In this document: piece by piece, positions 1 to 64,000 of the stretch | Layout of the letters: the number at the start of each line of letters is the position of its first letter | How positions within the stretch are numbered: position 1 is the stretch's first letter | NCBI GenBank assembly: GCA_000092065.1 | Contig: CP000601.1 | Direction: 5' to 3' (one strand) | DNA from: Ostreococcus lucimarinus | Lineage: Eukaryota | DNA: 64,000 nucleotides | The notes under the pieces: generated by a model | Told to the model about the DNA's origin: nothing | The model's database searches: none | The model's input: only the letters and a program-made list of their open reading frames with translations | Made by a program: the position numbers and the translations under genes

Positions 1-269
1 TCGGCGTGTGGTGTTCGTCGATGTGTTACGCGTCGTCGTTCGTGAACGTGATGGTGCTCGGGGCGATGAGACGGCGATGTTGAGCGCGCGTCAATGAAAC
101 GAACGCGAAATGCGGAATGCGAAATGCGAAATGCAGCGCGCCGGCGCGGTTGGCGCGGCTGGCGGCTGGCGGTGGGCGAATAATTAATGTAATGTACAGT
201 ACATGATGAATACAAACAACAATGAGCGAGGCGACGTGCAGGAATGGTAATGAACGATCATCTCGTGCT

Positions 270-2546
270 TCACTTTTTCTTCGCCGATGGCTTCTTCGCG
301 AGACCGCTCGGACGCGCGGACGACGGCGCGTGCGTCGAGACGCTCGAGCCGCGACGCTTGGCGGTTGATTTCGTCGACATCGGAGCGCTCGAGGGTAAGC
401 CTGCGGGACGCGCGCGTCTCGTGCGAGGAGACTTTGTCGGAGAAGCGTCATTTTCGACGTCAGACGTCGCTTTTGAGTTCGGAGGCGGCTGCGAACCATC
501 AGAAACTTTGAAGAGATTTTCCAACGCTTCGTAGTTGATTTTCGAGCTGCCCTTCTTTTTAGCTAAGACTTGACGCGCAGCTTCCGCGGGAGTCTCCGCG
601 GGCAGCGTGTCGGGGGCTTTTCTATGCTTCTTTTTCGTCGGCGCGCTCGTGCGGCTGGCGGCTTGCTCTTTCAAGGCTTGGAATTCCAAGTACTCCTTGT
701 TCATCTCAGACCAAACCAAACGACGAAGGTTGACTTCGTTTTCGTTGTGAATGTACGAATCGATTTCATCGTCGTCAACGTCCGAGAGCGTATCGATGAC
801 TTCGTTATCCTCCTTGGCGACGAGACCGTCGCTTTCAACGACCGCAAGCGCGGCCTTCGATGACGTTTGCGATGGATCGAACGGCGTCGTTTGGAAAGCC
901 TCGACGTCGTGCGGCGAATGCTTTGCCAACTGCGCCAGAGCTGAATCGTCGAAACACTTCGCGGCTATTAAAAAGTGTAAGACCAGCGCGTCCACTTGCG
1001 CGATGCGTTCACCTTCGTTGTTCACAAAGGTTTCGTAGTTTGGATGGAGCTCACACATATGCATCTTCGACAGTCGCGCCTTGGAGAGATCGCTTGTAAA
1101 CGGTAAGCAAACGAGTTCGGCCCATCGAGATCCGACGAGCAGGCGCAGGGCGTCCTCGGCGCGTCTCAAGAAATCAGCGTCGACCGGCTCGCGGCGACTA
1201 GTTTGAACGTGATGTTGCTGTTGCTGCTTTTGCCCCTTTTTCGTCATATTCCTCGCCGAAGTCGCGCGTTTCGACGAGCAAGGTAAGGCCAAGGGCTGAA
1301 CTGAATTCAACGGCGTAGGCGACGCGAGCAGCGCGCTCAAGTCTTGCTCGAGCGCCGAGTTAAATTCTTGCGTCAACGCGTCTTCGTCTCCCAATTCGCC
1401 CGACGACAGCGCGGGCAACAAAAGCTTTTGTTTTGCATCGATTTTCCGCTTCGCTTCTGCGCGCATGAACGCGGGCGGATCGGCGCCTCCCACCGAACCC
1501 CCCGAAATTCTAACGTAATCCACGTAACACGCGCGACACATTCCGTGCGCAAAGTGCGGAATGTTTTCGTTGTCTTTGTGCACACAGCTCAGCACCGACA
1601 TTGGGCTCGACGCTAGCGATTTTGTGTTTTTATTCGCTTCTTCTTCAGCCTCAAACGTGCGAGCTTGCGTGTCAAACTCCTCGATCGACAGCGCCGCGCT
1701 CGGCGTGTTTTCGAATTCGCTCAGACGCTTCTTCAGCGTCGATTCGCCGACGTGCACCACAGCCACGACATCGCGCTTGCTCGGACTGAATCCATGAATT
1801 TGAGCGGCGACCCACAACGCGGCACCACAAATTCCATTCGGACGACGACCAGTCTGCATCCAATCCCGCTTCATGGACGCCACGAGCCGCAGCGCCGTGT
1901 TCGCCACGGTGTGCATCCGTCGTCCCAAGTTCAACTTGTCCGCGAATCGATGAATGAACAGACTCGGATCGATCGGCTTTTGCATGAGCGGATGCTGCTC
2001 CAGTCGCAACAACCGACACAACTGTAAGAACACGCCCCCCAAAACGTACACGTTCGTCTGTAAAATATCCGCGAAATCAATCAACATGTACGGTCTCGAT
2101 TCCTGTCGACAGATGATGTACATGCACGCCCCCGCCACTTGCGAAATCCTTCGCCCTCGCGTAAAATTTCTCTGCACCGCGAGCTTATACAGCCGATGCG
2201 CCGCGTCCACGACGTCCTCCCTCGGTCGTATCCCCAACCGATCCGCCAACTGTTTAATCTCCAGCTTCCCTCGATACAGCGTGCGCTCGTGCGAGTCCAA
2301 CTGCACGCCGTACAGTCTTCCGCCTCGCGTCGCCCGTATCACCCCGTGCGCCACCCCGCTCTCCGGCACGTAGTGTCCATCCGGCACGGACGCTCCCTGC
2401 GCGTTCTTCACGAACGTCGCGTCCGCGCTGAACGCCGCGCGCTCGTCTAAAATCTTCCCGCACGTCGTGCAGCACGTGAACCCGTTCGCCTCGTTCGTCT
2501 CCGCCGCGACCCGTTTCCCGCACGTCTCGCACCACCGGTGCACCAT
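270..2546 (-). CDS. BRF1: Transcription factor IIIB subunit BRF1 (TFIIB-related factor)
   Basis: N-terminal TFIIB zinc ribbon (MVHRWCETCGKR...FTCCTTCGKIL) followed by two cyclin-like repeats (RISQVAGACMYIICRQE..., ICGAALWVAAQIHGF) and a long C-terminal extension. Start taken at the Met preceding the zinc ribbon (ATG at 2546); the six-frame ORF continues upstream only through a stop-free GC tract. Confidence 0.8.
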   Translation of the reverse strand: MVHRWCETCGKRVAAETNEANGFTCCTTCGKILDERAAFSADATFVKNAQGASVPDGHYVPESGVAHGVIRATRGGRLYGVQLDSHERTLYRGKLEIKQLADRLGIRPREDVVDAAHRLYKLAVQRNFTRGRRISQVAGACMYIICRQESRPYMLIDFADILQTNVYVLGGVFLQLCRLLRLEQHPLMQKPIDPSLFIHRFADKLNLGRRMHTVANTALRLVASMKRDWMQTGRRPNGICGAALWVAAQIHGFSPSKRDVVAVVHVGESTLKKRLSEFENTPSAALSIEEFDTQARTFEAEEEANKNTKSLASSPMSVLSCVHKDNENIPHFAHGMCRACYVDYVRISGGSVGGADPPAFMRAEAKRKIDAKQKLLLPALSSGELGDEDALTQEFNSALEQDLSALLASPTPLNSVQPLALPCSSKRATSARNMTKKGQKQQQQHHVQTSRREPVDADFLRRAEDALRLLVGSRWAELVCLPFTSDLSKARLSKMHMCELHPNYETFVNNEGERIAQVDALVLHFLIAAKCFDDSALAQLAKHSPHDVEAFQTTPFDPSQTSSKAALAVVESDGLVAKEDNEVIDTLSDVDDDEIDSYIHNENEVNLRRLVWSEMNKEYLEFQALKEQAASRTSAPTKKKHRKAPDTLPAETPAEAARQVLAKKKGSSKINYEALENLFKVSDGSQPPPNSKATSDVENDASPTKSPRTRRARPAGLPSSAPMSTKSTAKRRGSSVSTHAPSSARPSGLAKKPSAKKK

Positions 2547-2671
2547 CGCGCGCCGCACCGCGCACCTCGCGCACCTCGCGCACCTCGCGTCCCGCGCGCA
2601 CCGCGCCGTCCTCTCCCGTCGTCGCGCGTCGCGAGCCCAATCCTCGTCGCCCAATCGTCCCGCGCCGACTC

Positions 2672-2790
2672 GACGAAAAACAACCCTCGTATGGCGATCC
2701 CGGACGGACGAAAAACACCCTCGTGTGGCGATCCCGGACGAAAAATACCCTCGTATGGCGATCCCGGACGAAAAACACCCTCGTGTGGCG
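2672..2790. repeat. Tandem repeat, about 30-bp unit x4 (GACGAAAAAYACCCTCGTRTGGCGATCCCG) in the BRF1/WD-gene divergent promoter
   Basis: Four near-identical head-to-tail units seen directly in the sequence, about 130 bp upstream of the BRF1 ATG. Confidence 0.85.
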
Positions 2791-2988
2791 ACGTCCAGCG
2801 CGGTCGCCGGCCGACGGGCCGCGTCAGCGCGCGCGACGCGGACGCGGACGCGCGCGACGCGCGGCAGTCGGCGGCGCGCGTCGGCCGGGCGATCGCGACG
2901 CGCGCGCTGACGCGGACCGTCGGCCGCGACGCGAGGCGCGACGCGAGGCGACCGACGAAGGACCGACGGGGCGACGGACGCGGTGGTT

Positions 2989-3075
2989 GACGGACGGACG
3001 GACGGACGGACGGACGGACGCGCGACGACGCGCGACGACGGGACGACGGGACGACGGGACGAGGCGACGAGGCGA
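2989..3075. repeat. Compound microsatellite (GACG)n / (GGGACGAC)n
   Basis: gacggacggacggacggacggacg followed by gggacgacgggacgacgggacgagg; creates a spurious ORF N-terminus. Confidence 0.8.
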
Positions 3076-3216
3076 ACGTCGATGGACGACGGCGCGAGAA
3101 GCGCGCGCGCCAGAGCGCGGACGAAGACGGCGCGGGACGAGGACGAAGACGGCGCGGGACGAGGCGCGGAGGCGGCGCGCGACGACGGGGCGGCGACGAC
3201 GACGCGAACGACGCGG

Positions 3217-4860
3217 ATGGACGAGGACGGCGCGGGAGGATTCGCGCGACGGAGTCGAAATATATTCGCCGACGCGCAGCGACGGCAGTGGTGCAGAGAG
3301 CGGCAGATCGGGGAGCGACGGGGAGGCGCGGCGAGCGCGAAGACGGGGGCGACGGCGCTGCGGTGCTCGAATAAGCGCTTCGTGGAGGAATTGAGGCTGA
3401 GGGAGACGCTGGAGAAGCACGGTGGGTGCGTGAATTGCGTGAGTTGGAACGACGATGCGTCGCTGTTGATCTCTGGGAGCGATGATATGACGGTGTGCGT
3501 GTGGGGGTGCGGGGCGAAGATGCCGCTGAAGGGGTCGGCGTTCACGGGGCACACGCACAACGTCTTCGCGAGCGAATTCGTGCCGCAATCGAACAGCGCG
3601 TACTGCGTCACGACGTCCGCGGATGGAGACGTGCGGTTGGTGGATTTAGAGCGTGGGTTTCGAGGGCCCGCGCCCGCGCATTACGGTTATCGCCTGCGCG
3701 GGGCGAATCAACCGAATTCCGAGTGCAGTCGCTCGCTCTGGCACGGTCGAGGCGCGGGGATGGGGTTCGGCATGACGTTCGTGCCGAACGAACCGAATAC
3801 GTTTTTGTCGTGCCATCAAGACGGTCGCGTTCGTTTGTTCGACTTGAGGCAAAGTCACGGTGGTTTCGAAGGAAACTCACACGAAATCGTCGTCGATTTG
3901 AGCGCGTGCGGGCCGACGTCGGAAATCGTGTTCGACCCGACGGCGCCTACGACGTTCGCCGCGTGCTCGGACGATCCTCACGTGCGCGTGTTTGATCTCA
4001 GACACGTCAAGAGTAACCGGCGAGAAGCGGCGCGCGAATGTCCAGCGGCACCGAGTCCGAGCACGTCGCCCACGGGTCAACCGATGTTTCTGAGATCGCC
4101 TCGGCCTTCGATGAATCACGACATTCCGTGCGTCATGATGCTCAGTCCGCTCGAGCTCGGTCGAGGCGTGCGAAGCCCGGGCTTTGAGGGTATATCTGGC
4201 CTGGCTTACTCGTCCAAGGGCGAACTCGCGATTAACTGCAAAGGCGACGACGTGTACCTGTTGGACACTCGCCGAGCGGCGGCGAATATCAATTCTGAGG
4301 AACGTATTTTTAAGTCGTTCTCCGTGCCGTGGGAAATGCCGATCACGCATCAGGCGGCGAAGAGGTACGTCGGACGCAGAAATGTGAAAACCTTCTTAAA
4401 GGGTGTCGCTTTTATGTGCGACGATGAGTACGTCACGACGGGTGGTGACGATGGCAACGTATACGTCTGGCACAAAGATACGTGCGAGCTCGTGTGCAAA
4501 ATGCAAGCAGACAGTCAGGTGGTGAACACCGTTTTGCCGCACCCGCACTTGCCGACCATCGTGTGCTGCGGTATAGACAATCACGTGCGCGTCTTCGAAG
4601 CTGGTGATGGTGGAGTGCATCTCGGCACCCCTCCCATGCGCGATGAACACGACGCTTGGGGATTTGACGAAGAAGATGACGAGGAAGAAGAAGATACGGA
4701 TGAAGACGATGAAGACGAAGCGAGCACCGATAGCGACGACGACCACCGCGGCGAAAATCTCGCGAGATGGTCTCGAGCGCTCGTCGATGCTGCGGATGCG
4801 CCAGAAGAGGATGACGACGATGATGCCGACTTTGAACCTGATTCGATGCGCGAAAACTAA
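3217..4860 (+). CDS. WD40-repeat protein, DCAF8/WDR42-like (DDB1-CUL4 associated factor-like) with acidic C-terminal tail
   Basis: Conserved block RFVEELRLRETLEKHGGCVNCVSWNDDASLLISGSDDMTVCVW...HTHNVFASEFVPQSN...CVTTSADGDVRLVDL resembles DCAF8. Multiple WD repeats, C-terminal poly-D/E. ORF opens at 2983 inside a microsatellite; likely start is ATG 3217 (or 3082). Confidence 0.65.
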   Translation: MDEDGAGGFARRSRNIFADAQRRQWCRERQIGERRGGAASAKTGATALRCSNKRFVEELRLRETLEKHGGCVNCVSWNDDASLLISGSDDMTVCVWGCGAKMPLKGSAFTGHTHNVFASEFVPQSNSAYCVTTSADGDVRLVDLERGFRGPAPAHYGYRLRGANQPNSECSRSLWHGRGAGMGFGMTFVPNEPNTFLSCHQDGRVRLFDLRQSHGGFEGNSHEIVVDLSACGPTSEIVFDPTAPTTFAACSDDPHVRVFDLRHVKSNRREAARECPAAPSPSTSPTGQPMFLRSPRPSMNHDIPCVMMLSPLELGRGVRSPGFEGISGLAYSSKGELAINCKGDDVYLLDTRRAAANINSEERIFKSFSVPWEMPITHQAAKRYVGRRNVKTFLKGVAFMCDDEYVTTGGDDGNVYVWHKDTCELVCKMQADSQVVNTVLPHPHLPTIVCCGIDNHVRVFEAGDGGVHLGTPPMRDEHDAWGFDEEDDEEEEDTDEDDEDEASTDSDDDHRGENLARWSRALVDAADAPEEDDDDDADFEPDSMREN

Positions 4861-5090
4861 ACGAATGTTCTAGCATACTGTACTGTACAACGATGGAGCT
4901 CGGAAAAACGACGCTGGCGACGACGAAGGATGACAACCGCGGTCTGGGATGATTGCGAGATGACGACGACGACGACGACGACGCTACCGAGCGAAAGAAT
5001 ATCCAATTTTTAATTTCAGCAATTAAACTGATGACGATGAAGTAGACGCGCGATGTTTAAGATGCGAAACTTCTTTTATTTAGATACGCG

Positions 5091-5762
5091 CTACTTCACG
5101 AACCTCGTAATGATGACCACAACTACGCCGACGACGACCAAAAAGAGCAAGAGCATGATGCACTTATCCGTCGCTAACCCACGGGTGATGTCCTTCAGCA
5201 CGCCAAACGACTTTTTCAACGAAAAGTGGATTTCATCGAGATCATCTACGATTTTCTCCAGTTGTTTTGTCTGCCCGCGCAACGCCTCGGCGGTTTGCGT
5301 CCCTATTTGAATCGTCTCCTCAACCACCGCTTCGCTTCGCATGATGCTCTTATCCGTTTGGTCCATGACGTTCCTACCGTGATCAATCAAATCCCCAGCC
5401 TCCATGAGTTGCAACTGCTCATCCTCTACAATCTCCCCCTTTGGCTTTGGCCGGAACGCCGGCAACGTAAACGCCGTCGACGTAGCCGTCGTCGACGTCG
5501 TCACCCCTCCCGACGTGCTCGCTTCCCCGCCCTGACTACCAACCTCGCTCTTCCTCTCTTCTTGTTTCTCCGCGATCGCAATCTGCGCCTCCTTCTTCAT
5601 CTGCACAAACTTGTTCAACCTCGACACGTATTCCTTCTTCGCCGCCGCCAACGCGTTCGCGTCCATGGCCCCTTCGCTCAGCGCCCGTCTCTCAAACTCC
5701 TTGATCAGCTTTTTACTCTCCGCCATTTTATTGGTCAACTTTTTCAAGTGTCCGCTCGACAC
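5091..5762 (-). CDS. Qb-SNARE of the NPSN (novel plant SNARE) type, C-terminal TM anchor
   Basis: SNARE motif VEETIQIGTQTAEALRGQTKQLEKIVDDLDEIHFSLKKSFGVLKDITRGLATDKCIM followed by a hydrophobic tail, closely matching NPSN11-like proteins. Confidence 0.75.
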   Translation of the reverse strand: MSSGHLKKLTNKMAESKKLIKEFERRALSEGAMDANALAAAKKEYVSRLNKFVQMKKEAQIAIAEKQEERKSEVGSQGGEASTSGGVTTSTTATSTAFTLPAFRPKPKGEIVEDEQLQLMEAGDLIDHGRNVMDQTDKSIMRSEAVVEETIQIGTQTAEALRGQTKQLEKIVDDLDEIHFSLKKSFGVLKDITRGLATDKCIMLLLFLVVVGVVVVIITRFVK

Positions 5763-6247
5763 CGACGTCTCGCGGCTCTCGAGAACGTCCTTACGCTTGA
5801 ATCCGTCCCTGCGCCGACGCGTCGCGAGCTCGCTCCGTCAGTCCCGTCCCTCGCGCGTATTCCGTCTCGTCGCGTCGCTCGCGTCGCTCGAATCCCATCC
5901 CATCGCATCGCGCGACGCACTCTAACTCCGCGAACGCCGTCCGCAGCTGATCTCGCGTCGCCTGCGCGCTCATCGCGTCGTCGTCGACCGTCGATCGCGC
6001 CACGTGTTGTCGGTCGTCGTCGCCCCGCGCGCCCGTCGCGACGACTCACGCCCGATCGCGCGTCGGCGATCGCGCCGTCGTCGCGTTCTCGCCGTCGACC
6101 GATCGCGATCGCGCGATCGCGTCGAGACGTCGCGTCGAGACGTCGTCGAATTGTGGCGTCGACGCGCGCGCGCATTCGCGTCGTCGCGTCGACTCGCGAG
6201 CGATTAGAATGACTCGTTCGTTACAAACTCGCGCCCGTCGTCGTCGC

Positions 6248-6676
6248 TCAAAACAATCCGAACAGTTTCTTCTTCGGCGCCTCCTCCTTCCCGCCCTTCC
6301 CGCCCTTCCCGCTCGTCGTCTTCGTCTTGCTCGACGTCGTCCCCGCGGCGACGCCGCCCCCCGGCATCGTCCGTCCCGCGCGCGACGGTCTCGCGCTCGA
6401 GATCGTCCTCTGAAACTCCCTTCGCGCCCCGAACGCGGTCGACGCCTCCTTCGCGCCCCGCGCCTTGCGCTTGTTCTCGTCGATCTTTCGCTGCTTCTCC
6501 GCCATGCGTCGTTGAATCTCCTTCGCGTCGATGTTCGGCCCGAACCCACCGAGGCTTTCGATCTTCGGGCGCGTCGCGCGCGCGCGTCGCGTCGTCGCCG
6601 TCCCTCTTCGCGTCGTCACGCGCGTCGCGACGAGCGCGCGCGAGCGCGTCATCGTCATCGCGCGCGGCGTCGCCAT
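6248..6676 (-). CDS. Small lysine-rich protein with organelle-transit-peptide-like N-terminus (hypothetical)
   Basis: ORF MATPRAMTMTRSRALVATRV... then KIESLGGFGPNIDAKEIQRRMAEKQRKIDENKRKARGAKEA...GKGGKGGKEEAPKKKLFGLF. The N-terminal MA(S/T)-rich style resembles other transit peptides in the window. No family recognised. An alternative start is ATG 6505. Confidence 0.3.
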   Translation of the reverse strand: MATPRAMTMTRSRALVATRVTTRRGTATTRRARATRPKIESLGGFGPNIDAKEIQRRMAEKQRKIDENKRKARGAKEASTAFGARREFQRTISSARPSRAGRTMPGGGVAAGTTSSKTKTTSGKGGKGGKEEAPKKKLFGLF

Positions 6677-6960
6677 CGCGTCGTGCTTCGCGTCGTCGCG
6701 TTGTGTCGCGACGCGTCGCGTCCGCGCGCGTTCGGGGTCCGCGCGGCGCGGCGCGCGCGCGGAGGGCGCGCGCGCGAGGGCGCGCGCGCGAGGACGGTCT
6801 CAATCGGACGGTCTCGTCGAACGGAAGGCGCGAGCGCGGGCGGCGCGGGCGCGCGGGCGGTCGGACGGACGACGAACGACGCCATCGAGCGACGCGCGGC
6901 GGCGATGCGGTGACGACGCGCGCGAATCGGGCGAGGAAACGACGCGCGCGCGCGTCCGGG

Positions 6961-9900
6961 ATGCGCGCGCGCGGACGCGGGCGCGAGCGCGCGACGGGGG
7001 CGCGCGAGGAGGCGACGCGACGACGCGCGGGATGTCGTTGGGGACACTCGACGCGCGCGCTGACGGCGCTCGCGCCGGCGCTGTGCGTCACGCTCGGCAG
7101 CGGGGGGGAGACGATGGTGACCGTGGTCGCGATCGGGGCGAGCGCGGCGCGCGGGATGGACGCGATGGGGAACGGAGAGGGGGCGCTGGGCGCGATTTGG
7201 ACGACGGCGACGGCGGCGCTCGGGACGCTGCTGACGAGAGGGAGCTGGCGGACGAGCGCGACGGTCGGGACGTCGTGCGCGCTGCTCGCGGTGAATGGGG
7301 TGAATTTGTTTTTATTTTGCTCGTGGTGCACGCTGCAATTTCGGTGGATACACGAGTCGCACGCGGGCGCGGCGGCGACGTGCGAGCGTTTGATTTTCGC
7401 GCTGTGTCCGCCGACGACGACGACGATTCTGACGTGGGCGTTCGCGAGCGCGAGCGCGGGAGCTGAGAGAGCGGCGTTTTACGGCTCGGTCGTGTCGTTG
7501 ATCACGCATCGGATGTTTTTGTTTCCGTGCGCGAGCGCGTGCGCGGCGGTGACGAAGACGAACGGGCCTCCGTCGGACAAGCGCTCGGCGTTGACCGAGA
7601 GCGACGCCGAGTACGCCACCGTGGCCACGCTCGGCTTACCCGTCGCGTTGTATTTATGGACGAACCTCGACACACTGTTCAAGTCCCTCGATCACGTCTT
7701 CGCGTGTGGGGCGTTGGTGACGGTCCCGGTGTTGTATTTAATAGCCGCCGGCACGGAGAAGTCGTTGTGGTGGCGCGCGCGCGGCGTCGACGTGGCGTCG
7801 AAAAGGATGGAAACCGCCGTGCTCCTCTTCGCACTCACTGGATTTGCGGTGAGCGTTGAAGGTGGAATAATATTTAGTGAATTTGCCGAGTACATCGAAA
7901 TCATGGCTCCTTTGAATTACATCATGGTGACGGTTTCCGTCCACAGCGCGCTGGCAGTTTTCGCCGCGTGCTACGCAAACGCCGTCGGCGACGGCGTCCC
8001 GACGGGTGCGGTGAAGGCGACGTTGGCTCTGTCTACGTCGACCGCAATTTGTGCTTTGGGTGCACCTCTGTGGATGATTCCGATCCCCATCGCCGGATCA
8101 TCGTCATTCGTCAAATATTATTACGAGGACCGAGAGCCGAAGGATTACGGCGTGTTTGCCGCGAGTTGCGTCGGATGCTTTTCGTGGTTTCTTTCGAAGA
8201 ATTTCTGGTCACTCGATGTGCGCGTGGGAGCTTTCGACGTCAAACAATTGTGTGTCGCCATATTACTCCTCGCCGTGGCGGCTTTGGCTTTGCCAGCGGT
8301 GTTGAATACGAAAAGCGCGCGCGCGCCGACGGTTGGCGTCCTCGTCGTCTGTTACGTCTCGGCGCTCGCAACGATTGAACAAATCCTGAGTCAAGCGACG
8401 CATGACGACGATTCTTTGATTTATCCACCATATTTGGTCATCGTCACTTCCATCAGCGGCTTCTTGGCGAGTCGAGGCCTCGTCATCAGCGGGAGAATCA
8501 GTCGCGAATTTGGCTGGGTGATGCAGAGCGTGTGCGGCGCAAAGCTCTCCATGCTCTTTGTTCGCGGTTTGAAGGAAATGTTCAGCGTCTTGGTGGTCGT
8601 GCTCGCCATCACCGCTCCGCACGCGATGTCACGGCGAATGACTCAATTATCTCCGGGCGCGAGCGTTGGTTATTGCGTCGCTTTGGTGTTCTCTTTGGTA
8701 TTCGCTCGGTTTGCGATGTTTGACGTTATATTTGAACTCTCGGGTCACCGACCGACGGACGCGACGCTCTTCGGTGGACTCCTCCTGATCACGGGGGCGA
8801 GCTTGGCGTCCGTGGTAACGCGACAAAGTTACGGTGATGACATGTTTAGCAAACGATTGATGATGCTCTTGAGTTTCTGTGGCGTCTTTCTCATCACCTT
8901 CCGACCGCCGATGCCTTGGAAGGGCGAGGTGGGCATGTGGTATGACGCCGAACACGTTCCCGACTCTGAAGAAGACGAAGCGAGAATGTACGGCGTGCGC
9001 GAGAACGCGCATCATGGATGGCCGAGCTGGTTGCTGATGTTAGCCGCGCTCACCGCGATATTCGCCGTCTCGTCTCCACGACAACAGACAAAATCAACGT
9101 CAACGATTCGAATCGCCTTAAGCGCCGTGTGCGGTGGGAGCGTTGGTTTATATATGGCGCTGGAATTCTTCGTCCAGCAAGTGGCGCTGACGGCACTACT
9201 ATTTGTCGCGTGTGCGCTGGTGGGAGTGTTCTTGTCTTTCACGTACAGCCCTTCGCCGAAGTCTTCGCGCTGGTTGCCTTACGTGTATTTATCGTTCGTC
9301 TCCGTTCTCGGCTTGGCGTACGTCACACAAATGGGTGGCTCAGACGAGACTGTGGACGACCATCAGGCGAGAATGGAAGGAAAATTCGGTGTCGTCGGCG
9401 TTTTCGCCGGGACTTCGCTGCAAATCGCGTTTGCTCTGAAGTTGAGAATCAAAACGAGCCTGGAGAGCGTGCAACATCGACGACGTCAAGGCGGTACTTC
9501 ACCGTTCCTTCCCGCCACTGGTCGCAGTCGTCCGGAATATTTCCGCGGTGTCGCGAGCAGAAACGAGCACAGAGAACTCAAGGCAAAGGCGATCGCTTGG
9601 ATGCCAATCATCGGGAACATCGCCACGCTCACGTCCTTTCTCGCGTGCGTGGTGCTGAGCGATGAGTTGGCCGATGGCTCCGCGTTTTCGGTCTTCGTCC
9701 TCGCGCCCATTCTGCTTCTTCTTCACCAAGACTCGGTGATATTTCCTATACTGGAAGACAGCCAACGATACGCTCCACCGCTCGCGATGATCGTGGGTAA
9801 GATGTGCTGGGACGCCGTCGCCGCCATCCTCGCCGGCCCGAACCGAGTTCACGTTCTCGCCGCGACCGCCTCCAAGTTGCCGTGGATGACGCTCAACGCG

Positions 9901-10131
9901 TTGAGTCTGCTCCTCGCTTCGGTGAATAGCATCAATTTGGTGCACTACCTCGCCACGAGCGTTCGCACGGACGGGATGACGCTCATCTTGACCGCCCCGC
10001 TCGCCGTCGTGGCGCCGTTTCTTTCAAAAATTCCCTCCGTGCGCGCGCTCGCCTTCACCAGTCTCATCGCCGTCGTCACCCAGCACACCCTCCAGCGTCG
10101 AGCGAAGATCGTCGGGCTGAAGTATTTATAG
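6961..10131 (+). CDS. Large polytopic membrane protein (>20 predicted TM segments), unknown family
   Basis: About 1000-aa continuous ORF with many hydrophobic helices (e.g. LNYIMVTVSVHSALAVFAACYANAV, LCVAILLLAVAALALPAVL, LLMLAALTAIFAVSS) and coding-type GC3 usage. ORF opens at 6703 in a stop-free GC tract; plausible starts are ATG 6961 or 7114. Confidence 0.5.
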   Translation: MRARGRGRERATGAREEATRRRAGCRWGHSTRALTALAPALCVTLGSGGETMVTVVAIGASAARGMDAMGNGEGALGAIWTTATAALGTLLTRGSWRTSATVGTSCALLAVNGVNLFLFCSWCTLQFRWIHESHAGAAATCERLIFALCPPTTTTILTWAFASASAGAERAAFYGSVVSLITHRMFLFPCASACAAVTKTNGPPSDKRSALTESDAEYATVATLGLPVALYLWTNLDTLFKSLDHVFACGALVTVPVLYLIAAGTEKSLWWRARGVDVASKRMETAVLLFALTGFAVSVEGGIIFSEFAEYIEIMAPLNYIMVTVSVHSALAVFAACYANAVGDGVPTGAVKATLALSTSTAICALGAPLWMIPIPIAGSSSFVKYYYEDREPKDYGVFAASCVGCFSWFLSKNFWSLDVRVGAFDVKQLCVAILLLAVAALALPAVLNTKSARAPTVGVLVVCYVSALATIEQILSQATHDDDSLIYPPYLVIVTSISGFLASRGLVISGRISREFGWVMQSVCGAKLSMLFVRGLKEMFSVLVVVLAITAPHAMSRRMTQLSPGASVGYCVALVFSLVFARFAMFDVIFELSGHRPTDATLFGGLLLITGASLASVVTRQSYGDDMFSKRLMMLLSFCGVFLITFRPPMPWKGEVGMWYDAEHVPDSEEDEARMYGVRENAHHGWPSWLLMLAALTAIFAVSSPRQQTKSTSTIRIALSAVCGGSVGLYMALEFFVQQVALTALLFVACALVGVFLSFTYSPSPKSSRWLPYVYLSFVSVLGLAYVTQMGGSDETVDDHQARMEGKFGVVGVFAGTSLQIAFALKLRIKTSLESVQHRRRQGGTSPFLPATGRSRPEYFRGVASRNEHRELKAKAIAWMPIIGNIATLTSFLACVVLSDELADGSAFSVFVLAPILLLLHQDSVIFPILEDSQRYAPPLAMIVGKMCWDAVAAILAGPNRVHVLAATASKLPWMTLNALSLLLASVNSINLVHYLATSVRTDGMTLILTAPLAVVAPFLSKIPSVRALAFTSLIAVVTQHTLQRRAKIVGLKYL

Positions 10132-10570
10132 TTCATAGCGTCGTCGCCGATTGTAGAGCGCCCGAGCGACCGACTTCCTCTCGACGCGCGCGCGCGCGCC
10201 GATCGAGTCCCCACTCCTTGAGTCACGAACGCTCGCATCAACCCTGGCCCACGGGGTCGGGTTCGATTTCGCCGCGCGTTCGCTCGAACGACGTCGAGCT
10301 CGGCCCGCGCCCATCCGTCTCTTTTCGACGCCCCGCCGTCGACGACCCGGACTCGGCCGATCTTTGCGCGCGCTCCACGCACGTAAACGTCACGCACGCG
10401 CGTTCGATCGATTCACCGCACGCCTCGCGCGCACGGACGCGCGCGACGGACGCGCGAAGAAAGTTCTAGGGTCTTCAGTTTGAACGACGCCGAAATCGCA
10501 TTCATCCGCGACTCGTCCTCGATCGAGGGACTGCGTAAAGTTTTAGACACGCGAGCGTCGTAAACGCACG

Positions 10571-10999
10571 ATGCCGAAGAGTAACTCCAAGGGAAAGGGA
10601 GGGAAGAACCGTCGTCGCGGGAAAGGGGGCGGCGAAGACGAGAAGCGCGAACTCATCTTCAAAGAGGACGGTCAAGAGTACGCGCAAGTGTTGCGCATGC
10701 TCGGGAACGGGCGCTTAGAGGCGCAGTGCATCGATGGGGTGAAGCGTTTGTGTCACATTCGCGGTAAAATGCGGAAAAAGGTTTGGGTGAACACCGGGGA
10801 CATCATCCTGTTGGGCTTGCGGGACTTTCAAGACGAAAAGGCGGACGTCATCTTGAAGTACTTGGCCGACGAGGCGCGCTCGTTGAAGGCGTACGGGGAA
10901 CTCCCGGACACTTTCCGCGTGAACGATACGGATACGTTCGAAGAAGAGCGCGACGAGAACGATGACTTCTTCGATTTCGACGACATTAATGACATTTAA
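10571..10999 (+). CDS. EIF1A: Eukaryotic translation initiation factor 1A (eIF1A)
   Basis: [20 protein letters not shown]...[62 protein letters not shown]...acidic C-terminus ending DFDDINDI. Canonical eIF1A S1/OB fold sequence. Confidence 0.92.
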
Positions 11000-11070
11000 G
11001 CGCGCGCGCTTGAAAATTGTGTAGCATCATCAATCACCCGTGGCTAATTTGTGAGTTGTTCAATAAAAAT

Positions 11071-12291
11071 CTACGTCAATCTAGCCTCGAACATGTTTGC
11101 ATAAAATCTCATCTGCGCAGGTCCGTCGTCTCGACACAAAACGCCTCGGCTTTCTGCCATGTAGAGGTACTCGAGCGCTATTTCGGGCGTCGTCGCTAAT
11201 ATTTGCGCCGCCTCGTACGAATCGATTGAATGCTCGTAAGACGGCAATCGCGCGAGCAATCGCGCGCACGCTTCCTCGTCTGTGCGTTCTACGGTATGAA
11301 TCACCATCACTCCGCTTTCAAATTTACGCAAGTGCAAATCGACCCCGAGCGACTCCCACGATTCGCTCGCGCGAAGCATGTCTTGCGGGGAAACTAACTC
11401 CGTGCCTCGCGCGCGATTGAACAAACAGAACGCATCGGTGACGGTAATGATGCCGTTCGATTTTTGCACCACGGGCGTTATCCAATCCGCTAATTGTTTA
11501 CCTAATTCTCGATGAAACTCTGCCCCCGCGTTCGCGCGCGTCACCGGACTCGTAATCCCGAGACTGAGCACGAGACGCTGAAGCTCTGAACTTTCCCCTT
11601 TCCCGTCCATCGACTCCGCGAGCCGCTCGGCGAGCGTCACCATCTCTCCAGCCTTCGCCATGAGCGCTCTGAGATCGGTAAACGCCTCGTCCATCGTCTT
11701 ATTCGTCGCCTCCGCGCGTTCGAGCTGTCGATTCACCGCGCCGCCGACGCCCGCCGTCGCCGCCGACGCGCCGCTCGCCCGCCGCCTCGCATCCTCCCGC
11801 GTCGTCTCCACCGCCGCCGTCGCTTTCTGTCTCTTATACTTTACGATCGCGTTCTCGATTTTCCCGCACACCTCCTCCGCGCTCGCCCCTCGCGCGCCGA
11901 TCGTCACCCGTCTCCCGCTCGTCAAAACCAGCGCCACCCCGCGCTCGCGCCTCCTGAACAACCCACCCAGCGTCGACCGCGACTCCTGCGCTCGTTCGCA
12001 CGCCGCCACGTCGTCGTACTCGATCACCGTCCCACCCTCGGCCGCGCTCCCCGCCGCCGCCGCCGTCGCCGTCGTCTCGAACGTCAAAATCAACCGTCGC
12101 GTCGTCGCCCGCGCGACCGCGTCTCGCCGCGCGCGCGCGCCGTCGTCCGCCACGACCACGCGCGCGCGCTCGACGAGCGCGATCTCGTCCCGCATGCGCG
12201 TCACGCCCCCGACGCCGTCTCCCGTCCCGTCGCGCGCGTCGACCGCGACGCCCGACGGACGACGCGCGTCGAGCGAAAAAGTCGTCCACAC
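11071..12291 (-). CDS. VPS36: ESCRT-II subunit VPS36 (EAP45-like)
   Basis: C-terminal winged-helix region VTDAFCLFNRARGTELVSPQDMLRASES...LEYLYMAESRGVLCRDDGPAQMRFYANMF matches VPS36. N-terminal GLUE-like region. Confidence 0.65.
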   Translation of the reverse strand: MWTTFSLDARRPSGVAVDARDGTGDGVGGVTRMRDEIALVERARVVVADDGARARRDAVARATTRRLILTFETTATAAAAGSAAEGGTVIEYDDVAACERAQESRSTLGGLFRRRERGVALVLTSGRRVTIGARGASAEEVCGKIENAIVKYKRQKATAAVETTREDARRRASGASAATAGVGGAVNRQLERAEATNKTMDEAFTDLRALMAKAGEMVTLAERLAESMDGKGESSELQRLVLSLGITSPVTRANAGAEFHRELGKQLADWITPVVQKSNGIITVTDAFCLFNRARGTELVSPQDMLRASESWESLGVDLHLRKFESGVMVIHTVERTDEEACARLLARLPSYEHSIDSYEAAQILATTPEIALEYLYMAESRGVLCRDDGPAQMRFYANMFEARLT

Positions 12292-12429
12292 GAGAAAAAA
12301 ACGATCAACTCAATGGTTCGCAAGTGGCCGTCGAACGCGATTTTATGGTCTCGGCGACCGACCGCGCCTTTGCCGACGACGAATTACGGGCGCGCGACGT
12401 CACTGGACGTCCCCGCGGGCGACGGCGCG

Positions 12430-14190
12430 ATGATGTCGCGCGCGTCCGTGGACGCGGTGCGCGGCGCGCGACTCGGCGCGCGACTCGGTGCGCTCGCGAT
12501 GCGGGCGAGAGCGACGCCGGGAGCGATCAAACACGCGCGGAGCGCGCGCGCGGTGGCGACGCGGGCGACGTACGGACGACCCGAGCGCATCGCGCGCGTG
12601 AAGGGAAACGACGGGGGGGCGTCGCGCGTGGGCGAGGCGTTGGAACTGCGAGGGTGGGCGCGATCGGTGCGGACGCAGAAGGGAATGGCGTTCATCGACC
12701 TGAACGATGGGAGCGCGATCTCGGGGATGCAAGCGGTGGTGAACGAGGGAAGCGCGGCGTGGGACGCGCTCGACGCGGGCGGCGTCTCCACGGGGGCGGC
12801 GCTCAGGGTGAAGGGGAAACTCGTGGCGAGTCCGGGAGGGAAGCAAGCGGCGGAATTGGCGGTGGAGGAGATTGATGTCATCGGAACGGCGGATCCGGAG
12901 ACGTATCCGCTGCAAAAGAAGCGACACACGCTGGAATATCTTCGAAGCATCGCGCACTTGCGACCTCGCACAAACACCATCGGCGCCGTGGCTCGCGTGC
13001 GCAATCAGTTGGCGTACGCGACGCACACGTTCTTTCAAGAGCATGGGTTTTTATACGCCAACACGCCGATCATCACCGCGTCGGATTGCGAAGGCGCTGG
13101 GGAACAGTTTCAAGTGACGACGCTGTTGAACGGCTTCGGCGCCGGCGAGTGGACGACGCCGGCCTCGGTCGTGGACGAGCAAGAAGCCATGGTGAAGGCA
13201 CAGGGTGACGCGGTGAAGGCCCTGAAGGAGGCGAAGAAAGCGGGAGACGCGACGAAAGAGCAAGTTGATGAGGCCGTGGCGAAGCTTTTAGATCTCAAGG
13301 CGAGCGTCGAGGCGCTGAAGAACAATCGCCCGTCGTCCGACTTGCCGAAGAATAAGGATGGTTCCATCGACTATTCTCAAGACTTCTTCGGCAAACCGTC
13401 TTATTTGACCGTGTCTGGGCAATTGAACGGTGAAATCATGGCTTGCGCGGTCAACGACATCTACACCTTCGGTCCGACGTTCCGCGCGGAGAATAGCAAC
13501 ACGTCGCGCCACCTGGCTGAGTTTTGGATGGTAGAGCCCGAACTCGCGTTCGCGGATTTGAACGACGACATGGATTGCGCAGAAGCGTACTTGAAGTATT
13601 GCCTGAACCACGTCCTCGAGCACTGCGACGAAGATCTTGAATTCTTCGAGAAGAACATCTCCAAAGACAACCTGAGAGAGCGACTTCGAAACGTCGCGTC
13701 GCAAGAGTTTGCGCGCATCACGTACACCGAAGCCGTCGAGCACGTGTTGAACGCGAAGAAGAAGTTTGAGTTCCCAATCGAATGGGGATCGGATCTTCAG
13801 AGCGAGCACGAGCGGTACATCTCAGAAGAAGTCTTCAAAGATCGCCCCGTGATCGTGCGCGATTATCCGAAAGATATCAAGGCGTTCTACATGCGTCTCA
13901 ACGACGACAACAAAACCGTCGCCGCAATGGACGTCTTGGTGCCCCGCGTTGGTGAGTTGATGGGTGGTAGCCAAAGAGAAGAACGCCTTGATGTCTTGGA
14001 GCGCCGAATCGAAGAGGTTGGTTTGGAAAAGGAGTCGTACTGGTGGTACTTAGATTTGAGACGATACGGTTCGCAGCCGCACGCCGGTTTCGGCCTCGGT
14101 TTTGAACGCCTCGTTCAGTACGTCACAGGTGTGGAGAACATTCGTGACGCCATTCCTTTCCCCCGTTACCCGGGTAGCGCTGAGTTCTAG
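12430..14190 (+). CDS. Asparaginyl-tRNA synthetase, organellar (bacterial-type class II) with N-terminal transit peptide and internal WHEP-like insertion
   Basis: Anticodon-binding OB fold (RVGEALELRGWARSVRTQKGMAFIDLNDGS), class II motifs (FFQEHGFLYANTPIITASDCEGAGEQF; YTFGPTFRAENSNTSRHLAEFWMVEPE; GGSQREERLDVLERRIE; GFGLGFERLVQY). ORF opens at 12313; likely start ATG 12430 (MMSRASVDAVRGARLGARLG... transit-peptide-like). Confidence 0.85.
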   Translation: MMSRASVDAVRGARLGARLGALAMRARATPGAIKHARSARAVATRATYGRPERIARVKGNDGGASRVGEALELRGWARSVRTQKGMAFIDLNDGSAISGMQAVVNEGSAAWDALDAGGVSTGAALRVKGKLVASPGGKQAAELAVEEIDVIGTADPETYPLQKKRHTLEYLRSIAHLRPRTNTIGAVARVRNQLAYATHTFFQEHGFLYANTPIITASDCEGAGEQFQVTTLLNGFGAGEWTTPASVVDEQEAMVKAQGDAVKALKEAKKAGDATKEQVDEAVAKLLDLKASVEALKNNRPSSDLPKNKDGSIDYSQDFFGKPSYLTVSGQLNGEIMACAVNDIYTFGPTFRAENSNTSRHLAEFWMVEPELAFADLNDDMDCAEAYLKYCLNHVLEHCDEDLEFFEKNISKDNLRERLRNVASQEFARITYTEAVEHVLNAKKKFEFPIEWGSDLQSEHERYISEEVFKDRPVIVRDYPKDIKAFYMRLNDDNKTVAAMDVLVPRVGELMGGSQREERLDVLERRIEEVGLEKESYWWYLDLRRYGSQPHAGFGLGFERLVQYVTGVENIRDAIPFPRYPGSAEF

Positions 14191-14253
14191 ATTTAGTCTA
14201 ACGCGGCTGTAACTAAACTACTTAATCTACGCTAGTCTACGTCTACGGTGTCT

Positions 14254-15735
14254 CTACAGTAACGCCTTGCTAAGCGCTTTGAACGTGTAAAGTGATCCCG
14301 TCACGACCACGACAATCTCGTCGTCGCCGCGCGAGAGCGCTCCTTTCAAGGCCTTCTCGAAATCATCTTCTGAGGTGGGAGTCGGACCATGCGCTGGGCC
14401 GATATAAGCCTTCGCGAGCGTCTTCGCGGGCGTCGTTCGAGACGATGCGCCGGCGACTTGCATTTGAGTGCACACCACACCGACGGGATCCGCCCTGTAC
14501 AGCTCTTCAATAAATCCTCCGTGATCCTTGTCGTCCGCCATCGCTACGACGAACAAAAGTTTTCGGTCGGGATAAACCTCACGAATCGTGTTCACGAGAA
14601 CTCGAGCGGAACCTTTGGTGTGCGCGCCATCAGCAATCATCGTGGGCCCTCCACTCGTCTCAAATACTTCAAAGTTCCCCGGACTGCGCGTCGTTTCCAA
14701 GCCTCTTCGAATATCTTCCAGAGATGCGTCGATTTTGTTTTGAGCGCGAAGCCACCACAGAACACGAAGCGCAAGACTTATGTTCTCGCGCTGGTGCGGC
14801 CCAGCGAGAGGAATTCGAACGTTCGAAAGGGTGGACGCTATTTTACCATCCACTTTGATGTCGATGTCGACGTCCTGCGAAGCGATCGAGTCTTCCACGT
14901 GATACCGCACGAGACGCGTGTCTACGCATACGTTATCGATAACGTTCGCCCCACGCGCGCGGAGCGCAGTTTTCAACATTGTTGTTATTCGTTCGTCCAC
15001 GTTTGGGGCACAAAACACCGGACGACCTTTATGCGCGATGCCAGCTTTTGCGTCTACGATTGTCTCAATCGAACCGCCGAGCGCTTCGAGGTGTTCCTCA
15101 CCTATGTGTGTGATCACCGCTGCTTCTAGATTTTCTGCCGCGAGTACGTTTGTGGCGTCTCGACTTCCCCCGAGACCGACTTCCACGAGCGCTAAATCGA
15201 CGTTTGCCTTTTTAAAGTATGCAAAGGCGAGCGCCGTGAGGACTTCAAAGTACGACAACTGACCGCCCTCACGCTGTTGTGCAGACTTTATCTCTCGCTC
15301 TAAATCGCGCAGTACGTCGAGAACTTGTGCAGACGCATCACTTTCGCTACTCCGAATCCTTTCCGCCACGGTATACACGTGAGGGCTCTTATACGTGCCG
15401 ATTCGTAATCCAGCGGCGCGCAGGACGCTCGCGAGCACGGAAACCGTCGTTCCTTTCCCCTTCGTTCCCGACACGTGTATCGTGTTATACGCCCTGTGTG
15501 GATCGTCAAAGTCTCGCAACAATCTATGCATGCGTCCGAGATCGAATCCGTCCGTCGTATCCGTCCCAGCGTTTCGCGGGACGCCGCTCTTTTCGTGATT
15601 GACGAAGTCCCGCAACGCTTCGTCCACCGTCGCGAATGCGGTCGATGTGCGGGCTCGTGCGCGCGCTCTGTGCGCGAACGAGAACAAATTCTCACAGAGC
15701 TCGCGGTGTTGGCGCGAACACGCCGAGCGTCGCAT
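14254..15735 (-). CDS. FPGS: Folylpolyglutamate synthase / dihydrofolate synthase (FolC family)
   Basis: P-loop HVSGTKGKGTTVSVLASVL, FolC blocks GLGGSRDATNV, ITHIGEEHLEALGGSIETI, and a Mur-ligase C-terminal domain. Confidence 0.85.
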   Translation of the reverse strand: MRRSACSRQHRELCENLFSFAHRARARARTSTAFATVDEALRDFVNHEKSGVPRNAGTDTTDGFDLGRMHRLLRDFDDPHRAYNTIHVSGTKGKGTTVSVLASVLRAAGLRIGTYKSPHVYTVAERIRSSESDASAQVLDVLRDLEREIKSAQQREGGQLSYFEVLTALAFAYFKKANVDLALVEVGLGGSRDATNVLAAENLEAAVITHIGEEHLEALGGSIETIVDAKAGIAHKGRPVFCAPNVDERITTMLKTALRARGANVIDNVCVDTRLVRYHVEDSIASQDVDIDIKVDGKIASTLSNVRIPLAGPHQRENISLALRVLWWLRAQNKIDASLEDIRRGLETTRSPGNFEVFETSGGPTMIADGAHTKGSARVLVNTIREVYPDRKLLFVVAMADDKDHGGFIEELYRADPVGVVCTQMQVAGASSRTTPAKTLAKAYIGPAHGPTPTSEDDFEKALKGALSRGDDEIVVVVTGSLYTFKALSKALL

Positions 15736-15961
15736 GGTAGCGACGCACCGAGACGCGCGTGCGAAGCGCGGTCTGCGGTCACTCGTCGGGCGAGCAGAAG
15801 AGCGGCTGCGAAGTCGGCGAGCTCTCGTTGGCTCCTCGCACCGCTCGAATCGTGCGAAGAATGATGAGTACTAATGAGAAAGGTGGTAATAAAAAGTCCT
15901 AAACTCGACCGCGTCGCTCGCCCGCCGGCACGACGACGACGTGGTCTTCAAAACGCATTCG

Positions 15962-16576
15962 CTAGCGAGGAGGCGCTGGGGAGTTTTCCAAAATCACTCC
16001 GCCGACCTCGACGCGAGAACCACGCCCTGTGATTATCGTGTTTCTAACATTGTCTGCTATTCTGGGATCCAGTCCTGCACCATCCGCGCACGTCACTCGA
16101 CTCGATCGCGTCTCTTCCGATCCAGCCGTTCTGAAATCTCCCCAATACTCCTTGTCCCCCGGTCCGTCCGCGGAGCCAAAGTTGACGTACACCGGACTGT
16201 CAAACAACTCTGGATACGTCGCCAGTAGCTCTCTCTCGGCGTAACGCAACGTATCTAACACCAACGGTAATTTTTGACGAAACACGACCGAACGAAGGGG
16301 CGCCGCCCATCGTATCCACCAAGCCTCCTTCGCGCTCACCTGACAAAACACGTGCAAGCCGTCCTCGCGCCACTCCGCGAGCACCTCGTCTCTGAGCAAT
16401 CTCGTGTACCATATCGACGTTTGATCGTCGTTGAACGCGTCGCCTACCGTGAGCGTCAAATTCCTCGTCACATCGTTGTGCGTCAGCGTGTAACGCCGCT
16501 GCAATAAAGACTCCGGTTCCACCCGCGTCGAGCTCGCGTCGAACGCCACCGACACTCTGTCCGGGTCAAACTTCAA
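15962..16576 (-). CDS. SGR: Stay-green (SGR) Mg-dechelatase homolog
   Basis: RRYTLTHNDVTRNLTLTVGD...WYTRLLRDEVLAEWREDGLHVFCQVS...RQKLPLVLDTLRYAERELLATYPELFDSPVYVNFGSA matches the SGR core (YTLTHSDIT...LTLAV...RDEVVAEW...ELPVVL...YPEL...VWVYFHS). The ORF begins at TTG with no in-frame ATG, so the N-terminus/transit peptide is probably in an upstream exon or GC tract. Confidence 0.65.
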   Translation of the reverse strand: MKFDPDRVSVAFDASSTRVEPESLLQRRYTLTHNDVTRNLTLTVGDAFNDDQTSIWYTRLLRDEVLAEWREDGLHVFCQVSAKEAWWIRWAAPLRSVVFRQKLPLVLDTLRYAERELLATYPELFDSPVYVNFGSADGPGDKEYWGDFRTAGSEETRSSRVTCADGAGLDPRIADNVRNTIITGRGSRVEVGGVILENSPAPPR

Positions 16577-17417
16577 GGCGTCGAAAACCGCGTTCGTCGT
16601 CGTCTGCGCGCGCGCGATCGCCGTCGGTCAGTGTCACGATTCCATCGAGTCGCACTCGCGCCTTTCTCGCGCGTCGCTCGCGGTTTTAGACGTCGCCGTC
16701 CCCCCCCATCGCGCGAAAACCGCGCCTCGGACGTCCCGTCCCGTCCCGATCGACGCGCGTCGCGCGCGCGTCGCGTCGCGTCGGTCGCCGCGCACCTTCC
16801 CCCGTCCGCGCCCCTTCGCCGGCCGTCCTCGCGCGCCGGGTCCCGGTCGCCGTCCGCTCGCGTCGCGCGTCGACGTCGACGTCGACGCCCCGCTCGCGCG
16901 CGCGCGCGTCGCGAGCGCCCTATCCAGCGCCATGGCGTCGACGGCGCGCGCGTCGCGTTCGCGCGTCGACGACGCGCGCGCGTCGACGACGCTCGCGACT
17001 CGTCGACGACGACGTCGACGACGACGACGCGCGTCGCTGTGCCGGGCGTCGTCGCGTCGTCGGATCGTCGTCTCGTCGTCGTCCCGCGGCGTCCCGCGCG
17101 TCCGCCTCGAGCGCGAGCGCGAGCGGTCGCGAGCGGTCGCGATCGGACGATGCGACCGATGGTGCGATTGAATGGATACACACGGACCACACCGATCCCA
17201 TCGACGAGTCTCGACTCGAGAACGAGTCCCTCGACGCCCGACGCGCCCCGACCGACGTCACGCGATCCGATCCGCGCGCGGCGTCGTCGCGTCGGCGTCG
17301 TCGCGTCGGCTCGTCACAGCGCGCGTCCGGGACAGCGAGCGCTCGAACGCCCGAACGCGCGAAGCGCCCGAGACGGATCCGAACGCCACGAATCCGCGCC
17401 GAGCGATCGAGCCCGCC

Positions 17418-19037
17418 ATGCGCACCGTCGCGCGCGCGTTCGCGACGACGACGACGTCGAGCGCGAGGTGTGATTATCGCCGTCGAGCGACGACGACGCG
17501 CGCGACGACGAGCGCGGTGCGCGCGGACGCGCGGCGCGCGCGATCGGGGAGGTATGCGATCGTTCCGCGATCGATCGAGGGCGAAGGGAACGCCGCGGTC
17601 GTCGAAAGAAGCGTCGAGGGCGAGGAGGGGGAGAAGATGATGTCCCTGGAGGCGAGACGCGAGGCGCTGAGGTTGCCGCGCCCGGACGTCGCGGCGCCGG
17701 GGATGGAGGATCCGTGGAACGATGAGAAGTGGCAAAAGGTGAAGTGGACGGTGTTTCGAGACGTGGCGTACGACCTCGGACCGTTCTTTGAGAAGCATCC
17801 GGGCGGGAACTGGTTGTTGAACCTCGCCATCGGTCGCGACTGCACGGCGCTCATGGAATCCTATCACTTGCGACCAGAGGTGGCGACGGCGCGCTTCAGG
17901 ATGTTACCCAAGCTCGAGGGGTTCCCGGTCGACGCCGTGGCGAAGTCACCGAGACCGAACGATTCGCCGCTGTACAACAACATCCGCAATCGCGTTCGCG
18001 AGGAACTTTTCCCGGAAGAAGGGAAGAACAAACACAGAATGGGTGGCGACCACGCGACGATAACGATTTTGTCTTTCGCCGCGTTTGCGTACGGTGTGTA
18101 CGCCACCATCCCGGGCTTTCTCTCGGGTTGCCTCCTTGGCTTAGCTGGTGCGTGGATCGGGCTCACGATTCAGCATTGCGCCAATCACGGGGCGATGTCA
18201 CCGTCGCCCGCCGTCAACGGCGTCCTCGGTTTGACGAACGATCTCATCGGCGGCTCGTCTTTGATGTGGCGATACCACCACCAGGTGAGCCACCACATTC
18301 ACTGCAACGACAATGCTATGGATCAAGACGTGTACACCGCCATGCCTCTCTTGCGTTTCGACGCTCGTCGTCCCAAGGCGTGGTACCACCGCTTCCAGCA
18401 CTGGTACATGTTCTTGGCCTTTCCGTTGTTGCAGGTGGCGTTCCAAGTCGGCGACATCGTCGGTTTGTTCACTCGCGATACCGAAGGCGCAAAGCTCCAC
18501 GGGGCGACCACTTGGGAACTTGCCACCGTAGTTATCGGCAAGTTTGTGCACTTCGGTTTGTTGGCTGCACCTTTGATGAGCCACGCGGCTTCCGCCGTCG
18601 TCGCCGGCATCGTCGGTTTCATGGCGTGCCAAGGAGTCGTCCTCGCGTGTACGTTCGCGGTGAGTCACAACGTGCCCGAGGCCAAACTCCCTGAAGATAC
18701 CGGTGGAGAGGCGTGGGAAAGAGATTGGGGCGTGCAGCAGTTGGTGACTAGCGCTGACTGGGGTGGAAAGATTGGAAACTTTTTCACCGGCGGTCTGAAC
18801 TTGCAAGTCGAGCATCACCTGTTCCCGGCGATTTGCTTTGTGCACTACCCCGCGATCGCGAAAATTGTCGCGGAAGAAGCGGCGAAGATGGGCATTCCTT
18901 ACTCGTCATACAGAACACTTCCCGGCATTTTCGTCGCGTTCTGGAAATTCGTCAGAGACATGGGCACGGCGGAGCAAATCGACGACGTTTTACTTCCGAA
19001 GTTCGCGAACCCGCAACTTTCGCCAGCCATCAATTAG
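17418..19037 (+). CDS. Front-end (delta-4-type) acyl-lipid desaturase with N-terminal cytochrome b5-like domain and transit-peptide-like leader
   Basis: Cyt b5 HPGG motif (FFEKHPGGNWLLNLAIGRDCTALMESYH), three His boxes (HCANHGA, WRYHHQVSHH, QVEHHLFP) and 4 TM stretches, as in algal/protist delta-4 desaturases. ORF opens at 17172; likely start ATG 17418 (MRTVARAFATTTTSSAR...). Confidence 0.8.
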   Translation: MRTVARAFATTTTSSARCDYRRRATTTRATTSAVRADARRARSGRYAIVPRSIEGEGNAAVVERSVEGEEGEKMMSLEARREALRLPRPDVAAPGMEDPWNDEKWQKVKWTVFRDVAYDLGPFFEKHPGGNWLLNLAIGRDCTALMESYHLRPEVATARFRMLPKLEGFPVDAVAKSPRPNDSPLYNNIRNRVREELFPEEGKNKHRMGGDHATITILSFAAFAYGVYATIPGFLSGCLLGLAGAWIGLTIQHCANHGAMSPSPAVNGVLGLTNDLIGGSSLMWRYHHQVSHHIHCNDNAMDQDVYTAMPLLRFDARRPKAWYHRFQHWYMFLAFPLLQVAFQVGDIVGLFTRDTEGAKLHGATTWELATVVIGKFVHFGLLAAPLMSHAASAVVAGIVGFMACQGVVLACTFAVSHNVPEAKLPEDTGGEAWERDWGVQQLVTSADWGGKIGNFFTGGLNLQVEHHLFPAICFVHYPAIAKIVAEEAAKMGIPYSSYRTLPGIFVAFWKFVRDMGTAEQIDDVLLPKFANPQLSPAIN

Positions 19038-19156
19038 AATTATAACTTACCTTACGCGCTTGTTGACTTCAAACGAGCAAACGACAGAAATACGATTATT
19101 GTGATATACTTACACCTCCGCCTCATCATTGTTTTGATCTAATTCTAACTTACAAA

Positions 19157-20206
19157 CTACACACGAATTCTCAAGTTGAGCAACTCTCGCTCGGCGCTCG
19201 TTCGATTAAACGTCACACTTTGTCCGATACTCACCGGCTCCGGGGGTGCACCACCCTCTTCGTATGCCTCGTAACTTCTTAAAGTCCCATCAGGACCGGC
19301 ATACGCGCCGTCGACGTAAGAATGGCAGTTGTGCAAACCGGCGTCTGAAAGCAGCTGCTTCGCCCACGCCGCGGAACTACTGCTTCGGCTATGCAACAAG
19401 ATGAGATTATCCGACGTCGGCTTGTGAAATCGGAACATCCGCACCCACTCTTCATCGTTCATATGCACTGCTTTGGGCAGATGATCCACCGGGACGTGCG
19501 TTGACCCCTCGAGTGTTCCGTAAAGCGCGCGCTCGTCAAACCTTCGAATGTCCAAAATCACTAGTCCCAGCGCATTGCCGTCGTCTCTCACCGTTTCCAG
19601 GAGAAGTAACACCGCGTCGAAGCTCAGAGCTCGATCTTTCCCTGATGAAAACACAGCGGGTTCGTCGAAGTGTGCTAGAGGTACCGCCGCGGCGAGTCCG
19701 CCGTCCACGATGGAGCACCGCGTGAATCCCAGGCTCGTCGCGAGCGCCGCGGCGTGCGACGAGCTATGCCCGTGCGTGCTCACAAAAATCATCGTCGTCC
19801 TTAAACTCGGCACGGGAATGTTTGGAAATCTCTTCTTCCACAGTGTGTTACGATTGCGCAACAAGTTCGCCAACTCTTCCGGTAAGATGTGCGTCACGGC
19901 GAGTCTGTCGCTCAGCTTCGTCACCGCCGTCGCCCCCCCGTCCTCGCTCTTCGGTCTGACGTCTAATAGCAAGTATTTCACCGGTTTCGTTTGAACCAAC
20001 ATCCAAAACGCTTTCGCACTCAGCACCCCGTACGTCTGTTTGTTCAATTTCACCGTCGGTTGCGAGCTCGACGTCGTTCGCTGTCTCGCTCGATCTCTGT
20101 GCTTGGCGCTTCGCAAGACGCGCACGGACCAGGCGATGAGAGACAGACACACGGCGGTGGTTAACGAACCGCCGACGTTGGTGACGTGCATGATATTCGT
20201 CCGCAC
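19157..20206 (-). CDS. Tandem rhodanese-domain protein (sulfurtransferase-like) with N-terminal membrane anchor
   Basis: Two rhodanese-like modules (YLLLDVRPKSEDGGATAV... and LVILDIRRFDERALYGTLEGSTHVP...LILLHSRSSSSAAWAKQLLSDAGLHNCHSYVDG) after a hydrophobic N-terminus. Confidence 0.55.
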   Translation of the reverse strand: MRTNIMHVTNVGGSLTTAVCLSLIAWSVRVLRSAKHRDRARQRTTSSSQPTVKLNKQTYGVLSAKAFWMLVQTKPVKYLLLDVRPKSEDGGATAVTKLSDRLAVTHILPEELANLLRNRNTLWKKRFPNIPVPSLRTTMIFVSTHGHSSSHAAALATSLGFTRCSIVDGGLAAAVPLAHFDEPAVFSSGKDRALSFDAVLLLLETVRDDGNALGLVILDIRRFDERALYGTLEGSTHVPVDHLPKAVHMNDEEWVRMFRFHKPTSDNLILLHSRSSSSAAWAKQLLSDAGLHNCHSYVDGAYAGPDGTLRSYEAYEEGGAPPEPVSIGQSVTFNRTSAERELLNLRIRV

Positions 20207-21021
20207 GCGCGCCGCGCGCGTCCGTCTGCGGGCGCACCGCCGATCACGCGCGCGGTCGACGTGGACGCGCGTCGAGTCGATTTCGAACGAACGAACGCCA
20301 AAACGAACGCGCGTCGAGCGATTTCGTGGGCGTCTCGAGGGCGCGCAACCCTACGAAATCGTCGTCGAAAAATCACGCACTCAAAGACAATTTAGAACTA
20401 TCTGCAAACACGGTACGCGCGCGATAAACGCCGCGTCGGCCCCCGCGCGCCGCGCGCGCGAACGAAGCGACGTTCGTGGCGACCGTTGAAGCGCCGAACC
20501 AGAGCGCGAGACCGCGCGCGCGTCACAGCGCGCGGCGAAATTTGCGAAAGCGTCCACACGAACATGCTCTCGGTTTCGACGTCGTCGCGATCGCTCGCGA
20601 GCGCACCGACGGCGCGCCGAGGATGGCGTGGGCGTCGCGGCGGGAGCAGGTTAGAAACGGTTCGACGGGCGCAAATCGGCGTCGATCTCGTCGACGCGGC
20701 GAGAAACGGGTTGGAGACGTTCGTTCAAAGGGTACGTTATCGACAAGCGCGAGATTCGGACCTAAAATCGATCGGTGCGCGCCGACAGAGCGATGTCAAG
20801 AGTGGTTTTGTTGCCTCTCGCCGCACGCTCTCGGTGAAGCAAACGAGCGCAAACGCGACGAAGATTGAGGCTGACCGATTTATTTTCATTCGTAGGCATC
20901 GAAGGCGTTACCAATACTGCTTGGACACGACGATACTGTCGAAATCGAGCGGGAAAACGAGTCGTTAGACGCCGCGAAGACAAACTCGAGAACGCGAGCC
21001 GCAGAGCTCACCCAGGCGCGC

Positions 21022-22396
21022 GTGGAGAGTTTGCTTAAGCCCGACGCGGGAAGAGATGATATATTCCACGCCGCGGGTCAAGGGTTAGCTGGTGTCGGAG
21101 GCGACGTCGTAGCGATTGGTTGGTGGGACTCACGCGGGGTAGAAGGCACGTCCCCGCAACTTGAATTGCAGGCGCTCAACGACGGCGCCAGGGCACAACT
21201 CATAGGGGTGGTGCTCTTGGCGCTTAAAGAAGGGCTCGAGAACATAGAAGAGAGCAACGGAAGCTTGCGTGAACTCATTCAAACAGTGGCTAGGGTCTCC
21301 GCGAATGATTGGATGAATTCGATGGCGCTTGACATCGGCGCCAAGGAGCGGTGCGCTCGGGTGGTTCGCGTGGCCGGAGACGTGGCCGATGAAAAAATTT
21401 GGCAGAACGGTACGTATGATCTCGCTTTCGTCTTCGACCGAGCTGATCGCGTTTTTCACAGGAGAAATACTTGAAGGAAGTAAGATGGCTTTGTATGCCG
21501 GAGTGATGATGTATTTGGCCAAGGTACGTCTAACTTTCGCTGAGCTTCACAAATATTTATTTAATTATTCTGAATTATTTCAATCATCGCAGAACTCCAA
21601 TCGAACGGACAATATTTCCGAAAGCGTTCAAGTCGTTGAGAAATCGACGAAAATTAACACTCAAGACGTCGAACCGGTGCTGGAATTCTTCAATTCTCCT
21701 ATGGCTTCGGTGTGCGTTTCGGTTTTGCAGGACGTGGTATTAAATATTGCCGACTCCGTGGCGTGTGCTTACGTGACGTGTGCGCGTGAAAGCGGGCTAC
21801 AAGCGCCTGTAAATGGTGGAGTCGCACGTACGGAGGACACAGGAGCGGTCGTGCGCATTCCACCGTTCAGAGACGCGTTGAGCGTTCGCTTGAAGAGCAC
21901 ACGTTCGTTGGAAAAATTTCGAAATGAAACATCATTGCGCACGTGGCTTGCACGCAATTATTACGACGTGGTCGCGATGTACGAAGATTGGCATAAATTG
22001 TGGGGCATGAATGCAAACGGCGAGGTACGTATCTCCGCGCGACGGCGCGTTTGAATTAATTTTTTAATTTGTCGCTGAAATTAATTATTTTTCACACAGC
22101 TCGTGACGAGGAAAATTCACGTTTGTCGCCAGCCAGAGCTCGCAAAGGTGAAGGGATTTCGTTTAGCTGTTTCTATGATAATAGAACTCGCTGATGTGAG
22201 CCTTCCCTTGTTCAGAAGCGCACTGAACAACTGCAGCCGGGTGGCTTCTTGGTTACTGGTGACATTAATTGGTGCGTTTGAAATTAATTATTTTGTGCAT
22301 CGACTTACTCTCTCTAACGCAGGCCGTTCGCTTGGATTGGTGTATCGTGGAATCAAAGAAAGCATGGACCCTCAAAACAGAGTGAAATTCACGTAG
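21022..22396 (+). CDS. Multi-exon gene of unknown function (at least 5 exons; small AT-rich introns)
   Basis: Consecutive plus-strand ORFs (21022-21409, about 21462-21525, about 21591-22025, about 22099-22272, about 22323-22396) are separated by short GTACGT/GTGCGT...CAG intervals rich in A/T. Exons are lower-GC than neighbouring genes. No family recognised. Confidence 0.45.
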
Positions 22397-22514
22397 TAGA
22401 CGACAGGCAGCACGGGGCGATCGCTTCTACGCTGGGGAAAAAATTAATAATAAATGACTCCCGTCATATGTCACTACAGCACTGTAAAATCTAATGAGGA
22501 GAAAACGTCTCATG

Positions 22515-24161
22515 CTAATCGTCTTCCTCGCTATCCTCTTCCTCGTCGTCTTCCTCGTCCTCGTCTTCGTCGTTATCGTCGGTTTCGTAATCTACTTCAT
22601 CGTCCTCCTCGTCTTCCTCCTCGTCTGCGCTGGCTGACTTTTTCGGCGCAGGTTCGGAGTCTTCATCCTCACCTGGGTTCACGAAGCCGTCTTCCAACAC
22701 CCAGCCGTGCTGTAGGAGTAACTCATACACACGAATAGCCTTGAGTGGGTCTACTTTGAACATATTCCGAACGTGATTTCTGTTGAGCGGCTTTTCGGAC
22801 TTGAGACCCTCTCGCATCAACTCCACCTTCATCGAGAGATACTGCACAGGCAATAAGCGACAGCTCCTGCACAACTCCTTTTCGTCGTCGTTCAAAAGGT
22901 CTACGCCTGGAAGATCGGCGAGATCAAGTGACAAGTACATTCGACGGCGAGGACCTAAGCTCGACGTACGAGGCGTCGGGATCACGGATACCGTCTTGTC
23001 TTCGTCGTTCATGCGAGTCAACTGCTCATTGATTTGTGTGGCATCTCGCACGATGAACTTGTTCGCTCTGGCTATGTTCTTGCTAGTTGGATGCTCGATC
23101 GCGTGTAGACGAGCGAACTCCGTCTCACGACGACGCTTCTCCAAATCGTAATCCTCGCCCTCTGCGATGGTATGAATACCATTGCGTCTGTACTCTTTCA
23201 GTTCGGTGATGCGGGTTCGGATTCGGTGCTCCGCGGCGAGACCCTCGAGCAAGACGTCGTACTCGGTACTCGTGAGAAAGCGTGCAAATATACGCATGGT
23301 GCCGTGTAAGTCGCGCTCGTATTGTGAACGCTTCTTTTCCACGTTTTGTTGCTTTTTCACGTTCAGCAGATTGCGTTCGAGAATGAATTGTTTTCTTCTC
23401 GCTCGTTCTTGAAGCCGGCTGTTGTAGATTTCAATCATTCGCAGCTTCATCTGGACGTCTTCTTCGGTGTCGTTTTCGCGAAATTCCATCTCCGCCAGGG
23501 GAAGTTCGGCATCCATGTCGTATTCGGGATCGAACTCATTGCGCTTGATGTTGTAACCTGTGAGTTCCTGCACGTTGCCCTCCGTCTTCACTGCGTTCGG
23601 GTTAGCAAGCGATTCGAGAAGCTTCTCCTCCTCCTCCACATCCTTATTTTCGTTCGCCTTTTGCTCCGCCTCCGCTTTGAGCTCGTCTGATGTCATACGC
23701 GCGACGCCTTTTCCTAAAATCTTCGACATATCCGGTAACGGCGCGCAAGGAGACTTGACGTAGACTTCAAAATAGTGCGCGTGACACTGCGCGCGCGTCT
23801 TCGTCCCGACGTGTTCGCTCACCTCGGTCCAGTTCCCCAACCCGAACATCTCCACTGCCTCCAGCAATAACAACTCTTCGTCAGCCCCCCAATCTCGCGT
23901 GAACAGCGGAAACGACATGTTGTCGATGACGTGATACTGATGATACGCCTTGTGCGGGTGCGGCTCCACGCCGACCGCGAAGCACTCCGTGCACAGATCC
24001 ACGTTTGCGCACTCCGCGCACCGTACGCGCACCACGTTCGAGATGTCCTTTTGGCAATAGTTACAGTTAAACAGTGCGCACGACTCCCCGTTCCCACTCA
24101 GCTTCGTCATCGCGTTTTCCGTCGCCACCCGTCGCCGTTTCGGCACGAGCGCGCTCGCCAT
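22515..24161 (-). CDS. ADA2: Transcriptional adaptor ADA2 (ZZ zinc finger + SANT + SWIRM)
   Basis: ZZ finger FNCNYCQKDISNVVRVRCAECANVDLCTECFAVGVEPHPHKAYHQYHV, SANT WGADEELLLLEAVEMFGLGNWTEVSEHVGTKTRAQCHAHY, and C-terminal SWIRM-like LLPVQYLSMKVELMRE...IRVYELLLQHGWV. Confidence 0.85.
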   Translation of the reverse strand: MASALVPKRRRVATENAMTKLSGNGESCALFNCNYCQKDISNVVRVRCAECANVDLCTECFAVGVEPHPHKAYHQYHVIDNMSFPLFTRDWGADEELLLLEAVEMFGLGNWTEVSEHVGTKTRAQCHAHYFEVYVKSPCAPLPDMSKILGKGVARMTSDELKAEAEQKANENKDVEEEEKLLESLANPNAVKTEGNVQELTGYNIKRNEFDPEYDMDAELPLAEMEFRENDTEEDVQMKLRMIEIYNSRLQERARRKQFILERNLLNVKKQQNVEKKRSQYERDLHGTMRIFARFLTSTEYDVLLEGLAAEHRIRTRITELKEYRRNGIHTIAEGEDYDLEKRRRETEFARLHAIEHPTSKNIARANKFIVRDATQINEQLTRMNDEDKTVSVIPTPRTSSLGPRRRMYLSLDLADLPGVDLLNDDEKELCRSCRLLPVQYLSMKVELMREGLKSEKPLNRNHVRNMFKVDPLKAIRVYELLLQHGWVLEDGFVNPGEDEDSEPAPKKSASADEEEDEEDDEVDYETDDNDEDEDEEDDEEEDSEEDD

Positions 24162-24288
24162 GGCGCCGAATGCGATGCCGAACGCCGATGCCGATGCGTC
24201 GCGTTACCTCCGCGTCCGCGTTCCCGTCGCGCGCGTCCTCGACGGTCGTGCGCGCGCTCACTCGCGTGCGTTCACGCGCGACTCGCGC

Positions 24289-24289
<1 letters not shown>

Positions 24290-24333
<44 letters not shown>
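24290..24333. repeat. (GTC)n microsatellite
   Basis: About 14 perfect GTC units in the ADA2/RACK1 intergenic GC tract. Confidence 0.9.
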
Positions 24334-24338
<5 letters not shown>

Positions 24339-24479
24339 TGAAACGACCGCGCGCGTCGGGACGTCGTGAGACCGCCCGCGGTGTCAAACACACGGACCAT
24401 CACAATCACCCGCGCGCGCGACCGGGTGGATGGCGCGCGCGACGACGTCCGCCTCTACGCGACGCGTTCGACGCGCGAC

Positions 24480-25753
24480 ATGGCGACTCAAATGCAGCTC
24501 AGAGGCGTGCTCAAGGGGTGCGTCGCGCGAATCGATGATCCGAGCGCGCGTCGCGTCGCGTCGACGGCGAACGCGCGGCGAACCGATCGTTCGTGGAATA
24601 GGGTCTGCGCCATCGAACGAGGCGGACGTTGACGCTCGCGGCGGCGGCGCGCGGCGATGGGACGCGCGACGACGGCGACGCGTTCGTGCGATGATTATTT
24701 CACGCGTCGAACGCGCGTCGTCTCGAGCGCGTGACCGTTCACGCGAAACGGACTCGAGCTCGACGAGCTCGATCACGACGTCGAACGACGACACTAACCC
24801 ACACGTTTTTTTCATTTCCGCGCAGGCACGAAAACTGGGTCACGTCCATCGCGACTCCGTTGGATAACTCTGACATTCTCTTGTCGTCCTCGCGAGACAA
24901 GACGGTGATCCTTTGGAACCTGACGCGCGAGGAAGAGAACTACGGTTACCCGCGCCGATCGCTTCACGGACACTCGCACTTCGTGCAAGACGTCGTCATC
25001 TCCTCGGACGGGCAATTCGCGCTCTCGGGGTCTTGGGACGGCACCCTTCGATTGTGGGACCTTAACACCGGTACCACCACCCGACGCTTTGTCGGACACA
25101 CCAAGGATGTCCTTTCGGTGGCTTTCTCCGTGGACAACCGCCAAATCGTCTCCGGCTCCCGGGATAAGACGATCAAGTTGTGGAACACGCTCGGCGAGTG
25201 CAAGTACACGATTCAAGACGCCGACGCGCACTCCGAGTGGGTGTCGTGCGTGCGCTTCTCCCCGGTCACCTCCAACCCGATCATCGTGTCTGGGGGCTGG
25301 GATAAGCTCGTCAAGGTCTGGAACCTCACCAACTGCAAGATTCGCACCAACCTTGTTGGTCACACCGGCTACATCAACGCCGTCACCGTCTCTCCGGACG
25401 GTTCCTTGTGCGCCTCCGGCGGCAAGGATGGCGTCGCCATGCTTTGGGATCTCGGCGAGGGCAAGCGATTGTACTCCCTCGATGCGGGTGACATCATTTA
25501 CGGCTTGTGCTTCTCCCCCAACCGCTACTGGTTGTGCGCGGCGACCGAGTCCTGCGTCAAGATTTGGGACCTCGAATCCAAGTCCATCGTCGACGAGCTC
25601 CGCCCGGAGTTCCCGCCGGTTGGCAAGAAGTCCCAACAACCGTACTGCACCTCCCTCCAATGGTCGGCGGACGGTTCCACCCTCTACACGGGCTACACCG
25701 ATAACGTCATTCGCGTTTGGTCGGTCGGTTCCGTGGGCACCGGCATGATGTAA
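24480..25753 (+). CDS. RACK1: RACK1 (guanine nucleotide-binding protein beta-subunit-like, WD40); two exons: 24480-24517 and 24826-25753
   Basis: Exon 1 encodes [13 protein letters not shown] and ends at GTGCGT (24518). The 308-nt intron has a CACTAAC branch point and polypyrimidine...CAG acceptor at 24823-24825. Exon 2 continues in frame [30 protein letters not shown]...[32 protein letters not shown]..., a canonical RACK1. Confidence 0.85.
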
Positions 25754-25901
25754 GCGGCTCACGCTTACTGGCTTTCGTTCACGTTCTTAGCAAATAGCGA
25801 GACTGTGTAATTGAACGAAGCAACGCCTGCTCAAACCAAATTCCTAAACGCGCATTCAACTAAAATTACACATCATCGCGCCGCATCTAATCGTGACGTA
25901 G

Positions 25902-26678
25902 CTATCGTCTTCGTTTCACGCCCGTGCTCGGACCGTCCTCGTCCATGTCCTCGTCCTCGTCGACGCGCTCGGCGACGTCCGGCTCGGCGGCTTTGAGTTG
26001 TTTCTTCGTCTCCTCTATCGCGGCGTTGAGCTCGTCCTCGCGCGCCAGTGATTCCGCTTTTTCACTCGACACGTACGCAATTTGCTCATTCAAACTCGCC
26101 AACATCGTTTCCGTTATCGCGTGCCACCGCGAGACGTCCGCGATGACGCCGTCGAGCGCGCTCGCTCGCGCGTCTCTCGCCTTCGCGCGTCGAACCCGTA
26201 AAACTTTATTTTTCGGATCGAGCCTTCCCCACACGATTTCTCCCAGGCACTCGTCGACGATGAACTTTTCCATCGCGCGTTCGCTCGTGAACTCCAGCTC
26301 TCGCATCAATCGTACGTACGCGATCGTCCCTCCCTCCGCGCACAGCGCGCACGTCGACAGTCGCTTCAGTTTCGCCTCCTCGCGCGTCGTCAGCGTCGGC
26401 AACTTTTCGTTTGCCGCTCGCGCGCGATATTCGCGCAGCGTGCCGTGCGCGAATATTTCCACCATCGCGCGCACCTCCGCCGCGCACTCGAACCCCTCCG
26501 TGCGCTCCATGGCGTGCAGTATCTTCGTCACGCGCATCGCGTCGCGCGCCTCGAGCGCCTCGCCGAGCGCGTCGCGATCGAGCGTCTTCGTCGTCGCGAT
26601 CGACGTCGCGCACCGCGTCACCGCGCCGTCGTCGGGCGTCATCGACGCCATCGCATCGTCCTCGTCGTCGGCGCGCAT
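25902..26678 (-). CDS. PCI-domain protein, COP9 signalosome subunit 7-like
   Basis: IFAHGTLREY...LPTLTTREEAKLKRLSTCALCAEGGTIAYVRLMRELEFTSERAMEKFIVDECLGEIVWGRLDPKNKVLRV resembles the CSN7 PCI/winged-helix region. Coiled-coil and acidic C-terminus. Confidence 0.55.
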   Translation of the reverse strand: MRADDEDDAMASMTPDDGAVTRCATSIATTKTLDRDALGEALEARDAMRVTKILHAMERTEGFECAAEVRAMVEIFAHGTLREYRARAANEKLPTLTTREEAKLKRLSTCALCAEGGTIAYVRLMRELEFTSERAMEKFIVDECLGEIVWGRLDPKNKVLRVRRAKARDARASALDGVIADVSRWHAITETMLASLNEQIAYVSSEKAESLAREDELNAAIEETKKQLKAAEPDVAERVDEDEDMDEDGPSTGVKRRR

Positions 26679-26810
26679 CGCGAGCGAACGACGCGCGCGA
26701 GTGTCGATCGATCGGCCCCGAATCCCAATCGCGCCATCTGTTCATCCATCCATCCACGCATCCATTCTTCTCTCCGCGGTCACATCGCGACGTCGGCGCG
26801 GTCGAGGGCG

Positions 26811-29414
26811 ATGCGAGGCGGACGACGCGACGCGATGCGCGCGCTCGCGCGACGATGCGCGGGCGCGACGACGGGCGCGACGACGGGCGCGACGACGACG
26901 ACGACGACGACGACGACGGCGCGGCGGTTACCGCGCGCGCGCGAGCGACGGGTCGAGCGGGACGCGGGACGCCGCGCGCTGGCGACGCGGGCGGCGCGGG
27001 ACGTCGAACTGACGTGCGCCGCGTTCGCGGTGTGGGGGGCGAACACCGCGGTCGGGAAGACGCTGGTGTCGGGAGGACTGGCGCGCGCGGCGCGGAGCGC
27101 GGAGGCGGGGACGCTCTTCGTGAAACCCGTGCAGACGGGATTCCCAGAAGATTCAGACGCCGCGTTCGTGGCGCGCGTGAGCGGTGGCGTGGAGAGCATG
27201 GGCGAACACGCGGCGGTGGCGGCGGGAGAAACGGCGAGGAAAGGATTAGAGGGCGATCGAGGGGCGTGGGCGCACACCGAGTTTGCGTGGCGACGCCCCG
27301 CGGGGCCGCACGTGAGCGCGGCGGAGGAGGGGAGAGGCGTTTTAGACGATGACATCGTGCGAGCGACGTCGAGATATTTGAGAGAATTCGCGGAAAAAAT
27401 GCGAGCGAACGAATCGGGGCAGCAGCGAGCGTTGGCGCTCGTCGAAACCGCGGGAGGGGTGGCGAGTCCGGGGCCGTCGGGAACGCTGCAATGCGAGCTT
27501 TTGCGCGGGCTACGATTGCCAGCCATACTCGTGGGTGACGGGCGTTTGGGCGGGATATCTGCCACCACGGCCGCGTACGAATCACTGCACGCGAGAGGGT
27601 ACGACATCGTCGCCATCGTCATGGCGGACGATGATGGTTTGGCCAATCACAAAGCCATGGCAAAGATTTTGCCGAGCGAAACCCGCGTCTGGGCGCTTCC
27701 GCCTCTGCCCCCAGAAGGACAAGCGGACGCTTGGCTCGAAGACTCAAAGCACACGTTCGACGATTTACTGAAATACATCACAAAATGGCACGACGATCGC
27801 ATCAAAACTCTGCAAAGTCTTCCAGACGAGGCTCTGACGAAGATTTGGTGGCCGTTTACGCAGCACGCGATGGTGGAGCGCGACGCCGTCACGGTGATCG
27901 ATGGGAGATATGGTGAAGATTTCGCAATCTACGCCCAAAACACGCACTCATCGAAAGATGGCTCCATAGTACTTCGCTTTGATGGTTCAGCGAGTTGGTG
28001 GACGCAAGGTTTGAGTCCAGAATTGCAGCAAGAGTTGGTTCGCACCGCGACGCATGCGGCGGGACGATTCGGGCACGCGATGTTTCCAGAAAACGTGCAC
28101 CAGCCCGCCGTGGACGCGACGACGGCATTATTAGAAGGACCTGGGAAAGGTTGGGCAGCTAGAGCATTTTATTCCGACAACGGATCGACTGCGACAGAGG
28201 TTGGGTTGAAAATGGCTTTTCGCAAGTTTTACGTCGACGCAGGCTTTGTGTCTAAAGACGGCAATCAGAGAGCGAAAGATCTCGTCAACAAAGGAGCCGA
28301 TGACTTACCTCCGCTGCGAATAATAGCATTGGATGGTTCGTATCACGGTGATACTCTCGGTGCGATGGATATGCAATCACCGAGCGTTTTTACGGGTCCA
28401 ATGCAAACGCCCTGGTACCAACCTCGCGGACTGTTCCTTCAGCCTCCGAGTTTAGCGATCAGAGAAGGACGTTGGAACGTGGCGTTGCCGCGTGATGGAT
28501 TATTGAACGACGGCGATCGACTCTTCCGCGAAGGCAAAGATGTGGATGAGAACACCAGTTGGACTAGCAAGGAGGCGGCTTTCAACATCGCTGCGCGTCT
28601 CGACAGCCCGCTCGCAAAAGAATACAAAATTGCGATCGACAAAGTCTTAGAACGCGCCGCGAAAGACGCCAAGGATAATAACATGGGTCACGTCGGGGCT
28701 TTAATCATGGAACCCGTGCTTCACGGTGCAGGTGGGATGGTTTTGATTGATCCGTTGTTTCAAAACATTCTCATGAAGTCGTGCCGCGAGCGAAAGATTC
28801 CAGTCGTCTTGGACGAGGTATTTGCTGGCATTTGGCGATTAGGCACGGAAGGTGCGTGGGAAATCATAGGCGAAAAACCCGATATTTCGTGCTACGCAAA
28901 ACTTCTCACTGGTGGGCTCATTCCCATGTCAGCCACGCTCGCGACGGCGGATGTCTTCGACGCTTTTTACGGCCCTGGAAAAGCCCAGGGCTTGTTACAC
29001 GGGCACTCGTACACGGCATACCCCATGGGATGCGCCGTGGCGGCGAAAGCGCTTTCTATGTACAAAGACCCCGCGAAAAATCGCAACGTGATCGTCTCAA
29101 AGTCTTCGAGTACGGGCGAGCCTACGTCGGTGCTTCGCGAGCTCTGGGACGAGGACGCGTTGAAGAAAATTTCCACTTTGAGCAACGTTCGCCGAGTCAT
29201 CGGTCAGGGTTGTGTCCTCGCCGTCGAGCTCGAGGTCGAAGGTGAAGGTGGTTATAGCTCCAACGCCGCTCGAGACGTCGTCATGCGTCTTCTTCCCCAC
29301 TCCATCCAAGCGCGTCCTCTGGGTAACGTCGTCTACCTCATGTGCGCGCCGACGACGTCCAAAGACGCGTGCGACGTCCTCTTGAGCGCGCTCGCGACAG
29401 AGCTCGCGGCGTGA
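26811..29414 (+). CDS. Bifunctional dethiobiotin synthetase / 7,8-diaminopelargonate aminotransferase (BioD-BioA fusion, plant BIO3-BIO1 type) with transit-peptide-like leader
   Basis: N-terminal BioD P-loop domain (FAVWGANTAVGKTLVSGGLA...FVKPVQTG). C-terminal class-III PLP aminotransferase (FYSDNGSTATEVGLKMAFRKF, ALDGSYHGDTLGAMD, LIMEPVLHGAGGMVLIDPLF, VVLDEVFAGIWRLG, KLLTGGLIPMSATLA). ORF opens at 26445 in a GC tract; start ATG 26811. Confidence 0.85.
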   Translation: MRGGRRDAMRALARRCAGATTGATTGATTTTTTTTTARRLPRARERRVERDAGRRALATRAARDVELTCAAFAVWGANTAVGKTLVSGGLARAARSAEAGTLFVKPVQTGFPEDSDAAFVARVSGGVESMGEHAAVAAGETARKGLEGDRGAWAHTEFAWRRPAGPHVSAAEEGRGVLDDDIVRATSRYLREFAEKMRANESGQQRALALVETAGGVASPGPSGTLQCELLRGLRLPAILVGDGRLGGISATTAAYESLHARGYDIVAIVMADDDGLANHKAMAKILPSETRVWALPPLPPEGQADAWLEDSKHTFDDLLKYITKWHDDRIKTLQSLPDEALTKIWWPFTQHAMVERDAVTVIDGRYGEDFAIYAQNTHSSKDGSIVLRFDGSASWWTQGLSPELQQELVRTATHAAGRFGHAMFPENVHQPAVDATTALLEGPGKGWAARAFYSDNGSTATEVGLKMAFRKFYVDAGFVSKDGNQRAKDLVNKGADDLPPLRIIALDGSYHGDTLGAMDMQSPSVFTGPMQTPWYQPRGLFLQPPSLAIREGRWNVALPRDGLLNDGDRLFREGKDVDENTSWTSKEAAFNIAARLDSPLAKEYKIAIDKVLERAAKDAKDNNMGHVGALIMEPVLHGAGGMVLIDPLFQNILMKSCRERKIPVVLDEVFAGIWRLGTEGAWEIIGEKPDISCYAKLLTGGLIPMSATLATADVFDAFYGPGKAQGLLHGHSYTAYPMGCAVAAKALSMYKDPAKNRNVIVSKSSSTGEPTSVLRELWDEDALKKISTLSNVRRVIGQGCVLAVELEVEGEGGYSSNAARDVVMRLLPHSIQARPLGNVVYLMCAPTTSKDACDVLLSALATELAA

Positions 29415-29656
29415 TGTAACATTATACTATTTTTGTGTTGTCATCGCGTCGTTTTCGCTCCACTCTCTCCCCCCTCGACGACTTCATCGCGTCGTTTGTC
29501 GAGCACAGTCTCTAAAATCTCGTCCCGGTGCCGAGCGCGGTTCGCGAACCTCGACCGACGTCCCATCGCGAGGTCGTTAAAAATAATCGCGATCGGATTG
29601 CGGCGCGTGTTCGTCGTCATAACGCGTCGTCGTGCGTCGTCAGACTCGCCGTCGAC

Positions 29657-31420
29657 ATGGCTGATCAAGTCATCGTCATCGGCGGTGGTCTCGCGGGCCT
29701 GTCCGCGGCGCACACCGTCATCGAACACGGCGCGCGCGTCGTGTTGCTCGACAAATGTTCCTTCCTGGGCGGGAACAGCACGAAGGCGACGAGTGGGATT
29801 AACGGAGCGTTGACGAAGACGCAGGCGCGGTTGAACATTCCCGACAGCGCTGATAAGTTTGAAGATGATATCATCAAGGGCGCGGCGGGCGTCGGGCACA
29901 CCGAAGCGCCGGCACACACGGTGCCGCTCGCAAAGGTGCTGGCGCAAGGAAGCGGTTCGAGCGTGGATTGGTTGATGGAAAAGTTTAACCTTGACTTGTC
30001 CCTCGTCGCGCAGCTCGGTGGGCACTCGTTCCCGCGAACGCATCGAGGCAAAGAGCGGTTCCCAGGGTTCACGATCACGTACGCCCTGATGGAGGGGTTG
30101 GAGAAGATTATGGAGGAGACGAATGGGGAAATTGCGCGAATCGTGACCAAAGCCGAGGCAAAGCGGTTGCTAAAGGACGGAAGTGGTACCGTGATCGGGG
30201 TGGAATACGAGAAGGGTGGCGCTTTACATCAAGAGTACGGTCCAGTCGTCATCGCTACCGGTGGTTTCGGTGCGGATTACCAGTCAGACTCGTTGTTGAA
30301 AAAGTACCGACCCGACTTGCAGGCGCTGCCGACGACGAACGGTGACCACTGCACGGGGGATGGAATCAAGATGGCCTTGGCCGTCGGAGCGGATACGATC
30401 GATATGGAGTCTGTGCAAGTGCATCCTACCGGATTAGTCAACCCTTCAGAGCCAGATTCCAAGGTGAAGTTCTTAGCCGCCGAGGCGCTTCGAGGCGTCG
30501 GAGGCATCCTCCTGGACGCAGACGGGAACAGATTCGCCGATGAGCTCGGTCGACGAGACTACGTCAGTGGTGAAATGAACAGAAACAAAGGGCCTTTCCG
30601 TTTGATTCTGAACGGCAAGGCTTCAAAGGAGATCGAATGGCACTGCAAGCATTACGTCGGGCGAGGCATCATGAAGCGTCACGATACGGGTGCCGAAGTT
30701 GCAAAAGAAATGGGCATCAGTCCACAAAAGCTCGCCGACACCTTTGCCAAGTACAACGAAGCCGCTCGAACGAAGAAGTGTCCGTTCGGTAAAAAGTTTT
30801 TCACCAACGCTCCGTTCGAAATGAATGATTTCTTTCACTCCGCCATCGTGTGCACCGTCGTGCACTACACCATGGGTGGACTCGCCATCAACACTGATTC
30901 GCAAATCGTCGGGTCGTCAGGACCGATTCCTGGTTTATACGGTGCGGGCGAGGTCGTTGGGGGTATTCACGGCCGTAACCGACTCGGTGGTAACTCTCTG
31001 TTGGATTGCGTCGTCTTTGGTCGCGTCGCGGGTGCCTCAGTTTCTCGACACCTCATGGCGACGGCTATCAAGGCGCTTAGATCTGGTCAATCCGTCGCTC
31101 TTAATCGCGTCGCTAACTTGAACGACAAGATCAACCCATCCATGAGCACGGCGTCCGCCGCGCCAGTGTCTAGCGGTGGCGGTGCTCGCGCTATCACCAT
31201 GGATGAAATCGCGAAGCACAACTCCGAGGGCGACCTCTGGGTCATCATCGAGGGCGCCGTTTACGATCTCACGACTTTCTTGCCCGATCATCCAGGTGGA
31301 AAGAAAGCGATCATGCTCTTCGCCGGAAAGGATGCCACTGAAGAGTTCAACATGCTCCACCCTCCGAACGTCTTGAAGAAATATCTCTCTCCAGACGCGA
31401 AGATTGGAACCGTCGCGTGA
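29657..31420 (+). CDS. Soluble FAD-dependent fumarate reductase (OSM1/FRDS-like flavocytochrome) fused to a C-terminal cytochrome b5 domain
   Basis: FAD motif MADQVIVIGGGLAGLSAAHTV...LLDKCSFLGGNSTKATSGINGA and catalytic region HYTMGGLAINTDSQIV...GAGEVVGGIHGRNRLGGNSL. C-terminal cyt b5 HPGG domain (DLWVIIEGAVYDLTTFLPDHPGGKKAIMLFAGKDATEEF). Confidence 0.8.
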   Translation: MADQVIVIGGGLAGLSAAHTVIEHGARVVLLDKCSFLGGNSTKATSGINGALTKTQARLNIPDSADKFEDDIIKGAAGVGHTEAPAHTVPLAKVLAQGSGSSVDWLMEKFNLDLSLVAQLGGHSFPRTHRGKERFPGFTITYALMEGLEKIMEETNGEIARIVTKAEAKRLLKDGSGTVIGVEYEKGGALHQEYGPVVIATGGFGADYQSDSLLKKYRPDLQALPTTNGDHCTGDGIKMALAVGADTIDMESVQVHPTGLVNPSEPDSKVKFLAAEALRGVGGILLDADGNRFADELGRRDYVSGEMNRNKGPFRLILNGKASKEIEWHCKHYVGRGIMKRHDTGAEVAKEMGISPQKLADTFAKYNEAARTKKCPFGKKFFTNAPFEMNDFFHSAIVCTVVHYTMGGLAINTDSQIVGSSGPIPGLYGAGEVVGGIHGRNRLGGNSLLDCVVFGRVAGASVSRHLMATAIKALRSGQSVALNRVANLNDKINPSMSTASAAPVSSGGGARAITMDEIAKHNSEGDLWVIIEGAVYDLTTFLPDHPGGKKAIMLFAGKDATEEFNMLHPPNVLKKYLSPDAKIGTVA

Positions 31421-31632
31421 TTTGACACGTAACTCGGTCGCCTTAAAACTCGCATCTTGCGCTTATAACAACACTCCATTTACTGTACGTACATCACGGT
31501 TCGATAGCGGTTTTGTCAAATAAAATTCGGACTCACTTTCACGTTATCATTAGCGTGCGTTAAGTTTACAATAACTACTAATTGAAGCGCGTTGCAGATG
31601 TATACTTGATGGGTGCCCGCGCGCGCGGGCAT

Positions 31633-33540
31633 CTACACTTGAGGTCGCGTTTGAACGATGTAGAGCTGCCCATCTTCAGATATCGCGCCCTCAATGTCTT
31701 GAGGAGACCCACAAAGTGTCTCAATCTCTAGTGCAACCTTGGAGATGGTCGCTAAAAGCTTTTGTCGCTTGGTTTCGTCCGTAATGAGGCTGTCGGTGGA
31801 GTAGTCGACGTTTTTCAACGTTGCCTCCTCCATGGTGATGCTATCGTACAAGCCCGCACCGGCGAACCCTTCCAGGTCTTCGCCGTTACTATCGGATCGG
31901 AAAATAAGTGAATCTTGCTCCATGAAAAGTCCTTTTGACTTCGAAGGGAACCCGACGACGGTCGGATTATCCAAATTGCTCTTGGATGTCTTGAATGACA
32001 ATGCTCGACCAGAAAAGTTACCGACGAGCGCTTCGCCCAGACCACACACAAGCTCACCGTAAATTTCGCTCTTGTCGTTGTTTTGTGGATTCACTGTGTG
32101 CAGTACGAATGCGTATCGCGCACGAACGACGGGCTGACAAAGCACAGCCATGGACAAATCGGCGTGATTCAGCCCTGCCTTTTTGCAACTCAAAACGGCT
32201 CGCTCGTTGTACTTGCTTGCCCATACGCCAAGAATCGTCTTCCATGCCTTTTGACCTTGAGCGCTCGTCACGAGATCTCCCGGCCAACCGAGTGATTCGG
32301 CTTCGAAGGCGACTTTCAAACTTTTCGACAGGTCGGCCGTCGGTTTTAAAGTGGCGATACATGCCTTGACTTCCGCAATGAGTGCTTTGAAGCCAACGCC
32401 GTCTGTGGAGTCGTACGCTTCAAGTTGTTTGACTAACTCTGCAATTTGTCTCTTTGCGCCTGCATTCTCAGGGACATCAAGAACTGCATCGAACGTACCA
32501 AAAGGCATCGCAACGGACGGCGGTAACTTTATGAGGTTTGAGACTCGACCGCGAAGGAGTTGCAAGTTTCGAGATTTGCCGCCGACAAGCTCTGGGGTAA
32601 ACTCTGATGACGTGGCGACAAATTTTCCTTGAAACGGACGTTTGATGATCGATATGTCACTCGAAACGGAATCGCTCGACGATGTTGCTATGACCTCCGC
32701 GTCGGTACCGATGATGCCGTCGACAACATCGAATTGCAAATCGTCGCCCTGCGCAGACGGCTTGAGTTGCACGGATTTCCCGGTCATGGCTTTCATCTGT
32801 TCTAGAACATTCACGTCAAACAAAGTAGCGAAAAGAACCTTTTCGTTACGGGCGCGAACGGCGCAGTGAGACAGCACATCTGGCATATCAGGAGTAACGA
32901 TCGCGACCACGCCAACCGGAATGTCCTCTTCGCCACCAACGCGGTCGGCAATAATGACAGTCGGTTGAGAATACTTGACATTTTGCACATCGGCGAGGGA
33001 TGCGACCGAAACAATCACGCCACTACACTCGGCGTTACTGACGATTTGCCAGCTGCCCATGTTCGCAACATTACGAATAACTGGGTCGAGAACTCTGAGC
33101 ATTTGAGAAAGTGGCGCCGCTGCAGTTCCACGGATGATTTCTTCCGAGAACAGGTCGAGCACGTGTCCATCCACACCGAGCTTGTTTCCCATGCTCTGTG
33201 CCGTCGGCTGAAGTGCGTCAATATAGCGCTGAGAAATTTCGCCAAGCGAGTTTTGCAGTCGATCGCACACCGCTTTTGCCTGCAAAGCCCAATCTCCTTG
33301 GCGTCTCGCTGCTTCAAGCACATTTTGCCACTCTTTCAGGCAAATGCGCAACTCGTGGTTGCCGCTTGCAGACATGCAAAGATTCTCGAGGACGAGGCTC
33401 ATGATTCTCAAAACTTCGTAAGGAGCTCGAGTAGGCAAAGATTCAAGAGATCCTTCGATGACCGAACGCGCCGCACCTTCTAACGCAAGGTTGCGCAGAC
33501 CTTCGCAACCTTCGCGACCTTCGCCGAAACGCTCGAGCAC
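31633..33540 (-). CDS. Alpha-glucan water dikinase (GWD/R1 family) catalytic half: phosphohistidine + nucleotide-binding domains only
   Basis: GVVAIVTPDMPDVLSHCAVRARNEKVLFATLFD (GWD phospho-His region) and C-terminal RSDSNGEDLEGFAGAGLYDSITMEEA...GSPQDIEGAISEDGQLYIVQTRPQV match the GWD C-terminus. No CBM45/starch-binding N-terminal region present before the next gene. Confidence 0.8.
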   Translation of the reverse strand: MLERFGEGREGCEGLRNLALEGAARSVIEGSLESLPTRAPYEVLRIMSLVLENLCMSASGNHELRICLKEWQNVLEAARRQGDWALQAKAVCDRLQNSLGEISQRYIDALQPTAQSMGNKLGVDGHVLDLFSEEIIRGTAAAPLSQMLRVLDPVIRNVANMGSWQIVSNAECSGVIVSVASLADVQNVKYSQPTVIIADRVGGEEDIPVGVVAIVTPDMPDVLSHCAVRARNEKVLFATLFDVNVLEQMKAMTGKSVQLKPSAQGDDLQFDVVDGIIGTDAEVIATSSSDSVSSDISIIKRPFQGKFVATSSEFTPELVGGKSRNLQLLRGRVSNLIKLPPSVAMPFGTFDAVLDVPENAGAKRQIAELVKQLEAYDSTDGVGFKALIAEVKACIATLKPTADLSKSLKVAFEAESLGWPGDLVTSAQGQKAWKTILGVWASKYNERAVLSCKKAGLNHADLSMAVLCQPVVRARYAFVLHTVNPQNNDKSEIYGELVCGLGEALVGNFSGRALSFKTSKSNLDNPTVVGFPSKSKGLFMEQDSLIFRSDSNGEDLEGFAGAGLYDSITMEEATLKNVDYSTDSLITDETKRQKLLATISKVALEIETLCGSPQDIEGAISEDGQLYIVQTRPQV

Positions 33541-33709
33541 TTGTTGCTCATGCGCCGAACCGAGCGGGAGGAAATTTCAGCGCGCGCGCGCGCGCGTAGT
33601 GACATTTTCAGCGAAACAGAATTCAACTCAAACTTCATCGACAGTCTCGTCAACTCTGGCGTTCTCTAGTGATGATAGGTATTAGCATTGCAATGCAACT
33701 CTCGACGCT

Positions 33710-34336
33710 TCATTCTGATTCCGAATCGTCTTCTTCCTCGTCCTCGTCTTCGTCTTCTTCCTCTGAACTCTCTTCCTCGTCTTCGTCCTCGTCTTCCTCT
33801 TCCTCCTCTTCATCATCCTCGTCTTCTTCCTCCTCTTCGTCGTCGTCGTCGTCGTCGTCATCTTCCTCTTCGTCCTCCTCGGACATTTCTTCGTCGTCTT
33901 CCCCTTCGTCCTCTTCCTCCTCGTCCCCGGCCTCGCCAGAGATTAACTTTTCCAAATTCTTCATCTCCGCCTCCAAGTACTCCTTACGCTTCAGCTTCTT
34001 CGTCTGTTGCGCATCCATGCGAGTGCCCTCGCTTCGCTTTCGCTCCAAGTCTTCAATCTGCCGCAGCTTCTTCGCGAGCGCCCTGTACCTGACTTCCAAC
34101 GCCCCGTATTTCACCCCACCTTCCCGTCGCATCGCTTGGTCGTTCGACGCTCGCGCGCTGTTCCCAGACATTTTCAACGTGTCTCGCGCCGCCTTCTCAG
34201 CCTTGCGTTTCTGCGCGTACGTGATTCCCGGCTTTTTCGCGCTCTCCAACTTGGCGATTTGTTTGCGCGCCTTCGCGTTGTTCGGCACCGCCTCGCGCTT
34301 CGTGCGCGCCTTGTTCGTGCGATTTTGCGACCCCAT
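33710..34336 (-). CDS. Small basic/coiled-coil protein with long poly-acidic (D/E) C-terminal tail (hypothetical)
   Basis: ORF MGSQNRTNKARTKRE...KKLRQIEDLERKRSEG...KNLEKLISGEAGDEEEED... ending in about 70 residues of D/E encoded by GAA/GAG/GAC repeats. No family recognised. Confidence 0.4.
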   Translation of the reverse strand: MGSQNRTNKARTKREAVPNNAKARKQIAKLESAKKPGITYAQKRKAEKAARDTLKMSGNSARASNDQAMRREGGVKYGALEVRYRALAKKLRQIEDLERKRSEGTRMDAQQTKKLKRKEYLEAEMKNLEKLISGEAGDEEEEDEGEDDEEMSEEDEEEDDDDDDDDEEEEEDEDDEEEEEEDEDEDEEESSEEEDEDEDEEEDDSESE

Positions 34337-34448
34337 CGCGTCGTGCGTTACGTTTTCTACTTCGACGTTCGCGCGCTTCGCTTTCGCAGAGCGTCGCGGG
34401 AAGCGGACGCGTCTCGAAGTGCGCCGCCGCCGCCGCCGTTTTTTGGTA

Positions 34449-35138
34449 TTACAGCGCCGTGGCTCGCGGATACGGCGAATCGTCGTCTTCTGCGTCGTCT
34501 ACGTCTACGTCTACGTCTAAATCGTCGTCTAAATCGTCGTCTAATAATAACTTCGCCCTGTTCCAGAACGATTCGAGGTCGACGCTCGCGTCGTCGTCGT
34601 CGTCGTCGTCCCGGTCGTCGTGTCGCGGCGATTCCAGTTCCGGCGTTCCGGCGTCCACTCGCGCGCTTCGTCTTCCCATCGATCCCATCCACTTCCCAAC
34701 GCGTCGCGCGTCGCGCAAGCGCTCGATGATCACTGACCGCATCCGAGTCGCCGTCTTCGCGACCGCGGTCGCGCAGTGCTCCCCCGCGCGTTCGCGTTCG
34801 CGTTCGCCGCGCGTCCTCGGCGCGAGCGTCTCCAGCGCGCGCACCAGGTCCACGAACTCCCTCGCGCTCGTCCCGCGCGCGCGCTTATCGGGATGATGCT
34901 CTAACGCTTTTCTTCGAAACGCCCTTCGCGCTTCGACGCGCACGCGCGCGGCGTCGCGCGCGTCGCGTCGTTCGTTCGCGGCCGTTACCAGCCCGAGCGT
35001 TTTCATCGCCTTCGCGCGCGCCGCATCGCTCGCGAACGCGCGCTCGACGGCGGGGCGGACGCACGCGGCGTCGTATGTTATCGCGATCAGCGCCACCAAC
35101 GCGGAGACGCAGGCGCCGACGCGCGCGGCGCGCTTCAT
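34449..35138 (-). CDS. J-domain (DnaJ-like) membrane-anchored protein
   Basis: N-terminal hydrophobic anchor (MKRAARVGACVSALVALIAITY) and J-domain with HPD motif (RRAFRRKALEHHPDKRARGTSAREFVDLVRALETL). ORF opens at 35321; start ATG 35138. Confidence 0.5.
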   Translation of the reverse strand: MKRAARVGACVSALVALIAITYDAACVRPAVERAFASDAARAKAMKTLGLVTAANERRDARDAARVRVEARRAFRRKALEHHPDKRARGTSAREFVDLVRALETLAPRTRGERERERAGEHCATAVAKTATRMRSVIIERLRDARRVGKWMGSMGRRSARVDAGTPELESPRHDDRDDDDDDDASVDLESFWNRAKLLLDDDLDDDLDVDVDVDDAEDDDSPYPRATAL

Positions 35139-35141
35139 TGA

Positions 35142-36386
35142 GTGACGCGCGGGAGATATTTCGAGCGGGACGCGATCGTCATGACATCGCTTCGTTGCGT
35201 CGCGCGCGACGCCGCGTTCGCGCGATCGACGCGCGTGACGCGTCGATCGAGGCGCGCGGGAACGGTGCGCGCGATGTCGGACGGCATGGACGCGTTCATG
35301 CCGCCGCACCGCGCGAATCAATCGTCATCGTCAACGACATCGTCTTCGACGGCGACGGCGACGATGACGAGCGGAAGCGAAGACCTGGATCCCGTCGTCG
35401 CGCGATCTCGCGAGGTGCTCGAGATGGCCACGGTCGGGGACTTGCTGCGCGTCACCGCGGAAGCGGCGGATGGGAGCGGACGCGATCGCGCGGATGAAGA
35501 CGAGACGCGAGACGCGCTGCGGTGGTTCGTCGTGAAGCGAGTGGGGATGAGCACGGGTGGACGACAGCTCGTCGAGGGTGAGTTAGAGGGGAAGAAGGCG
35601 CAGATATTGGATCAGGGCGGGGCGAATCAGGCGCGGATTGGGATCTCGGGAGCGTTGCTGGACGAGCGAACGCCGCTGACGAGGCTGAAAAACGTGCGAG
35701 ACGCGGACAAGTTTAAACGCGCGATTAAGTCGTACGAGCGACGGGTCGAACGGGAAAGCGATGCTTTAACGCTGGTTTCGAGCGTGGATAAGGCGCTGAC
35801 GTTGAATGGGTTAGAACAAGCGGTGAAGAAGAACCCGCGCTTTTGGACGGAGGGCGACGGCGCGCACTCGAGGCGAGTCATCAAGGACCCCACGGAGAGC
35901 GCGACGAAGATGACGGGGGAACTCTTGGCGCTGAAACACGGTCACCGAGATGTGGTGTTGATGCAAATCGTGTGCGACTGGACGGATGCGCTCGAAGATA
36001 GCGTTCGCGCCCCGTTCGCAGCGGCGACGCTTGAGGACATGTTGACGCAGGATGCGTCTATTTCAATGAGACTTTCAGAAGCGAGGTATCAAGTGGGAGA
36101 GGATAAAGATGGTAACCCCGAGTTCTCCAACGGCATCACAGCGGTAATTTATCGCGAGACCGCCAAGGAAACCGCGAACGTGCTCGTCTCCATGGGCGTT
36201 CAGGCGACGCGAAACATCGCAGGAGCGTTTCAGCAAGCCTTGGTCGGCGTCGCGCTCGGCTACACCGATGAAAATATCGCGCACCACATTCGCCGACTTC
36301 ACAACGAAGACAAGTTGACGGATGAAGATATATTTGCTTTGATTATCACCGCGAGGGATGAAAAGGAAGCACTGAACGCAAAGTAG
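35142..36386 (+). CDS. Hypothetical protein with transit-peptide-like leader (no family recognised)
   Basis: 414-codon ORF with coding GC3 usage; the later part (LVSSVDKALTLNGLEQAVKKNPRFWTEGDGAHSRRVIKDPTE..., VLMQIVCDWTDALEDSVRAPFAAATLEDMLT) looks globular. Start uncertain (ATG 35142/35181/35274). Confidence 0.4.
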   Translation: MTRGRYFERDAIVMTSLRCVARDAAFARSTRVTRRSRRAGTVRAMSDGMDAFMPPHRANQSSSSTTSSSTATATMTSGSEDLDPVVARSREVLEMATVGDLLRVTAEAADGSGRDRADEDETRDALRWFVVKRVGMSTGGRQLVEGELEGKKAQILDQGGANQARIGISGALLDERTPLTRLKNVRDADKFKRAIKSYERRVERESDALTLVSSVDKALTLNGLEQAVKKNPRFWTEGDGAHSRRVIKDPTESATKMTGELLALKHGHRDVVLMQIVCDWTDALEDSVRAPFAAATLEDMLTQDASISMRLSEARYQVGEDKDGNPEFSNGITAVIYRETAKETANVLVSMGVQATRNIAGAFQQALVGVALGYTDENIAHHIRRLHNEDKLTDEDIFALIITARDEKEALNAK

Positions 36387-36446
36387 TACGCAACGCGCGC
36401 GAGCTGTAAAACACGAGAAGCAAGTAATCTCTACGCACTCTACAAT

Positions 36447-37211
36447 CTACATCACAATCTCTAAAAACGAACACCTTTCACACTTTGCGACGCACGCATC
36501 TAAACCGTACTCATCGCGCACGCTAAACCGAAGCCCACCAGCGTTGCCGCACCCGCGTGAGACGTGTGCCTCAAATGTCTCCGCCAAACGTCGCTTCAAG
36601 TACGTCAACCCTACGTTTTCATCGGCACGCGCGATTCTAAAGTCCCCACACGCGCAAAATAACACGTGCCTGTTGTAAAGCACCCGTCTCGTGGCGCACA
36701 CCGGACACAAGACGTCTTCGCCGCTCGACTCGGCGTTCTCGCCGACGTCCTCCGCCTCGGGAAATTTCCATCGCTCAAACGCCTCAATCGCCCGCGTCAA
36801 CCGCTCCTGTTCTTCCTCGTCTTCGCGATATTCTACCTCTGCGCGCTCGCTCATCAATCGCTCTTCGTTCGCGAGTTCTCGTTCCATCGCGTCTTGCATC
36901 GCGAGCAACACGCGCTCGACTTCAGCCTCCGTCAAGCGCGCGTAATCATCCTCGTCCTCGTCGTCCTCGTCGAAATCATCGACGTCGGCGTCTCTGACGC
37001 CGCGCACCGAACCCACGCGTCCTCCTCTCACCTTTCTGCGCTTCGCGTGCTGTTCGAGCACGATTTCGCGACACCGCGCGGCGTCGAACGACGACGCCGT
37101 CCCGCTCGCGCTCGCCTTCTCATCCGCACCGCCGCGCGTCCGCGCGCGCTTACCCACGAGTCCGAGGACGACGCGCACGCACGCGCTTTCGAGCGATTCG
37201 TCCGCGCGCAT
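36447..37211 (-). CDS. RPA-interacting-protein-like zinc-finger protein (tentative)
   Basis: Acidic coiled-coil region then C-terminal Cys cluster (CPVCATRRVLYNRHVLFCACGDFRI...HVSRGCGNAGG...CVAKCERCSFLEIVM) reminiscent of the RPAIN zinc ribbon. ORF opens at 37358; start ATG 37211. Confidence 0.35.
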   Translation of the reverse strand: MRADESLESACVRVVLGLVGKRARTRGGADEKASASGTASSFDAARCREIVLEQHAKRRKVRGGRVGSVRGVRDADVDDFDEDDEDEDDYARLTEAEVERVLLAMQDAMERELANEERLMSERAEVEYREDEEEQERLTRAIEAFERWKFPEAEDVGENAESSGEDVLCPVCATRRVLYNRHVLFCACGDFRIARADENVGLTYLKRRLAETFEAHVSRGCGNAGGLRFSVRDEYGLDACVAKCERCSFLEIVM

Positions 37212-37299
37212 GCCGACGCGCGCGCGCGACGCGCTGCGGCGTCGCGGTTCGCGCGCGCGCGCGGTTTGAACTCGAAATTTTTCGCCGTCGCGCGGCGAT

Positions 37300-37345
37300 C
37301 GTGTGACTGTTCGCCTTTTGTGACTGTTTTTGTGACTGTTCTTAT
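37300..37345. promoter_or_regulatory. Triple direct repeat TGTGACTGTT in a divergent promoter
   Basis: gtgactgttcgccttttgtgactgtttttgtgactgttctt lies between minus-strand gene start 37211 and plus-strand gene start 37388. Confidence 0.4.
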
Positions 37346-37387
37346 CCTCGTGCCTCACTCGACGCCGCGACGACGCTCGATCGCGCG

Positions 37388-38386
37388 ATGGCGCGCGCGA
37401 AAAAGCGCGCGCGGACGATCGCGCGCGCGGCGCTCGTCGTCTCGACGGCGCTCGCGATCGAGGGCGCGCGCGCGACGACGTTCACCGCGGACGGCCGCTC
37501 GTGCAAATGGCCGCTGGAGCTCGCGGAGGACGTCTTCGTGAACGAGTGCGTGCCCTACGGACGAGACGGGGCGCTGTGGTGCGTGGCGGAGGAGGACGGA
37601 AAATGGGGCGTGTGCGCGGACTTGGATTTCGACGCGAGCGCGCGCGGGAAGGTTTCGATGGAGGCCGCGGCGCGGGCGGCGACGACGCTGGCGCGCGAGG
37701 AAGAGCTAACGTACGAAGCGAGGCGACAGGCGATGGAAGTGTTGGAATCAACGTCGACGCTGATGTTGAAGGCGTTGGCGCGCGAAAGCATCGAAATCGA
37801 GGGTAAGATCGTAGAGAATCCTGTCGTTGAATTTCTAGCCAAACGTCAGAGAGAACGACCCGACAACTTCAACGCCGTGAACGACCCGACAACTTCAACG
37901 CCGGCGCCGGCGTCGACGACTTCCCCACCTTTACAACGGCCGCCGCCTTCGCCTCCGCCGCCTTCGCCACCGCCACTTTCGCCACCGCCACCGAATCAAC
38001 CGCGGTGCGTCGCGAGAACGGATATTCGATGGGAGAGCCCGCAAGCAGACGGATCTTCAGAGTTTGGCATGGACATTTACATCGTGCTCGCATCGGGTGA
38101 AAGCATCAGCGGCGGGTGGAAGATTTTGTTCAAGTTTGCGCGCGATGGTGTTGTGTTATACTCAAGTAGCGCGTACGGTGCGGACGCGCGCACGATGTAC
38201 GCGCCGGAGGACGGTCGCGTCTTCGAGTTGCGCGATCGCGGATACGACGCGTACATCGCGTTGTACTCCACGAAGCGGATCGGATTCAATGTGCGCACGC
38301 GCTCGGCGCAATCCTTACGCTTGTCGACTCTCGCAGTGAACGGTGAGGATTGCGAGATTGTATCCGAGTCTTCGATTCGCGCGTGA
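37388..38386 (+). CDS. Secreted modular protein: signal peptide + FN2-like Cys domain + Pro-rich (SPPPP) linker + CBM2-like carbohydrate-binding domain
   Basis: Signal peptide MARAKKRARTIARAALVVSTALAIEGA. FN2-like pattern CKWPLE...CVPYGRDGALWCVAEEDGKWGVC. Linker PPLQRPPPSPPPPSPPPLSPPPP. C-terminal domain C..IRW...GGWKILFKF...IGFNV...LAVNGEDC resembling bacterial CBM2 (W..GF / GWtltFtF / fGF / ftLNG..C). Confidence 0.5.
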   Translation: MARAKKRARTIARAALVVSTALAIEGARATTFTADGRSCKWPLELAEDVFVNECVPYGRDGALWCVAEEDGKWGVCADLDFDASARGKVSMEAAARAATTLAREEELTYEARRQAMEVLESTSTLMLKALARESIEIEGKIVENPVVEFLAKRQRERPDNFNAVNDPTTSTPAPASTTSPPLQRPPPSPPPPSPPPLSPPPPNQPRCVARTDIRWESPQADGSSEFGMDIYIVLASGESISGGWKILFKFARDGVVLYSSSAYGADARTMYAPEDGRVFELRDRGYDAYIALYSTKRIGFNVRTRSAQSLRLSTLAVNGEDCEIVSESSIRA

Positions 38387-38461
38387 CCGCACCGCGTTGA
38401 AAAGCAAATCAAGTCGCGCTGCAGCAGCATTAAAAAATAAAATAAAACAATCCATCGCGAT

Positions 38462-39535
38462 CTAAACTTGATGCATCGCCTTGACTTCGGTGAGAACATT
38501 TCGCACTTTATCATCGGGCTCGTCTCTCAGCCCGGGAATCTCGCCGACGTCCGTTGAGGCGTCGCCCAAGAGCGCGCGGAAAGAATCCGCGACGCCTTCG
38601 CTCAAACCCACCAAATCATACCCGCCCTCTAATAAGAACACGATTTTCCCGCCGCACATCTCATTCGCCAGTTCTTTCAACTTTGTGCAAAGACGATGGT
38701 ACGTTCCCGTGCGAAACGTCAACCCAGCGAGAGGATCTCGCCAGTGCGCGTCGTAGCCGGCACTGACGATGATGAAGTCGGGTTGGAACCGCGCCGCCGC
38801 CGGAACGACGATTTCTTCCAAAGCGCTCAACACCGCCTTATCACCGCTTCCCGGAGGCAAAGGTATATTAATAGTCGCACCCAGACCATCGCCTTCGCCC
38901 ATATCCGTAATCTTCCCCGTCCCCGGATAGCTCCCGTCCTCGTGCGTGGAGATGAACAGCACGGAATCGTCGTCTCGGAAAATATCATTCGTACCGTTAC
39001 CGTGGTGCACGTCGTAATCGAAAATGAGCACTTTTTTATGCCCTCTAAGCTGCGCGTGTCTCGCCGCCGCCGCCGCGGTGCCGACCAAACAAAATCCCAT
39101 CGCCCCTCGCGGCACCGCGTGGTGTCCCGGTGGGCGTATCAAACCAAACGCGCTCGGCGCCTTTTCTTTCGTCTCCTTCGCGCGATCGATCACCTCATCC
39201 ACCAATCGCGTCGCCGCACCGACGCCTAGCATCACGTCTTGAAAGCTCGACGGCGTGCAGTACGTCGGTGCGGTGTCTAAATTCGTCGGCGCTCGCGTGG
39301 CGCACAACAACTCGAGCCCGTTGCAGTAATTCTTCGCGTGCACACGCTCGAGCGCCTTTTTCGTCGCCGGCACGACGTCTGTGATCTCCAACACCTCACC
39401 CGGTCTCGCGGCGGGGGTCAGAGCGCCCGCCTCGAGGGCGTCTAAGATGGCGGGCACGCGAGCGTTGCTCTCCGGGTGCCCCAACTGCACGTGCTCCAGC
39501 GCGGCGGAGGTGGCAAAGAGCAGCGACGGGGACGA

Positions 39536-39566
<31 letters not shown>

Positions 39567-39661
39567 ATTCGTCGCGCGCGAGACGGGTGACGCTCGGCGC
39601 GACGCGACGCGCGCGGTGACGCGGGCGCGACGCGAGTGAGATGGACGCGAGGACGCGCCAT
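38462..39661 (-). CDS. Class II (HDA14/AcuC-type) histone deacetylase with organelle-targeting-like leader
   Basis: HDAC catalytic blocks: GFCLVGTAAAAARH, KVLIFDYDVHHGNGTNDIF, VLFISTHEDGSYPGTG, FQPDFIIVSAGYDAHWRDPLAGL, LLEGGYDL. Confidence 0.8.
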
Positions 39662-40008
39662 GGGGTCGAAGAGTGAAGTTGGGCGCTATTGCAACTCGAG
39701 CTAGAAATGGCCGCATTGATCGCATCGTCGCGTCGTCGTCGTCGCCATGGGCGCGTGCGCGAGCATATGCGAGAGCACGCCGGACGTGCCGGCGAACATC
39801 ATCGCCGACCCGGAGGTGCGCGCTCGGACGCGCGCGCGTCGCGCCGAGGCGCCGTCGAATCGAATCGGACGTCGCGCGCGATGATGGATGCGTCGTGGCG
39901 AACGAGTGAACGCGCGCGCCGCGACGCGACGCGACGAACGACTGACGACGAGACGAACGCGCGACGCGCCACCAGGGACCGAGCAAATTCGTCGTCAAGT
40001 CGTGCTCG

Positions 40009-40803
40009 ATGTTCAACAAGGACTACGAAGTCTATCGAGACGAAGTGGGACCGAACAATCGCTGGCTGTTTCTGAATCGCGAAGGGAAGGGTTTCTTCGA
40101 CCCGACTGGGTACATTGACTTGGAAAACTACACGCGAATCGACCCGAACGATAAGAAGAAAGGGCAAGTGCTGTGGAAGTTGAAGTACAACGAAAAACCG
40201 CACTTTGATATGGGGATGTCGCTCGGAGCCGACTCGGAGGACGACGGCGACGATAACCCCAACGTTCGAACCGTGACGAACATGTTCAAGCAGATGATGC
40301 AACAGATGCAGATGGGAGAGAACAGGTTTTACTCTATGAAATGGCGCACGTTTTCCGAGGCCAAGTTGAAGTCGGTGAAGACCCCGGGCGGGGCGTACTC
40401 GGTGAAGATCAAAGCCAAAGGCTACTGCACGCGTCAAGTGTCGGTGCACTATACCAGAGACGAACAAGGACACCAACGTCGGAATGTGAACGTCACCGAC
40501 AAGGAGTACGTGACGAAGATTTCGTACAAGATCAAGACCGCCGATGGGACGACGATCGATCGATTCGATCTCTTCTGCTGCGAAGGCTCCGACTTGAAGT
40601 GGGAGTGCGCCGCCTTCACCGCCGAGCTCCGCGGCGGTTGGATTTCCAAGTACCCGCACGAGATCACGACCAAGCCCGGCATCGATCCCGGTTTCGCCTT
40701 GCTCTTCGCGCACGTTTGCGTCACTGAGTTTGCACCGGACGAGATCAAGAAGGACTTGAAGCCCAACTGGAATCAGTGCCCCGGATACATCAATCCGTAT
40801 TGA
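40009..40803 (+). CDS. Hypothetical 264-aa protein, no family recognised
   Basis: Clean ORF with good coding compositional signal (MFNKDYEVYRDEVGPNNRWLFLNREGKGFFDPTGYIDLENY...FCCEGSDLKWECAAFTAELRGGWISKYPHE...). Confidence 0.45.
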   Translation: MFNKDYEVYRDEVGPNNRWLFLNREGKGFFDPTGYIDLENYTRIDPNDKKKGQVLWKLKYNEKPHFDMGMSLGADSEDDGDDNPNVRTVTNMFKQMMQQMQMGENRFYSMKWRTFSEAKLKSVKTPGGAYSVKIKAKGYCTRQVSVHYTRDEQGHQRRNVNVTDKEYVTKISYKIKTADGTTIDRFDLFCCEGSDLKWECAAFTAELRGGWISKYPHEITTKPGIDPGFALLFAHVCVTEFAPDEIKKDLKPNWNQCPGYINPY

Positions 40804-41075
40804 TGAAACCAACGTTCCGCCGCGTTCCGTTCCGGCGCGCGACGTGACATGCGTCTACGAATGACTCTATTTACGGTTAATAAGATAAATATATAATCAT
40901 ACACGCACTCCTTTGCGTCGTCCATCGCCGTTCGATCTCGCGCGTCTCGTCGCGATGGACGTCTCGCGCCCCCGGTCGGTTGCCCGGGGCCCGGGTGTCC
41001 GTCCAACGAGATCGCCCACGGATCGTTCGCCTTCGGTCGTCACTCGCGCGCGCGGTCGACTTCCCGCCGCTCGCG

Positions 41076-41597
41076 ATGGTGGCCGTCGGCGACCAATTCC
41101 CCGACGTCGTCGCGCAATCGCACGAGCCCTCCTGGCCGACGCCGGTGAAGATGCGCGCGCGTCTCGCCGGTAAAAAATCGCTCGTCGTCGGCCTGCCCGG
41201 CGCGTTCACGCCGACGTGATCGACGTGTCAGGTCCCGGGATACCTCGCGGGGCAGGACGCGCTGCGCGCGAGCGGGATCGATGAGGTGCTGGTGATGTGC
41301 GTGAACGACGCCGCCGTCATGGGGGCGTGGGCGATCGATCAAAAGATTCAAGGGTCAAACATTTCGTTCCTCGCGGATCCGAATTCGGTGATCACGAAGG
41401 CGCTGGACGTGGAGCTCGTCGCGCCCGGACCGTGCGCGAAGCTCGGACCGAAGCGATGCAAACGCTTCGCGATGTACGTCGACGATGGGGTGATCAAGGT
41501 GCTGAACGTGAGCGAAGCGCCGGACGATCCCGCGGGAGACGCGCGACCGGAGGCGTCGTGCATCGACAACATGTTGAAGGAAATCGCGGCGTTGTAG
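41076..41597 (+). CDS. Prx5-type (type II) peroxiredoxin with in-frame TGA (41217-41219) at the peroxidatic-Cys position: candidate selenoprotein
   Basis: A single reading frame 41076-41597 reads MVAVGDQFPDVV...GKKSLVVGLPGAFTPT[TGA]STCQVPGYLAGQDALRASGIDEVLVMCVNDAAVMGAWA...FLADPNSVITKALDVEL...KRFAMYVDDGVIKVLNVSE. This aligns to Prx5 PGAFTP[C]S...VNDAFVM...RRYAMLVDDGVVK. The only stop in this frame lies where the catalytic Cys is expected. Confidence 0.65.
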
Positions 41598-41664
41598 ACG
41601 CGCGCGATGACTTTGACGGGACGAAGACGACGAGGTTCAACGCGATGGTTGAGGATGTGCGCGT

Positions 41665-41730
41665 ACGTACGTGACGCGACGCAGCGAAAGGGCTGATGTT
41701 ATTGGCTCGCTGCGTCGTCGATGGAAACGA
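41665..41730 (+). promoter_or_regulatory. Candidate SECIS element in the 3' UTR of the TGA-containing peroxiredoxin
   Basis: 12-bp helix (41676-41687 pairing with 41707-41718) flanked by 5' GUGA (41671-41674) and 3' GA (41720-41721) that could form the non-Watson-Crick quartet. AA at 41688-41689 opens the apical loop. About 70 nt downstream of the TAG stop. Not folded computationally. Confidence 0.35.
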
Positions 41731-42094
41731 ACGCGGCGTCCGACGCCGCCGTCGCCGGAACGCGACGTCGTCTTCTCGAGTTTACTTTATATACAGAATA
41801 AGCGTCGTGCCGCGTCTCGCGACGCGCGGACAAAGGCGGCGTTAGGCGGAGTTTCGTCGATCGATCGTTTTGATTTCCGTTTCTTTCGTCCCCCGAACCT
41901 TTGTGAATACATTTACGCAACGACGAAGAAAAATAAAACCGCGGCGCTCGTCTTCTCGTCCTCCGCCAAACGAACGAACGAATGATGCGCTCTTAAAATT
42001 TAAAAATTAAAAACGGTGATTAATTGCTATTGCTGCGCTGCGCGTGCGAGGAGATGGATACAGTGAATTGAAATTTGTTGTAATCGACGCGCCG

Positions 42095-42140
42095 GGCGTT
42101 TCAGCCGCCCCGACGGGCGTTTCAGCCGCCCCGACGCGAA
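42095..42140. repeat. Tandem duplication of a 22-23 bp unit (GGGCGTTTCAGCCGCCCCGAC x2) in the AOX 3' region
   Basis: Direct observation: ggcgtttcagccgccccgacgggcgtttcagccgccccgacg. Confidence 0.8.
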
Positions 42141-42169
42141 ATTCGAGGCGCGGGATTCGTCCGCGTCTC

Positions 42170-43363
42170 TTAACGGCAGTGTTCCGGGACGAAGCCCGCA
42201 GGCGGCTCGACGAAATTCTCCGGCAACTCGGTGTGACCGACGTGGAACGGATTGGCTTGTCGAATACCCATGGAAGACAGGGTGTGATTGACGTGGGAGT
42301 GCGACGCTTCGTCGGCGCGCACGGCGATGATTAAATCGCGCACCGTGGCGTCGTCGGGCATTCGCCAGTATTTAATCGCGAGCTTGGGCGCGGGCATCGT
42401 CGCCCATTCGCTCGCGGGACCGTCGCCGTCGATGTCGTGCAACGCGTGCGTGTACGTGCGCACGGCTTCCTCTTCAAGATACCCCACGAATCGATGGCAC
42501 GTTCGCGGAGAAATCAGATACGACAGAAAAAAGGCGTTGAAAAACACCCCTTGCGCGCCGAGGACGGCGAGTCGAAACATCAGCCCTGGTTCGCGAAGCT
42601 TCAGGAACGTCAGCAAGTGCATGCGTTCGTTTTCCGCTTCCTCGAGCAAGGTGTGAATCCAACCGTGATCGCGCTTGAGCGTGCGCAGAGACATCATGTG
42701 TCGCAGCATCGCGCCCACCATGCCGGGCACCCCCGCGACGGTTTCCAAAAAGATGAATCTCATCAACCATCCATCCGTGGTGAGCGATTTCTTCGGCGTG
42801 TACCCGGTGACTTTATCGAACGACCATCGCGAGAATTGCACCAACCCGTACGCCAAGTAATCGCGCACGTGTCTCGGCTGTCGATGCGCCGGTTTCACGT
42901 TTTCCACCTGTCGCAAGTCGTACTGCGGGTGAAACAGCATGTACGAGTCCGCGCTCCGCGCCATCGCGGCCGCTAATTTCGCGCTCGCCGCCTCGCTCGC
43001 CTCATCTCGCACCACCTCCGCCGCTCGCGCGCTCGCCTCGCTCGTCGACGACGCGAACGTCCGTCCCTTCCCCCCCCCCGTCGACGCCCCCGCGCGCGCA
43101 CCCTCCCTCGCGCGCGCGCCTCGCTCGCCCGCGCACCGTGCGCACGCGCACGCGCGCGTCCTCGGCGCTCCCATCGCGCGCGCTCCGACGCATCGCCATT
43201 TCATTTCCGGTCCACGCGCCGCCGTCGTCGCGAATCGCGTCGCGCGCGCCGTCACCGCGCGATCCGTCGTCGTCGTCGTCGTCGTCGTCGTCATCGCCCA
43301 TCGCGCGTCGCGTCCTCGGTCGCGCGTCGCGCGTCGCGCGAGTTCCTCCCACGCGCGTCGCAT
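42170..43363 (-). CDS. AOX: Mitochondrial alternative oxidase (AOX)
   Basis: Di-iron carboxylate motifs FLETVAGVPGMVGAMLRH, EEAENERMHLLTF, YLEEEAVRTY, AVRADEASHSHVNH. N-terminal presequence-like region (start Met uncertain within 43000-43363). Confidence 0.88.
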   Translation of the reverse strand: MRRAWEELARRATRDRGRDARWAMTTTTTTTTTDRAVTARATRFATTAARGPEMKWRCVGARAMGAPRTRACACARCAGERGARAREGARAGASTGGGKGRTFASSTSEASARAAEVVRDEASEAASAKLAAAMARSADSYMLFHPQYDLRQVENVKPAHRQPRHVRDYLAYGLVQFSRWSFDKVTGYTPKKSLTTDGWLMRFIFLETVAGVPGMVGAMLRHMMSLRTLKRDHGWIHTLLEEAENERMHLLTFLKLREPGLMFRLAVLGAQGVFFNAFFLSYLISPRTCHRFVGYLEEEAVRTYTHALHDIDGDGPASEWATMPAPKLAIKYWRMPDDATVRDLIIAVRADEASHSHVNHTLSSMGIRQANPFHVGHTELPENFVEPPAGFVPEHCR

Positions 43364-43796
43364 GCCGGGTCGTCGTCGCCGCGTCGCGCCCCGTCGCGTC
43401 GGTCGCGCGTCGCGTCGAGTCGCGATGTGCGACGCCGTCGCGCGCGCGCGGACGAGGCACCCTGGATGCGGTCGTCGGTCGTCCCGTCACTTCCGGGTAT
43501 TTAGGGTTTAGGGTCGGGCGCGCCGGTCGTCGCTTCCGGGTGTGCGCGCGCGCGACGCGTCCGTCGCGTCCGGCGCGCGCGGCGCGCGAGTTCGCGACGC
43601 GATTCGATCGCGGCGACGGCGACGACGCGGATACGACGCGCGCGCGCGCGACGGGGGCGGATCGCGCGCGCGCGCGCGACGCGCGCGTCGAATTCCGATT
43701 CGCGCGCCCGAGGCGGCGTTCGATTGGATTGGATTGGATTCGATCGATCGACGCGAGCGACGGCGCGGATCTCGACCGGCGCGATCACCGCGCGCG

Positions 43797-45170
43797 ATGG
43801 TGCGGCGAGGACGAACGGGCGTCGCGCGGGCGGCGCTGGGCGCGGCGTGCGCGGTGGTGGCGGTGGCGATGACGGCGGCGACGGCGGAGGCGCGGATCGC
43901 GACGTACGAGGTGTCCAAGGACGATAGGAGCTTGATTTTACTGCGCGAACCGTTCGGGTTCGCGGTGGGGGGGACGATGGAGATCGCGCTGAAAGAATCG
44001 CGCGTGTACCTGCCCGAACACGCGCCGCCGCTGGATAAGACAAAGCTCGGGTTTTTCATCACCGAGGCCAAGGACGAGGGCGCGCTCGACGCCGCGCTCG
44101 AGGACGGGGCGTGCGTGTTGGACGTGGATTTCGTCGATCAGGCGTTCACGTTCGCGGATATGGACGCGCAGTTGAAGAAGGGTGAGCGGGAGGTGAGTTC
44201 GTACGAGTTCATGAAGGAGATAAAGGTGCCGGGGGATTACATGCTGTTTTTCGCCAGCTGCGCGCCGCACACGGTGGTGTCGTTTGAGATCACGACGACG
44301 TTTGCGAATAAAGACGCCAGGGGGCGTAATGATTACTTGGGAGCGGGCGAGAAGTCGTTACCGAGCGTGTATTACTTGTTCTTTTTGTTGGACACGTGCG
44401 CGGCCGTGGCGTGGGCGTTCATTCTCGGTCGAGCGAACGGGCAGCGCGGCGTGCGAAAGATTCACTGGCTCATGCTCGCGCTCGTGTGTTTCAAGACGCT
44501 CTCCGTGCTCGCGCAGGCGGGGCGGTATCACATCACGCGACTCACTGGGTCATCGCGTGGATGGACGGCGGCGTACTACGTCTTCACCGTCTGTCGGTCG
44601 ATGCTCATGTTTAGCGTCATCGCCCTCGTGGGCATGGGGTGGAGCTTCTTGAAGCCGTTTTTGCACCAGCGCGAGAAGAATTTGCTCATGGCCGTGATCC
44701 CGCTCCAAGTGCTGGCCAACATAGCCGCGGTCGTGATAGGCGAAGAAGGTCCCGCCGATCAAGGCTGGTTCGCGTGGCAAAACATGTTCATCGTCATCGA
44801 CATCATGTGCTGCTGCGCCGTGTTGGTGCCGATTGTGTGGAGCATCAAGCACTTGCGCGACACCTCGGATTCGAGCGAGAAGAAGGCGAGGAATTTGGAA
44901 AAGCTGTTACTGTTCCGTCACTTTTACGTCATGACCGTGGCGTACATCTACTTCACTCGCATCATCGTCTACTTGCTCAAGTCCACGGTGGAGTACGAGT
45001 TGCGCTGGACGGCGGCGTTTTTCAACGAGCTCGCGACGCTGGCGTACTACGTCGCCACGGGCTACATGTTCAGACCGGAGGAAGAAAACATGTACTTTTC
45101 GCTCAAACACGACGAAGACGAGGACGGGGTAGAGATGAGCGACAGGGCTCGTTGGGGGGACGCGGTGTAG
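43797..45170 (+). CDS. Lung-7TM-receptor family protein (GPR107/GPR108/TMEM87-like), signal peptide + luminal domain + 7 TM
   Basis: Signal peptide MVRRGRTGVARAALGAACAVVAVAMTAATAEA, N-terminal beta-rich domain, then seven hydrophobic helices (YYLFFLLDTCAAVAWAFIL, HWLMLALVCFKTLSVL, AAYYVFTVCRSMLMFSVIALVGMGWSF...). ORF opens at 43542 in a GC tract; start ATG 43797. Confidence 0.7.
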   Translation: MVRRGRTGVARAALGAACAVVAVAMTAATAEARIATYEVSKDDRSLILLREPFGFAVGGTMEIALKESRVYLPEHAPPLDKTKLGFFITEAKDEGALDAALEDGACVLDVDFVDQAFTFADMDAQLKKGEREVSSYEFMKEIKVPGDYMLFFASCAPHTVVSFEITTTFANKDARGRNDYLGAGEKSLPSVYYLFFLLDTCAAVAWAFILGRANGQRGVRKIHWLMLALVCFKTLSVLAQAGRYHITRLTGSSRGWTAAYYVFTVCRSMLMFSVIALVGMGWSFLKPFLHQREKNLLMAVIPLQVLANIAAVVIGEEGPADQGWFAWQNMFIVIDIMCCCAVLVPIVWSIKHLRDTSDSSEKKARNLEKLLLFRHFYVMTVAYIYFTRIIVYLLKSTVEYELRWTAAFFNELATLAYYVATGYMFRPEEENMYFSLKHDEDEDGVEMSDRARWGDAV

Positions 45171-45237
45171 CGCGGCGAGTCGCTGCTTTCGTGCGTAGTC
45201 GATTTAATTGTTTTACAGCAAAGCGAGGACGGCCACT

Positions 45238-45717
45238 TCATTCGAACTTCCGCACGTTCGACATCTCGTCTAACATCGCTTGAATCCCTTCCTCGGTCAA
45301 CCCGCGATCTTCCTGCTCCAAGCTCGGCACTAAAGTCTTCGCCTCGTCCCAATCCTGCGGCTTCAAGTTTGAGATCGCCGCGCCTTCAAAGTCGTGCAAC
45401 CCTGAATTGTTGTGTAATTCCCGAATAGCCGCCGCCGCCGTGCTGCTCGTGTTCCCGCTGAACCGCTTCGCGTACGCTAACGTCTTCTCGAACACCCGCG
45501 TGCGCGTCGTCGACGTCTCCTCCGCTTGTTCGGCGTCGTCGGCGACTTTCGACTCGCACACGATCTTCACCTCGGCGAGCGACAAGCAGTTGGCGTCGTC
45601 GAAATCGGGACCGAGTCGCAGTTCCCCGGCGTCCTCGACGTCTTCCGCGGACTTTCTTCCTATGCACAGCGCGGCGGACATCGAGTCGCGCGCGAGTCCG
45701 AGACTGCGGATCTTCAA
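45238..45717 (-). CDS. RPB4: RNA polymerase II subunit RPB4
   Basis: C-terminal region VFEKTLAYAKRFSGNTSSTAAAAIRELHNNSGLHDFEGAAISNLKPQDWDEAKTLVPSLE...GLTEEGIQAMLDEMSNVRKFE matches the RPB4 HRDC-like fold. Confidence 0.65.
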   Translation of the reverse strand: MKIRSLGLARDSMSAALCIGRKSAEDVEDAGELRLGPDFDDANCLSLAEVKIVCESKVADDAEQAEETSTTRTRVFEKTLAYAKRFSGNTSSTAAAAIRELHNNSGLHDFEGAAISNLKPQDWDEAKTLVPSLEQEDRGLTEEGIQAMLDEMSNVRKFE

Positions 45718-46021
45718 GTAGGGTTGTGGTGCGAGGCGGCGCGGCGAGCGTCGAGCCGCGCGAGCGGCGTCGTCTTACAAATCGTCTAACGTACAATCGC
45801 TCCCTCGAGCGCGCGCGCGCGCGCGAGCGAGACCGCGAATTTCTGCTTCAGTACACGTCCCTCGCCGCGACGCGATGCCCGCGCTTGAGTTTCTTCCTAT
45901 CCGCCTTGACGCCTCGTCGCTCGACGTGCGACAGCGCCTTGTCCAGGGCGGCTCTCTTGCGCTTCGCGATCGCCCTGCGCACCGTCGGCGCGCGTTTCCG
46001 CCCGACGGGCGCCGAGCGCGC

Positions 46022-46065
46022 CGTCGTCGTCGCGTCGTCCGCCGTCGTCGTCGTCGTCGCGACGC

Positions 46066-46106
<41 letters not shown>
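46022..46106. repeat. Imperfect (GTC)n microsatellite
   Basis: Long run of gtcgtc units. Confidence 0.85.
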
Positions 46107-46109
<3 letters not shown>

Positions 46110-46254
46110 CCACCGCCGCCGCCGCGCGCCGTCGTCCCCGCGTCGCCGTCCATGCGCACGTCCGCGCCGCGCGCCGCGAGCTTCATCGCGCGAATGCGCT
46201 CTTTCCTTCGCTTCCCCTTGGCCATGTCGGCGATCGCGCGCCGCGCGCGCCGCG

Positions 46255-46989
46255 ATGGCGCCGCGACGCCGCGACGGCACTTCGATGCGCGCGTCTCGCG
46301 TCGCGCGCGAATTCCGGGGCGTCGTCGAGCGCTCCAGCGCGTCGTACGCCGCGTCGTCGTCGCCGCGATGGCGAAGACGCTCGTCCGACGGCGAGGACGC
46401 GCGCGAGGACGCGACGCCGGAATCCGACGACGCGTTCGAGGCGATGATGGCGATGGATGACGCGTACGGCTCGGGCGTCATGAGTGAGGAAAAGTCGGGT
46501 CGTCCTCGAGAGAGCGCGGCGGAGAAGGCGAAGCGCGTGGCGGCAGAGTTAGCGAAGAGAGGCATCCTAGTCGGCGATCGCGTGCGCGTGGACGTGCGCG
46601 TGGGGGCACCGCTGCCGGCGCGATCGAAAAAGTTCGCGTCGGACGCCGGCGCGGCGTCGGACGCCGGCGCGACGACGTCGACGTCGACGACGGATTCGAC
46701 GGCGACGAAGCGTCGATTCATCACGCGGGCGGTGCACGGATACGTCGTGTGCGTGCGAAACGGCCGCGCGGGGGTGAAACGCACCGGGCGCGGGGACACG
46801 GAGACGTCGTTTCCCACGTATCCGACGGCGTGGTGCACGGCGCTCGACGTCGGCGAGCTTTGGGAGATGTGCACGGGGCCGCGCAACCTCGCCGGGGTTT
46901 CGGGCGCGAGCGACGAGGCGTTGGCGGAGTATCTCAAGGCCACGGGGCAGTCGAGCGACGAGGAGGAGGAGGAAGAGGCTCGCTCGTGA
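46255..46989 (+). CDS. Hypothetical protein (R/S-rich leader, acidic C-terminus)
   Basis: ORF with coding-like 3' half (RFITRAVHGYVVCVRNGRAGVKRTG...WCTALDVGELWEMCTGPRNLAGVSGASDEALAEYLKATGQSSDEEEEEE). No family recognised. Confidence 0.3.
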   Translation: MAPRRRDGTSMRASRVAREFRGVVERSSASYAASSSPRWRRRSSDGEDAREDATPESDDAFEAMMAMDDAYGSGVMSEEKSGRPRESAAEKAKRVAAELAKRGILVGDRVRVDVRVGAPLPARSKKFASDAGAASDAGATTSTSTTDSTATKRRFITRAVHGYVVCVRNGRAGVKRTGRGDTETSFPTYPTAWCTALDVGELWEMCTGPRNLAGVSGASDEALAEYLKATGQSSDEEEEEEARS

Positions 46990-47401
46990 CCGGAGGCTAC
47001 AGACGTCGCGGGCGACTAGCGTTCGCGACGTCGCAGGCGCGTCGTAGGTAAAAGTGTAATTCTAGCGCATCTTAGTTTGCAGTGGCGACCGCGCGCCGCG
47101 AGCGCGAAGTCCGACGACGCGAGCGAGACCAACGTCGGGCAAAAGTATGACGGTACGCGGATTCGAGCCGCGGTTTTTGCGGTATTGTTGAGGTGTACTT
47201 GTGCGCGTATTTAACGCGCCAGAATTCCATGTGTTTCCACAACGCAAGGTACTAACCACTATACGATACCGTCTCCGATTCCCGAGGGACTCTTGACGGG
47301 TTACGAACCATCAGCGCCGGGTCTCGCGCGTTTTCTCGCGTTCGCATTGTTACAGGCGCGCGACTTTCGGCGCGCGCGTCTCGCCGCGCGGAACACCCGC
47401 A

Positions 47402-48445
47402 TTGCGCGCTCGTCTGCGTTCGATGCCTTCGCCACCTCCGACCGTGCCCAAGGCGCGCCCGCGTTGCGGTGAACCCCGCCGCGTGCTCGTCACCGGTGGT
47501 GCCGGCTTCGTCGGGTCGCACCTCGTCGACGCGCTGTTGAAACGCGGCGACGAAGTCATCGTCATGGACAACTTTTTCACCGGCTCGCAGCGCAACTTGG
47601 AGCACTTGAAGGGGAATCCAAAGTTTGAAATCATCCGACACGACATCGTGACGCCGTTCTTGGTGGAGATCGACGAAGTGTATCACTTGGCGTGCCCGGC
47701 GTCGCCGATTCATTACAAATTCAATCCGGTGAAGACGATCAAAACCAACGTCTTGGGGACTATGAACGCGCTCGGGCTCGCGAAGCGGTGCAAGGCGAAA
47801 TTCTTGCTCACGAGCACGTCTGAGGTGTACGGCGATCCGCTCGAGCACCCGCAGACGGAATCGTACTGGGGCAACGTCAATCCGATCGGCGAACGCGCGT
47901 GTTACGATGAGGGCAAACGGTGCGCTGAAACGTTGGCGTTCGATTACCATCGCGAGCACGGTTTGGAAATTCGAGTGGCGAGAATTTTCAACACGTACGG
48001 ACCGCGCATGGCGATGGATGACGGGCGCGTGGTGTCCAACTTCGTCGCGCAAGCGCTGGAGGGCAAACCTATGACAATCTACGGTGATGGCACGCAGACG
48101 CGCTCGTTTCAATACGTCTCTGACCTAGTCGCCGGACTCATCGCGTTGATGGACAACGACTCGGGCTTCGTCGGTCCGGTGAATCTCGGTAACCCCGGTG
48201 AATTCACGATGCTCGAACTCGCGGAGAAGGTGCGCGAAGTCGTGAACCCGAACGCGGAAATCGTGTTCTGCGAGAACACCTCGGACGATCCGAGTCGGCG
48301 CAAGCCAGACATTTCGCTCGCGAAGGAAAAATTAGGCGGTTGGGAACCGAAGGTGAAGCTCGAGGACGGGCTCAAGCTCATGGTGGAAGATTTCCGGGAG
48401 AGAATCGAAGATAAGCGGGCGCGAGACGCGGCGGGAGGACGATGA
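47402..48445 (+). CDS. UXS: UDP-glucuronate decarboxylase (UDP-xylose synthase, UXS)
   Basis: SDR Rossmann [17 protein letters not shown], catalytic YDEGKR, and extended identity to UXS ([60 protein letters not shown]). Confidence 0.92.
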
Positions 48446-48579
48446 GCGCCGTACTTCTTAGATGATTATGTTGTAATCTTACGTAACGGTGGCCGAGGTG
48501 TGTCGATGCACGGATTATTGTCGTCTCCGTTAAAAAATAGCTCGAGCGCGCTGTGCTTCGTGGTATCGCTTGGCTTAGC

Positions 48580-49448
48580 TTAGATGGCCTTGAAGTATTC
48601 CTTGGAACCCTTCGGATCCGGCTTCATCGTCGCCGCACCCGGGGTCCAGCCCGCCGGGCAGACTTCATCCGGGTTGTTTTGCACGTGCTGGATGGCTTGA
48701 AGCACGCGCAGCGTTTCGTCGACGGAGCGGCCAAACGGAGCGTTGTTGACGGTGCTGTGCTGAATGACGCCTTCGCGATCGATGATGTACAAACCACGGA
48801 GCGCGGTGCCGTCTTCGTAAAGGACGTCGTAAGCCTCGGTGATTTCGCGCTTAAGGTCGCTCACGAGCGGGTACGCCAAGTCGCCGAGACCGCCGTCGTT
48901 GCGGTCCGTTTGCAACCACGCCAAGTGGGAAAACTTGGAGTCGACGCTGCAGCCGAGAACTTCGGTGTTGAGCTTGGCGAACTCTTCGTAACGATCAGAG
49001 AACGCGGTGATTTCCGTCGGGCACACAAAGGTGAAATCGAGCGGGTAGAAGAACAACACCACGTACTTGCCTCGGTAATCGCTGAGCTTGATGTCTTGGA
49101 ACTCTTGGTCGAAGACGGCTTCGGCGCTGAAGTCCGGCGCTTCGTACCCGACCAACGGCTTGCGCGCTTGCTGCGAGTCGGAAATCGTGGTAACGGTGAT
49201 CGTCAGTCTTCGCCCGTGTCCTCGCGGCCTCCCTCCGCGATCCTCGGCCGGCTCGACCGTTCGCGCGGGCTTCTTTATCCTTCCCCGATCGCATCGTCGT
49301 TCGCGCCGTCGTCGTCCGTCGTCGCTTCGCCTCGCCTCGCGCGCACCACGCGAACGGTCGATCGCGAGAAGTTTTTGTTCGCGCGCCGCGCCTTCAGCCC
49401 CGCCGTGGTCGGGGTGAACGCAGAGGTGCTCGTCATCGCGCTCGCCAT
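48580..49448 (-). CDS. Typical 2-Cys peroxiredoxin (plastid BAS1-like); two exons: 49448-49347 (transit peptide) and 49170-48580
   Basis: Mature domain [10 protein letters not shown]...[27 protein letters not shown]...[18 protein letters not shown]...DEVCPAGW. Upstream exon [34 protein letters not shown] ends at GTGCGC. The 176-nt intron has a CTGAC branch point about 30 nt before the CAG acceptor and joins in frame to QARKPLVGY. Confidence 0.75.
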
Positions 49449-49863
49449 CGTCGTCGTCGTCGTCTCGAAAGTGACGTCGCGTCGACGTCGATCGCCGACC
49501 GCGCGGTCGGGGAAATCCGATTTTCGACGCGCGCGGCCAACACCTGGAAATCAATCTTAATCTTGCGACGGACGACGACCGCACTCCGAGGACACCGACA
49601 CGACGGCGACGCACGCCCGATTGACGTTATCGCACGCACACCGCACGCGCATTCACCTTCACCTTCACCACCGCACCGCGCGCTCGCGGCGACGAGGCGC
49701 TCCGGACGCGCGCGCGCGCGTCGCGCATTCGCGCGCGCGAAGCGCTGGGCACGGCGAGCGATTCGTGTCGAGCGGTCGACGCGACGACGACGACGACGAT
49801 AAGGGCGCGCGCGGCGCGCGCATCGGTGACACCGAACCCGCGCGCGCGATCGGTCGACGCTCG

Positions 49864-50958
49864 ATGTCGGTCGAGATGACGCGGGGAGCGTTGGAAATCG
49901 GGGAGACGACGCTGGAGCGATACTTGGACGCCGCGCTCGCCGCGAGGGCGGCGTCGAGCGAAGGCGCGGCGTCGAGCGCGATCGCAGAGGATGAGGCGAG
50001 CGTGGTGCGATCCATGGCGAAGGCGTGCGTGCGCATAGGAGGATTCGTGCGGCGCGCTGGGTTGAAGGACGTCAAGGCGTTCGTCGAGGGGAAGAACGGC
50101 GCCGTCAACGTGCACGGCGAAGAGCAAGCGGCGCTGGACGACGCCGCGCACGAAGTGTGCGTGAAAGAATTAATACAGGGAGGGCGATGCGCGTGGATCG
50201 CGAGCGAGGAGAGCGAAGATATCGTCACCGCGAACGTCGACGGACGAATCGCCGTCGTTTTCGATCCTTTGGATGGAAGCTCGAACATCGAGTGCGGCGT
50301 CGGCGTCGGGACGATTTTCGGGCTCGTCGACGTCGGCGCGGAATCATCGCCGGAGCACGTGTACGCGCGTCCCGGACGAGACATGTCTACCGTCGGTTAC
50401 GTTTTGTACGGCGCGTCGATGGTGCTCGTTTTGAGCTTCATGTCGGAGGACGCTCACGGCGGCGTGTGCGCGTTTACGTACGACGCCGATCGCGACGCGT
50501 TCGTGCTGACGAAGCGCGATATTCGGATTCCCGAGAGCGGCAACGTGTACAGCGTGAACCAGGCGAACTATAAAAAGTGGGACGACGCCACGCGAGCGTA
50601 CATTGATGAGTGCGCGAGCTCAAAATCTCTTCGCTACATCGGTTCCATGGTCGCAGACGTGCACCGCACGTTGCTCTACGGCGGCACGTTTCATTACCCG
50701 GCGTGTTCGTCAAACGCTCAAGGAAAGCTTCGCGCCGTGTACGAATGCTTTCCCATGGCTGCCATAATAGAGCGCGCGGGTGGTCTGGCTATATCTGGCG
50801 CCAACGATAGCGTGTTGAGTTTCGTTCCGTCCACCGCGCACTCGCGAATGCCCTTCCACTGCGGCAGCGCCCGAGACATCGAGCGTCTGGATGAAATCCT
50901 CTCGAGCGAAGTCCGGGCGGGGAAGAAAGGACGCGTCTCCTCGCCGTCACCGCGATGA
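49864..50958 (+). CDS. FBP: Fructose-1,6-bisphosphatase (FBPase class 1)
   Basis: FBPase blocks VVFDPLDGSSNIECGVGVGTIFGL, GYVLYGASMVLVLS, NVYSVNQANYKKWD, IGSMVADVHRTLLYGGTFHYP, GKLRAVYECFPMAAIIERAGG. ORF opens at 49621; start ATG 49864. Confidence 0.85.
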   Translation: MSVEMTRGALEIGETTLERYLDAALAARAASSEGAASSAIAEDEASVVRSMAKACVRIGGFVRRAGLKDVKAFVEGKNGAVNVHGEEQAALDDAAHEVCVKELIQGGRCAWIASEESEDIVTANVDGRIAVVFDPLDGSSNIECGVGVGTIFGLVDVGAESSPEHVYARPGRDMSTVGYVLYGASMVLVLSFMSEDAHGGVCAFTYDADRDAFVLTKRDIRIPESGNVYSVNQANYKKWDDATRAYIDECASSKSLRYIGSMVADVHRTLLYGGTFHYPACSSNAQGKLRAVYECFPMAAIIERAGGLAISGANDSVLSFVPSTAHSRMPFHCGSARDIERLDEILSSEVRAGKKGRVSSPSPR

Positions 50959-51073
50959 TTTTGAAAGAACGTATTATCTAATATCTATGAATCCGTGTTT
51001 TTGTTCATTTTCACGTAGTACATCGTCGTTGATTAAAAGGTTTGTTCCTAACACTGCCTGGTCATTTCGTCGT

Positions 51074-51773
51074 TTATTCAGCCTTCGTCCCGTTGGCTGC
51101 CGTCGCGGCGTTCTTCTTGTCACCCTTGCCAGCCAAGTTCATCGCGCGCTCAATCGCCTCCGGACCGTGCTTCTTCACGAGTTCTTGAACCTTGGCGAAT
51201 TGCGGGCCCAACTCTTGTTGAATCGCCGCAAAATCACCCTTCTTCAAGTTTTCGGCGTGCTTGTCGATGGACGGCGACAGCTGGTGAAAAATCGGCTGAA
51301 TGCCCTTCTTGTACAGCGTGATGGCACCCTTGAAGCGCGGATTCACCATCCACGCGCAGAATAAAACCTTCATGATGCGGTACGCCGGAATCCTGGTCGT
51401 AGAAAGCGCGAAACGTCACACCGTGCGTCAGTCATCCGTCGTCCCCCCATTCGCTCGCCTCGGCGCGCCTGGCGAGATCTTGCGCGCGGTCGAGCCGGCG
51501 ATTATGATCTTTCCCCGTCGTCGCGTCGCGCGCGCGGAAGACGCGTCCGCGCGCGCTCGCACGGCGCATCGCACGCGATCGCCGTCACGCGCACCATCCC
51601 ACGACGCCGATCGCCTCGCCGATCGCGAGCGTGAACGCGATCATGAAGTACGTCAACCAGAGCGTGACATCTTCCGGGCCGATGACTTTTCTGTCGAGCA
51701 ACTTTAACGCGCTGTACGTCGGGTAGCAGTACCCGACGCCGAATCCGGCGATCTTGAGACCCAATCCGAGCAT
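51074..51773 (-). CDS. HVA22/DP1/REEP/Yop1-family membrane protein; two exons: 51773-51595 and 51392-51074
   Basis: Exon 1 MLGLGLKIAGFGVGYCYPTYSALKLLDRK...TLWLTYFMIAFTLAIGEAIGVVG ends tg|GTGCGC. Intron has a CTGAC branch point. Exon 2 follows CAG|g-att... giving ...GW-IPAYRIMKVLFCAWMVNPRFKGAITLYKKGIQPIF, matching the TB2/DP1 signature (W-IPFYY..K..F..WL..P.F.GA...Y). Confidence 0.7.
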
Positions 51774-51982
51774 CTTCCGCGCGCGGTCGTTCGGGGCGGT
51801 GCGCGCGTCGCGGTGTGCGGCGCGCGAGTCAGTGTTCACACTCGATTTTCAAGGGGAACGACCGCCACGCGGAAATCTCGCGAAATCGTGCGCGGGTGGG
51901 CGCGGACGGTTTCGGGCGATCGAACGCGACGCCGAGCGCGCGCGAAATCGTGCGCGCGCGCGATGAATATTAAATAAACTGA

Positions 51983-52621
51983 CTACTTTTGTTGTTTGTT
52001 GTACTTTTTCACCATCCAGTCCTGCAAGACGTCCAAATCCGAAAGCCGCTCGACCTTGACGCCGCGCTTGCGCCAGTACTCAGTCATGCGCCTCACTTGC
52101 ATTATGTCGCCAGTCGCCGCGATGGTTTTCGCGCGCGAGAACCAAATCTTATCGAACGCCTCTTGAATCTCGGCTTTATCGCCACCGTCGACGAATCGCT
52201 TCAAGAATTTCAGTTCCTTCAGGCGCTGAATCGAGCCGACGTCGTAGCCTTTGGCTTCGAGCTCTTCGGAAATCGCCTTCACCTCGCGCGAGCCGTTGTA
52301 AAACACCCATCCCACCCACAACGCGGCCGCGACGCACACCACCGGACCGTACACGCTATCGTCAACTTTCGCGATCTCGAACAGAGCCTCCGGCTCCACC
52401 GCCCGCGTTCGCGTCGTCATCCGCGTCGCCGTCGGCGTCGCCGCGCCGCTCGATCGTTCTCCTCTCGCGGTCGTCGTCGTCGCCCTCCGCGATCGACGTC
52501 CGCTCGTTCGCGCGCCGTCGCATCGCACCACCGTTTGCGCGCGCGCCGACATCGCGCGCGTCGCCATCCCGGCCGTCGCGCGTCGTCGCGTGCCGTCGGC
52601 ATCCGTCGTCGAGCGGCGCAT
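51983..52621 (-). CDS. Hypothetical single-TM protein with transit-peptide-like leader
   Basis: MRRSTTDADGTRRRATAGMATRAMSARAQ... leader, hydrophobic VYGPVVCVAAALWVGWVFY, then a soluble domain. No family recognised. Confidence 0.35.
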   Translation of the reverse strand: MRRSTTDADGTRRRATAGMATRAMSARAQTVVRCDGARTSGRRSRRATTTTARGERSSGAATPTATRMTTRTRAVEPEALFEIAKVDDSVYGPVVCVAAALWVGWVFYNGSREVKAISEELEAKGYDVGSIQRLKELKFLKRFVDGGDKAEIQEAFDKIWFSRAKTIAATGDIMQVRRMTEYWRKRGVKVERLSDLDVLQDWMVKKYNKQQK

Positions 52622-52659
52622 CGTGATCCAAAAGTCTCACGCGCGCCACACGGACCACG

Positions 52660-53628
52660 ATGCGCACGATGAAAAAGTGTGCGTCGCGTGACGTCACCGC
52701 ACACGGCGCCGCGACGCCGCGACGCGAGACGGTCGCGATGCACGGCGTCGTGGACGTCGTCCTGGACGATGCCCCCGAACCGTCGTGCGCCGTCGCCGTC
52801 GACGCGCTGACGTACGCGTACCCGGGATGCGACGCGGTGCTGCGCGATTGGAGCCTGCGCCTGCCGCCGGGGTCGAGGTGCTTGCTTTCCGGCGCGAACG
52901 GGGCGGGGAAGACGACGGCGCTGCACGTCATCGCGGGTAAAACCATGGTGAACGAAGACGTCGTGCGCGTGCTGGGACGACCGCCGTTTCACGACATCGC
53001 GCTCACGTGCGGGGGCGAGCTTTCTTACCTGGGCGCGCAGTGGCGGCGCAACATCGGAAGCGCGGGCGCGGACGTGCCCCTGCAAGGAGACATTTCGGCG
53101 AGGAAAATGATCGAGGGCGTCGCAGACGTGGACCCGGCGAGGCGAGAACGATTGGTGAAGCTGCTGGATGTGGATTTGGACTGGTCCATGAAGGCGTTGA
53201 GCGACGGACAACGACGTCGAGTTCAGATTTGTCTCGGACTCTTGAAGCCGTACAAGGTGTTGCTGTGCGACGAAATCACGGTGGATTTGGACATCCTCGG
53301 TCGGCTTGACTTGTTGGAGTTTTTCAAGGAAGAGTGCGAGGTGCGCGGGGCCACCATCGTGTACGCCACGCACATCTTCGATGGCATGGCGGATTGGATG
53401 ACGCACCTCGCGTTCACGTCCAACGGGCAGTTGAAGTATGGCGGCGCCAAGGTGGACATTCCGGAAATTCAAGGCACGAAACATTTATTGTCGACCATTG
53501 AAAAGTGGCTTCGCATCGATCGCGACGAGCGCCGCGCGCGAGAGGCGGCGGAACTCGCCGCCCCGACGGCGAAGAAAATCGACGCCGCGAGTCACTTCCA
53601 AACGAGGCACATGGCGTATTATAGATGA
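52660..53628 (+). CDS. ABC ATPase, CAF16-like / non-intrinsic ABC protein (ABCI type)
   Basis: Walker A SGANGAGKTTALHVIAG, signature LSDGQRRRVQIC, Walker B VLLCDEITVDLD, H-loop ATHIF. Confidence 0.8.
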   Translation: MRTMKKCASRDVTAHGAATPRRETVAMHGVVDVVLDDAPEPSCAVAVDALTYAYPGCDAVLRDWSLRLPPGSRCLLSGANGAGKTTALHVIAGKTMVNEDVVRVLGRPPFHDIALTCGGELSYLGAQWRRNIGSAGADVPLQGDISARKMIEGVADVDPARRERLVKLLDVDLDWSMKALSDGQRRRVQICLGLLKPYKVLLCDEITVDLDILGRLDLLEFFKEECEVRGATIVYATHIFDGMADWMTHLAFTSNGQLKYGGAKVDIPEIQGTKHLLSTIEKWLRIDRDERRAREAAELAAPTAKKIDAASHFQTRHMAYYR

Positions 53629-53836
53629 TGGTCCACGCAGTGGGTTGATTTGAATAGATTGATTTGAATAGAACGCAACGTAAACGGTTAACATTACACT
53701 TTTGCCTCGTCTCCGCGAACGCTCGCGTTCGAGAAATATATATTGAGTCTACTAATTCAGGGGTGCGCGCGCGCGCCGCACGCGGCGACAATTCGAATAG
53801 GATTGGATAGGTTCACGCACTCTTCGTTCGCTTCGC

Positions 53837-54643
53837 TCACTTAGAGTGCTTGGCGCTGTTGCAAATCGTCACGAAAGCCTCGCCGATCAAAGACGCGCCG
53901 CCGACGAGAAAGCCGTCAATGTCCTCTTTCTGAGCTAATTCGTCGCAGTTGCCGGCGTTGACGCTGCCGCCGTACTGAATGCGAATCTTCGACGCAATCG
54001 CCGGAGAAATATTATCCGCGCACCACTTGCGAATGCCCGCGTGCACTTCTTGCGCTTGGTCCGGCGTCGCGACCTTGCCGGTACCGATCGCCCAAACGGG
54101 CTCGTACGCGATGACGATGTTTTCCCAGTCCGCCGCGGTCACGACGTCGTTCACCGCCTTGAGTTGCGCGCGGCAAATATCCAGAGTCGTGCCCGCTTCG
54201 CGCTGTTCCAACGTCTCACCGATGCACAAAGCAACCTTCAATCCCTTGCTCAAGGCATATTTGGTCTTCTCCCCGACGAACTCGTTCGTCTCGCCGCAGA
54301 GCGCGCGGCGTTCGCTGTGCCCGAGAATCACCCACGGAATGTCGGCGTCGGCGAGCATATCCGCGCTCACCTCACCCGTGAACGCCCCACCCGCGGAGAC
54401 CCAACAGTTCTGCGCGGCGACGGCGTAGTTTTTGTTGTTGAGCTCCTTTTGCACTCGAGGAATGAAGACGAACGGAGGCGCGACGTAGACGTCAACGTCG
54501 GCGTCGATTTTCCCAGAGTTTAGTTCCTTCACGAGCGACTTGACGGACTCCGCCGTGCCGTTGCACTTCCAGTTCCCGCCGACGATAAATTTACCCGTGC
54601 CCGCATTCACGACGACGCTTCGTCGCTGCGCTGCGGCGTGCAC
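53837..54643 (-). CDS. TPI: Triosephosphate isomerase (TPI)
   Basis: [13 protein letters not shown], catalytic His (VILGHSERR) and Glu loop [16 protein letters not shown], phosphate loop IQYGGSV. The ORF as drawn begins at GTG (VHAAAQRR...) immediately after a CTGAC branch point/polypyrimidine/CAG acceptor, so a 5' exon must exist. Confidence 0.9.
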
Positions 54644-54923
54644 CTGCGCGAAGAATTCCAGAAAACCGCGTCGTCAGTCTCGCGCGTCGCTTTGGATAAC
54701 ACGCCCCGATCGCGCCGTCGCGCGCCGTCGAGGTCGACGCGACGTCTCCCCTCGTCGGCGCGCGCGTGATCCCTCGCGACCGTCGGTGTCGACGCCATCG
54801 TCGCCATCGACGCCTCGCGGTCCCCATCGTCGCGCGCATCCCGATCCGTCGCGTTCGATGGCGCGCCGATGGCGCCGATGGGGCGCCGATGGGGACACCG
54901 CCCCGTCGTCGTCCTCGGGCGCC

Positions 54924-55009
54924 GTTCGAACGCGTTCGCGCGCGTCGGCGTCGCGTCGATCGATCGTTCGCACCCTTTGCGATCGCGCCGTCGCCTTCAC
55001 GGCGCACGA
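54924..55009. repeat. 86-bp perfect direct repeat, copy 1 (overlaps the end of the ZnT9-like exon and its 5' splice junction)
   Basis: cgttcgaacgcgttcgcgcgcgtcggcgtcgcgtcgatcgatcgttcgcaccctttgcgatcgcgccgtcgccttcacggcgcacga is identical to 55931-56016. Confidence 0.9.
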
Positions 55010-55808
55010 GGTTACTGTTGATGAGGTACATTGCCGTCACCCCAAGAAGGCCACCGACAGCAATCGAGCCCATCGCGTCGTACATCGGACTCCCCGTCAC
55101 TTCGCACGCGATGAGCGCCGTACCCGCGATGCCACAACCCAACACCGCGGCAGCATCTTCTGCGAGCACGGCCACGCTGGTGGGATCTTTACCAGATTTG
55201 ATAAATTCCCTCAGCGTCATTCCTTGCGCCTTGGCGTTGTCGCGCAACGACTCGTACGCCACCTTTAACGAAAATCCTTCCAACAACGCCGACGCGCCCA
55301 ACACCGCGATCCCAATACGTATGTTTTCAGACGGCATCGGGTCCATCAACCCGTGCATCCCGTGCATCACGCTAAACCCAGCACCGAGAAAGAAAATTCC
55401 CACCGCGGAAATCAACGAATACACGAACCAACAAGTGCGAGTGAGGGCTTCGACGCGAGAGGCGATGGTTTTGGACTCTCGCGAACGCTCGGCGGCTTGG
55501 CGCCCGGCGGCGCGCGCGAACGTTTCGTAATCTTGTTCGGCTTGAGAGATGAACTTACGACTCGCGGCCTCGGACTCGACTCTGAACTCGTTCACGAGTG
55601 ACTCGATGCGCTCGCGCGCGATTCGTCGATTGCGTTCGGCGAGAGATTGCATCATTTGCTGGAATCCAACCATGTCGTAACGCGTCGAACGTTGACGCAC
55701 CGTCTCGCGCGTGTAGTACGCTCTCGCCGCGTCGTTCCACGCCCCCGACGTTCGCCCGGGCACGAGAACCACGGACCAGAGTAAAACCTTCGTAATCACC
55801 GATCGCAC
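54996..55808 (-). CDS. ZnT9 (SLC30A9)-like cation-diffusion-facilitator fragment: signal-anchor + coiled-coil + CDF TM4-TM6 only
   Basis: YSLISAVGIFFLGAGFSVMHGMHGLMDP, LRDNAKAQGMTLREFIKSGKDPTSVAVLAEDAAAVLGCGIAGTALI, GSPMYDAMGSIAVGGLLGVTAMYLINSNL match the ZnT9 TM4-TM6 region closely. The ORF then runs into a GTGCGC 5' splice consensus at 54995 and GC-tract junk. No TM1-3 or C-terminal CDF domain found nearby. Confidence 0.5.
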
Positions 55809-55930
55809 GCGCGCGCGTCGTCAGTCTCGCGTCGAGCCCGGTCGATCGCGCCGCGACACGCGCCTTCGCGATGATTCCGCGCGCGCCGCATCGCGTCGAC
55901 GAAATCGCGCACCTCGAGCGCGCAGATGAA

Positions 55931-56016
55931 GCGTTCGAACGCGTTCGCGCGCGTCGGCGTCGCGTCGATCGATCGTTCGCACCCTTTGCGATCGCGCCGT
56001 CGCCTTCACGGCGCAC
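55931..56016. repeat. 86-bp perfect direct repeat, copy 2 (upstream of the ZnT9-like ORF, in the divergent region before the SPP gene)
   Basis: Identical to 54924-55009, 1007 bp away. Confidence 0.9.
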
Positions 56017-56140
56017 GACGTCGTCGTCGTCGCCGACGGCGCGCACGTCACGCTAAACATCGCTCGCCGCACGCGTCGTCGCGAAGTGCCGGCGCGCGGT
56101 CGCCGAGGGCGATTTCGTTTTTTCGCGAACCATCGCGCGT

Positions 56141-56207
56141 CGATCGACGGACGTCGATCGATCGATCGATCGATCGAACGATCGACCGATCGATCGATCG
56201 ATCGACC
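56141..56207. repeat. (CGAT)n-type tandem repeat
   Basis: cgatcgatcgatcgatcgatcgaacgatcgaccgatcgatcgatcgatcgacc. Confidence 0.85.
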
Positions 56208-56399
56208 GCGCGCCAAGCCCCCTCGCGCCCGCGCGCGCGCCCGCCCAGGGTCCAGCGGTCCAGGGGCGGCGTCGAATCAATCGTCCGCCCTTCCGCAGTG
56301 CGCGGCGTGACCCCGGCGCCGGCGTCGCGCGCGCTTCGACGACGACGGTCCCGACGATCGGACGACCCGACGAACGCGCGCGCGCACGGCCGGATCGAC

Positions 56400-59300
56400 A
56401 TGGCGTCGCGCGTCTCCGCGAGCGGGCGCGCGAGCGCGAACGCGCGAGGAATCGTGACGCCGCATCGTCGGCGTGGACGGACGGCGACGACGACGAAACG
56501 GGCGACGCGAGGGCGACGGTGCGCGCGCGTCGTGCGCGCGAACGCGTCGTCGACGAACGGTGGGCCGGGGCGATGGGATCGCGCGATGCAGACGCTGTCA
56601 TCCGTCGCCGATCCCGCGGCGACGACGGCGATGCTGGACGAGCCTTTGACGCCGCACGAAGAGATTCGTCGAGGAACGCTCGCGAATGGGTTGAAGTACG
56701 TCATCTTACCGAACAAAGTTCCCGAGGGGAGATTTGAGGCGCACTTGGAGATGCACGTCGGGTCCGTGGACGAACGCGAAGACGAGCAAGGGCTGGCGCA
56801 CCTCGTCGAGCACGTCACGTTTTTGGGTTCTCGAAAACGAGATCAGTGGCTCGGGAGCGGTACGCGAGGGAACGCGTACACGGATTTCCACCACACCGTG
56901 TTCCACATCCACGCACCGACGACGAACAAGGATGGACATTACATGCCGCCCAACGTGCTGGACATTCTCTACGACGTCGCGTTTGCGCCGCAACTCTTGG
57001 ACACTCGCGTGGCGAAGGAGAAGAAAGCCGTGCTCGCCGAGGCTCAAATGATGAACACGATCGAGTACAGAGTGGACTGTCAGCTTCTAGAGCATTTGCA
57101 CTGGGACAACCTCTTGGGCACGCGATTTCCGATCGGTAAGCTCGATCAGGTGGAAGCGTGGCCGGCGCAGGCGGTGCGAGACTTTCACGCGCGCTGGTAT
57201 TTCCCAGCCAACGCCACGCTCTACGTCGTGGGCGACTTCGATGCCTCCGTGGACGAAGTCGAGGGTATGATTTCCGCCGCGTTCGACGAAGCGGCGCCCG
57301 CGGAAGGCGCGGAAGAAGCCGAGTCTCCTCTCAAACGTCACGCGGTGCGTCCTCCGGTGAAGCACGCGTACGGGGCGCCGTCGTACGAGCTCGACGAAAT
57401 TCAACGCTCGAACGACGAGGCGAAGGCGTCGGGCAAAGACGACCCGTTCTTGCCTTTCGTCGCCCCCGAGGGTAAAGTGTCCATGTTCCAGCACGAACAC
57501 TTGTCCAACGCGAGTTTCAACATATTTTCAAAATTGGCCGTCAAGCCGCTCGAAAAGATGGGCGACTTGCACCGGACGATTTTGCAGCGCATTGTGTTGT
57601 TGGTGTTGCAGAGCCGCATTCAGGCGAGATACGCGGAAACTAATGCGGATTACAAACGCATTGAACTCGATCATAGCGACAGCGCGAGAGAGGGGTGTTG
57701 CGTCAGCACCGTCACCGTGACGTGCGAGCCGAGAGAGTACGAATTCGCCTTGCAAGTCGCCGTCGAGGAATCTCGACGATTGCAAAAGTTTGGATTGACG
57801 CCGAGCGAGCTCGATCGTTTTAAGGCGGCGATGTTGAGAGATTCTGAACAGCTCGCGCAGCAGGCGGGATGCGTGCCGAGCCTCGAAAATCTCGACTTTG
57901 TCATGGAGCAGGACGCCTGCGGACACGTCGTCATGGACCAGGTCGCGGGTCACGAGGCCTTGGTGCGCATGTCTGATTACATCACGCTCGAGGCGTGCAA
58001 CGGCGCGTGCGATGAGCTTTTAGGTTTTATCGGTGAGTACGGCGTGGAGAACAATCGCAAACCGAACAGCGGTAAGTGCACCGCCATCGTCGCGTGCGTC
58101 CCAGCGACGATGACGAACGTCGACGGCGAGACGGTGCCGTTCGATATCACGCCCGAGCGCATAGAACAAGTTTTGGCGGCGGATTACGGTGAAATCACAG
58201 AGCCCGAGGATATCTTTGTGCCGGAGGTGTTGATTGCGGATGACGAAATCAACGCCCTCATCGAGCAAACGGCGCCGACGTTTACCGAGGCGACGTATCA
58301 CGAGCCGACCGGCGTGTACCAGCGCACGCTGAGTAACGGTATTCGCGTCAACTACAAGGTGCTCGACGCCGAGCCTGGGAGCGCGTTCTTACGACTCGTC
58401 GTCCCGGGTGGTCGTTCGGTTGAGAGCCCGAACATCGGGCCCGGCGGAATCGGTTCGTCGGCGGTCGGTTTGCGCACCGTGCAAGAGGCTGGCGACGTCG
58501 GCGAATGGTCGCGCAAGCAAATCGAGCTCTTGACGATGCAACACTTGCTCGTGTACGACGTCGAGCCCGAGGTCGAGTACATGTTTTTGGATTCCGCGTT
58601 CGCCACGGATGGAGGCTTGAGGACTATTCTCGAGATCATGCACCTCACGCTGACGAAGCCGACGTGGGACGAGCAAGCGCTCGAGCGCGTCAAGGACATT
58701 TACCGCATGTTTCAGATTAACACGAACAAGAACATCGAGTTGCTCACGCATGACACCGTCAACGCCGTGATTTACGAAGACCGAAGAATCATGGACCCGA
58801 ACAAGGAGGCACTCCAGGCGCTGACGCTGGATGGCGTTCGAGACATGATCGAAGCTCAATTCGCGAGCGGGGCTTTGGAACTCAACATCGTCGGCGACAT
58901 CATCCCCGAAGAAGTCGACGAAATGGTTCTCGCGTTTATGGGATCGATTCAGACCAAGCCCGCGCCGCCGTTGCCGCAAGTGCCCCCGCTGAAATTGAAA
59001 GAGGTGCCAAAGGATGATCCGGTGCGCGCGCAGCGGTTGTGGTTGAAGGACAGCGACGAAAGAGCGTGCGCGGTGGCCGCCGGACCGGGGCCATCCATGT
59101 GGGCGCCGATGACGAGTCTGTACTCTGAAATTCCGAGCTTTGTCAATCAAGACGCGTACACGCCGGAACAGATTGCAGCCTTGCGCGATCCCGTGAACGA
59201 GGTGGCGTCGGCGAAGGGGAACCCATTCGCACAGCAGTCTGCGCGACGCGCGAATTCTTTGGCGACGTATTGCGCGGGGATGATGCTCGCAGAAGTTATC

Positions 59301-59897
59301 GGTGGTAGATTGTTCACAACGGTGCGCGACGCGTTGGGTCTGACGTACGACTGCAACTTTACAATGTCGTTTGGATTACAAAACAACGACGCGACGACGT
59401 ACAGGTTGTTGGTGACGTCGACGCCGGAAAAAATTGATGAAGCTCTCAACGCCGGCGTGCGCGTGTTGCGTGGATTTCAGATGCAGCGCGTGAGCCAACG
59501 CGAGGTCGATCGCGCGCGTTTAACGCTGTTGAGTCGTCATGAGATGGATTTGAAGACGAACAACTACTGGGCCGATTTGATGCAGTGCACCAACACTCCA
59601 GATTTAGCGCCGCTGAAGAAGATTCAGTGCGTCGCTGATTTACCCCTCATGTACGACGCGATGACCGTGGACGATCTTCAAGAAGTTTACGATCGTCTCG
59701 GCTTGAGCGAAGGCGAGATCTTCACCAGCGTGACGATCGCCGGGCAGACAGAGCCGCCTCCATTCCTGTCGAAGAAGGACGTCGACGCCGCCGCGCTCGC
59801 CGCCCAGACGCTGACCGCCGCGCTTGGTGGCATCAACATCGCCGAAGCGATCAAGAGATTGAAGAAAGAGCAGTCTCCGTCCGCGAGCGCGGAGTAG
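56400..59897 (+). CDS. SPP: Stromal processing peptidase-like M16 zinc metallopeptidase (chloroplast SPP/CPE homolog)
   Basis: Transit-peptide-like MASRVSASGRASANARG.... Inverted zinc motif HLVEH in GLAHLVEHVTFLGSRKRDQWLGSGTRGNAYTDFHHTVFHIHAP, nearly identical in pattern to plant SPP (GIAHMIEHVAFLGSKKRE...NAYTDFHHTVFHIH). About 1165 aa multi-domain M16. ORF opens at 55926 in a GC tract; start ATG 56400. Confidence 0.85.
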   Translation: MASRVSASGRASANARGIVTPHRRRGRTATTTKRATRGRRCARVVRANASSTNGGPGRWDRAMQTLSSVADPAATTAMLDEPLTPHEEIRRGTLANGLKYVILPNKVPEGRFEAHLEMHVGSVDEREDEQGLAHLVEHVTFLGSRKRDQWLGSGTRGNAYTDFHHTVFHIHAPTTNKDGHYMPPNVLDILYDVAFAPQLLDTRVAKEKKAVLAEAQMMNTIEYRVDCQLLEHLHWDNLLGTRFPIGKLDQVEAWPAQAVRDFHARWYFPANATLYVVGDFDASVDEVEGMISAAFDEAAPAEGAEEAESPLKRHAVRPPVKHAYGAPSYELDEIQRSNDEAKASGKDDPFLPFVAPEGKVSMFQHEHLSNASFNIFSKLAVKPLEKMGDLHRTILQRIVLLVLQSRIQARYAETNADYKRIELDHSDSAREGCCVSTVTVTCEPREYEFALQVAVEESRRLQKFGLTPSELDRFKAAMLRDSEQLAQQAGCVPSLENLDFVMEQDACGHVVMDQVAGHEALVRMSDYITLEACNGACDELLGFIGEYGVENNRKPNSGKCTAIVACVPATMTNVDGETVPFDITPERIEQVLAADYGEITEPEDIFVPEVLIADDEINALIEQTAPTFTEATYHEPTGVYQRTLSNGIRVNYKVLDAEPGSAFLRLVVPGGRSVESPNIGPGGIGSSAVGLRTVQEAGDVGEWSRKQIELLTMQHLLVYDVEPEVEYMFLDSAFATDGGLRTILEIMHLTLTKPTWDEQALERVKDIYRMFQINTNKNIELLTHDTVNAVIYEDRRIMDPNKEALQALTLDGVRDMIEAQFASGALELNIVGDIIPEEVDEMVLAFMGSIQTKPAPPLPQVPPLKLKEVPKDDPVRAQRLWLKDSDERACAVAAGPGPSMWAPMTSLYSEIPSFVNQDAYTPEQIAALRDPVNEVASAKGNPFAQQSARRANSLATYCAGMMLAEVIGGRLFTTVRDALGLTYDCNFTMSFGLQNNDATTYRLLVTSTPEKIDEALNAGVRVLRGFQMQRVSQREVDRARLTLLSRHEMDLKTNNYWADLMQCTNTPDLAPLKKIQCVADLPLMYDAMTVDDLQEVYDRLGLSEGEIFTSVTIAGQTEPPPFLSKKDVDAAALAAQTLTAALGGINIAEAIKRLKKEQSPSASAE

Positions 59898-60063
59898 TTG
59901 CTGATTAGATGGCTATTTTAATGTAAACGCTTTCTCTCACGACGGACGGCTCGCCGTAGAGTAAAAAAGTCAACCCAGTCTCCTCGCACAAACTCGGCGT
60001 GGTCACACCGCAACGCGCGCGCACGCGTCGTCGCAGACGAACCAACTAATACTCAGACACGTC

Positions 60064-60885
60064 ATGGTGGGCACGCGCAGAGCGTCCACGTCGTCGTCGA
60101 CGTCCGTCGCGCACGGCAAAGATTTAATCAAGCAAATCCAGGCTGCGATCGCGACGAACGATCACGCCACGGCGCTGGAACGTTTGGACGATTTCAAAGT
60201 GCACGCGGCGACGACGTTCGTAGGAAACGAAGAAGACGAGCTCCGGCTGAGGCGCGAGGCGGCGGAACACGGGGTCATGATCAGCGCGGCGACGCGAGAC
60301 GAGGAGAGCTTTGAGCGACACGCCTCGCAGGCGAAAGCTGCTTACGACGCCTGCAAGCGCGCGCCTTGCAAGCAACCCATCGAGCGTTCGCAAAATGAGG
60401 CGCTCATCGTCGGGTTAAACCTGTTGCGGTTGCTGGTTCAGAACCGCATCGCCGAGTTTCACGCCGAGCTTGAGACGACGGACGACGACGTCTTGAAAGA
60501 TCAACGCGTGCAAGCGGTGTTGGAGCTCGAACAGTTTTTGATGGAGGGGGCGTATAACAAGATTGCGCAGCGACAAAACGCGCTACCAGATCCGAGCTAC
60601 GAGTATTTCATGTCGATGTTGATGAACACGGTGCGAGACGAAATTGCGAGTTGCGCCGAGAGCGCGTACGGCTCGCTTACGGGCGCAGAGGCGATGAAAT
60701 TGTTAGGATTCGCAAACGCTCAAGAGTTTGAAAAATACGCAAACGCGCGTGACTGGACGATGGACGCCAACGGAGGCGTGGTTTTCAACGAAGAAGTCGC
60801 GCCAGCGAGCGCCAGGGACATCCCGGCGGCCGCTCTGATAAATCAAACGTTGCTCTACGCCAAGGAACTCGAGCGCATCGTGTAG
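60064..60885 (+). CDS. RPN12: 26S proteasome regulatory subunit RPN12 (PSMD8)
   Basis: LNLLRLLVQNRIAEFHAELE, LELEQFLMEGAYNKI, YEYFMSMLMNTVRDEIASCAESAY, and C-terminal ...KELERIV match Rpn12/PSMD8 (QNRVAEFHTELE...LEQYLMEGSYNKV...DTIRDEIAGC...QLEMIV). Confidence 0.85.
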   Translation: MVGTRRASTSSSTSVAHGKDLIKQIQAAIATNDHATALERLDDFKVHAATTFVGNEEDELRLRREAAEHGVMISAATRDEESFERHASQAKAAYDACKRAPCKQPIERSQNEALIVGLNLLRLLVQNRIAEFHAELETTDDDVLKDQRVQAVLELEQFLMEGAYNKIAQRQNALPDPSYEYFMSMLMNTVRDEIASCAESAYGSLTGAEAMKLLGFANAQEFEKYANARDWTMDANGGVVFNEEVAPASARDIPAAALINQTLLYAKELERIV

Positions 60886-61057
60886 TCGCGCAGCATGCCT
60901 AGATTGTTCATCGGTTGTCAGCACACATCACACATTAGTCTTTTACGCTCGCGCGTCCACGGCGAGCGATCGGCGCTCACTCGGCGCTACGACGCCCCAC
61001 TCGGCGTTAAGGTGTCCCACAACAGTCTTCAGTGCGCGACTCGCGACGCGCGCGACC

Positions 61058-62053
61058 ATGCCGGACGAGAACCTCACAGAGTATGAGCGCCAGCGATTAG
61101 CGCACGTTCAGCGAAACCGCGAGTACATGGCTCGCTTGGGTGTGAACGCACTCGCGGATGACATTCGAAACAAGATGTCGTCGCGGAAGATTAGCACTAC
61201 GTCACGGAAAAGAGTGAAGCGCGAAGAGCCGAGCGAGCCGACGAGGCGGTCGTCCAGGGTCGTCGGTGTGAAGGCCGAGTACGATGGATCGACCATCGAC
61301 GCCTTGCTCGATGAGGACGAGGAAAACGAAAACGGTCGGGCGAGGAAGCGCGCGAGCGTCGACGCCGAGTTGGACGACGACGAGTTGGCAAAGGACGTCG
61401 TGGCGACGTCGAGAGAATGGCTCGCAGAAGCGCGAGAAAAGTTACTCGCCACGCGTGCGGACGTTGCCAATTCTTTTGTCGAAAAGTCAGCGAAAGACGA
61501 GGCGTGGCGCCGCGACGCCGTGGCGCGTTGGGGAGACAGCGTACCGTCCGCGCGTTCTGTGAGCGATTGGAAGGCGTGGACGATGTCTCGATTAGGAACG
61601 CCTCCGCCGCCGTCACCCATGCAATTGTTGCAAGAGTATTACGCGCATGACGCGTGGCAGTTGCTGATCGCGTGTGCTCTGATGTCGCGCGTCGCGAGCG
61701 GTGCTCTCAAACACGAATGCATATCAAACTTTTTCGCGAAATTCCCGACGCCGAGCGCGGCGCTCGCGGCGGATTCGCAGGACGTGTTCGAAATCATCAA
61801 GCGCCTCGGCTTGTTCCCCGGGAGGATGCGGACGATCGTGGAGGTGTCCACGAAGTTTCTATTGGAAACTGGCGAGTTTGAAGTCGGACTCGAGCCCGAG
61901 TTGAAAATTTACGGTATCGGCGAGTTTGGAGTGGATTCGTTTGAGATTTTTGCCCGTGGCGACGTCCGACGTAAACCAAAAGATTGCAACCTACAATCAT
62001 TTTGCGCATGGCAGCGCCGTCACGGGAACGGGAAAGTTAAAGTCGAGACGTGA
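61058..62053 (+). CDS. HhH-GPD DNA glycosylase, MBD4-like (G:T/U mismatch glycosylase domain) with basic/acidic N-terminal extension
   Basis: LLQEYYAHDAWQLLIACALMSRVASG...FFAKFPTPSAALAADSQDVFEIIKRLGLFPGRMRTIVEVSTKFL...IYGIGEFGVDSFEIF parallels the MBD4 glycosylase core (FHDPWKLLIATIFLNRTSG...LGLY..RAKTI...HGIGKYGNDSYRIF). Confidence 0.7.
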   Translation: MPDENLTEYERQRLAHVQRNREYMARLGVNALADDIRNKMSSRKISTTSRKRVKREEPSEPTRRSSRVVGVKAEYDGSTIDALLDEDEENENGRARKRASVDAELDDDELAKDVVATSREWLAEAREKLLATRADVANSFVEKSAKDEAWRRDAVARWGDSVPSARSVSDWKAWTMSRLGTPPPPSPMQLLQEYYAHDAWQLLIACALMSRVASGALKHECISNFFAKFPTPSAALAADSQDVFEIIKRLGLFPGRMRTIVEVSTKFLLETGEFEVGLEPELKIYGIGEFGVDSFEIFARGDVRRKPKDCNLQSFCAWQRRHGNGKVKVET

Positions 62054-62181
62054 CGTGCGATAGATGAGATAGATTGTCGACAAAACCGAGTGTGAAGCCA
62101 TCGCGAGTCGCGCTTCTCGTCGTCCCCGCGCCAAGCGCGACAACATCGTCACATCGTCGCGCACACCGTGTGTGTGCGGCG

Positions 62182-63642
62182 ATGCCACCGCTTGAGGATA
62201 TCAAAAATGTGTTACTCGACGCGCTCACGGAGATCGAGAGCACGGCGCGCGACGTTCTCGCGAGTCTCGACGAACGTCGTCTCGTTCGGGTGTCGAAGAA
62301 GCTCCCCGGCGGCGACGTCGAATGCGGAGCCGCGAACGCGCTGTTTCACGCCCTACGCGCGCAGAGCGGTCGTTATGCGTCCACCACGGTGACGTGCGTC
62401 TCGCCCATGGGCGTCGAACGTGAACACACGGCCAAATCGCTCGCCACGGCGGCGACGGAGCTCATACCAAACGCGTTCGCGTCAAAGCATTTCGCCGCCG
62501 TGCGCGTGCACGACGGCGGTGACAGCGGGATGATCACCATATGCACGTTAGAGCGATATGCCGAGCTGCGTGACGCGGGATCGGCGATGTGCGATAAATG
62601 CGGAAAATTTATCTCCGGCGGCGAACGCGGTTTGTGGTGGCATCGAAAGACGAGGCATAACGATTTACACCAGGAAGCCATGGACGCGGTGGAGAGAGAG
62701 CGAAACGCGCTCGTGGCGATGTCGACCTCGGGATCGAGGTCGGACCTCACGAACGGAGACGCGGCGTATTTGGATAATAAGACGAAAAAAGCGTCGCGGG
62801 AGGACGATTTGCGCGAGGCGATGGCGGCGGCCCGCCGCGGCGACGCCACTGTCATGGATGCCCTGATCGCGGCGAAGCGCGTCAAAGCACTGCCTTTGCC
62901 CGGACTTGAAGCCGCGCGGCGAGGCGATTTGAATCTCTTACGCTCGCTCGTTTCGCGCGATGGATGGGATCCACGCTCGAAGGACGCCGTCGATAAGCAC
63001 GGTTCCAACGCGTTGCTTTGGGCCGCGGGCGCCGGGCACGTCGAGTGCGTCGAGTTTCTCGTCGAAAAATGCTGTATGAATCCTCAAACCTCCGTCCAGA
63101 GCGGACGGCGCTCGTACGCCGGTCGAAGCGCCTTGCACTGGGCGGCGCGAAACGGCCACGTCGAGGTGGTGGAATATCTGCTTTCGCGCGGCGTCGATCC
63201 GAACAGCACCACTGAAGACGGATCCACCGCTTTCGCGTGGGCTTGTTGGCAAGGTCATCTCGCCGTCATGCGCCAGCTCGTTGAACGCGCCGAGTGCGAT
63301 TACAAGTCGTGCAACGATTACGGTTGTAACGTCGCGTGCTGGACCGCCATGGGCGCCGGTGGCGTCGAGTGTTGCGAATATCTCGCCTCACTCGGCGTGC
63401 GTTTCAATTTGATCAACGCCAACGGTCATAGCTGTTTACACAAAGCCGCACAGCGTGGAAATCGAGACGTGTGCGAGTGGCTCTTAGATACGCCGAGTCT
63501 GGGTCTAACGCGAGACCACGCCCAACCCGACGCGGAGGGATACGATCCGGCGGGTTTAGCTCTCGTGGAAGGCTTCAACGACGTCGCCGACTGGCTCAAG
63601 GCGCGCCAGCTGGAGCTCGAGTTCGCAAACCATAAACCTTAG
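62182..63642 (+). CDS. Ankyrin-repeat protein with N-terminal C2H2-like zinc finger
   Basis: CDKCGKFISGGERGLWWHRKTRH (C2H2-like), then at least 5 ankyrin repeats (GSNALLWAAGAGHVECVEFLV, GRSALHWAARNGHVEVVEYLLSRGVDPN, GSTAFAWACWQGHLAVMRQLV, GHSCLHKAAQRGNRDVCEWLL). ORF opens at 62074; start ATG 62182. Confidence 0.7.
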   Translation: MPPLEDIKNVLLDALTEIESTARDVLASLDERRLVRVSKKLPGGDVECGAANALFHALRAQSGRYASTTVTCVSPMGVEREHTAKSLATAATELIPNAFASKHFAAVRVHDGGDSGMITICTLERYAELRDAGSAMCDKCGKFISGGERGLWWHRKTRHNDLHQEAMDAVERERNALVAMSTSGSRSDLTNGDAAYLDNKTKKASREDDLREAMAAARRGDATVMDALIAAKRVKALPLPGLEAARRGDLNLLRSLVSRDGWDPRSKDAVDKHGSNALLWAAGAGHVECVEFLVEKCCMNPQTSVQSGRRSYAGRSALHWAARNGHVEVVEYLLSRGVDPNSTTEDGSTAFAWACWQGHLAVMRQLVERAECDYKSCNDYGCNVACWTAMGAGGVECCEYLASLGVRFNLINANGHSCLHKAAQRGNRDVCEWLLDTPSLGLTRDHAQPDAEGYDPAGLALVEGFNDVADWLKARQLELEFANHKP

Positions 63643-64000
63643 CTCTAGCGTTTAGTCAAATTTCTCCACTCAAGTCGCGTCAGCTACATGGTTTGCTACG
63701 TTCTATTCTTCTAATCGCGACAAGCCGACGAACGCGCACGCGTAAGCATTCGCGTGCGTCGGTACCGTACAAGAACTTATACGTTTACGCGACTGGTATG
63801 CAGCGTTCGAGTACGGCTCCAAATAAATAGCTTCGGCGCGCGAGTCAACGTTTCGAGATTCGAGAACACGTTGGACGACGTGCCGAAGAAACGCAAAGGC
63901 TATGTCTATCGCTTCTTCGTTGTAATCGCTCACCCAAAAAGGAGGCGCGACGTTTCCTAACGATGGTGCGTTAGCTGCAAACGCATCGACGTGCTCACTG

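Follow-up and report, generated by a model that had tools for sequence, protein, structure and literature searches.

Which part of a long stop-free frame of the picoalga Ostreococcus lucimarinus encodes a protein, and what kind of protein is it? The frame lies on the + strand at 6703-10131 (1142 codons, counted from a bacterial-code GTG) in a 64,000-nt stretch of contig CP000601.1, referred to here as the window. A sequence-only reading had described the product as a polytopic membrane protein of unrecognised family, reminiscent of plastid-envelope proteins such as plant NEF1. Sequence comparison leads us to the view that 6961-10131 (+) is, with high probability, a single-exon gene orthologous to plant NO EXINE FORMATION 1 (NEF1).

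Coding region and start codon

ATG 6961 is the earliest in-frame ATG of the ORF. From this codon onward GC1/GC2/GC3 was 0.56/0.50/0.72, a coding-type codon bias that bears out the third-position bias noted earlier. The probability of finding no stop in the 1056 codons from 6961 was 6e-16. Orthologues were collinear with the 1056-aa product at 54-67% identity. ATG 7114 had been put forward as another candidate start. However, because the family-wide N-terminal motif (nt 7036-7077) sits between both ATGs, upstream of 7114, alignment places the start at ATG 6961, giving a predicted protein of 1056 aa.

The tract 6703-6960 (258 nt) had a GC content of 80% and flat codon positions (0.80/0.79/0.81). 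Four of its six frames contained no stop; P(no stop) was 0.43. Comparison with otherwise identical environmental contigs revealed frame-shifting indels of +1 and +4 nt, and indels and substitutions were restricted to about 6730-6805. This tract is open by chance and is no part of the protein. The frame described earlier is indeed stop-free and is coding from 6961, but its first 258 nt do not stand as protein. Starts at GTG 6703 and a 1201-aa metagenome gene call from window position 6531 were rejected as bacterial gene-caller artefacts in the stop-free GC tract.

Could the GC richness of the DNA have left 6961-10131 itself open by chance, or could one frame have joined a number of smaller genes? 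The neighbouring GC-rich tract has many spurious overlapping ORFs in every frame, and chance indeed explains why the ORF's initial 258 nt are open. However, the stop statistics over 1056 codons and the strong codon-position bias refute this explanation, as do orthologues that remain collinear end to end across eukaryotes while identity falls from 67% to 19%; we consider it practically excluded. The same end-to-end collinearity disposes of the several smaller genes that the sequence-only reading had allowed for. Elsewhere in the window, ORF 55926-59897 (+) encodes an M16 peptidase; at 1323 aa it is longer than the present ORF, which had been called the longest clean ORF in the window.

Table 1. 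Features of the probable NEF1 gene and its upstream tract (window coordinates)
Feature	Position	Strand	Basis
GC-rich stop-free tract 5' of the start, non-coding (5' leader or intergenic), outside the protein	6703..6960	+	Composition, indels
NEF1-family CDS, single exon, 1056 aa + TAG stop	6961..10131	+	First in-frame ATG, collinear orthologues, codon-position GC
N-terminal family motif RWGHSTRALTALAP (RWGHSTRAL..LAP, aa 26-39); consensus F-x-Y-N-x-R-x-A-x-x-L-x-P	7036..7077	+	Family alignments
TLQFRW ... CERLIF block with invariant Glu142	7330..7398	+	Alignment of 41 sequences
IEQIL (invariant Glu473), acidic loop, then YPPYLV (Tyr488/Pro489)	8374..8439	+	Family alignment
AKLSML with invariant Lys528, weakly hydrophobic helix	8539..8556	+	Alignment, hydropathy
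Largest extramembrane loop (aa 648-686), acidic and conserved, RPPxPWKGEVGxWYDAEHVPDxxxDDARxYG	8902..9018	+	Alignment, model
WMPIIGNIAT with near-invariant Asn886	9598..9627	+	Family alignment
Most conserved block of the family: 11-residue helix LAPILLLL, then HQD, loop, QRYAPP	9700..9780	+	Alignment, model
Conserved C-terminus GLKYL (GMRYI in plants)	10114..10128	+	Alignments

Relationship to plant NEF1

A Mamiellales profile gave 633 protein matches, including a Pycnococcus protein named "NEF1-like". The proteins named "No exine formation 1" from Chara braunii and Vanilla were matched over profile positions 13-1056, with profile E values of 2.7e-133 and 5.3e-127, respectively. BLASTP aligned Sorghum NEF1 at 27% identity (E 1e-84; residues 117-1056 vs 185-1138). 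Collinearity with these proteins starts near residue 13 and continues up to the C-terminal G-[LM]-[KR]-Y-[LI]. The name "No exine formation 1" is shared by over 60 proteins from angiosperms, 1090-1140 aa in length. Arabidopsis NEF1 (At5g13390) itself did not appear among the matches listed; the link to it is drawn from the database names of plant orthologues and from published figures for identity to Arabidopsis NEF1, which are given as 60% for rice NEF1 and 44% for the best moss match. A repeat homologue search (word-indexed, with a diverse alignment) added no further members.

Near full-length collinear similarity, size, a polytopic all-helical build lacking soluble domains and family-wide conserved motifs place the algal protein in the same family as plant NEF1 (Arabidopsis At5g13390, rice OsNEF1) and the charophyte and prasinophyte NEF1-like proteins, with which it is collinear end to end. 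The motifs TLQFxW, ER, SLWW, YPxYLV, KLxML, WMPxxGNxAT, LAPILLLLxQD and QRYxP and the C-terminal pentapeptide are common to the algal protein and plant NEF1. The two differ in length (1056 vs 1090-1140 aa), in the N-terminal segment preceding the first motif (25 aa vs about 45-65 aa in angiosperms) and in sequence, identity to angiosperm NEF1 being merely 25-28%. The algal host is unicellular and has neither pollen nor exine; the role at the organism level must therefore differ from that of plant NEF1. The tentative comparison with NEF1 was thus correct at the sequence level. The description "unrecognised family", narrowly taken, fails in that a named family matches; Pfam, NCBIfam and the PDB yielded no sequence match.

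Predicted architecture and conserved residues

The AlphaFold model of the 1056-aa protein, for which the input was a 41-sequence alignment, had a pLDDT of 83.9 and a pTM of 0.75; an earlier input of 7 close sequences gave an unusable pLDDT of 37. The model contained 32 helices with a length of 11 residues or more; some 28-30 of these are sufficiently hydrophobic to span a membrane, in agreement with the earlier count of 20 or more hydrophobic helices with short loops. Hydropathy analysis gave about 30 hydrophobic segments. Loops were mostly short; by charge, one conserved loop was acidic and one loop basic. pLDDT was low near residues 672-676, inside the acidic loop 648-686. According to the model, the protein is an all-helical polytopic protein of about 30 helices that lies almost wholly within the membrane.

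Conservation was scored across 41 diverse NEF1-family members. E142, E473, K528, LAPILLLLxQD, QRYxP and the C-terminal GxxY[LI] are all present in the algal protein, and each was invariant or at least 85% conserved. R32 and P39 of the N-terminal motif were invariant in one family alignment. In the TLQFRW block, whose Polysphondylium counterpart is TLQFKW...ER, E142 was invariant in all 41 sequences, W122 and F127 were 95% conserved, and Q126 was 90% conserved. The loop 648-686 carries 9 acidic and 4 basic residues; P649 was invariant, and H665, P667 and D672 were 82-86% conserved. Across the family, windowed conservation peaked at 0.80 in the LAPILLLL...QRYAPP block, in which P916, L918-L921, D924, R936, Y937 and P939 were 85-100% conserved. 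The model has a helix at 910-920 followed by a loop at 921-937, and we read the block as a helix element that is discontinuous or re-entrant.

Neither Pfam nor NCBIfam gave a match for the algal protein, and scanning the 41 members against both revealed nothing except one RWP-RK match in a Closterium model that is probably merged. Sequence and profile searches of the PDB returned only FAM155A noise (E about 8). These results agree with the earlier statement that no motif could be assigned. When the model was compared with solved structures, it resembled the fold of no transporter, channel, scramblase or enzyme. Neither a Pfam or NCBIfam domain nor solved-structure similarity connected the protein with the ABC, MFS, RND, P-type or SLC families, and the remote homology to a well-characterised transporter family that could have overturned the earlier description was not found. 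The GT-C fold with its invariant catalytic Asp/Glu loop and the MBOAT fold with its His were likewise not detected. The features common to the algal protein and MFS, RND, ABC, P-type ATPase, GT-C and MBOAT proteins are solely the many TM helices and the conserved charges in or near the membrane. Internal repeats were sought with hhalign by whole-protein self-comparison and by pairwise comparison of five segments; none was significant. Among over-long family members, fused domains were found only in one Synstelium model (Ank, CBM20 and GDE1-type GDPD), which is probably a merged gene model.

Distribution and the plastid question

Profile searches revealed family members in Polysphondylium, Dictyostelium citrinum, Luapelamoeba, Chromosphaera, two diplonemids and Spironema. 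Full-length homologues are present in dictyostelids, an ichthyosporean, diplonemids and a hemimastigote, all of them plastid-free; the Polysphondylium homologue aligned over 975 columns with a probability of 99.7%. The uncharacterised "transmembrane protein" homologues of Polysphondylium violaceum (KAF2075558.1), D. citrinum (KAN0021462.1), Chromosphaera perkinsii, diplonemids and Hemimastigophora belong to the same family and carry the same motifs over their full length. Identity of these amoebozoan, ichthyosporean, diplonemid and hemimastigophoran homologues to the algal protein was 18-21%, with insertions in some loops.

The N-terminal segment before the first motif was 16-63 aa long in plastid-bearing lineages vs 17-63 aa in heterotrophs, ranges that leave out one merged Closterium model (244 aa). 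No systematic N-terminal extension in plastid-bearing lineages was seen in the family alignment. Because full-length homologues occur in plastid-free eukaryotes, the comparison gives no support to the plastid-envelope framing suggested earlier as a family-wide property. In a literature search covering work other than the primary NEF1 paper, no report of non-plant NEF1 homologues and no experimentally confirmed NEF1 localisation was found.

The algal protein could still be, specifically, a lipid or metabolite transporter of the plastid envelope. In reviews that cite Ariizumi 2004, NEF1 is described as an integral membrane protein or transporter of the plastid that affects lipid accumulation in plastoglobules (PMC12346373, PMC3220415, PMC6136457). 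The alga possesses a plastid, and the N-terminus is Arg/Ala-rich. However, the segment before the first motif is only 25 aa long, includes 4 Glu, and is no longer in plastid-bearing lineages than elsewhere, and the plastid-free hosts listed above have full-length homologues. The plastid assignment of plant NEF1 in the original study was reportedly a prediction, which also counts against such a specific role. We regard it as unlikely.

Putative function

According to published summaries of Ariizumi 2004, tapetal plastids of the nef1 mutant accumulate less lipid and sterol ester, and the primexine is defective (PMC12346373, PMC3220415, PMC6136457). This phenotype is pleiotropic and may be an indirect effect. 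We tentatively propose that the protein may be a membrane transporter or translocator whose substrate is lipid-like or otherwise small, acting either in the endomembrane system or in the envelope of an organelle, a putative function that is possible but doubtful. Its working centre would comprise polar residues conserved at the membrane or close to it (Glu142, Glu300, Glu473, Lys528, Asn886 and Arg936), together with the broken-helix element LAPILLLLxQD...QRYxP, which is invariant. Land plants would require such activity to accumulate lipid in tapetal plastids and to form primexine; in a picoalga that has no wall, NEF1 may act in general housekeeping of membrane or lipid handling. Against a transporter stand the lack of a structural relative among solved transporter, channel, scramblase and enzyme folds, and the failure to detect, by sequence, the internal inverted or tandem repeats typical of many transporters.

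Very large polytopic enzymes exist (GT-C, MBOAT), and the protein may instead be a membrane-embedded enzyme, such as a lipid-linked glycosyl- or acyl-transferase or a polymerase that builds extracellular matrix. Primexine, a matrix rich in polysaccharide, is lost as part of the plant phenotype; invariant acidic residues (E142, E473) lie near helix ends, and the extramembrane loop 648-686 is acidic and conserved. We consider an enzyme rather improbable. A structural, scaffolding or membrane-organising role without substrate would fit a very large protein that has minimal soluble parts, carries plentiful conserved Trp, Tyr and Pro where its helices end, and shows neither a fold relative nor a catalytic or transport signature that could be recognised. 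However, one expects invariant charges within or beside hydrophobic helices, and strict conservation of a broken-helix motif, in active sites rather than in scaffolds, and a role without substrate is very unlikely.

Significance

NEF1 is broadly distributed in plastid-bearing and plastid-free eukaryotes and has no fold relatives among solved structures. It is conceivable, although we hold this with reservation, that NEF1 is an ancient, probably LECA-age, membrane protein of ~30 helices whose fold, absent from the PDB, founds a new transporter or lipid-handling class, the pollen-wall phenotype being downstream of a general endomembrane function. The protein would then have persisted in Archaeplastida, Amoebozoa, Discoba, Hemimastigophora and early-branching Holozoa; that it founds a new transporter class is conjecture. 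If this is true, NEF1 is neither a "novel plant protein" nor a plastid invention. At this locus, an annotation with start ATG 6961, one exon and the name NEF1-like would replace "hypothetical protein" or the over-extended 1201-aa call. Authors routinely refer to NEF1 as a membrane protein or transporter of the plastid; given its full-length homologues in plastid-free eukaryotes, the localisation merits experimental re-test. A confident model of ~1000 residues with no solved-structure counterpart places NEF1 among the larger conserved eukaryotic membrane proteins without an assigned fold or activity. A compact, transformable picoalga or Dictyostelium would offer a simpler system than Arabidopsis anthers for the study of NEF1 function.

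Gene model and start codon

The reading frame that begins at 6703 (+) meets no in-frame stop until the TAG at 10129-10131. From 6961 on, GC by codon position was 0.56/0.50/0.72, and the probability of 1056 stop-free codons at the local base composition was 6e-16. These values agree with the sequence-only reading, which had described a clean, coding-type ORF; its further statement that this ORF is the longest in the window was incorrect, since the M16 peptidase ORF is longer. Full-length alignments to orthologues at 54-67% identity had no gaps, and thus gave no hint of introns or of several smaller genes, the alternative raised earlier. An ORF open by chance, or composed of several genes, can be ruled out.

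The sequence-only reading had proposed ATG 6961 or ATG 7114 as the start. The former is the earliest in-frame ATG, and a motif conserved throughout the family (aa 26-39) lies 5' of the latter; the start is therefore placed at 6961, giving 1056 residues. ATG 7114 was rejected because it would exclude this motif.

The tract preceding 6961 was open in four of six frames (chance of being open, 0.43). When 700 nt were compared with otherwise identical environmental contigs, differences were confined to this tract and included frame-shifting indels of +1 and +4 nt. Strain-level variation clustered in a (GCGC)n-like stretch at ~6730-6805 (the two indels and several substitutions relative to three marine metagenome contigs), which has the appearance of a hypervariable, GC-rich simple-sequence tract within a leader region or bidirectional promoter. 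A 1201-aa metagenome gene call (P0003), beginning at window-equivalent 6531, was rejected as the true protein: it is a gene-caller over-extension whose upstream part runs antisense across the adjoining minus-strand ORF, and without the GC-tract indels it would not enter the true frame. The overlapping ORFs of this region are artefacts of stop-codon depletion, from which bacterial gene callers made database proteins such as P0003.

Features of the window discussed in the text
Feature	Position	Strand	Description
NEF1-like gene	6961-10131	+	single exon, 1056 aa
N-terminal family motif	7036-7077	+	aa 26-39; window reads RWGHSTRALTALAP; consensus F-x-Y-N-x-R-x-A-x-x-L-x-P
GC-rich tract, noncoding	6703-6960	+	258 nt; 80% GC; codon-position GC 0.80/0.79/0.81
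Overlapping ORFs	6046-7466	both	at least 6, >100 aa, in different frames; all Arg/Ala-rich, low-complexity
Divergent ORF	6248-6676	-	142 aa, Lys/Arg-rich; includes ...IESLGGFGPNIDAKEIQRRMAEKQRKIDENKRKA...
BRF1/TFIIB-like protein ORF	270-3611	-	
AAA_26 + class-III aminotransferase domains ORF	26445-29414	+	
M16 (insulinase-type) peptidase ORF	55926-59897	+	1323 aa; longest in window

Genomic neighbourhood

The window comes from a green picoalga with a compact, GC-rich genome, probably one of the Mamiellales. The neighbours of the NEF1-like gene are of eukaryotic housekeeping type (V-SNARE, eIF1A, Vps36/EAP30), with a Staygreen gene farther off. The divergent 142-aa ORF had no Pfam match, and an 85-aa shorter form of it was called as a gene on environmental contigs; if it is real, the intergenic region common to it and the NEF1-like gene is only ~285 nt (80% GC). 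The product of 26445-29414 resembles a bifunctional biotin-synthesis enzyme. Across the whole window, successive 2-kb bins alternated between GC ~0.51-0.56 and 0.64-0.69, a pattern that suits compact genes with very GC-rich tracts, such as that at 6000-7000, between them or at their heads.

Identification as NEF1

Among the matches listed, a single-sequence word-indexed search returned only close relatives without names. Among those matches, the window protein itself (from marine metagenome and Logan sources) and its relatives at 54-67% identity (database proteins P0001-P0013) all came from metagenome or run assemblies of JGI, ENA and Logan; none had a name or an entry in NCBI or UniRef. Reference annotations of these picoalgae may lack or mis-model the gene, or their entries may lie beyond the matches listed. 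A profile search run exhaustively on 1.84 billion representatives, with matches named through cluster look-ups, gave 633 proteins at E ≤1e-3 and 103 at ≤1e-30, many of them full length (1000-1150 aa). Proteins named "No exine formation 1" from Chara braunii (E 2.7e-133) and Vanilla planifolia (E 5.3e-127) matched profile positions 13-1056; further matches came from Pycnococcus provasolii ("NEF1-like protein"), Chlorokybus, Closterium and the glaucophyte Gloeochaete. With the Vanilla protein as query, >100 angiosperm proteins of 1090-1140 aa were found, the majority bearing the same name. BLASTP against the Sorghum member gave 27% identity (E 1e-84; 117-1056 vs 185-1138), and the two proteins have a C-terminus in common (GLKYL/GMRYI). 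Judged by these matches, the window protein is an algal orthologue of NEF1. The tentative NEF1 comparison made earlier thus holds, and the family, then called unrecognised, has a name; the locus adds a member to a named family that is biochemically uncharacterised.

Where reviews refer to Ariizumi et al. 2004 (PMC12346373, PMC3220415, PMC6136457), they describe NEF1 (At5g13390) as an "unknown plastid integral membrane protein"; its loss, they state, leaves tapetal plastids with less accumulated lipid and sterol ester, disrupts the primexine and makes plants male-sterile. In the literature after Ariizumi et al. 2004, we found no NEF1 activity, structure or experimentally verified localisation.

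Distribution and the plastid question

Full-length members were found in the dictyostelids Polysphondylium violaceum and Dictyostelium citrinum (genome-derived models), the amoeba Luapelamoeba, the ichthyosporean Chromosphaera perkinsii, two diplonemids and the hemimastigote Spironema. The family, as its sequences indicate, extends beyond plastid-bearing organisms. The Polysphondylium protein matched the Mamiellales profile over 975 columns (probability 99.7%, E 1.8e-26), with motifs in common such as TLQFKW, ER, SLWW and YP. Algal contamination was rejected as the source of the heterotroph homologues because their identity to green-lineage members is just 18-21%.

The segment before the first conserved motif has 25 aa with four Glu in the window protein, and 16-63 aa in plastid-bearing organisms vs 17-63 aa in heterotrophs, the merged Closterium model (244 aa) left out. 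Polysphondylium, too, has a Ser/Thr-rich N-terminus, the feature that may have prompted the transit-peptide idea in plants. Given the plastid-free homologues, the similar pre-motif lengths and this N-terminus, plastid localisation is unlikely to be what defines the family or to have been its original state, and the plastid-envelope framing of the sequence-only reading is not supported as a family property; plastid localisation may still apply to the green lineage.

The 2282-aa protein P0103 of Synstelium polycarpum has a NEF1-like N-terminal part, then ankyrin repeats and a CBM20 starch-binding domain, with a GDE1-type C2 and a glycerophosphodiester phosphodiesterase domain on its C-terminal side. 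The gene predictor has probably joined two neighbouring genes here; a genuine fusion would tie the NEF1 family to glycerophospholipid metabolism.

Membrane architecture and possible function

The window protein is very hydrophobic, with ~30 hydrophobic segments by alignment-averaged hydropathy. The AlphaFold model (41-sequence alignment) was all-helical (mean pLDDT 83.9, pTM 0.75): it has 32 helices of 11 or more residues, joined for the most part by short loops, in agreement with the polytopic topology of at least 20 hydrophobic helices predicted earlier. Profile self-comparison of the family detected no internal repeat. A Pfam and NCBIfam scan of 41 family members revealed no model covering the family, and no relative was found among the solved structures compared; these results speak against remote homology to a well-characterised transporter family.

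Over 41 diverse family sequences, Glu142, Pro227, Glu473, Lys528, Pro649, Leu919 and Leu921 were invariant; Asp67, Glu300, Arg583, Lys827, Asn886, Asp924, Arg936 and Tyr937 were conserved at 82-98%; numerous Trp, Tyr and Pro at helix ends were conserved as well. The top-conserved block, LAPILLLLxQD...QRYxP (aa 914-940), is modelled as a helix of 11 residues that leads into a loop, an arrangement resembling a discontinuous or re-entrant helix. Conserved charges within or beside membrane helices, when paired with a broken helix, are a typical feature of substrate or ion sites in transporters and channels. Together with the lipid defect of the plant mutant, these membrane charges and the broken helix tentatively suggest that the protein could be a membrane transporter or translocator of a lipid-like or other small molecule, the reading that we prefer. 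A plastid-specific envelope transporter would suit the reviews' description of NEF1 and is unlikely given the plastid-free homologues; a membrane-embedded enzyme that builds extracellular matrix appears improbable, and a scaffold very improbable.

What is new here is the correct gene model, the pan-eukaryotic distribution of NEF1 and the lack of a relative among solved structures, the last two of which bear upon the usual description of NEF1. Should the family turn out to represent an ancient and hitherto undescribed class of membrane transporter, this would be of greater interest than the annotation of the locus.

Follow-up and report, generated by a model that had tools for sequence, protein, structure and literature searches.

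An internal WHEP domain in a predicted organelle-type asparaginyl-tRNA synthetase of Ostreococcus lucimarinus

The WHEP domains of metazoan EPRS, HisRS, TrpRS, GlyRS and MetRS (PF00458; structures 1fyj, 1d2d/1r1b, 1x59, 1r6t, 2pme and 2djv) are N- or C-terminal appendages or linkers between enzymes. Plant GlyRS too has a WHEP domain, as does plant AsnRS, and the domain is therefore not the metazoan feature for which an earlier note on the DNA studied here had taken it. In land-plant cytosolic AsnRS the WHEP domain is inserted between motifs 1 and 2; it was reported for the cytosolic forms only, being absent from the organellar ones, and its role was stated as unknown (Saga et al. 2020, PMC7564348). 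An organellar ancestry of the land-plant cytosolic AsnRS genes is attributed to Peeters et al. (2000). The internal-WHEP architecture, which the earlier note had regarded as an unusual accretion, was thus already in print in 2020 (PMC7564348); what is new here, and modest, is its presence in an organelle-type paralogue.

We analysed a window of 64,000 nucleotides of Ostreococcus lucimarinus DNA (contig CP000601.1, assembly GCA_000092065.1), in which a gene for a bacterial-type AsnRS of 586 aa occupies 12430..14190 (+). Its features are as follows, with residues numbered from the first codon of the mechanical open reading frame, 12313..14190 (+):

12196..12429, + strand: non-coding 5' region, with frame-breaking indels relative to strain L011; holds the spurious upstream ATG at 12313
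12430..14190, + strand: complete, intron-less AsnRS coding sequence, 586 aa plus stop (open reading frame, PDB match, comparison with strain L011)
12430..12570, + strand: presequence-like N-terminal extension, aa 40-86; a predicted organellar targeting peptide, from its composition
12646..12882, + strand: OB-fold anticodon-binding domain, aa 112-190 (PF01336, 40.2 bits, E 3.3e-10)
13063..13128, + strand: class II motif 1/DCEGAGE loop and FQVTTLL strand, aa 251-272 (aligns to 6pqh up to residue 187)
13129..13350, + strand: lineage-specific insertion, aa 273-346, consisting of linker, WHEP helix-turn-helix and linker (homologue alignments)
13186..13323, + strand: WHEP-TRS core, aa 292-337 (PF00458, insert profile against PDB, AlphaFold2)
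13192..13350, + strand: in-frame GT..AG segment of 159 nt, cut as an intron in the NCBI/JGI model and judged to be exon from codon-level selection
13378..14166, + strand: rest of the class II catalytic core with motifs 2 and 3, aa 356-618 (PF00152, 215 bits)

All strings quoted in the earlier note are found in the mechanical frame exactly: TPIITASDCEGAGEQFQVTTLL is aa 251-272 (nt 13063-13128), VKAQGD...VEALK is aa 294-336 (nt 13192-13320) and FFGKPSYLTVSGQL is aa 358-371 (nt 13384-13425). The true start is, judging from the strain comparison, the ATG at 12430 (M40 of the mechanical frame), since identity with the DNA of the 99%-identical strain L011 begins at ATGATG and continues from there on, while upstream of it indels of +17, +1 and +7 nt break the frame and the ATG at 12313 is not conserved. 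The segment 12196..12429 is the 5' region common to the AsnRS gene and a divergent EAP30/Vps36 gene on the minus strand, and protein P0001 has its N-terminus in a different reading frame.

The best PDB match of the protein is the bacterial AsnRS 6pqh (E 2.7e-147), and the AsnRS of T. thermophilus is matched at E 8.6e-82. Matches to AspRS are weaker (E 1e-46 or worse), so that the closest solved relatives are AsnRS and not AspRS or LysRS. In agreement with the bacterial or organelle type proposed earlier, the PF01336 and PF00152 domains and the match to 6pqh identify a class IIb AsnRS of bacterial type, with an OB fold and a core carrying motifs 1-3; by orthology, the enzyme is expected to charge tRNA-Asn with asparagine. 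Its gene is of endosymbiont origin. The PF00152 match is divided into two stretches by the insert, and the core from 13378 to 14166 has a pN/pS of 0.05-0.15. Scans for tRNA and Rfam families across the window gave no matches.

The insert follows the motif 1/DCEGAGE loop and FQVTTLL strand, which form its N-terminal boundary, and adds about 70 residues ahead of the FFGK..LTVSGQL strand. In the alignment with 6pqh, query residue 270 pairs with chain residue 187 and query residue 342 with chain residue 191, which bears out the extra segment of about 70 aa claimed earlier. Between the two flanking landmarks lie 96 residues here versus 12-30 in bacterial representatives. The range given in the earlier note, 12900-13420, does contain the insertion, but it also takes in upstream core; the insertion proper is 13129-13350. 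PF00458 (WHEP-TRS) matches aa 292-337; the score is 40.3 bits (E 3.3e-10) when the whole protein is searched and 45.4 bits (E 8e-12) for the fragment, in both cases above the Pfam curated gathering cut-off of 32.5 and far too high to be due to chance. The insert alone matches the WHEP domains of human HisRS, EPRS, TrpRS and MetRS in the PDB, and its profile retrieves 18 WHEP chains at E 2.2e-9 to 5.5e-5, headed by 1fyj (2.2e-9) and then 1d2d, 2djv, 1x59, 1r6t and 2pme, before the next match at 0.026. In two independent AlphaFold2 runs, aa 283-309 and aa 315-337 are modelled as helices, and the block-mean pLDDT is about 80-92. When the model is superposed on 8yor_E, a HisRS WHEP domain, the rmsd is 0.7 Å over 44 columns, and a Foldseek search of the isolated insert against the PDB has 2djv, 8yor_E and 1x59 among its top matches; with a best E of 0.47, which is not significant, the Foldseek result on the predicted model is consistent with a WHEP fold but is not independent evidence for it. 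A WHEP helix-turn-helix of about 46 aa with its linkers (about 70 aa in total) is thus genuinely present inside the catalytic domain, as the earlier note had it, in a surface hairpin that runs from the motif-1/DCEGAGE strand to the strand leading into motif 2. The full-length AlphaFold2 model, built from 17 Mamiellophyceae sequences, is of low quality (mean pLDDT 57, and under 50 in the catalytic core), too low to position the WHEP domain with respect to active site and tRNA path. Across these 17 sequences the conserved WHEP positions are Q, G, V, K, K, L and K. Compared with the metazoan domains, to which it is akin in sequence family and in its predicted helix-turn-helix, the Ostreococcus WHEP lies within a catalytic domain, its turn is longer by four residues (K-A-G-D-A-T-K versus K-A-P-K), and it is almost charge-neutral (9 K+R and 8 D+E), being less basic than classical RNA-binding WHEPs.

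Among 120 close homologues, 119 carry the insert. It is absent from bacterial AsnRS, as had been anticipated, and from haptophyte, stramenopile, dinoflagellate and streptophyte SYNO AsnRS. The land-plant cytosolic enzymes SYNC1/SYNC3 (At5g56680, At1g70980) have a bacterial-type core into which, at exactly this point between motifs 1 and 2, a helix-turn-helix of about 60 aa derived from WHEP is inserted, and Vitis SYNC1 shares this architecture with the window protein. They differ from it in lacking a transit peptide, in their acidic N-terminus, in forming a clade of their own, and in a WHEP score of 26.7 bits, which is below the cut-off, versus 40-45 bits in Ostreococcus. In both green clades the insertion falls at exactly the same residue, following QVTTLL and preceding (L/I)P..DG.(I/V)DY..DFF, both clades' inserts share a 'P-S/T-x-E-E/A-L' cap ahead of helix 1, and hhalign of the inserts from the two clades gives a probability of 97.8% and an E of 1.2e-12. 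These sequence comparisons show the Ostreococcus insert to be homologous to that of SYNC1-3.

To place the protein among green AsnRS we used neighbour-joining trees based on simple distances with 300 bootstraps and limited sampling, in which no red algae, glaucophytes or cyanobacteria were labelled as such. Mamiellophyceae, the core-chlorophyte presequence type and SYNO group together with 95% support, and Mamiellophyceae with SYNO alone with 73-76%, whereas the SYNC clade is recovered at 100% and its union with Mamiellophyceae at 0% (0/300). A first tree, with one SYNC1 and two divergent SYNC2-like sequences, had given 54% for the organellar-type clade and is superseded by the better-sampled tree. 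A count of shared derived sites, meant to tell SYNO from SYNC affinity, yields 3 against 1 informative sites and does not discriminate between them. With the moderate support that a distance method gives, the trees assign the Ostreococcus protein to the presequence-bearing green paralogue clade that includes plant organellar SYNO. SYNO (At4g17300) and its Chara and Closterium orthologues, which share this clade and have an N-terminal extension rich in Arg, Ser, Thr and Ala, differ from the window protein in having no WHEP insert, with 36-39 residues between the landmarks (Chara, Cinchona). The presequence-bearing AsnRS of core chlorophytes (Tetradesmus OEZ86_002666, Ulva, Tetraselmis, Botryococcus, Trebouxia) have the same clade, insert and type of extension and are, on sequence grounds, true orthologues of the window protein, although their inserts have drifted to WHEP scores of 22-28 bits or below detection. 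These algae also own a SYNC-type paralogue, so that the two types coexist in core chlorophytes, with homologous WHEP inserts in both; in one genome, that of Tetradesmus obliquus, both OEZ86_002666 and OEZ86_008432 give sub-threshold WHEP matches. Of the best 120 matches to a chlorophyte SYNC-type query (down to 632 bits), none is named as Mamiellophyceae, which is weak evidence that these algae lack a SYNC-type copy, and we found no statement on AsnRS copy number in the literature on the aminoacyl-tRNA synthetase gene complement of Ostreococcus and green algae. One intron-rich group (P0407/P0447; L007, L009) has a GC content of 0.57-0.585.

The extension at aa 40-86 comprises 47 aa with 10 R+K, 1 D+E, 14 Ala and 6 Ser+Thr, and is predicted to be an organellar targeting peptide. 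Any of the possible starts (M40, M41, M63) leaves a basic, acid-poor extension. Ulva, Tetraselmis, Trebouxia and Botryococcus have similar basic, acid-poor extensions of 60-100 aa. Vitis SYNC1 has none; its N-terminus contains 1 basic residue and 5 acidic ones, and the N-termini of SYNC-type proteins are acidic and resemble coiled coils. All Mamiellophyceae orthologues possess the extension, although its sequence is unconserved, with a pN/pS of about 1-1.7; transit peptides typically evolve in this neutral way, but so does junk. The 'organellar' label attached to the protein earlier is in line with this composition and with the 95% grouping with the plant organellar clade. Going by composition, the presequence would direct the enzyme into the chloroplast and/or mitochondria.

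These conclusions have to be weighed against other readings, two of which concern the WHEP domain itself. The view that a Lys/Ala/Glu-rich amphipathic helical hairpin, i.e. a low-complexity coiled coil, resembles WHEP here by chance could appeal to the insignificant Foldseek E-value, to generic helical hairpins (MexA, ESCRT-I) among the Foldseek matches and to a weak Pfam OEP match over the same stretch; but with a PF00458 score above the curated cut-off, a profile search that yields WHEP domains only until the jump to 0.026, and the hallmarks QG-x-x-V-K/R-x-L-K and V-x-x-L-L-x-L-K kept across orthologues, this is hardly credible. The public gene model raises a different objection. The NCBI/JGI protein of O. 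lucimarinus CCE9901 (P0096, 448 aa) equals window aa 125-293 plus 347-625 exactly; it lacks the first 85 residues of the 586-aa protein and splices out 159 nt of the WHEP domain (aa 294-346) as a GT..AG intron. If the model is right, 13192-13350 is removed by splicing, either as a regular intron or optionally as an 'exitron', and no WHEP is left in the mature enzyme; the segment does open with GT, close with AG and measure a multiple of three. However, it codes for the stretch that scores best within a domain significant in Pfam, and it has a pN/pS of 0.24-0.47, with differences by codon position of 15/13/35, i.e. a third-position excess, and with indels among orthologues that are multiples of three. 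The GT and AG splice codons are not kept in five orthologues, GCA/GCC and AAA/ACG/ACC/CGC replacing them in sister species. The GC content of the segment, 0.60, is that of coding sequence, and no pyrimidine tract or CTGAC branch site was found in it, unlike in the real, canonical intron of Micromonas (GTACG...CTGAC...CAG), which is the only one in the curated M. commoda model and sits elsewhere, the insert being retained. The insert is likewise retained in MMETSP algal transcripts and in all but one of the close homologues. P0096 is also cut short at the N-terminus, inside the OB fold, which points to a gene prediction guided by homology to bacterial templates. Because of the selection on codons, the unconserved splice sites, the Micromonas gene model and the algal transcripts, we read 13192..13350 as a translated exon under purifying selection and consider the intron very improbable. 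The earlier note, too, had judged a retained intron unlikely; the intron is disproved by these data, yet it is exactly what the public O. lucimarinus model states.

The other two readings concern compartment and ancestry. The protein could be a functionally cytosolic AsnRS equivalent to SYNC, with an extension that does not target it and with another, organellar AsnRS without WHEP encoded elsewhere in the genome. In favour of this, the land-plant insert is reported from cytosolic forms only (PMC7564348), and WHEP domains otherwise mark cytosolic eukaryotic synthetases. Yet no bootstrap replicate joins the protein to the SYNC clade, the 95% grouping is with SYNO and the presequence-type chlorophyte proteins, every start codon leaves a basic extension versus the acidic SYNC N-termini, and among the 150 best cluster representatives streptophyte SYNO is the only WHEP-less green AsnRS; we therefore deem a cytosolic equivalent improbable. 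Slightly less improbable, but still unlikely, is that the inserts of the two green clades do not descend from one ancestral insertion and reflect independent gain or gene conversion between paralogues. The two clades are sisters in 0% of replicates, with insert-less haptophyte, stramenopile and dinoflagellate AsnRS branching between them, and streptophyte SYNO has no insert. Since the tree never unites the two green clades, a single origin rests on site identity and profile similarity and not on the tree; deep nodes in distance trees are unreliable, and the residue-exact site, the shared cap and the profile-profile match all speak against separate origins. Because both paralogues occur in core chlorophytes and each bears a homologous insert, green plants probably inherited the insertion from their ancestor, and the organellar enzyme of streptophytes lost it: a single insertion event would have preceded the duplication into cytosolic and organellar copies in the green lineage, with a later loss in streptophyte SYNO.

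By analogy with the WHEPs of EPRS, MetRS, HisRS, GlyRS and TrpRS, the WHEP arm would be a flexible auxiliary surface beside the entrance of the active site, where it would add non-specific tRNA affinity for the capture or release of tRNA-Asn or would dock a partner protein; contact with tRNA or protein is what we infer from this analogy. The account as a whole, comprising an organelle-type AsnRS gene, a translated WHEP insert homologous to that of SYNC, insertion before the duplication, import into organelles and an auxiliary-arm role, is one that we regard as likely. A more tentative extension, about which we remain somewhat doubtful, is that the WHEP, rather than being a cytosol-specific gain, goes back to the one organelle-derived AsnRS of the green ancestor, was kept in the organelle-targeted paralogue of chlorophytes, and now belongs to the sole AsnRS of Mamiellophyceae (Ostreococcus, Micromonas, Bathycoccus), serving cytosol, chloroplast and mitochondrion. 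If this is true, the WHEP domain acts on bacterial-type tRNAs within organelles, and its absence from streptophyte SYNO is a secondary loss.

The importance of these findings is mostly corrective. The reference O. lucimarinus protein of 448 aa should be re-annotated as 586 aa. The rule that AsnRS carries a WHEP domain only in its cytosolic forms fails in chlorophytes, where the presequence-bearing organellar-type paralogue has it, and the origin of the insertion thereby moves back before the cytosolic/organellar duplication in green plants. A WHEP domain in an organellar-type enzyme argues for a core aminoacylation job, such as tRNA handling, over cytosol-specific moonlighting. Mamiellophyceae are gene-poor and O. 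tauri is transformable; if these algae have a single AsnRS, they would offer a compact and genetically tractable system for the role of an internal WHEP domain, with one synthetase in three translation compartments.

The 625-aa translation of the mechanical ORF at 12313..14190 (+), whose residue numbering is used here, carries three Pfam domains: PF01336, PF00152 in two stretches, and PF00458 between those stretches. All three sequence strings quoted in the earlier note are present in it.

Features of the AsnRS gene
aa 112-190, + strand: OB-fold anticodon-binding domain (PF01336)
two stretches flanking the WHEP domain, + strand: class II D/K/N catalytic core (PF00152, 215 bits)
aa 292-337, + strand: WHEP-TRS domain (PF00458)
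aa 251-272, nt 13063-13128, + strand: first quoted string
aa 294-336, nt 13192-13320, + strand: second quoted string
aa 358-371, nt 13384-13425, + strand: third quoted string

The nearest solved structure is the bacterial AsnRS 6pqh (E 2.7e-147); the alignment is interrupted at query 270 / chain 187 and picks up again at query 342 / chain 191, and therefore some 70 window residues have no bacterial counterpart. The spacing from the DCEGAGE loop to the LTVSGQL strand is 96 residues in the window AsnRS as against 12-30 in the bacterial AsnRS among 150 cluster representatives drawn from a 1.84-billion-protein library. The earlier note had claimed an extra segment of about 70 aa with a WHEP-TRS core, and the finding is real and was correctly interpreted: PF00458 matches the whole protein at 40.3 bits (E 3.3e-10) and an isolated 100-aa fragment at 45.4 bits (E 8e-12), exceeding the Pfam gathering cut-off of 32.5. 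Searched alone against the PDB, the 85-aa insert retrieved mostly human WHEP domains at the top (HisRS 1x59, EPRS 1fyj, TrpRS 1r6t, MetRS 2djv) with marginal E-values. A profile of 14 orthologous inserts (A2) matched 18 WHEP-containing chains, from EPRS 1fyj (E 2.2e-9) through 1d2d, MetRS 2djv, HisRS 1x59 and TrpRS 1r6t to GlyRS 2pme (E 5.5e-5), the next match having an E-value of 0.026. AlphaFold2 predicts two long helices in the insert (aa 283-309 and 315-337), with a block-mean pLDDT of ~80-92 in full-length and insert-only runs alike. Foldseek placed MetRS and HisRS WHEP domains at ranks 1, 2 and 5, with E-values that are non-significant for so small a hairpin, and the HisRS WHEP 8yor_E superposed on the insert model at 0.7 A. 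The QG-x-x-V-K-x-L-K and V-x-x-L-L-x-L-K hallmark positions are (near-)invariant among 17 Mamiellophyceae sequences; the segment is close to charge-neutral (9 K+R, 8 D+E), and its turn is four residues longer than that of canonical WHEPs.

The gene order eIF-1A / EAP30 (Vps36-like, minus) / AsnRS / folylpolyglutamate-synthase-like Mur ligase (minus) / Staygreen (window 11071-15735) is kept across Ostreococcus lineages and partly kept in a Bathycoccus-like contig (loci compared: L001, L004, L005, L011). A scan of window 1-64000 with ARAGORN yielded no tRNA gene, and all Rfam families stayed below their gathering scores; GC per 2-kb bin ranges from 0.51 to 0.69, and short CG-rich tandem repeats are scattered throughout.

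Database matches to the window AsnRS include a metagenomic protein at 99% identity and numerous orthologues of Ostreococcus, Micromonas and Bathycoccus-like type. The public model, P0096 (NCBI 'predicted protein [Ostreococcus lucimarinus CCE9901]', 448 aa), is identical residue for residue to window aa 125-293 plus aa 347-625: it begins at an internal Met within the OB fold (window 12685-14190) and treats the WHEP-encoding nt 13192-13350 (159 nt, GTGAAG...CCGAAG) as an intron. We compared this segment with five orthologous genes, from three other Ostreococcus lineages, one Bathycoccus-like gene and Micromonas commoda. Its 53 codons evolve at a pN/pS of 0.24-0.47 with synonymous sites saturated, differences by codon position are 15/13/35, and indels are all whole codons, with the frame open throughout. 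The codon supplying GT is GCA/GCC in other species, and that supplying AG is AAA/ACG/ACC/CGC. The GC content of the segment (0.60) is coding-like, and neither a pyrimidine tract nor a CTGAC branch site was found in it; the genuine M. commoda AsnRS intron (114 nt, GTACG...CTGAC...CAG) is located elsewhere, between presequence and mature enzyme. The WHEP is retained in the M. commoda gene model, in a Micromonas-like MMETSP transcript ORF and in 119/120 best homologues. Purifying selection, third-position bias, unconserved splice dinucleotides and retention of the segment in homologues and the transcript ORF lead us to reject the intron and to conclude that 13192-13350 is an exon and the reference annotation wrong, as expected from the earlier note, where a retained intron was judged unlikely. 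Both the internal start and the 159-nt removal appear to be annotation errors.

At the 5' end, the window shows no difference from L011 (a 99%-identical strain) once ATGATG at 12430 is reached, whereas frame-breaking indels (+17, +1, +7 nt) lie upstream. The ATG at 12313, first of the open frame, is unconserved in L011 and was rejected as start codon; therefore the CDS is 12430..14190, encoding 586 aa. Of the 47 residues preceding the conserved YGRPERIARVKG, 14 are Ala, 10 Arg/Lys and 6 Ser/Thr, with a single acidic one, and all Mamiellophyceae orthologues have a comparable extension. With a pN/pS of ~1-1.7 its sequence is free to change, as is usual for transit peptides, and we infer that this presequence would direct organellar import. 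A 12-nt tandem repeat within it (CGGCGCGCGACT x2.7, 12462-12493, encoding GARLGARLGA) suggests growth of the targeting peptide by replication slippage. The sole intron of the M. commoda orthologue (L003 ~3278-3391, CP001327.1) sits exactly at the border of presequence and conserved mature N-terminus (IK|GKD), a position reminiscent of transit-peptide acquisition via exon addition.

A search with a core-chlorophyte AsnRS (P0123) found the same insert, of 93-103 aa, in Ulva, Tetraselmis, Botryococcus, Trebouxia and Tetradesmus enzymes whose N-termini are extended by a basic, acid-poor stretch of 60-100 aa. A second green family, the SYNC type with acidic coiled-coil-like N-termini (search with P0135), occurs in Chlamydomonas, Chlorella, Coccomyxa, Tetraselmis, Pedinophyceae, Tetradesmus and all land plants. 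Both types are encoded in a single assembly of Tetradesmus obliquus, OEZ86_002666 (P0314) and OEZ86_008432 (P0357), each with a WHEP-like insert at sub-threshold scores (27.8 and 22.1 bits); P0314, annotated at 1040 aa, is probably a fused gene model.

Groupings in the neighbour-joining tree (300 bootstraps, 39 sequences, 457 columns, insert left out)
SYNC type, streptophyte and chlorophyte: support 100%
Mamiellophyceae, core-chlorophyte presequence type and streptophyte SYNO (Chara, Closterium, Cinchona): support 95%
Mamiellophyceae with SYNC: support 0%

This distance-based tree, like the word 'organellar' in the earlier note, assigns the window AsnRS to the organellar-type paralogue, which bears the WHEP in chlorophytes. 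The best 120 matches to a SYNC-type query (lowest listed 632 bits) include Pedinophyceae, Tetraselmis and land plants and no protein named Ostreococcus, Micromonas or Bathycoccus. Tentatively, the window gene may be the sole AsnRS, serving three compartments.

A green-algal lineage with intron-rich genes, abundant in marine metagenomes and SRA assemblies (L007 1596-3901, L009 5201-7452, GC ~0.57-0.585), has a SYNC-type AsnRS whose OB fold is interrupted by an intron. In the first-exon ORF of L007 a basic stretch (MLCSKFASKF...RSNFRA) precedes MATNDIEAL, a start of cytosolic type, and alternative initiation is thereby hinted at. Two SYNC2-like plant AsnRS paralogues, P0223 (Papaver nudicaule) and P0200, keep the insert at the WHEP site and have DSKGFSEKF / KSRAHGKMF in place of DCEGAGExF, and LTVSSQL and LSTSAQL at the LTVSGQL site; these degenerate catalytic signatures suggest a loss of aminoacylation activity.

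The earlier note had regarded an internal WHEP in AsnRS as unusual; here it was anticipated by Saga et al. (PMC7564348), who describe a WHEP inserted in land-plant cytosolic AsnRS, an organellar SYNO without insert, and the insertion as plant-specific. AsnRS is still missing from the WHEP-bearing families in a 2024 aaRS domain catalogue, and the architecture is therefore published but little known. Plant cytosolic AsnRS genes are themselves organellar in ancestry, according to papers citing Peeters et al. (2000). Vitis SYNC1 (P0122) has the same insertion, with a WHEP score of only 26.7 bits as against 40.3-45.4 in the window AsnRS. Inserts of the two green clades align by hhalign with a probability of 97.8% (E 1.2e-12), have in common a P-S/T-x-E-E/A-L cap ahead of helix 1, and give profiles that both match solved WHEP domains; by these sequence criteria they are homologous. 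A single insertion that preceded the duplication and was later lost from streptophyte SYNO is the most parsimonious history; the two clades were never recovered as sisters in distance-based trees, and a count of shared derived sites between paralogue affinities was uninformative.

The loop holding the WHEP is an insertion hotspot, with unrelated inserts of ~47-178 aa in the bacterial-type AsnRS P0144, P0145, P0155, P0129, P0152 (Babesia, apicomplexan) and P0154. A SYNC-like AsnRS of the choanoflagellate Diaphanoeca grandis (P0143, EukProt transcriptome) has a plant-SYNC-like N-terminus and groups with SYNC proteins in 65% of NJ bootstraps. A helical insert of 97 aa occupies this position in it, and Pfam detected no WHEP there; a green alga could have been the donor in a horizontal transfer, or the sequence could be a contaminant.

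The architecture is known for land plants. What is new is the mis-annotated reference gene for O. lucimarinus AsnRS and the finding that organellar-type enzymes with a presequence carry the WHEP too; the latter goes against the generalisation 'cytosolic only' in the literature and suggests that the insertion is older. The hairpin is inserted in a loop on the surface of the catalytic domain, directly after the DCEGAGE loop and strand, under weaker purifying selection than the core (pN/pS 0.05-0.15), and is kept in both paralogues across Chlorophyta. WHEP domains are known from EPRS, MetRS, HisRS, GlyRS and TrpRS, and by analogy that of AsnRS would be a flexible auxiliary arm that may either help to bind tRNA close to where the acceptor end enters or dock a partner protein. 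Its retention in the organelle-type enzyme would favour a role linked to aminoacylation itself rather than to cytosol-specific moonlighting.

Follow-up and report, generated by a model that had tools for sequence, protein, structure and literature searches.

Ostreococcus lucimarinus encodes a Prx5-type peroxiredoxin whose peroxidatic residue is very probably selenocysteine (Sec), predicted to be specified by an in-frame UGA at codon 48 together with a type-2 SECIS element in the 3'UTR. We place the probability of this reading at roughly 95%. The gene lies in a stretch of 64,000 nucleotides from contig CP000601.1 (assembly GCA_000092065.1), which was analysed as a whole and is hereafter called the window. 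A preliminary description, made from the letters of the window alone, had put the gene forward as a candidate selenoprotein, and this proposal now finds support in the conservation of the TGA, in selection on both sides of it, in a covarying SECIS and in a published sequence with U at the same residue. This same gene was reported in 2007, together with its Sec codon and the type of SECIS found in Ostreococcus, by Lobanov, Fomenko, Zhang et al. (Genome Biol 8:R198, PMC2375036). What is added here is the conservation of the TGA at the level of populations and genera, estimates of dN/dS, and a covariation test of this particular peroxiredoxin SECIS.

On the plus strand the frame from 40980 to 41597 has the TGA at 41217-41219 as its sole interruption, and ORF translation returns both this frame and the flanking peptide, LVVGLPGAFTPT-TGA-STCQVPGYLAG, exactly as they were first described. 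With the ATG at 41076 as the start, the TGA becomes codon 48 of a reading frame of 173 codons that ends at the TAG at 41595-41597. The gene is single-exon, and its product is a cytosolic-looking protein of 173 residues and roughly 18.5 kDa, of the Prx5 type (type II or atypical). The parts of the coding region are as follows:

41076..41216, plus strand: CDS codons 1-47 (MVAVGDQFPD...GLPGAFTPT), encoding the N-terminal strands and Thr45 of the PxxxTxxU active-site motif; from translation
41217..41219, plus strand: predicted Sec48 codon, an in-frame TGA at the peroxidatic position; from the PRDX5 alignment, its retention in relatives and its publication as U
41220..41597, plus strand: CDS codons 49-173 and the TAG (41595-41597), encoding Cys51 (in U-S-T-C), Cys128, the catalytic Arg130, a conserved DDPAGD motif and Cys162; from translation, Pfam, homologue alignment and dN/dS

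The gene-neighborhood, in the order histone deacetylase, 264-aa protein, peroxiredoxin and AOX-like gene, is preserved in three orthologous loci (L001, L004 and L007). In the window the product of the histone deacetylase gene (38465-39661, minus strand) is identical, residue for residue, to XP_001419469.1 of O. lucimarinus CCE9901. The cluster of the neighboring 264-aa protein also includes an O. lucimarinus protein, and the window is accordingly taken as nuclear DNA of this picoalga. A contig look-up for a second copy of the region yielded metagenome contigs only.

When searched with a placeholder at residue 48, the conceptual 173-residue protein recovers the Pfam Redoxin domain (PF08534) with E=6.5e-22 and, more weakly, AhpC-TSA; a search of the prokaryote-oriented NCBIfam library gave no match. 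The nearest solved structures all belong to the Prx5/type II group (3UMA, 4F82, human PRDX5 1H4O/1HD2, poplar 1TP9 and Haemophilus 1NM3), and the placeholder aligns on chain Cys47 of human PRDX5 (1H4O/1HD2), which is its peroxidatic cysteine. This agrees with the original assignment of a Prx5/type II core with the TGA at the position of the peroxidatic Cys. P41, T45, U48 and R130, which make up the PxxxTxxC(U) loop with its Thr and the distal Arg, are all present, and L40-T47 and R130 are invariant across 45 homologues. With human PRDX5 (1HD2/1H4O) and the plant type II peroxiredoxins (poplar Prx D, 1TP9) the Ostreococcus protein has in common the Trx fold of the Prx5 subfamily (E=1.8e-25 to 3e-24), the PGAFTPxC loop and the conserved Thr and Arg. 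It differs from them in the predicted replacement of the peroxidatic Cys by Sec, in a Cys at U+3 (the U-S-T-C already pointed out from the raw sequence, its last residue being Cys51) and in a 7-residue insertion with DDPAGD before the C-terminal helix.

The preliminary description had raised the question of whether related loci carry Cys or TGA at this codon. Three orthologous loci, retrieved via their truncated downstream ORFs (L001, 86% identical; L004, O. tauri-like, 80%; L007, 78%), all have the TGA at the same codon, and in each of them protein conservation begins exactly at the ATG. A metagenome scan yielded 80 loci representing 34 distinct relatives with 51-100% identity, of which all 34 have the TGA and none a Cys codon, in a set that is biased towards the subfamily because one of the search peptides was STCQVPGY. 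An independent sample, obtained with a general protein search, comprised 44 full-length homologues with W at the Sec position in 29 and Cys in the other 15; here the W means a TGA that gene callers translated under another genetic code. Within the window TGA is the terminator of 11 of the 27 ORFs of at least 300 codons; hence the codon is not reassigned genome-wide, and its decoding at residue 48 would be a case of site-specific recoding. Transcripts across the TGA, which had likewise been suggested as a check, are represented in a Bathycoccus-like relative, where contig L072 equals the genomic contig L056 minus a 182-nt GT..AG intron located 16 nt upstream of the TGA. As L072 is spliced and otherwise identical to L056, it implies that the Bathycoccus-like mRNA spans the TGA and runs into the 3'UTR.

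The 3'UTR hairpin at 41654-41740 has the anatomy of a eukaryotic type-2 SECIS, with a GUGA/GA core, a helix II of 10-12 bp, an AAA bulge and a mini-stem. It lies about 455 nt downstream of UGA-48, and its core begins 73 nt past the stop codon, close to the approximately 70 nt initially estimated from the TAG. Its elements are as follows:

41654..41740, plus strand: whole SECIS, 3'UTR; from the MFE fold, the RNAalifold consensus, the covariation count and covariance model R1
about 41654-41668 paired with 41727-41740, plus strand: helix I, followed by an internal loop and then the core; from the fold
41671..41675, plus strand: 5' half of the SECIS core, with G41671, UGA 41672-41674 and C41675; of the GUGA type, typical of Ostreococcus
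41676..41685, plus strand: 5' arm of helix II, pairing with 41709-41718 through one G.U and nine Watson-Crick pairs
41687..41689, plus strand: unpaired AAA (AAR motif), 12 nt after the core UGA; invariant in nine orthologues
41690..41708, plus strand: apical mini-stem and loop, a type-2 SECIS feature, with 41690-41695 pairing with 41703-41708
41709..41718, plus strand: 3' arm of helix II; from the covariation count
41719..41722, plus strand: 3' half of the SECIS core, with C41719, GA 41720-41721 and U41722; TCGAT invariant in nine orthologues

In accordance with the established SECIS structure, GA 41720-41721 would form the tandem G.A/A.G pairs with UGA 41672-41674. In O. lucimarinus helix II can reach 12 contiguous bp (41676-41687 with 41707-41718), and both the fold and a SECIS-geometry scan reproduce the features read from the letters in the first place, namely the 12-bp helix flanked by 5' GUGA and 3' GA, with unpaired A's at the apical loop.

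The SECIS-geometry scan of both strands (128 kb) returned this hairpin as the sole match with 12 bp and zero mismatches, 30 first-order Markov-simulated sequences gave no match of equal quality, and the pattern GTGAC-N9-12-GAAA-N20-40-TCGAT has 0.15 expected occurrences per window. Wherever an Ostreococcus-like or Bathycoccus-like orthologue had enough downstream sequence, the geometry scan found a counterpart in its 3'UTR, and pattern search combined with folding recovered from the Micromonas-like orthologues a SECIS with an internal loop in helix II. Across nine orthologues TGAC, AAA and TCGAT are invariant; the base preceding TGAC is G in most orthologues and A in the L031-L036 clade. RNAalifold, applied to nine Ostreococcus-clade sequences, recovered helix II, the mini-stem and part of helix I. 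Under the specified SECIS structure 91% of cells are paired, as against 23-48% when the partners are slid by 1-3 columns, and changes on both sides were observed in 16 of 21 SECIS pairs; none of 500 shuffles attained the observed value. Covariation is found in all three SECIS helices; in helix II 97.8% of cells are paired with both-side changes in 6 of 10 pairs, and the corresponding figures for the mini-stem (helix 3) are 94.3% and 5 of 6.

We also obtained an independent call of the element with a covariance model (R1) built from seven orthologues only, with the window and its near-identical copies left out. This model matches the window at 41651-41743 on the plus strand with 61.9 bits and E=3.4e-15. 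It gave no significant matches to Bathycoccus-like, Micromonas-like and more distant orthologues, because it is too lineage-specific, the SECIS elements of these divergent orthologues having been found by pattern search and folding. A scan with Rfam at E<=10 returned no SECIS family, either for the 3'UTR of the window or for 10 orthologous loci, the O. tauri-like locus among them. As Rfam misses every orthologous locus tested as well, its negative result for the window is uninformative and reflects poor coverage of the lineage. Along similar lines, SECISearch3 has been reported to miss some Mamiellophyceae SECIS elements (PMC6627142). Three further SECIS-like matches in the window were set aside as chance or low complexity: 21773-21835 on the plus strand, which falls within a plausible ORF and reaches only 8 bp, with a mismatch; 24731-24773, which has no helix; and 56130-56228, the next match of model R1 in the window, which is a (CGAT)n palindrome.

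By the established eukaryotic Sec pathway, the 3'UTR SECIS would bind SBP2, which would bring in eEFSec with Sec-tRNA[Ser]Sec, and UGA-48 would then be decoded as Sec and not as a stop. A tRNA scan of the 64-kb window found no tRNA, and neither tRNA-Sec nor another gene of the Sec machinery is encoded within it.

The earlier identification of this gene is found in the peroxiredoxin alignment of Additional file 2 of Lobanov et al., where the O. lucimarinus row has U. The row reads MVA..VGDQFPDVVAQ / SHEPSW.TPVKMRARLA..GKKS.LVVGLPGAFTPTUSTCQVPGYLAGQDALRAS / ... / ...EASCIDNMLKEIAAL and, machine-reading errors apart, equals the translation of the window throughout, M1 to L173, residue 48 being U (PMC2375036). 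Its neighbors in that alignment are O. tauri, two Sec-peroxiredoxins of Thalassiosira pseudonana and bacterial Cys homologues; Table 2 of the same paper lists one peroxiredoxin selenoprotein in O. tauri and three in O. lucimarinus, and the authors classed the algal protein among 'homologs of bacterial selenoproteins'. They further described an Ostreococcus SECIS signature, with a G before the quartet in all but one element and a typically long mini-stem (PMC2375036), and the peroxiredoxin SECIS of O. lucimarinus shows both features. The protein of T. pseudonana and other algal Sec-peroxiredoxins belong to the same family and have in common with it the PGAFTPTU motif and decoding by a 3'UTR SECIS (PMC7539508). 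In fact, few selenoprotein families are as widespread among algae as the Sec-peroxiredoxins (Jiang et al. 2020, PMC7539508), so the statement in the preliminary description that they are rare is untrue for marine algae, as the many marine homologues with TGA also attest.

Among the alternatives, the one that survives best, and which we still regard as very unlikely, is that UGA-48 is read through as Cys or Trp by a near-cognate tRNA, giving a full-length protein with no selenium. The O. tauri orthologue ostta09g00190 ('Peroxiredoxin') was quantified at high abundance among 24 selenoproteins (Kay et al. 2022, PMC8834552), and such a quantification, which is not in itself the observation of a Sec-containing peptide, would be compatible with this alternative. 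Against it, the SECIS is kept with compensatory substitutions across genera, and only an element in use would be so maintained. The lineage moreover has many selenoproteins and, in the Mamiellophyceae, the complete Sec machinery (PMC6627142, PMC2375036), and labelling with 75Se showed that selenium enters many O. tauri proteins (PMC2375036). Although a single substitution would turn TGA into a Cys codon (TGC or TGT), none of the 34 relatives of the subfamily has one.

The gene might alternatively be a pseudogene or a product of sequencing error, with the TGA having arisen in a decaying or ordinary gene for a Cys-peroxiredoxin, either by recent nonsense mutation or through the miscalling of a TGC or TGT; this was the simple alternative offered by the preliminary description. 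A lone in-frame stop is indeed the expected appearance of a new pseudogene or of a miscalled base, and automatic callers, which take the TGA as a stop, break the gene up into a 47-aa and a 100-103-aa product. However, the same TGA is seen in independent assemblies of the 34 distinct relatives, and also in six contigs (L013-L018) in which the 125-residue region past it is 100% identical to that of the window. Comparison of the window with six Ostreococcus-clade orthologues (Nei-Gojobori) gave dN/dS values of 0-0.25 upstream of the TGA (47 codons) and 0.11-0.33 downstream of it (125 codons), and neither half has frameshifts among the orthologues compared. These values point to purifying selection acting on both halves of the gene, and not to decaying flanks around a codon that is Cys in the orthologues. 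In the 5'UTR, by comparison, the 60 nt upstream of the ATG have an ungapped identity of 18-40% to six Ostreococcus-clade orthologues, which is near chance. The conservation of the TGA, the dN/dS values and the covarying SECIS downstream together exclude a pseudogene or sequencing error for all practical purposes.

Equally negligible is the notion that the TGA is a real stop, separating a 47-residue peptide from an independent 103-residue protein that starts at the GTG at 41286, with the hairpin in another role such as mRNA stability: although the 100-103-aa product is found in databases as an independent 'peroxiredoxin' ORF, in one case from an MMETSP transcript, neither piece would contain a complete Trx fold and the active-site residue would be absent, codons 49-70, which separate TGA from GTG, are conserved to the same degree as the rest, the hairpin carries the exact SECIS core nucleotides, invariant across species, and the GTG start which this reading needs would be unexpected in a nuclear gene of a eukaryote.

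With selenocysteine at residue 48 as the preferred reading, the catalytic cycle may be sketched from the chemistry of the Prx5 subfamily. Sec48, activated by Thr45 and Arg130, would attack the peroxide to yield a selenenic acid, which a thiol would convert to a selenenylsulfide that would in turn be reduced by thioredoxin or glutaredoxin. As to the source of this thiol, 38 of 45 homologues have Cys128 (in RCKRF), which was ruled out as a Sec-specific partner, being equally common in the Cys-form homologues. Cys162 is a positional candidate for a resolving Cys and is Leu in most family members; we tentatively take it to be the equivalent of the resolving Cys151 of PRDX5. The Ostreococcus-, Micromonas- and Bathycoccus-like sequences keep Cys51, which is replaced by R, K or T elsewhere in the homologue alignment, as in most of the algal members from outside the Mamiellophyceae, which also have Leu for Cys162. 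This raises the possibility of an UxxC arrangement, in which Sec48 and Cys51, one helical turn apart, would form an intramolecular selenenylsulfide with no need for a distal or intermolecular thiol.

A comparable refinement could be sought in the hairpin at 41224-41261, directly after the UGA, which has z=-1.84. O. lucimarinus and the O. tauri-like sequence both have a strong form of this hairpin, and in these two lineages it is significant. When 17 orthologues were compared with synonymous-codon shuffles the mean z was -0.87, within the range of control regions, and the hairpin is accordingly unsupported as a conserved Sec-redefinition element. Taken jointly, a self-resolving UxxC peroxiredoxin acting through Cys51 and a Sec-redefinition role of the post-UGA hairpin in two lineages appear doubtful to us; if true, both would be refinements of a known selenoprotein rather than a new kind of system.

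In bacteria Sec insertion depends on a SelB-binding hairpin directly 3' of the UGA, within the coding region. The selenoperoxiredoxin PrxU of Eubacterium acidaminophilum, reportedly described by Sohling and colleagues in 2001, is likewise said to be a peroxiredoxin with Sec at the peroxidatic position; unlike in that bacterial case, the decoding element of O. lucimarinus is a eukaryotic kink-turn SECIS in the 3'UTR. Bacterial-type decoding through SelB and a coding-region SECIS was rejected for the Ostreococcus gene, as the post-UGA hairpin is not consistently conserved and an Rfam scan around the UGA found no match to a bacterial SECIS family.

Public protein sets contain three kinds of wrong models for this gene: one represents it as the 47-aa piece and the 100-103-aa fragment, another places Trp at the Sec position, and a third invents an intron that removes the active site. 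With gene, Sec codon and SECIS type of Ostreococcus all in print since 2007, the finding carries no weight as a discovery; its practical value is that of an annotation case, and the gene merits correct annotation rather than a discovery claim. A by-product is the demonstration that none of the loci tested here from this lineage is recognised by the Rfam SECIS model. The covarying set of orthologues (alignments A3 and A4 and model R1) could serve as the seed of a Mamiellophyceae-aware SECIS model, and the case illustrates that a true selenoprotein gene is recognisable from raw sequence.

The selenocysteine (Sec)-containing Prx5-type peroxiredoxin family, which comprises the window gene at 41076-41597 (+) and its relatives among database proteins, is mis-modelled in public sets in three distinct ways:

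Split model: a family member is broken into one ORF of 47 aa and another of 100-103 aa.
Substituted residue: W stands in place of Sec (P0001, P0013 and 27 others).
Invented intron: the stretch GLPGAFTPTUSTCQ is lost (P0023, P0030, P0075 and P0087).

The W at the Sec position arises because these proteins were translated with a code in which TGA specifies Trp, and the models with an invented intron come from Pavlovales (P0023), Prasinoderma (P0030), Nitzschia (P0075) and Chrysophaeum (P0087).

Further features of this family were located in contigs carrying orthologous or related genes:

L056, about 500-690: intron region of the Bathycoccus-like orthologue, from comparison with contig L072 and protein P0001.
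L031, about 1137-1188: SECIS core of the ATGAC type.
L089, 1-1240: tandem Prx5 domains, with active sites PGAFTPT-TGA-TTCQ and PGAFTPT-TGA-STCQ.

The Bathycoccus-like orthologue contains a 182-nt GT..AG intron lying 16 nt 5' of the TGA and encodes an extra N-terminal segment; this Ser-, Thr- and Gln-rich stretch is about 77 residues long and looks like a targeting peptide. The Ostreococcus gene has no introns and its protein begins MVAVGD. In four contigs of one Ostreococcus clade (L031, L032, L033 and L036) an A rather than a G precedes the SECIS quartet. The lone ATGA-type SECIS belongs to a different gene in O. tauri than in O. lucimarinus (Lobanov et al., PMC2375036), so this G/A switch seems to occur easily.

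Two other SECIS-like signals in the window were rejected. The covariance model built from seven orthologues, with the window left out, matched 56130-56228 on both strands, a low-complexity artefact of a self-complementary (CGAT)n microsatellite of about 90 nt. A weak SECIS-pattern match at 21773-21835 (+), with GTGAC, an 8-bp helix containing one mismatch and a GAAA bulge, sits within a 241-codon ORF (21329-22054) and was taken as chance, since about 3.6 such matches are expected per window.

A stable hairpin at 41224-41261 (+), starting 7 nt past the Sec-UGA, is formed by the codons for Val-Pro-Gly and Ala-Gly-Gln. Compared with shuffles of synonymous codons it scores z = -2.7 in the window, and its counterpart in the O. 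tauri-like contig L004 scores z = -5.0; across 17 orthologues the mean for the post-UGA hairpin is z = -0.87, which does not set it apart from control regions of the gene. It may be a lineage-specific element resembling those of Sec redefinition, or merely reflect codon composition.

The protein of the neighbouring HDAC gene (38465-39661 (-)) has two GenBank/RefSeq accession pairs (ABO97762.1 and ABP01312.1), as does P0140 (ABO97972.1 and ABP01222.1), a 298-aa O. lucimarinus protein clustering with the 264-aa ORF at 40009-40800 (+). These double pairs suggest that the region is present twice in the O. lucimarinus assembly, which might partly explain the count of 3 peroxiredoxins in O. lucimarinus versus 1 in O. 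tauri (PMC2375036).

We also observed two tandem Prx5 domains in a single open frame of the metatranscriptome contig Ga0307388_10187673 (L089), preceded by a lysine-rich N-terminal region. In both domains the peroxidatic position is occupied by an in-frame TGA; the second domain is incomplete, the contig ending within it. As read from this frame, the product would be a two-Sec tandem peroxiredoxin of a eukaryote.

Follow-up and report, generated by a model that had tools for sequence, protein, structure and literature searches.

In Ostreococcus tauri, random integration of DNA has been found with a 518-bp direct duplication of the target and unexplained filler, and the genome encodes Ku70/80, Lig4 and Pol theta (PMC8002553). 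Insertions in Chlamydomonas are frequently accompanied by 'junk' pieces of genomic DNA, singly or in groups, most of them shorter than 300-500 bp but some reaching 1 kb; the target duplications seen there are under 10 bp in 98% of cases, with a maximum of about 30 bp (10.1101/464859). The capture of multiple fragments at breaks has also been documented in yeast (PMC1976456, PMC11724301). Here we describe a locus within a 64-kb stretch of DNA from an Ostreococcus genome (the whole of which is referred to as the window) that looks like a DNA-break repair scar and not a ZnT9-TPI fusion gene: pieces of three unlinked genes sit between two copies of a target site in the gene for a plastid enzyme (Table 1).

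Table 1. Features of the interrupted TPI gene and of its insert, in the orientation of the gene. F1, F2 and F3 are the three captured gene fragments; the parts of F1 are given as separate lines.
Feature	Position	Strand	Content
TPI exon 1	55983..56060	-	ATG 56060; encodes MFSVTCAPSATTTTSCAVKATARSQR (MFSV...ARSQR), N-terminal part of plastid transit peptide
Repeat copy A, 87 bp	55932..56018	.	last 36 nt of TPI exon 1 and first 51 nt of intron 1
F1, 253 bp	55679..55931	-	from small membrane-protein gene (P0056/P0225 family)
F1, exon end, 19 nt	55931-55913	-	
F1, donor-gene intron, 125 nt	55912-55788	-	GTGCGC...CTGAC...AAG
F1, complete phase-0/0 exon, 87 nt	55787-55701	-	
F1, start of following intron, 22 nt	55700-55679	-	
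F2, 242 bp	55437..55678	-	codons 160-239 of 323-aa protein P0014 (coiled-coil protein gene)
Filler ACTTGTT, 7 nt	55430..55436	-	between F2 and F3; neither parent matches
F3, 420 bp	55010..55429	-	internal ZnT9/SLC30A9-type CDF transporter piece, about TM3-TM6
Repeat copy B, 87 bp	54923..55009	.	downstream copy of the target-site duplication, within enlarged TPI intron 1
Leftover original TPI intron 1	54644..54922	-	collinear with empty-site contigs, missing from cDNA contigs
TPI exon 2	53837..54643	-	remaining transit peptide and entire TIM barrel, to stop codon

The host gene encodes plastid triosephosphate isomerase (TPI), a TIM barrel preceded by a transit peptide that is split over exons 1 and 2. 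Exon 2 recovers the Pfam TIM domain with E=1.9e-92 and is identical to P0188, and the joined translation of the two exons equals residues 5-298 of P0192 exactly, giving a spliced product of 294 aa. The donor of exon 1 reads AGG/GTGCGA, with its GT at 55982-55981, while the 3' end of intron 1 shows a branch-point-like CTGAC (54677-54673), a pyrimidine tract and the acceptor CAG (54646-54644). The original prediction, made from the letters of the window, had the TPI reading frame beginning at this 3' splice site, and the acceptor is indeed used: the cDNA contigs L079-L081 are spliced from 55983 straight to 54643, and the same exon 1-exon 2 join is carried by the proteins P0191 and P0192. Neither of the two splice models proposed to supply the 5' end agrees with these contigs, which connect an upstream exon 1 (56060-55983) to the acceptor at 54644; the proposed transit-peptide exon that would begin at ATG 54807 thus falls within the intron and is spliced out. 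The orthologue in O. tauri has the same gene structure with an intron at the same place, and the contig of a sister lineage (L009) carries an in-frame 3-nt indel within exon 1.

The two copies of the direct repeat are identical in sequence and spaced by 1009 bp, and the window holds no other long direct repeat of high identity. That the repeat is perfect had been recognized correctly, while its dimensions had been given as 86 bp at 54924-55009 and 55931-56016 with a spacing of 1007 bp. What it duplicates is the TPI target site, namely the end of exon 1 and the start of intron 1, with copy A as the upstream copy. It had been taken instead for a duplicated junction between a ZnT9 exon and its 5' splice site; the ZnT9 gene is, however, contiguous at that point (INSN/RLLLL in contig L032). 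Copy B bears a second native TPI donor (GT at 54973-54972) and an unused GTGCGC. The latter was thought to terminate the ZnT9-like frame at 54995; in fact INSNL ends at 55008 and the GTGCGC occupies 55007-55002.

The insert is missing from all of the 11 environmental contigs, ten conspecific and one from the sister lineage (L009), and the 87-bp sequence occurs once in each of them. The conspecific contigs share 98.8-99.97% identity over ~7 kb. Taking 1009 bp out of the window restores the empty site precisely: across 192 bp there are no mismatches to nine of the ten conspecific contigs and a single one to the tenth (L019). No second copy of the insert was found in the window, in the JGI metagenomes or in the protein collection, and a 30-mer spanning the F2/F3 junction had no match in the JGI metagenomes. 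The insertion is a very recent, strain-private structural mutation in one genome of an Ostreococcus species other than O. tauri; its recent date follows from the long perfect flanking repeats, and on this point, as on the presence of a duplicated gene fragment bounded by such repeats in the 5' end of TPI, the original prediction was right. We also considered an ancestral insert lost elsewhere through recombination between the repeats, and rejected it because the fragments are undiverged from their donors and the sister lineage is likewise without the insert.

Between the repeat copies lie 922 bp, made up of F1, F2, the filler and F3, with the three fragments all in sense orientation and in one common reading frame. 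Every fragment has a full-length counterpart gene in the environmental contigs, to which it is 99.6-100% identical, and these three genes lie on three different contigs. These donor genes were located solely in environmental contigs, not in the source assembly, and none of them lies within the window; they probably reside in the genome of the same strain.

F1 agrees with positions 546-799 of the genomic contig L030 at 253 of 254 sites. The exception is a 1-nt deletion in a CC run close to the F1/F2 junction, which is the sole mismatch to the parents over the 915 bp of fragments. The spliced transcripts of the donor gene (L002-4, L025-28) are without the introns, which are present in its genomic DNA, as seen in the read-through ORFs P0053/P0058. 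F1 is a genomic copy with its introns retained. The absence of the intron from L025-28 had raised the idea that it was a separately inserted element, an idea discarded upon finding it in the donor gene in genomic contigs L029/L030 and in P0053/P0058. F2 is identical to L001 at 242 of 242 positions (3731-3972), and the protein encoded by its donor gene, P0014, had no match to a Pfam domain.

F3 is identical at 420 of 420 positions to L032 (2999-3418), where it falls within a full-length intronless ZnT9 ORF. The segment 55429-55010 aligns with positions 69-190 of the 198 of Pfam Cation_efflux (E=5e-11), in keeping with the predicted ZnT9/CDF similarity, and comprises 139 of about 480 ZnT9 codons, lacking the N-terminus, the start, TM1-2 and the C-terminal domain. 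A full-length ZnT9 gene elsewhere, for which the original prediction had recommended a search, is the one on L032, and the statement that no further CDF exons occur nearby also holds. By the measure of its sequence, the F3 locus is not a ZnT9/CDF transporter gene: its domain is incomplete and the full gene is in L032. Prior to the scan of the JGI data the best match of F3 stood at 87% aa and 76% nt (across a set of 5.8 billion proteins and the full membership of six clusters); F3 then seemed possibly foreign or old, a view overturned by the 420/420 match. The ORF at 55808-54996 had been viewed as one ZnT9 fragment with a Met start, whereas two other genes and intron sequence supply its first ~130 codons, and its start is a GTG inside the intron of the F1 donor gene. 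A sequence search with this ORF against PDB gave only noise, the 405-aa and 360-aa mosaic ORFs had no exact look-up match, and Rfam found nothing in the window.

The three junctions at which sequences abut directly show microhomologies of 0, 0 and 0 nt, and the fourth is occupied by the filler. Donor loci that are not adjacent, an empty site that can be restored, and junctions with no microhomology and few untemplated nucleotides together favor a staggered break whose repair by end joining took up loose pieces of genomic DNA; we assign this reading a probability of roughly 0.68. Such a break would have had 87-nt staggered ends and spanned the border between exon 1 and intron 1, some 70-157 nt beyond the point at which TPI transcription begins. 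Filling in both overhangs would have doubled the 87 bp, and before a pathway of the non-homologous end-joining type rejoined the ends, three free double-stranded segments of the same cell's genomic DNA (253, 242 and 420 bp) would have been ligated blunt-end between them, with 7 untemplated nucleotides added at one junction. What we infer here is the break with its staggered ends, the filling of the overhangs and the enzymes at work. Several features speak against this account, besides the sourcing of the donors from environmental contigs: an 87-bp target duplication exceeds most of those produced by end joining, and random ligation would give fragments that all run sense to one another and to TPI with a chance of 1/8, and a shared frame with a chance of 1/9.

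The common orientation could instead have arisen via RNA, with a reverse transcriptase jumping between three (pre-)mRNAs and the resulting cDNA being integrated with a long target-site duplication. The three fragments are mutually sense and all lie within transcribed gene bodies, and the extra nucleotides at one junction along with the lack of microhomology resemble end-to-end template jumping. LINE-mediated chimeric retrocopies, however, are spliced and poly(A)-ended and have duplications of 7-20 bp, while F1 keeps one full intron of 125 nt and the beginning of another, both removed by splicing in every transcript contig. Moreover, the fragments are internal gene pieces with neither poly(A) nor 3'-end sequence, no poly(A) being found at the F3 end of the insert, and the surroundings of the site showed no reverse-transcriptase element. 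Hence, an RNA-mediated origin appears quite unlikely. The sense mosaic likewise brings to mind transposable elements with captured gene fragments: elements of the Pack-MULE or Helitron type are known to carry fragments of multiple genes, often in sense. But the ends of the insert (55931/55010) show no terminal inverted repeats and no Helitron termini, a duplication of 87 bp fits no known DNA transposon, the insert is single-copy everywhere searched (the window and the JGI metagenomes), and the three donors and 7 nt explain all 922 bp, leaving no element backbone. We give this possibility almost no credence.

The junctions bear equally on replication-based copying (FoSTeS/MMBIR), in which a stalled or broken fork would have copied three distant templates one after another and come back to a point 87 bp behind the one it had left. 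This has the merit of deriving the flanking duplication and the multi-template insertion from one process, and there are known cases of complex templated insertions drawn from more than one donor (PMC11724301); but the process primes on microhomology, of which there is none at the three direct junctions, with untemplated filler at the fourth, making it distinctly improbable here.

An artefact of the assembly or library, by way of a chimeric read or clone or of in-vitro template switching during amplification, would mean that the living strain has the empty site. It would be consistent with the insert being missing from 11 independent contigs, the JGI metagenomes and the gene collection; in-vitro ligation yields blunt joins of short fragments, and the 1-nt deletion in the CC run could be a sequencing error. 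Against this, both flanks belong to the same locus in the same orientation, their 87-bp overlap is exact and no base has been lost: random in-vitro ligation of independent molecules would essentially never reunite the halves of one locus, whereas in vivo the two sides of a break are kept close to each other. Over their 915 bp, moreover, the fragments match their parents bar that one indel. We therefore consider an artefact unlikely, and retain repair by end joining as the preferred reading.

The insertion leaves the coding exons of TPI intact and enlarges intron 1 from 330 to 1339 nt, providing it with new sense splice signals of a functional type: the acceptor and donor of F1 around its 87-nt phase-0/0 exon, and the second native donor. 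Normal TPI should still be made by splicing of exon 1 to the old acceptor, and aberrant TPI isoforms are possible, as predicted from these signals; the cDNA contigs show the exon 1-exon 2 join only, and may derive from strains without the insert. On the original prediction, captured exon sequence would be expressed as part of a chimera, as a fusion of the ZnT9 fragment to TPI or as a new first exon of TPI. The mosaic does read as one uninterrupted frame, and this frame continues into exon 2 should the GTGCGC at 55007 serve as donor; through the proven acceptor of F1 it is also in frame with exon 1. That GTGCGC, however, lies inside exon 1 in the native copy A, where it is left unspliced in every cDNA; the proven donor, GTGCGA, does not share the frame of the mosaic ORF in copy B, so that a stop follows after 34 codons; the ORF begins at a GTG in intron sequence; and the cDNAs, albeit from strains that are possibly insert-free, join exon 1 directly to exon 2. 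Among 5.8 billion proteins, none spans two fragments or joins a fragment to TPI. An expressed chimera of this kind is thus very unlikely. We would hold as doubtful, too, a first step of exon shuffling, whereby a share of the TPI mRNAs would include the 87-nt exon, whose splice sites are proven in its donor gene, or the whole mosaic would be read as an N-terminal extension. If this were true, the 87-nt exon would add 29 residues (VLLWSVVLVPGRTSGAWNDAARAYYTRET) to the TPI transit peptide, and the shared frame and all-sense arrangement would reflect an RNA-guided process or survival bias rather than chance.

The insertion belongs to a known class of mutation, the capture of DNA at breaks, and as a single private variant it is of modest general importance, except if events of its kind turn out to be common in Mamiellophyceae. 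It nonetheless presents a natural case, resolved to the base (three donors, the empty site and every junction), in which DNA from several donors was captured and a long stretch of the target was duplicated; it is set in a genome that ranks among the most compact of eukaryotes, within the 5' end of a plastid TPI gene. Gene fragments with working splice sites dropped into an intron are raw material for exon shuffling. The locus is also a warning for annotation: a long clean ORF with a strong domain match can be a repair scar.

Compared with known systems, F3 reproduces without change about TM3-TM6 of the species' own SLC30A9/ZnT9 gene. With the LINE-derived chimeric retrocopies the insert shares the fusion of sequences from several transcripts in the same orientation, flanked by a target-site duplication, but differs in its retained intron, the lack of poly(A) and the 87-bp length of the duplication. 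The templated insertions of yeast and cancer are similar in comprising 0.1-1.5 kb from at least one distant locus, and their capture needs the end-joining machinery (PMC11724301, PMC1976456). In yeast, however, multi-fragment capture usually proceeds via annealing of short complementary sequences, whereas the junctions here are blunt, and the complex events in yeast and cancer are often inverted pairs from one locus. The junk fragments of Chlamydomonas are likewise short pieces of the own genome from distant loci that were ligated into a break; they arrive together with an electroporated cassette, presumably stem from lysed cells, and go with duplications far shorter than the 87 bp seen here. 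The integrations in O. tauri involved a PEG-delivered transforming plasmid, as opposed to three endogenous fragments with no vector and no known treatment in the present case; yet they come from the same genus and share with this locus a long direct target duplication (518 versus 87 bp), filler at a junction and the use of no homology.

TPI, on the minus strand of the window, is split by one intron: cDNA assemblies (L079-81) join 56090-55983 directly to 54643 onward, and the spliced translation of the two exons equals residues 5-298 of P0192 exactly. This protein and P0191 (298 aa, members of the TPI cluster), whose contigs are L079-81, read ...MFSVTCAPSATTTTSCAVKATARSQR followed by 19 further residues. 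In O. tauri the annotated TPI (CEF98905.1) is interrupted by an intron at this position too, and in the sister-lineage contig L009 exon 1 has an extra in-frame GGC (L009 about 4640-4660 versus window 56010-56000; KGATARSQR versus KATARSQR), which is consistent with this short exon being coding. The window's TPI shares 87% identity with the cluster holding the O. tauri protein and 75% with the Bathycoccus cluster; the source species, an Ostreococcus other than O. tauri, is abundant in marine metagenomes, with its TPI protein in 828 blocks of the collection. Intron 1 also contains short tandem CCATCGGCG-like repeats (54850-54900), where L009 differs by a 7-nt indel.

Reading of the minus strand from 53,400 to 57,000 and a repeat scan reveal a perfect 87-bp direct repeat (R) with a spacing of 1009 bp. 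The original prediction had recognized this repeat with limits that were off by 1-2 bp. It is the sole long high-identity direct repeat in the 64 kb, the remaining families being low-complexity acidic-codon runs: GAC/GTC (Asp/Glu-rich) coding repeats are numerous, e.g. at 22.5, 24.3, 33.7-33.9 and 46.0 kb. By the cDNA-derived exon structure, R spans the exon 1/intron 1 boundary, with 36 nt from the exon's end and 51 nt from the intron's start, and it is a duplication of a target site in TPI. L009 (90-95% nucleotide identity) aligns on either flank of the insert via one R copy, and ten more environmental contigs, 98.8-99.97% identical to the window across about 7 kb, likewise align through a single R. 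The 87-mer occurs exactly once in each of these conspecific contigs, and upon removal of 1009 bp the window matches nine of the ten over 192 bp with 0 mismatches, and L019 with one. On this comparison, the DNA was inserted precisely, duplicating 87 bp of the target and costing it no bases; the insertion is derived in the window's lineage and extends intron 1 from 330 to 1339 nt. The insert could still be an artefact, but this is less likely, as both flanks belong to one locus and overlap by exactly 87 bp. Short perfect palindromes lie at both edges of the target, CGACGTCG upstream (56019-56015) and CGTTCGAACG downstream (54932-54923); these may reflect chance in a CG-rich genome (window GC 59.9%) or be tied to nick positions.

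The order M16 peptidase, TPI, ABC ATPase is kept in all same-species contigs and L009, and is rearranged in the more distant, O. tauri-like L010 and L012. The divergent promoter region of about 340 bp between the TPI cDNA 5' end (about 56088) and the peptidase ATG (about 56401) contains a palindromic (CGAT)n / TCGATCGA microsatellite (56146-56216). The L020 alignment is interrupted within it at 56172-56179, which suggests that its length may be polymorphic. Rfam yields no family at gathering score across 1-64000.

Features of the TPI locus and its insert
Feature	Position	Strand	Remarks
M16 (stromal or presequence-type) peptidase	56401-59897	+	divergent from TPI
TPI exon 1	56060-55983	minus	cDNA L079-81
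R, copy A	55932-56018		
TPI intron 1 donor		minus	AGG/GTGCGA; cDNA L079-81
F1 (small membrane-protein gene)	55931-55679	minus	253/254 identical to genomic contig L030; 19 nt exon, complete 125-nt intron, 87-nt exon, 22 nt next intron
F2 (coiled-coil protein gene)	55678-55437	minus	242/242 identical to contig L001
Filler ACTTGTT	between F2 and F3		7 nt; matches neither parent
F3 (ZnT9)	55429-55010	minus	420/420 match to JGI contig L032, within a full-length intronless ZnT9 ORF
R, copy B	54923-55009		
TPI intron 1 acceptor	54646-54644	minus	CAG; cDNA L079-81
TPI exon 2	54643-53837	minus	cDNA L079-81
ABC-type ATPase	52660-53628	+	convergent with TPI

The minus-strand ORF 55808-54996, first taken as a ZnT9 fragment with its own start, is a mosaic of three genes (F1, F2 and F3), and its start is a GTG within the intron of F1. 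When its translation was searched against 5.8 billion proteins, each match was limited to one part: ZnT9 proteins to the C-terminal half (tblastn, 55427-55011), P0014 (323 aa, without a Pfam domain) to the middle at 100% identity (55676-55437), and the small membrane proteins P0055/P0056 to residues about 7-35 (55790-55698). No donor gene was found by tblastn within the window. The insert is fully accounted for: 253 + 242 + 7 + 420 = 922 bp between the repeats. F3 spans positions 69-190 of the 198 of Pfam Cation_efflux, approximately TM3-6. As INSN runs uninterrupted into RLLLL in the ZnT9 gene, the end of F3 is a breakpoint and not the exon boundary once proposed; INSNL ends at 55008, 12 bp from where it had been placed, and GTGCGC occupies 55007-55002. 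The perfect match of the fragments to one haplotype implies that the donor was probably the strain's own allele set. Among environmental haplotypes or lineages the donor loci diverge by about 4-5% (L031/L033 versus L032, L029 versus L030). Near 55690, with the F1/F2 junction 12 nt away, F1 lacks one nucleotide (CGTTCCGACG in each genomic parent versus CGTTCGACG in the window). Nothing else in the 915 captured bp differs from the donors, and the deletion could stem from faulty repair, an allele or an error of sequencing.

A ZnT9-TPI fusion gene is improbable. Besides the cDNA join of exon 1 to exon 2, the fusion requires GTGCGC (55007) as donor, and the identical copy-A sequence lies unspliced inside exon 1 of all cDNAs; relative to the mosaic ORF, the copy-B version of the proven donor falls in phase 1, and its use brings a stop after 34 codons. 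The alternative transit-peptide exon at ATG 54807 is intronic by the same cDNAs. Interest centres on possible splicing of the captured exon (87 nt, phase 0/0), or of the whole mosaic, into the strain's TPI mRNA; the predicted cassette isoform is an in-frame 323-aa protein.

Comparison of all parents gives 0 nt of microhomology at R/F1, F1/F2 and F3/R, the fourth junction being the 7 untemplated nt. Sequence reading and the repeat scan find no terminal inverted repeats, poly(A) or element backbone in the insert, and no other copy of it occurs in the 64-kb window, JGI metagenomes or the protein collection. The junctions and termini fit end-joining capture: TPI would have broken with ends that overlapped by 87 nt and were filled in, and pre-existing double-stranded genomic fragments would have been captured at the break. 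The blunt junctions speak against replicative template switching as the source of the insert. An RNA-templated route carries some weight, as all three fragments lie sense mutually and to TPI (chance 1/8), but is disfavoured because F1 retains introns that are missing from all transcript contigs of its donor gene and present in genomic read-through ORFs. The sense orientation, the common frame that the fragments share (chance 1/9) and the 87-bp duplication, longer than usual, fit end joining less well.

This is a tidy, unusually well-resolved instance of an ordinary mutation class. Precedents for capture by end joining are published: O. tauri possesses NHEJ genes, and random integration there has produced a 518-bp direct target duplication with unexplained filler (PMC8002553); in Chlamydomonas at least one 'junk' genomic fragment, mostly under 300-500 bp, is commonly co-inserted (10.1101/464859); and yeast breaks capture one or several fragments (PMC1976456; PMC11724301).
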